Part shown: in pieces, positions 1 through 13,288 of the stretch
Layout: the number at the start of each line of letters is the position of its first letter
Numbering within the stretch: the stretch's first letter is position 1
DNA from: Acidobacteriota bacterium
Lineage (GTDB): Bacteria; Acidobacteriota; Thermoanaerobaculia; Multivoradales; UBA5704
Direction of reading: 5' to 3'
DNA length: 13,288 bases
Assembly (NCBI GenBank): GCA_040005235.1
Contig: JBDTZG010000103.1
Location: forward strand, 1-13,288
Made by a program: the position numbers and the translations under genes
The notes under the pieces: model-generated
Databases searched by the model: none
Told to the model about the DNA's origin: nothing
What the model saw: only the letters and a program-made list of their open reading frames with translations

Positions 1-50
1 CCTAAACCATCGGAAGTCTCGTGTCTCACTCGACATTGGCAGATAGGGGA

Positions 51-160
51 CTTCCTGGGCTGGGAAGTCACTTCCTGGACCGGAGGGCCGCTATCTGGGG
101 TGGCTGGCGGTTTCCTGGGCCGGATAGCCGCAACCTGCGTCGGCTAGGGATTTCCGGTTG
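51..160. repeat. Degenerate 20-bp-period tandem array with semi-palindromic units (about 5.5 units)
   Basis: Units start at 51 cttcctgggctgggaagtca, 71 cttcctggaccggagggccg, 91 ctatctggggtggctggcgg, 111 tttcctgggccggatagccg, 131 caacctgcgtcggctaggga and 151 tttccgg (partial). Unit 1 contains the inverted repeat gacttcc/ggaagtc (49-55/63-69). Confidence 0.7.
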
Positions 161-172
161 AAATCGCAGGCC

Positions 173-1798
173 TCAGTGCACCATCGGCGCCTCGCCGCCT
201 TTTTTCGGCGTTTTCATCAGGAAAACCAGCGGCCCGACGATTACGAAGGACCAGGCGAGGATGCGGAAAACGTCCACGAAGGAGAGCATGGCGGCTTGGC
301 GCTGGACCAGGCCGATCGCTCCGGCGGCGGCACGTTGGGCCGCCGTGATGGGATCGGCGCCCGCCGCCATGTAGGCGCGCTTCAGGCCGTCGAGGAAGGC
401 GTTCGCCTTGGGATTGAAGGGATCGAAGTGAGCGCCGAGGCTCTGGAAATGGACCTGCTGCCGGCGGGCGAGGAGGGTGGTTGCGGTCGCGATGCCGATC
501 GAGCCGCCGATGTTTCTCATCAGGTTGAAAATGCTGGTGGCGTTGCCCATCTTCTCTTTCGAGATCGGGCTCATCGCGGCGGCCGTGAGCGGCACGAAGA
601 GAAGACCGAGCGAAACCCCCTGGATGAACTGCGGCCAGAAGATGTCCCAGTAGCCGGCATCCAAGGAAAGCATGCTGTGCCAGAAGAGAGTGAGCGCGGC
701 AAGATAGAACCCGGCGAGGAGCAGTCGCTTGGCGCCGACCTTGTTGAGGATCAATCCGACGATCGGCATCGCGATGAACGATCCGATCCCTCGGGGCGCC
801 ATCGCGAATCCGGCTTGGTACGCCGGGTAGCGGAGCAGCGACTGGAGAAAGATCGGCACCATGACGAGCGAGCCGTAGAGGCCGAAACCCATCACGGTCA
901 TCAGCAGGACGCCGGTCGCATAGGTGCGGTTCTTCAGAGCGCGCAGATCGACGATCGGCGCCGAGGTCATCAGCTCGCGAACGATAAAGGCGATCAGGCC
1001 GAGCACCGCCATCACGCCGAGCGAGGTGATCAGGTTCGAGGAGAACCAGTCGTCCTCCTGCCCCTTGTCGAGCAGAATTTGGAGCGCGCCGACGCCGAGT
1101 GCCAGGAAGCCCAAGCCCCAGTAGTCGATCTTCTCTCGGGCCTTCCGCAGGTACGTCGGATCGTGGATGTACAGCTGGATCATCAGCAGAGCCAGCAGGC
1201 CTACCGGCACGTTGATGTAGAAGACCCAGCGCCAGGACGTGTTGTCCGTCAGCCAGCCCCCCATGACCGGCCCGATGATCGGCGCCACGACGATCCCCAA
1301 GCCCCAAAAGGCCATCGCCTTGCCGCGCGATTCCGGAGGGAACGTCTCCAAGAGCACCGCTTGAGAGAGCGGTTGCAGGCACCCTCCGGTCAGCCCCTGA
1401 ACGACGCGGAAGAAGATCAGAAGCGGCAGCGTCGGCGCCAGGCCGCAGAGGAACGAAGCGATCGTGAAGCCTCCGACCGAAAGCAGCAGCAGGCGCTTCC
1501 TGCCGAAGCGGCTGGCGAGCCAGCCGGTCATCGGCAGGACGATCGCGTTGGCGACCAGGTACGAGGTGAGTGCCCAGGTGGCCTCGTCGACGGAGGACGA
1601 AAGGCTGCCCGCGATGTGCGGCAGCGAGACGTTCACGACCGTCGTGTCGAGAACCTCCATGAACGTCGCGAGCATCACCGAGATCGCGACGATCCAAGGA
1701 TTGACCAGCGGCAGAGCGGGCGCGCCGGGCGTGTTCGGCGTGTTGGAAACTCCGCGAACGTCTACCGCGCCTGCCGCGGCGAGGGATTGGGGCTCCAT
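173..1798 (-). CDS. emrB: DHA2 family MFS drug efflux permease (EmrB/QacA subfamily)
   Basis: 541 aa with many hydrophobic segments. Motifs: MEVLDTTVVNVSLPHI (motif D1), GWLASRFGRKR (motif A), FRVVQGLTGG (motif B), APIIGPVMGGW (motif C), WRWVFYINVPVG and RNIGGSIG. Lies directly downstream of an EmrA-like gene. Confidence 0.93.
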   Translation of the reverse strand: MEPQSLAAAGAVDVRGVSNTPNTPGAPALPLVNPWIVAISVMLATFMEVLDTTVVNVSLPHIAGSLSSSVDEATWALTSYLVANAIVLPMTGWLASRFGRKRLLLLSVGGFTIASFLCGLAPTLPLLIFFRVVQGLTGGCLQPLSQAVLLETFPPESRGKAMAFWGLGIVVAPIIGPVMGGWLTDNTSWRWVFYINVPVGLLALLMIQLYIHDPTYLRKAREKIDYWGLGFLALGVGALQILLDKGQEDDWFSSNLITSLGVMAVLGLIAFIVRELMTSAPIVDLRALKNRTYATGVLLMTVMGFGLYGSLVMVPIFLQSLLRYPAYQAGFAMAPRGIGSFIAMPIVGLILNKVGAKRLLLAGFYLAALTLFWHSMLSLDAGYWDIFWPQFIQGVSLGLLFVPLTAAAMSPISKEKMGNATSIFNLMRNIGGSIGIATATTLLARRQQVHFQSLGAHFDPFNPKANAFLDGLKRAYMAAGADPITAAQRAAAGAIGLVQRQAAMLSFVDVFRILAWSFVIVGPLVFLMKTPKKGGEAPMVH

Positions 1799-1804
1799 CG
1801 GCGT

Positions 1805-2986
1805 CTAGCGCACGAATACGGTCGGCACGGCCGACATTCCGGGGCGCAGGCGCGGCTCGCCCGCTTTTTCTTCGATCGAAGCCTTGTCGATCGAGATCTT
1901 GACCGGGATGCGCTGCACGACTTTGACGAAGTTGCCGGTCGCGTTCTCGGGCGGCAGCAGGCTGAAGCGCGAACCCGTCGCGGCGGAGATCGACTCGACC
2001 TTGCCGGGCCACGATTTGCCGCCGTAGGCGTCGACCTCGATTTCGACCCGCTGGCCGACCCGCAGCTTCGCGAGCTGGCTCTCCTTGAAATTGGCGACCA
2101 CCCAGACGTCGTCGAGCGAGACCAGGGAGAGGAGCGGCTGGCCGGCCGAGATCACCTGGCCCGGCTCGATCGATTTGCGGGTGACGACTCCGTCGACCGG
2201 CGCCTTCACCGAGCAGTATTCGAGGTCGAGCTCGGCTTTGCGCAGGGCGCTTTTCGCCTGGGCGATCCGCGCGTCGGTCGAATCCGCGCGGGCGCTCGCG
2301 ATTTCATTCTGCTGCGGCGCGGTGCGGGCGTCGGCCAGTCCGGCGCGCGCCGCGTCGATTCCCCCGGCGGCTTCGTTCACCGCGGCTTCCGCCGCGTCCT
2401 GACTGGCCTTCATCGCTGCGGCCGCCGCGACCGCCGCATCGTAGTCGCGCCGGGCGATCTCGTCCTTGGCGATCAACGTCTCGGCCCGCGCCAGATCCTG
2501 GCGCGCGCGCACCGAATTCGCTTTGGCCTCTTCGAGCTTGGCCTTGATGGAGGCGAGGCGGGCCTGCGCTCCGGCGAGTTGGCTCGCGGCCATCGACAGC
2601 CGGCTCGACGAGGCGGCCGAAGCGACCGGCAGGTTCGAATGCGCGCCGCGGGCGTTTGCCTCGGCCTCGGCCAGATCGGCCTGGGCCTTGCTGACCGCGA
2701 TCTCGAAGTCGCGCGGGTCGATCTGCACCAGCAGGGTGCCGGCCTTCACGTTGTCGTTCTCGCGCACCAGGACCTTGGCGATCGTCCCGCCGACGCGCGA
2801 AGCGATCGGGTTCAAATCCCCTTCGACCTGCGCATCGTCGGTCGAAATGTGGCCGGAGAGATGCCACCAGGCAAACCCGCCCCCGACGAGGGCGATCACC
2901 AGGATCAGCACCCCCACGAGAGCCACGCGGGAACGGTTGAAATTCCGGCCATTGCCGGAGGGTTTGTCCTCAGTCGTGTCGCTCAT
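1805..2986 (-). CDS. emrA: HlyD/EmrA family membrane fusion (periplasmic adaptor) protein
   Basis: N-terminal TM anchor, STDDAQVEG, lipoyl-like half motifs (VLVRENDNVKAGTLLVQID; VKAPVDGVV), an Ala-rich coiled coil, and the EmrA signature FSLLPPENATGNFVKVVQRIPVKI. Confidence 0.93.
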   Translation of the reverse strand: MSDTTEDKPSGNGRNFNRSRVALVGVLILVIALVGGGFAWWHLSGHISTDDAQVEGDLNPIASRVGGTIAKVLVRENDNVKAGTLLVQIDPRDFEIAVSKAQADLAEAEANARGAHSNLPVASAASSSRLSMAASQLAGAQARLASIKAKLEEAKANSVRARQDLARAETLIAKDEIARRDYDAAVAAAAAMKASQDAAEAAVNEAAGGIDAARAGLADARTAPQQNEIASARADSTDARIAQAKSALRKAELDLEYCSVKAPVDGVVTRKSIEPGQVISAGQPLLSLVSLDDVWVVANFKESQLAKLRVGQRVEIEVDAYGGKSWPGKVESISAATGSRFSLLPPENATGNFVKVVQRIPVKISIDKASIEEKAGEPRLRPGMSAVPTVFVR

Positions 2987-4416
2987 CGTCCGGATTCCCC
3001 GCGCAAGAACTTGAGATACGCCGGCTCGGCCAGCCCCAAAGCCAGGGCGAGCGCAGCCTTCGCGGCGTTATGGTCATAAAGGCTCGAGATGTAACTGTCT
3101 TCGGCGGTCGCCACGGCCTCCTGGGCCTGAACGACCTCGATGCTGCCGGCCGCGCCGGCGGAAAACCGGTCTTTGCCTTGAGTGAGCGCCTGCTCGGCGA
3201 GGTTCCGCGTGGCATCCGCGACGCTCACCCGCTCGGCCGCCGCATCGAGGTCCAAGAGCGCCGAGCGGACCTCGAAATCGGCGCGCGAAGCGAGATCGGC
3301 AAGCTCCGCCTCGCGCTGCCTCAAGGCGGCTTCCGCCTCGGCGGCTTTCGCTTCGACCTTGCCGCCTTCAAAGATCGGGATCTTCAACGCCAGGTTGTAA
3401 TTGAACGTGTGGTTCAAGTTGCCGGAGTTGTTGCCGATCTCGCCGTAGTCGGCCGATCCGACCAGCGACGGCAGCTTCTCGCCGCGGATGGAGCGGAGGG
3501 TCTGCTTCGCCGCTTCGACCCGCGCTTGGGCGGCCTTGATGTCGGCCCGGGTGGTGAGCGCGGTCTGGATCGCCTCATCGAGCGGCAGCGCGCGCAGCTC
3601 GGCGTAGGGCACCCGGTCGACCAGCTCGATCACCTGGCCCGGGGGCAGGCCGATTGCGCGGGCGAGGCTGAGCTTCTGCTTCGCCTGGTCGTTCTTCGCC
3701 GCGATCAGCCGCTGCTGTTGGGATTGCAGCTGAACCTGCGAGCGGAGCGCGTCGATCCCGGGCACGTAGCCCGCTTTGTGCCGGTCGTCGGCCAACTGGA
3801 AGATCGAACGGGCCGCTTCGACCTGCGCCTCGACCGCCGCGACCCGACTTTCGGTCGCCACCGCCTGGAGGTAGAGATTGCCGCAGACCAAGACCACCAG
3901 GCCGCGGGCGTCCTGGTAGGTCTGGCGCGTCGCTTCGAGGGTGGAACCGGCGGCGCGCTTCTTTTCGAGCAGGCTCCAATCGAACAGCGTCTGCTTGATC
4001 TTGGCGCGAGCGTCCAGCACCTGGAACGGACCGATGATCGTCGGCGTCCCGGGAAAGCTGAAACCGAACGCCGCGAGCGACAGCGTCTGGCGGGCGAAGT
4101 AGCTGTCGGCCGAGACCTGCGGCAGAAGATCCGCCAGAGCCTTGGCCCGCAAGCTTTCCGCGGCCTCGACGTTCTGTTCGGCGAGGAGAGCGCCCAGGTT
4201 ATGGTCGAGCCCGCGCGCCACCGCGTCGGCCAGGGTGAGGCGCAGCGGCTGAGGATCGACTTTGCCCTCGGGGACGCCGCCCAAGAAAGCCGGCGGCAGA
4301 GCCGGGCGCCCGGCTTGCGCGAGGGCAGCCCCGGAAAAAGCCGCGCAGTACGACAAAACGGCTCCGAACAGAGCCGCGGCCGGCGCTCTGCGGGAAAGTC
4401 GCGATCTTCCATTCAT
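2983..4416 (-). CDS. TolC/OEP family outer membrane efflux protein
   Basis: Start moved from 4488 to the ATG at 4416, which overlaps the TetR stop (ATGA, 4413-4416). Signal-peptide-like N-terminus ending AALA-Q. OEP-like motifs LTLADAVARGLDHN, LLPQVS, KLPSL, LKIPIFEGG and RFSAGAAGSIEVVQAQ. Its stop overlaps the emrA start (ATGA, 2983-2986). Confidence 0.9.
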   Translation of the reverse strand: MNGRSRLSRRAPAAALFGAVLSYCAAFSGAALAQAGRPALPPAFLGGVPEGKVDPQPLRLTLADAVARGLDHNLGALLAEQNVEAAESLRAKALADLLPQVSADSYFARQTLSLAAFGFSFPGTPTIIGPFQVLDARAKIKQTLFDWSLLEKKRAAGSTLEATRQTYQDARGLVVLVCGNLYLQAVATESRVAAVEAQVEAARSIFQLADDRHKAGYVPGIDALRSQVQLQSQQQRLIAAKNDQAKQKLSLARAIGLPPGQVIELVDRVPYAELRALPLDEAIQTALTTRADIKAAQARVEAAKQTLRSIRGEKLPSLVGSADYGEIGNNSGNLNHTFNYNLALKIPIFEGGKVEAKAAEAEAALRQREAELADLASRADFEVRSALLDLDAAAERVSVADATRNLAEQALTQGKDRFSAGAAGSIEVVQAQEAVATAEDSYISSLYDHNAAKAALALALGLAEPAYLKFLRGESGR

Positions 4417-5039
4417 TGTGAGGAAATCCCTTTCCAGGCGAGATCGACGAGAAGCTCCACCTCTCGTTCGATCGATCCTTCGGTCCAACCGACCAGCCGC
4501 TGGGTCACAGCTCCGCGCGTAAGGTTTGCGATCGCGAAGGCCACGTAGCGGGCCGGCAGATCGCGCGCCTCGCCAAGGCTCTCGCCCAGGCGAATCGCGT
4601 CTTCGAGCAGGGCCACCTGGTCGAGAAAGACCTTTTCGAACCCGCTGTCCCGCGTCTCGTGCTGGGTCACCATGTTGCCCAGCTCGGCGAAATAGATCTT
4701 GAAAAAATCGCGATGCTCGTCGCAGTAGCGGAGCTTCGTCTCGACGTAGGCCCGAATTTTGTCGTGAAGCGTCTCGGCGCCCCAGACCTTTTCCTGGGTC
4801 TTGGCGGCGAGCGCCGAGAGCCCTTCGCGCAGCGCCGCGAAATAGATGTCGCGCTTCGACGGGTAGTAGAGGTAGATCGTCCCCTTGGCGACCCCCGCCG
4901 CCTGCGCGATCTCGTCGACCGAGGCGCCGGCAAAGCCTTTTTCGGCGAAGACTCCCTGGGCCGCCGCGAGGATTTCGGCTTGGCGGAACTCGGCGAGGAC
5001 GTCCTTCTTCGTGCGTCGCTGTGGGGTCTCGGAGATCAT
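4413..5039 (-). CDS. TetR/AcrR family transcriptional regulator
   Basis: TetR HTH: ILAAAQGVFAEKGFAGASVDEIAQAAGVAKGTIYLYYPSKRDI. First gene of the efflux operon. The start is either ATG at 5039 or TTG at 5060 (uncertain). Confidence 0.93.
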   Translation of the reverse strand: MISETPQRRTKKDVLAEFRQAEILAAAQGVFAEKGFAGASVDEIAQAAGVAKGTIYLYYPSKRDIYFAALREGLSALAAKTQEKVWGAETLHDKIRAYVETKLRYCDEHRDFFKIYFAELGNMVTQHETRDSGFEKVFLDQVALLEDAIRLGESLGEARDLPARYVAFAIANLTRGAVTQRLVGWTEGSIEREVELLVDLAWKGISSQ

Positions 5040-5041
5040 CT

Positions 5042-5076
5042 TGACGGGCTGGTCAGTCAACTGACCGAACAGTCAG
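5042..5076. promoter_or_regulatory. Probable TetR operator: two TGAC-N6-GTCA palindromes
   Basis: tgac-gggctg-gtca (5042-5055) and ctgac-cgaaca-gtcag (5061-5076). The junction ggtcagtcaactgacc (5051-5066) is also near-palindromic. It overlaps the tetR start region, as expected for autoregulation. Confidence 0.7.
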
Positions 5077-5103
5077 TAGCTCATTTTCGCCGCGTCCTGT
5101 CAA
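5073..5103 (-). promoter_or_regulatory. Possible sigma70 promoter of the efflux operon
   Basis: Perfect -35 TTGACA on the minus strand (5103-5098) upstream of the operator. The -10 match (GCTACT or TACTGA) is weak. Confidence 0.4.
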
Positions 5104-5137
5104 GCTTCGACCCCGTTGGCGGCGGCAGAGAACCCCG

Positions 5138-6793
5138 CTACGGCTCGGGCATCCGGAGGCCGTCGAGCGCGAGCACGCGAACGCTTCCCGGGGCGTGATC
5201 CAGGGCGATGACGGCCCGATGAGGATCGGCGATCCGGCGCATCAGCTCTTGGCCGTCCACCAGACGGCTGCCGCCCGTTGCCTGCCAGCCCGGAAGGCCG
5301 GTCCAGGTGTGAACCACCTCAAGGCCGGCGTTTCTCAGTCGAAAGTACCGGAGGCTTCCCAAAGCATTCTCGAACGCGGGAGCCGTTATCCCTCCGTCGG
5401 CCCAATACGCGGGTGCGTTGACCAGGGTGACCGTGGCCGGGGCCTCTCGCGAAGGCAAAAGAGCCCGCGCCTGCTCGACCGAGAGCCGCAGGGAGTCGTA
5501 ACTGCGCCGATAGAGCTCCTGGGCACGATGAAGCTCGCCTTCGGCGGAGAACAGGAGGATGGAGGAAAGGAGCACGGGTAGGCCTAAAGCGACCGCGGCG
5601 CGGCTCAAAGCAACCGTACGGACGGTTCCAGTCGTCTCCGCAGTTCCGGCGGGAGCCGCCCGCGCGATGCGGCGCGACAGCCGCTCGCCCCACCGGCAAA
5701 AACCAAAGGCAAGGAGCAGCAAGCCCGGAATACTGGGCAGGAAGCGGTGGCGCGGCGCGAGCGGTACCGCGACCGCCTCGATCGCGAGATGGATCCAAAA
5801 CCAGAGCATGAGCAGCCGGGTCCCTCTTCCGGCGCGGCGGAAGATCCAGACCGAAGCGACAAGCGCCGACCCGATCAGCAAGAGGGGGCGGCGGCTGTCG
5901 ACCAGCGCGGTCGTCGAACCGAGCCGCAGGAGGCCTTCCAGCACGTCGTAGGAGCCTCTCAAGGTGAAGATCCCGAGGAGGCATTGGGCCAGCGAGTGAA
6001 GGCGGACCGTGTCGAGCCCCGGTGCGATCGCTCCGGAGGTGGCGCCGGCGAAACGAACCTGAGCGAAGATCAACGCCGCAACCACCGGCAAGGTGGGCGC
6101 AAACCGCCGGAGCAGGCCTTTGAGCAGGTCGAACCGAAAAAGGCTTCGGATGCCCTCCCTCTCGGCCGAGCGAACGAGGCACCAGACGACGGCGACGGGC
6201 AGAAGCGTGATCGTCCCCTCGTAGGTGAAAACGGCTCCCACGAGAGCGACCGCGAACCCCCACGCGGCGCCGCGCGGAGGCCCTTCCTCCGCGAGCTGAA
6301 AGGCGGCGGCCACCGCGCCGATCGCGAACGCCGCGGCCAGGCAATGGAGATTGCCCACCAGCGGCCAATAGGTGACATCGGGAAAGGCGGCGCTACCAAT
6401 CAGCAGCCCCCCGGCGAGCAGGCCCGCCAGGGGATGGCCGAGCAGCCGCCGCCCGAACCAGAACGTCAGCCAGCCGACCAGCGCAAGCTGCCCAATGTTG
6501 GCGATCGCGTAGAGCCGTTCGCGGTCGCCGAAAAGGAGATAGAGAAGGCGGCTCCAGGCGCTCGCGATCGGGATGTAGTGATAACCAAGCGGGGTTGTCA
6601 GCGCCACGCCCCACCTCTGTGCGACCTGGAAGAGGATCGCCCAAGAGTCGCCGACAAACCCGAGCCGGCAGGCGCCGGCATGAATCGCCCCGGCCTCCAG
6701 GCCAAAGAAAAGCGGTGCGGGAAGTGACCACTCCCGCCACCTCCAGAGGCGCCCGAGTGACCGGGTGCAGGAAGACGCTCGCGGGCGGGTCAC
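5138..6793 (-). CDS. Polytopic membrane protein, possibly GT-C-fold glycosyltransferase-like (paralog 2, about 551 aa)
   Basis: Only the 3' part of the 1010-aa track ORF looks real. Proposed GTG start at 6793 overlaps the TGA of paralog 1 (GTGA, 6790-6793). It has many TM segments, an early loop GFVGDSW...GYHYIP, TYEG, and RHRFLP before the last TMs, followed by a soluble C-terminal region. It aligns end to end with 6790-8331. The function is inferred from architecture only. Confidence 0.75.
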   Translation of the reverse strand: MTRPRASSCTRSLGRLWRWREWSLPAPLFFGLEAGAIHAGACRLGFVGDSWAILFQVAQRWGVALTTPLGYHYIPIASAWSRLLYLLFGDRERLYAIANIGQLALVGWLTFWFGRRLLGHPLAGLLAGGLLIGSAAFPDVTYWPLVGNLHCLAAAFAIGAVAAAFQLAEEGPPRGAAWGFAVALVGAVFTYEGTITLLPVAVVWCLVRSAEREGIRSLFRFDLLKGLLRRFAPTLPVVAALIFAQVRFAGATSGAIAPGLDTVRLHSLAQCLLGIFTLRGSYDVLEGLLRLGSTTALVDSRRPLLLIGSALVASVWIFRRAGRGTRLLMLWFWIHLAIEAVAVPLAPRHRFLPSIPGLLLLAFGFCRWGERLSRRIARAAPAGTAETTGTVRTVALSRAAVALGLPVLLSSILLFSAEGELHRAQELYRRSYDSLRLSVEQARALLPSREAPATVTLVNAPAYWADGGITAPAFENALGSLRYFRLRNAGLEVVHTWTGLPGWQATGGSRLVDGQELMRRIADPHRAVIALDHAPGSVRVLALDGLRMPEP

Positions 6794-8331
6794 GGGCCAA
6801 GCTCGAAGGCGACCACGGCACGGAACGGATCGGCGCCCCGTCGAAGGACCTCCGCCTCGTCGACCAGCCGGCTGCTGTCCGTGGCGACCCAGCCCGGGAC
6901 TTCGACCCACGTGTGGATCAGCTCGATGCGGGTGCCGCCCAGACGGAAGAGGGCGAGACCGTTCATCGCATTGTCGAAGGCGGGGACGGCGATTCCTCCT
7001 TCCACCAGGTACGCGGGGAAGTTGACCAGCGTCAGGGTGGCCGGGGTGTTGCGCGAGGGCAGAAGGGTTCGGGCCTGCTCGACCGCCACGCGGAGAGCGT
7101 CGAAGCTGCGCCGATAGAGCTCCTGGGCGCGGTGCAGCTCGCCCTGGGCGGAGAGGATCAGAACGGACGTCAGGACCAGGGGGATCGCAAGGGCCATATG
7201 CACGGTGCCGGGAGCGGGTGCCACGCGCCGGGAGACCCATTCTCCCACCTGACAAAAGCCGAGCGAGAGCAAAAGCAGCCCGGGAATGCTGGGCAAGAAA
7301 CAGTGCCGCGACGAAAGCGGCAAAGCCAGGATGGCGACGAAGAGATGGATCGCCAGCCAGAGCACGAGCAGAGCGGCTCCCCGCCGTGCGCGGAGAAAGG
7401 TCCAAACGCCCAGCGCTAGGGCGAGCCCAAGAAAAACCAGAATGCGGTGCCACTCGATGCTCATCGGAGTCGTGCCGATGTACAGGAGAGTCTCCAAGAC
7501 CTCGGACGAGCTTCTCAAGGTGAAGATCCCGATCAATCCGTGGGCGAGAGAGTGAAGGCGTTCGAGATCGAGAGCCGGCGTGATCGCGCTCGCGGTGGCC
7601 TGGGCGAAACGAATTTTGGCCAGGACCAGCGCCGCTACCACCGGCAGGCTCCAGGCGAAACGACGGAGCATGCCTTGGAGGGCCGCGACTCGGAAGAGGC
7701 TTCGAGCACCGGCCCTCTCGGCCTGCCGCACGAGGCACCAGATCAGCGCGACCGGCAGAAGAGTGATCATCCCCTCGTAGGTAAAGCAGGCTCCGGCAAG
7801 CGCGGCGGCAAACCCCAACGAGGCGCCGCGCGGCGGATTTTCTTCGGCGAGCGCGGCGGCGGCAGCGATCGCCCCGATCGAAAATATCGCGGCCAGGCAA
7901 TGGAAGTTTCCGACCAGCGCCCAATAGGTGACGTCCGGAAAAGCGGCGCTGCCGATCAAAAGGCTCCCCGCCAGGAGCCCCGGCAGGGCCTTGCCGAGCA
8001 ACCTTCGCCCCAGCAGGAAAGTCAGCCAGCCGACGACCGTAAGCTCTCCGATGTTGACAATTGCGTAGAGCCGCTCGTGGTCGCCGAGCAGCATGTAGAG
8101 AAGGCGGGTCCAGCCGCTCGCGAGCGGAATGTAGTGATAGCCGAGGGGGGTTCCCAGCGCTGCCCGCCATCCGGGAGCGGCATGCATGAGGATCGCCCAG
8201 GAGTCACCGACGAACCCGAGCCGACGGACGCCGGCATGAATCGCCCCGGCCTCCAGGCCAAAGAAAAGCAGTGCGGGGAGTGACCCGTCCCGCCACCCCC
8301 AGAGGCGCCCTAAAGGGTCCCTGCGCATCAT
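6790..8331 (-). CDS. Polytopic membrane protein, possibly GT-C-fold glycosyltransferase-like (paralog 1, 513 aa)
   Basis: Hydrophobic multi-TM ORF with GFVGDSW, GYHYIP, AFPDVTYW, TYEG and RHCFLP, all conserved in paralog 2, which supports coding status. The function is an inference. Confidence 0.78.
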   Translation of the reverse strand: MMRRDPLGRLWGWRDGSLPALLFFGLEAGAIHAGVRRLGFVGDSWAILMHAAPGWRAALGTPLGYHYIPLASGWTRLLYMLLGDHERLYAIVNIGELTVVGWLTFLLGRRLLGKALPGLLAGSLLIGSAAFPDVTYWALVGNFHCLAAIFSIGAIAAAAALAEENPPRGASLGFAAALAGACFTYEGMITLLPVALIWCLVRQAERAGARSLFRVAALQGMLRRFAWSLPVVAALVLAKIRFAQATASAITPALDLERLHSLAHGLIGIFTLRSSSEVLETLLYIGTTPMSIEWHRILVFLGLALALGVWTFLRARRGAALLVLWLAIHLFVAILALPLSSRHCFLPSIPGLLLLSLGFCQVGEWVSRRVAPAPGTVHMALAIPLVLTSVLILSAQGELHRAQELYRRSFDALRVAVEQARTLLPSRNTPATLTLVNFPAYLVEGGIAVPAFDNAMNGLALFRLGGTRIELIHTWVEVPGWVATDSSRLVDEAEVLRRGADPFRAVVAFELGP

Positions 8332-8346
8332 CGAAATAGACTAACA
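8332..8346 (-). promoter_or_regulatory. Extended -10 promoter, probably leaderless, for paralog 1
   Basis: The minus strand reads TGt-TAGTCT-atttcg-ATG: an extended -10 six nt before the start codon, with no SD sequence. Confidence 0.5.
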
Positions 8347-8442
8347 CGCGAAAACTTGCGGTCCGGATGGCTACGGGCGAAACTCTGCCTCAGCGTCCGT
8401 CGAACGGCGGAGAACCGGATCTCACTCCAAAGGAGCGTCTCG

Positions 8443-9051
8443 ATGAAGATCGAAGAGATGATCGCCGCGGTCCAGAAGAAGCTCGGCGTCGACGTGGACG
8501 GTCGGGCCGGGTCGGAAACCTGGGGCGCCATCTACGCCCAGATCGTCAAACCGACCATAGGCGGCCTACCGCCCGGCGAGGCCATCGACGAAGGGGACCC
8601 TCGGAGCGAGAGGAACATCGCCACCCTGCTCCCAGAGGTTCAGCCTGAGGCTCGCGCCCTGATCCAAAAGGCGGCGCAGAACGGCATTCGGATCAAAATC
8701 ATCAGCGGCCTCAGAACCTTTGCCGAGCAGGATGCGCTGTTCGCCCAGGGCCGCACCGACTCGGGATCGATCGTCACCAATGCCCGCGGCGGATTCTCGA
8801 ACCACAATTTCGGCATCGCGTTCGACGTAGGGGTTTTCGAGGCAAACAAATACCTGCCGGAATCGGTCAAGTACAAGGCCGTGGGTGTGTTGGGGTCGGA
8901 GCTTGGGCTCGAATGGGGCGGGAACTGGAAGACGATCGTGGATCAACCGCACTTCCAGCTCAGGCCGTCCTGGGCTGACGAGCTCTCCGAGCGGGAGATG
9001 CTCGCAGAGCTCCGAGAACGGCACGCCGCAGGCACCCCGGTCTTTTCATGA
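8443..9051 (+). CDS. M15 family Zn metallopeptidase (CwlK/Ply118-like L-Ala-D-Glu peptidoglycan peptidase) with a short N-terminal PG-binding-like segment
   Basis: ATG at 8443 follows SD aaggag. Motifs: SGLRTFAEQDALFAQGR, VTNARGGFSNHNFGIAFD (SxHxxGxAxD), LEWGGNW and DQPHFQ. N-terminal VQKKLGVDVDGRAGSETW resembles the PG_binding_1 DGxxGxxT motif. Confidence 0.9.
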   Translation: MKIEEMIAAVQKKLGVDVDGRAGSETWGAIYAQIVKPTIGGLPPGEAIDEGDPRSERNIATLLPEVQPEARALIQKAAQNGIRIKIISGLRTFAEQDALFAQGRTDSGSIVTNARGGFSNHNFGIAFDVGVFEANKYLPESVKYKAVGVLGSELGLEWGGNWKTIVDQPHFQLRPSWADELSEREMLAELRERHAAGTPVFS

Positions 9052-9113
9052 AGCCGCGGCTTCGATAGACATCGCGCCAGGGCCGGCAATCGCCTCCCTG
9101 GCGTTCTTTTCGC

Positions 9114-9263
9114 CTACACCGTTCGCGGGCCGCGAACGAAATGGACAATCGCCGCAATGACGGCGATGATGATCAAAAGGTGGATCAGGCCACCGGCCAC
9201 ATGGAAGACGGCGAATCCGAGAATCCAAGCGACGAAGAGCACGAGAGCGAGGCCAAGTAACAT
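9114..9263 (-). CDS. Small membrane protein, lmo0937/DUF5670-like (49 aa)
   Basis: ATG at 9263 follows SD aaggag. Sequence MLLGLALVLFVAWILGFAVFHVAGGLIHLLIIIAVIAAIVHFVRGPRTV carries the family pattern WxLG...GGLIHxLL. Confidence 0.88.
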   Translation of the reverse strand: MLLGLALVLFVAWILGFAVFHVAGGLIHLLIIIAVIAAIVHFVRGPRTV

Positions 9264-9663
9264 TGGGCTTCTCCTTGGAAGCGCATTCGGCATTGAGCCA
9301 AGATGCGTGTGCTCCCGATTGTGCAAGGTCGGCGCCAGGGGGACGGGCGTTTTTCGGGCTCGCCGCTGCTAGAGCTTTCCGCCGGAGCGGAAATCGTCGG
9401 AAAAATTAGCAGGGCGGGCTCTGTCGTAACGCTTGCAGGCAGGATTCCCCCTACCGACCCTTCGCCGCAGCCTCGATCGCCTCGTCGCGGCTTACTCGAA
9501 GTCGGATGCCTCGTCTCCGCCCTCCCACCGCCCGGGAGAGGTGGACCCGTCCGGCCCAACGGGCCGGACTCTTGGGTTTGCCGGTGCCGCCTCCTCGCTG
9601 TCGATGCCGAGGTAGGCACCGTTCCGGTGTCAATCCACCGATCGAGGCGAAGTTTTCTAACTC

Positions 9664-9700
9664 TTGGCGTCGGAATCGACGAGAGGTATACTTACGGGCC
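9664..9700 (+). promoter_or_regulatory. Sigma70-type promoter giving a near-leaderless transcript of the HTH gene
   Basis: TTGGCG (9664-9669), 17-bp spacer, TATACT (9687-9692), 8 nt, then ATG at 9701. Confidence 0.6.
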
Positions 9701-10306
9701 ATGAAAAAGAAAGAGAGCCCTCCGGAGCCGGTCCTGCGCCCCAAGGTCACACGCGGCAAGAAGCCGCGCAAACGGAAGATGGCCCCGGTGGAGCGGGCGC
9801 GCTGGCTGCTGGGCCACCTGATCCAGATGGCCGGCCAGGGACGGCGCGACGTCGACGAGCGGCTCGGCCTGACCCGCGGCCAGGTGAGCCAGGTGCTCAC
9901 CGGCCGGGTCTCGCTCAAGCTCGAGATGATCCTGCTGATCCTCGACGAGGTCGGCATGGAGCCGGCGATGTTTTTCAAGCTGCTGTTCGAGCTGCCGGAC
10001 GAAGGCGACAACCCGTTCCTCGCGCTGCTCTACCGCAAGATGCTCGAAAGCGGCGCGATGAAACCCGAGCACCTGATCCCCCCGTCCGAACCGGCGCCGA
10101 TTCCGGAGGATGAACTGCGGCGCCTGGTACGCGAGGAGCTGAAAGACGTCCTCGCCCTGGCCAAACGAACACCCTCCCGCGCCAAACGCCTGGCTGCAGA
10201 GCGCAAAAAGACCGAGCCCTTGATCGGCGACATCGTGAAAAAGATCAAGCGCAGGCGCGCCAAGAAAGAGCCGCCGGAAAAGCCGCCACCGAAGCCGAAG
10301 GACTGA
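9701..10306 (+). CDS. XRE/Cro-like helix-turn-helix protein with Lys/Arg/Pro-rich termini (201 aa)
   Basis: GQGRRDVDERLGLTRGQVSQVLTGRVSLKLEMILLILDEVGMEPAMFF fits the XRE HTH pattern. Codons have strong third-position GC bias. Start placed at ATG 9701, behind the predicted promoter. Confidence 0.8.
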   Translation: MKKKESPPEPVLRPKVTRGKKPRKRKMAPVERARWLLGHLIQMAGQGRRDVDERLGLTRGQVSQVLTGRVSLKLEMILLILDEVGMEPAMFFKLLFELPDEGDNPFLALLYRKMLESGAMKPEHLIPPSEPAPIPEDELRRLVREELKDVLALAKRTPSRAKRLAAERKKTEPLIGDIVKKIKRRRAKKEPPEKPPPKPKD

Positions 10307-10390
10307 GCTGCCCCCAGAGAAGCACCGCGAAGGTCGCGAGTATCGATCCGCCGGGTCCCAGGCTAAGACATTTGTTTCCTGTTCTTTGAA

Positions 10391-10461
10391 CGCAGACTCC
10401 GGGGACCGCTTCCCCAGGCTCCGGCAGCGGAGCTCAGGCCGCGGGAAGCGGGCGGAGTGCG
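10391..10461. other. Long nested hairpin directly upstream of the 21-bp array
   Basis: Perfect nested stems actccg/cggagt (10396-10401/10453-10458), ccgcttccc/gggaagcgg (10406-10414/10443-10451) and gctccg/cggagc (10418-10423/10428-10433), with a gcag loop. Confidence 0.65.
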
Positions 10462-10464
10462 CCG

Positions 10465-10737
10465 TGTACAGGTGCACAGCGTCCGGGCACGACTGCAAAG
10501 TTGCGGCGCACATGTGCATTGCGGCTGCGCACAGGTGCATCGGCGAATTGCACAGGTGCACTGGCGGATTGCACAGCTGCAAAATGCCGGCGCACCTCTG
10601 CAAAATCGCCGCGCATAGGTGCACTGGGCCGTTGCACCGATGCAAAATTCCAGTGCGCATGTGCACCGCTGGATTGCACGAGTGCACGGCTCCGTGGCAC
10701 ATCGGCAAAACCTCAGCGTACCGCTGCAAAACGGTCC
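10465..10737. repeat. 21-bp-period array: 13 x (12-bp palindrome YGCAC-NN-STGCA + variable 9-bp spacer)
   Basis: Cores at 10465 tgtacaggtgca, 10486 ggcacgactgca, 10507 cgcacatgtgca, 10528 cgcacaggtgca, 10549 tgcacaggtgca, 10570 tgcacagctgca, 10591 cgcacctctgca, 10612 cgcataggtgca, 10633 tgcaccgatgca, 10654 tgcgcatgtgca, 10675 tgcacgagtgca, 10696 ggcacatcggca and 10717 cgtaccgctgca. No indels; all spacers differ. Confidence 0.95.
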
Positions 10738-10738
10738 C

Positions 10739-10768
10739 TTGCGCCGCCCGCCAGCCTTCTGCTAGTCT
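10739..10768 (+). promoter_or_regulatory. Predicted rpmB promoter
   Basis: TTGCGC (10739-10744), 18-bp spacer ending in TGc, then TAGTCT (10763-10768, extended -10), about 70 nt upstream of the rpmB ATG. Confidence 0.5.
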
Positions 10769-10838
10769 CCGCGTTCCTTTCGGGGTGGGCGCCGTAGTGT
10801 GCTCAACTCCCAAGCAGGCAGCGAATCAGGAGAAGCAC

Positions 10839-11066
10839 ATGGCCAAGCAATGCGAAATCTGCGGCAAGGGCACGAAGTTCGGCCGCAATGTCAGCCACGC
10901 CCACAACGTCACCCCGCGGACTCTCGAAGCGAATTTGCAGCGGGTCCGCGCGTTGGTCGAGGGCACCGTCCGCCGGGTTCTCGTCTGCACCCGTTGTATC
11001 CGCAGCGGCGCGATCACCAAGCCGCCCGTGCGTACTTGGACCCCCGAGCAGACCGCCGCGAAGTGA
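10839..11066 (+). CDS. rpmB: 50S ribosomal protein L28 (bL28), zinc-ribbon (C+) type
   Basis: MAKQCEICGKGTKFGRNVSHAHNVTPRTLEANLQRVR...VCTRCIRSG is the L28 signature. SD aggag precedes ATG 10839; 75 aa. Confidence 0.97.
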   Translation: MAKQCEICGKGTKFGRNVSHAHNVTPRTLEANLQRVRALVEGTVRRVLVCTRCIRSGAITKPPVRTWTPEQTAAK

Positions 11067-11080
11067 AGTAAGGAACGCTT

Positions 11081-11140
11081 GGCGGGGTCCGCGTCGTCGG
11101 ATCCCGCGAGAGTCTCCCCGCCTGGGGCTATCCCCAAAAA
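11081..11140. terminator. Hairpins between convergent rpmB and rel, possible terminator region
   Basis: gcggggtccg/cggatcccgc stem (11082-11107, one G-U pair) and tgggg/cccca (11123-11136). Neither has a correctly placed U-tract. Confidence 0.3.
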
Positions 11141-13288
11141 CTACAGCGAGTCGTCCGATCCCGCGCCGGTCATTCGGCGTTCGACCCGGCGTACCCCGGA
11201 GATCGAGCGGACGATGCGGAGCAGCTTGTCCAGGTGCTTGCGGTCGCGCAGCTCGACCACGGCTTCCACCCGGGCGTGCTCCCCTTCGGTTTCGGCCGAT
11301 ATCTGCGAGATGTTGCTCTCCGCTTTGGTGATCGCCTCGGTGACGCGGGCGAGCACCCCCGGCTGATTGTCGGCTTCCATGGTGAGGGCGATGCGGTAGC
11401 GGTCTTCGCTCCGGCGTGCCCATTCGACTTCGATCTCGCGATCCGGGTTGTAGAGAAGGTTGCGGACGTTCGGGCAGTCGGCGGAATGCACCGAGACCCC
11501 TCGGCCTCGCGTGACGTAGCCGATGATGTCCTCGCCGGGGAGCGGGTTGCAGCACTTGGCGAGGTAGGCGAGCAGATCCCCCTGGCCTTTCACCAAGATC
11601 GGACCGTTGCCGAACGGCAACAGCCGGCCGACCGCCTGGCGTAGCGGGCTTGGCTTGCTGATCGGGACCTCGGTGAGCCGGTCATCGCCCACCACGCGGG
11701 TGAGCACCTGGCGGACTTCGATCTTGCCGAAGCCGATCCGCGCGAGCAGGTCGTCCGGCTTGCCGATCCCCTCCTCCGCGGTGTACTTCGCCAGTTCCGC
11801 GCTCTCCAGAACCTTTTTCGGATTGAGCTTGTAGCGCCGCGCTTCTTTTTCGAAGATCCGGCGGCCGATCTCCATCGCGCGCAGTTTCTGCTCGACGTTC
11901 AGCCACTGGCGGATCTTGCTCTTCGCCCGCGAGGTGACCACGAACGACAGCCAGTCCCGGCTTGGCTGGCGGCCGGTGGTGCTCAAGATCTCGACCAGAT
12001 CGCCGTTTTGGAGCGCGGTCCGGATCGGCACCAGGCGGCCGTTCACCCGCGCGCCGGAGCATTGGTGTCCCAGGTCGGTATGGACGTGGTAGGCGAAATC
12101 GAGCGGGGTGGCGCCGCGCGGGAAGGCGAACACCTCTCCCTTGGGGCTGAAGACGTAGACCTCGTCGGGGTAGAGGTCCACTTTGAGCGCGGTGAGGAAA
12201 GCCCGCGAGTCCGGCACCTCCTGCTGCCATTCGAGCAGCTGGCGCAGCCAGACCACGTTGTCGCCGTCCTTTTCGCGCACGCCCGGCCGGCCCTCTTTGT
12301 AGCGCCAGTGGGCGGCGATCCCTTCTTCGGCGATCAGATCCATGTCTCGCGTGCGGATCTGGACCTCGAACGGCTGGCCCCCTTCGCCCACCACCGTGGT
12401 GTGGAGCGACTGGTAGAGGTTCGGCTTCGGCATCGCGATGTAATCTTTGAATCGGCCCGGGATGGGTCGCCACCCCTGGTGGACGATTCCCAAAGCTCCG
12501 TAGGTGTCGCGCATGCTGCCGGTGACGATGCGAAACGCCAGATAGTCGTAGAGCTGGGAGATGTCGATCCCCTGGCGGCGAAGCTTCTCGTAGATCGAGT
12601 AGTAGCGTTTGATCCGGAAGCTGATCTCGGCCTCGATGCCCGCGGCTTCGAGCGTTCGCGAGAGCCTGTCGCGCACGCGCAGGGTGAGCGATTCGCCGAG
12701 TTTTTTCTTTTCCTCGATCTTCGAGTAGAGCTCGGCGTACTGGAGTGGAAACAGGTGGTAGAAGGCGAGGTCTTCGAGATCTCCTTTGACCCGCGACATA
12801 CCCAGCCGGTGCGCGATCGGAGCGTAGATCTCCAGGGTTTCCCGCGAGATCCGCTGCCGCGCTTCGACCGCCAGATGTTCGAGCGTCTGCATGTTGTGCA
12901 GCCGGTCGGCGAGCTTGATCACGATCACCCGGATGTCCTTGGCCGAGGCGAGGATCATCTTGCGGAAGGTCTCAGCCTGCGCGTCGTCGCGGCGGACGTA
13001 TTCGTGCCGGCCGATCTTGGTGACGCCGTCGACCAGCTCGGCCACTTCGAGGCCGAATTCCGCCTCCAGGATCTCGCGCGTGGTGAGGGTGTCTTCGATC
13101 ACGTCGTGCAGCAGGCCGACCGCCGCGCAGACCTGGTCGAACTTCAGCTCGGCGAGTAGGAAGGAGACCTGGAGCGGGTGGATCATGAACGGCTCGCCGG
13201 AGCGGCGAAGCTGATCCCCGTGCATGCGCAGCGAGAAATCGTAGACCGCGCGCAGAAAGCTCTCGTCGACCGGCCGGCCGGCGAGGCC
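11141..13288 (-). CDS. rel: Bifunctional (p)ppGpp synthetase/hydrolase, RelA/SpoT family (5' end outside the window)
   Basis: The frame stays open from the window edge (GLAGRPVDESFLRAVYDFSLRMHGDQLRRSGEPF...). HD hydrolase LLHDVIED; synthetase motifs RIKRYYSIYEK, RFKDYIAMPKPNLYQSLHTT and EVQIRT; TGS (FPRGATPLDFAYHVHT); zinc finger CCNP...HSADC; C-terminal ACT domain. Confidence 0.97.
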   Translation of the reverse strand, partial: GLAGRPVDESFLRAVYDFSLRMHGDQLRRSGEPFMIHPLQVSFLLAELKFDQVCAAVGLLHDVIEDTLTTREILEAEFGLEVAELVDGVTKIGRHEYVRRDDAQAETFRKMILASAKDIRVIVIKLADRLHNMQTLEHLAVEARQRISRETLEIYAPIAHRLGMSRVKGDLEDLAFYHLFPLQYAELYSKIEEKKKLGESLTLRVRDRLSRTLEAAGIEAEISFRIKRYYSIYEKLRRQGIDISQLYDYLAFRIVTGSMRDTYGALGIVHQGWRPIPGRFKDYIAMPKPNLYQSLHTTVVGEGGQPFEVQIRTRDMDLIAEEGIAAHWRYKEGRPGVREKDGDNVVWLRQLLEWQQEVPDSRAFLTALKVDLYPDEVYVFSPKGEVFAFPRGATPLDFAYHVHTDLGHQCSGARVNGRLVPIRTALQNGDLVEILSTTGRQPSRDWLSFVVTSRAKSKIRQWLNVEQKLRAMEIGRRIFEKEARRYKLNPKKVLESAELAKYTAEEGIGKPDDLLARIGFGKIEVRQVLTRVVGDDRLTEVPISKPSPLRQAVGRLLPFGNGPILVKGQGDLLAYLAKCCNPLPGEDIIGYVTRGRGVSVHSADCPNVRNLLYNPDREIEVEWARRSEDRYRIALTMEADNQPGVLARVTEAITKAESNISQISAETEGEHARVEAVVELRDRKHLDKLLRIVRSISGVRRVERRMTGAGSDDSL

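Follow-up and report, generated by a model that had tools for sequence, protein, structure and literature searches.

In CRISPR loci, direct repeats of roughly 23-55 bp alternate with unique spacers that are about as long. Among interspersed bacterial repeats, the boxB module of the BOX elements of Streptococcus pneumoniae is about 45 bp long, the MIRU units of Mycobacterium tuberculosis measure 40-100 bp, and BIMEs are composed of alternating inverted REPs with variable linkers. To our knowledge, strict phasing is not a feature of the REP/BIME kind, nor are a dyad core and strict helical phasing features of the BOX or MIRU families. REPs themselves are described as palindromic repeats of 20-40 bp present in high copy number (PMC3733652). 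The F-plasmid centromere, sopC, is described as 12 direct 43-bp repeats, each with a 16-bp inverted repeat bound by SopB (PMC3177203).

The DNA analysed here is a stretch of 13,288 bp (termed the window throughout) from a member of the Acidobacteriota, in which a preliminary description had singled out an array of short palindromes in a 21-bp register. The array lies just upstream of rpmB (Table 1). Acidobacteriota are abundant in soil and poorly studied. The system closest in design is a partition-site or iteron array lying beside the gene of its binder. Like sopC, the arrays described below are head-to-tail repeats at integral helical turns (here 21 bp, with a 42-bp super-period), they have a dyad core in each unit and looser spacers, and their complete cassettes carry beside the array the gene of a protein modelled as a dimer. 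They differ from sopC in the length of the core, which is 12 bp and not 16, in the lack of a ParA/SopA-type ATPase or Rep gene beside the arrays read, and in a candidate partner without ParB, ribbon-helix-helix or HTH signature. Furthermore, they are chromosomal, with eight arrays in the TGCAC family and about 125 in the class per genome, and most copies are orphans.

In genomic behaviour, REP/BIME and BOX or MIRU are the nearest analogues. Short palindromic units, intergenic, lineage-specific, clustered and present in many copies, are common to REPs, BIMEs and the arrays studied here; however, the units here keep one orientation and a strict 21-bp period, the palindrome is formed by two 5-bp arms around a 2-bp centre with no compensatory arm change in 525 units, there is no linked Y1 transposase, and the array follows a conserved head of 170 bp. 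With BOX and MIRU the arrays share interspersed intergenic copies, a conserved end module and variable tandem units, the copy number of which varies between strains much as it does at the ppk locus described below, but there is no sequence relationship and the unit here is of 21 bp. Like a CRISPR locus, the array has a leader-like head, after which conserved and variable segments alternate. Here, however, these segments measure 12 and 9 bp and the spacers fall into two related classes arising by unit duplication; Rfam returned no CRISPR-DR match, and no cas genes were seen in a Pfam scan of the ORFs in the flanks read at eight arrays. The preliminary description was thus right in setting the array apart from CRISPR.

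Rfam 15 gave no match at or above the gathering score on either strand of the whole window, ARAGORN detected no tRNA in it, and the array family had no match in plasmid and phage collections. In the accessible literature on Acidobacteria/Thermoanaerobaculia and on helically phased centromere-type sites, subscription journals aside, we found no description of such arrays. Judged by these comparisons, the array belongs to no named family that we could find, as the preliminary description had also stated.

The 21-bp array and its surroundings

In the 21-bp register starting at 10465, all 13 units carry 7 or 8 of the 8 fixed core letters (GCAC...TGCA), and the registers neighbouring the array on either side only 1-5. 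This register scan bore out the layout first described, in which conserved 12-mer cores alternate with 9-bp spacers that all differ, with no indels over 13 units; the end units are among the most degenerate, as had been noted, with scores of 7 at units 1, 12 and 13. Allowing at most one mismatch and counting both strands, the core occurs 25 times in the window, 24 of them within 10465-10737, against a chance expectation of 10.0 ± 3.0 for the whole window, and none of 200 shuffles reached 25. Pairwise identity among the 13 units averages 0.73 in the 12-bp cores; in the 9-bp spacers it averages 0.36, compared to 0.26 expected from spacer composition. With cores kept and spacers as different as this, the array is not an ordinary slippage VNTR, in line with the first description. 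Tandem Repeats Finder reported just three overlapping period-21 pieces of the array because the units are too diverged for it. We conclude that the array is real, non-coding DNA of 13 units without indels.

Two properties ascribed to the array required amendment. The spacers had been called unique and are indeed distinct (13/13), but they are not random: the units belong to two types that tend to alternate, GTGCA-CTGSCGGAT-like and CTGCA-AAAYNCCGG-like, which gives the array a 42-bp super-period. The core had been called palindromic and is dyad-like, but not a perfect palindrome, since, among 525 units drawn from 40 non-redundant arrays, 63% have G at position 8 and 33% have C; it is a pseudo-palindrome, or imperfect dyad. 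The strict two-turn phasing of this core stands as the defining property of the array. Two features give the array its polarity: many spacers begin A-rich (TGCA-AAA), and the head lies 5' of it.

Across the same 525 units the core positions carry 1.3-1.8 bits of information and the spacer positions 0.2-0.6 bits, core conservation being inflated by the gathering of units by core score. Pairing covariation, within units or across spacers, amounted to a mutual information of at most 0.05 bit at every pair, in a test that is blunted by the same way of gathering units. At a few positions mutual information slightly exceeded the shuffle null (0.003-0.015), and compensatory double changes were rare. 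The absence of covariation fits recognition of sequence rather than of an RNA stem.

Table 1. Position of the features discussed, in window coordinates.
Feature	Position	Strand	Remarks
Lineage-specific segment (HTH gene, head and array)	9418..10733	.	replaces 60 bp in the closest congener, G003
XRE-like HTH gene	9701..10306	+	ORF listed from 9506; likely start is the ATG at 9701
Conserved non-coding head, about 170 bp	10294..10464	+	directly 5' of the array
Array body	10465..10737	+	13 tandem 21-bp units, each a 12-bp core (xGCAC-NN-xTGCA) and a 9-bp variable spacer
Putative rpmB promoter	10739..10768	+	TTGCGC, 18 nt, TAGTCT
rpmB (ribosomal protein L28)	10839..11066	+	Pfam Ribosomal_L28, E 5e-19

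The array ends one base before the putative -35 element of rpmB. At the rpmB locus all six congeners have kept the CTTGCGCC...TAGTCT block and the 5' leader; the array is absent from all of them, the upstream sequence is different in every species, and everything upstream of about 10734-10757 differs. A consensus promoter scanner did not call this promoter and found no sigma-70-like site in 10200-11200, so that its placement, which follows from conservation and hexamer likeness, is a probable one. The start of rpmB is shared by 14 of 16 relatives, whose orthologues begin at the ATG at 10839, and a GGAG box lies upstream of that codon. Beyond rpmB, relA/spoT is convergent.

On the other side of the head lies the XRE-like HTH gene, with Pfam matches to HTH_31 (E 0.0012) and HTH_3 (E 0.0046) that are both under the curated cut-off. 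The gene arose by recent duplication, a copy on contig C126 being 87% identical, and its family has 15 members in the genome. None of the eight closest homologous loci of this gene has a head or an array within 1.5 kb. The adjacency of HTH gene and array is therefore not general, and the HTH protein was rejected as a general partner of the arrays.

Copies of the element and their turnover

The array is not a singular element: the genome (6.22 Mb, 66% GC, 140 contigs; termed G000) contains eight arrays with the TGCAC core, of 7 to 22 units each, and none was found when the same scan was run on the reversed genome sequence. The search of the genome and its relatives proposed in the preliminary description was carried out with these eight copies as its outcome, together with unrelated neighbouring genes and a difference in unit number at one locus, ppk (see below). 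The flanks of the eight arrays, unrelated to one another, contain rpmB, ppk, an AlkZ-like gene, argR, a zinc-ribbon gene next to argG, an M19 dipeptidase gene, an E1 dehydrogenase gene and a cytochrome c gene.

The head precedes five of the eight arrays, that of the window included, and 12 further copies of head plus array were found in loci of relatives. An nhmmer profile of the head matched the genome at exactly five places (E <= 2.7e-34), all of them abutting arrays, the next match having an E-value of 0.25. In all 17 head-bearing copies the array has the same polarity relative to the head. Among 40 non-redundant TGCAC arrays (eight from this genome and 32 from relatives), 17 have a head, three have on the head side a small gene described in the next section and 20 have neither, six of these 20 having flanks too short to tell; the proportions are moreover biased because ten loci were fetched through the head itself. 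Several identities of the head were considered and discarded. As an RNA, it gave no consensus fold with RNAalifold on either strand (-1.87 and -3.67 kcal/mol); as a peptide, it has no frame that is kept open, most copies having stops in every frame; and as a remnant of the small gene, its profile matched nothing in the small-gene-bearing TGCAC loci at E <= 10. A tblastx comparison of the sequences upstream of the head-bearing copies revealed no shared genes.

A pattern of three units with at most two mismatches was found in six of the seven other genomes of the genus (37-101 matches each) and in four genomes from three other genera of the family (4-14 matches each), whereas 24 genomes representing other families of the order had no match. 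The reversed pattern, used as control, gave no match in all genomes but one. Public contigs matching the cores are titled Thermoanaerobaculia, Holophagales or Acidobacteria. An exact three-core scan of one genome per species yielded at least 116 stretches from many phyla. As relatives of the element these were rejected, being mostly near-identical simple 21-bp tandem repeats with a spacer identity of roughly 0.6-1.0 (a few at 0.52-0.58), as compared to 0.3-0.5 in the TGCAC array family; simple tandem repeats can match eight letters by chance, and most of the stretches were therefore not counted. On the strength of these searches, the TGCAC element is regarded as confined to one family of Acidobacteriota. 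A short contig titled Gemmatimonas (L034) carries the TGCAC family type and may be a binning error.

Comparison of orthologous loci pointed to changes in the presence and length of the element. When the window was aligned by blastn with the corresponding locus of G003 (L156), positions 8356-9417 and 10734-11064 aligned and 9418-10733 did not. A contig assembled in DNA run X4 diverges from the window exactly at 10737. Only in G000 and G003 does the ppk stop codon have head and array after it; in four other species homology ends at that codon, beyond which the sequence is unrelated. The ppk array of G000 comprises 10 units and its orthologue in G003 comprises 6; the two differ by exactly 84 bp, in register, and a hybrid unit marks the junction. 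In a count by eye, their orthologous units differ at 2 of 60 core and 3 of 45 spacer positions, too few to bear on selection. At the E1 dehydrogenase locus, homology stops about 70 bp before the array in five of five relatives, and the far flank lies on other contigs. Additionally, the array at C111:117736-117861 contains three exact 42-bp copies, which indicates a recent duplication. Judged by these alignments, the element is gained and lost between species and its length changes in register.

A wider class of arrays and a candidate partner

Array regions were then defined irrespective of their sequence, by an identity of at least 0.52 at a given lag over 168 bp. A lag of 21 gave 82 regions (75 after merging, 31.7 kb), a lag of 20 gave 27 regions, none of which overlaps the lag-21 set, and a lag of 42 gave 85 regions, 16 of them outside the lag-21 set; lags of 10-19 and 22-33 gave 0-10 regions each. 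The genome thus holds about 125 phased arrays of unrelated sequence with periods of 20, 21 or 42, which make up roughly 0.5-0.8% of its DNA. Each array family has its own core, and many of these are dyads, such as CTGGNCCAG, CACCGGTG, GGAAnnTTCC and GAAAATCGATTTTC. Coding-like lag-3 identity was rare, being observed in 5 of the merged set of 75. Phasing characterises the class as a whole rather than one sequence.

Clustering of the ORFs that flank arrays brought out a family of proteins of about 120 residues, the genes of which lie 0-146 bp from nine different arrays, the array being always 5' of the gene. A profile of this small gene detected 27 copies in the genome, 16 of them with an array of period 20, 21 or 42 at most 700 bp upstream. 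Five copies have after them or nearby a gene of the XRE-like family to which the HTH gene of the window belongs, and complete cassettes carry just the small helical protein, sometimes together with an HTH gene. The small gene family is present in 33 of 36 genomes of the taxonomic family, where it numbers 1-38 copies per genome, and was not found in any of 24 genomes that represent other families of the order; it is restricted to the same taxonomic family as the arrays. When the best small-gene copy was taken from each of the 28 genomes with enough flank, an array was found upstream in 18 and in downstream control windows in 2.

TGCAC arrays adjoin a small gene at four loci, L009 (in genome G004), L053 (in G002), L110 and L210, and at such loci the small gene takes the side of the head, pointing away from the array; two congeners have the small gene flanking TGCAC arrays. 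Two of these TGCAC-linked small proteins share 79% identity, and G000 contains no closer match to a TGCAC-linked protein than one of 48-50%. None of the eight TGCAC arrays of G000 has a small gene beside it, and these arrays are orphans because the genome is without an orthologue of the TGCAC-linked protein.

Searches with the small protein in Pfam, PHROGs, NCBIfam and PADLOC gave nothing above chance. In its AlphaFold2 model (mean pLDDT 84.6) a helical hairpin leads into a basic tail, and the best Foldseek match in the PDB had an E-value of 6; the protein's neighbours in the Atlas are unnamed Acidobacteriota clusters. Modelled as a homodimer, the protein reached an ipSAE of 0.67 as compared to 0.00 for the best control, a mark that 20 of 30 known homodimers and 1 of 23 monomers attained in calibration; as the small protein was modelled with a purpose-made 9-row alignment, these counts apply only roughly. 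Three homodimer runs had at least 81% of their contacts in common, with a partner pLDDT of at least 75. The models support pairing of the small protein as a homodimer, and it is the best candidate for the class of binders. It is to be noted that 11 of the 27 small genes in this genome, and 10 of the 28 taken across genomes, have no array at the threshold used, and that about 60 of the 75 merged 21-bp arrays have no small gene within 1.2 kb. Furthermore, a link between array family and protein clade is also expected if whole cassettes are copied together, so that recognition is not proven by it.

A proposed docking lattice and rival readings

We propose that the array is a phased docking lattice for a dimeric protein, present here as an orphan copy abutting the rpmB promoter; we consider this reading evenly balanced between right and wrong. 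The element is a dispersed, modular and non-coding unit composed of a head of about 170 bp followed by 6-22 units of 21 bp, in which each 12-bp core would serve as a site for a dimeric, sequence-specific DNA-binding protein. A spacing of 21 bp corresponds to two turns of B-DNA and places all sites on one face of the helix, and neighbouring bound dimers might then touch and form a cooperative lattice that coats or wraps the array. The putative binder would be of the kind of the helical-hairpin protein of about 120 residues with a basic tail that is encoded directly downstream of such arrays. The array of the window would have arrived together with the duplicated HTH gene, coming to abut the -35 region of the rpmB promoter, and it may have an effect on rpmB. 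What leads us to a docking lattice is the combination of helical-turn periods in about 125 arrays, length change in register, core identity without covariation and a neighbouring protein modelled as a dimer. Among the functions listed in the preliminary description, a docking platform is the best supported, though indirectly, by the class-wide periods, the identity of the cores and the dimer-modelled neighbour; this much of the suggestion stood, and binding itself is what we infer. The cores are well kept in a genome without the cognate gene, which would mean either that another protein reads them or that the arrays are young.

The main rival, which we hold to be possible but doubtful, is selfish or semi-selfish repeat DNA, interspersed in the manner of REP/BIME, BOX or MIRU. 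A recombinase or transposase would recognise the cores or the head, the cores would be kept as the site of that enzyme and not for the host, and unequal recombination would change the length. This would account for the variable presence of the element among congeners (none of six at rpmB, and at ppk only G000 and G003), for arrays at synteny breaks (the E1 dehydrogenase locus and the X4 contig at 10737), for the modular layout with its variable unit number, for the recent exact 42-bp duplications in C111:117736-117861 and for the lack of relationship among the genes that flank the copies. However, the element has no linked mobilising gene: of 11 Y1_Tnp matches in the genome, none of the five strong ones (RAYT/IS200-type) is near a 21-bp array, and one weak match is found at a distance of 418 bp from an array of unrelated sequence; the two junctions read showed neither terminal inverted repeats nor target duplications; and a 5-2-5 core cannot form the stable hairpin on which enzymes of the REP type act. 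The periods of 20, 21 or 42 common to about 125 unrelated arrays would also be left unexplained. The two readings are compatible. Should the arrays be selfish repeats, they would provide a new marker of strain variation, one that is easily typed because the arrays change in 21-bp steps.

An improbable alternative is a transcribed repeat RNA, with the head as its promoter and the array as a long non-coding RNA or 5' leader in which GCAC-N3-UGCA motifs sequester an RNA-binding protein or are processed into units. The constant side of the head in 17 of 17 head-bearing copies agrees with such an RNA, conservation of the identity type also fits recognition of a single-strand motif, and the array folds more stably than shuffled sequences on the plus strand (z = -3.8) and on the minus strand (z = -4.1). 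This excess is nevertheless expected of any array of palindromes, and the pairings are arbitrary and long-range. No covarying stem was seen within or between units, the head is without conserved structure on either strand, and the window offers neither a sigma-70-like site in 10200-11200 nor an Rfam match. RNA sponges, moreover, tolerate variable spacing, and the arrays read show no out-of-register change. The processed repeat RNA suggested in the preliminary description thus found no support.

That the array serves rpmB or the HTH gene locally, as an operator or upstream activating array recognised by the HTH protein itself, is quite improbable. Position speaks for it: the array stops a single base short of the putative -35 element of rpmB, an XRE-like HTH gene lies directly upstream, and HTH gene and array arrived as one segment of 1.3 kb. 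All six congeners, however, keep the rpmB promoter block without the array, the eight closest homologues of the HTH gene are without head or array within 1.5 kb, and the other seven arrays of the genome flank unrelated genes. The idea of a private operator of the neighbouring genes fails on the six congeners that lack the array upstream of rpmB, and on these comparative grounds we reject it for rpmB and for the HTH gene.

Returning to the docking lattice, its acceptance would mean that these soil bacteria commit some 125 loci, and a gene family present in 20-40 copies, to helically phased protein-DNA lattices, some of them set against promoters of core genes such as rpmB, and it would provide a tractable system for the study of cooperative DNA coating, of ATPase-free centromere-like sites or of a new class of mobile cassettes. 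More tentatively, and in our estimate probably going too far, the arrays and small proteins might together form a DNA-lattice system of multiple specificities in one family of Acidobacteriota, with up to 38 paralogous dimeric proteins per genome, each having its own dyad core, on arrays of 20, 21 or 42 bp, and with orphan arrays acting as working parts (decoys, boundary elements or promoter-proximal roadblocks) and not as debris. Such a system would amount to a sequence-addressed chromatin-like or partition-like layer, undescribed in bacteria.

A coding heptad repeat, whether as a His-x-Cys repeat extending L28 at its N-terminus or as some other repeat protein, was suggested by ORF 10386-11066, which runs uninterrupted across the array in the reading frame of rpmB, and by the equality of 21 bp with seven codons; we give it virtually no credence, as stop codons and the comparison of orthologues have already refuted it: the array on C124 has stops in all six frames and other arrays have them in several, the would-be third positions are the best conserved ones or are A/T where the genes of this genome have a GC3 of 0.80-0.92, L28 orthologues align from the ATG at 10839 and are preceded by unrelated sequence in six of six congeners, and lag-3 periodicity is absent (0.22 in the array against a genome mean of 0.305). 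No codon-type conservation across copies is seen in these stops and A/T positions, which disposes of the ordinary repeat protein named as the counter-hypothesis in the preliminary description. By the same comparisons ORF 10386-11066 is deemed spurious and not a gene. Arrays of this class create long spurious ORFs and break short-read assemblies, and annotators should mask them; ten of the 75 merged 21-bp arrays lie at contig ends.

The ppk locus in G000, G003 and G002

In the genome studied (G000, contig C66) and in its congener G003, the conserved non-coding head and the TGCAC array occupy the position after ppk, which in another congener, G002 (locus L184), carries two copies of the GC-rich hairpin GGGGCGCACGGCCGTGCGCCCC in their place. 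This hairpin is a REP-like element, and it may be the substrate of the genome's Y1 transposases. On the G000 side, the ATG following the ppk array opens a frame of 27 codons only. The GNAT-type acetyltransferase gene adjoining this array downstream looks broken, and a piece of about 200 bp at this gene lies in the orientation opposite to that found in four congeners.

Head, array and HTH gene in G007

In genome G007, the gene after the head and a TGCAC array belongs to the XRE-like HTH family as a distant member (E 2.9e-8), with that genome's rpmB located on the same contig about 4 kb downstream of this group. When the G007 locus is compared with the window, the parts are the same and their order is different.

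Other repeats and phased arrays in G000

The 21-bp phased array around a two-unit TGCAC match at C7:493 is of a second kind, with GCGTYC as its conserved core. The palindrome GATAGCCGCTATC is the basis of a separate array family with a 20-bp period, which is included among the 27 regions of this period in G000, none of them overlapping the 21-bp set. Other tandem repeats were also observed: three and a half copies of the 11-bp repeat GCCGATAAACC sit directly past the terminator of the HTH paralogue on C126, and two copies of a 40-bp repeat (75% matches) lie at the window start.

Coordinates of the features described (G000 unless stated)
Feature	Contig or locus	Position
Long ORF, 973 aa	window	158-3079
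Long ORF, 492 aa	window	3070-4548
Long ORF, 1010 aa	window	5138-8170
Similarity to G004	window	5504-8318
rpmB (L28)	window	10839-11066
40-bp tandem repeat	window	72-155
Region of the GNAT-type gene	C66 (L148)	3210-4400 of L148
GCGTYC-core array	C7 (L154)	291-627
GATAGCCGCTATC array	C56	53641-54016
GATAGCCGCTATC array	C82	41333-41717
GATAGCCGCTATC array	C82	130610-131086
GATAGCCGCTATC array	C118	19302-19663
GCCGATAAACC repeat	C126 (L181)	69470-69535
Locus with head, array and HTH gene, G007	C675 (L140)	23251-26372

Other genes of the window

No Pfam family was assigned to any of the three long ORFs at E <= 0.001. A locus of the congener G004, next to its rpmB, is a diverged match (70-75% identity) to part of the window. 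The L28 protein encoded in the window carries two Cys pairs, CEIC near its start and CTRC later, and is predicted to be the zinc-ribbon form of the protein.
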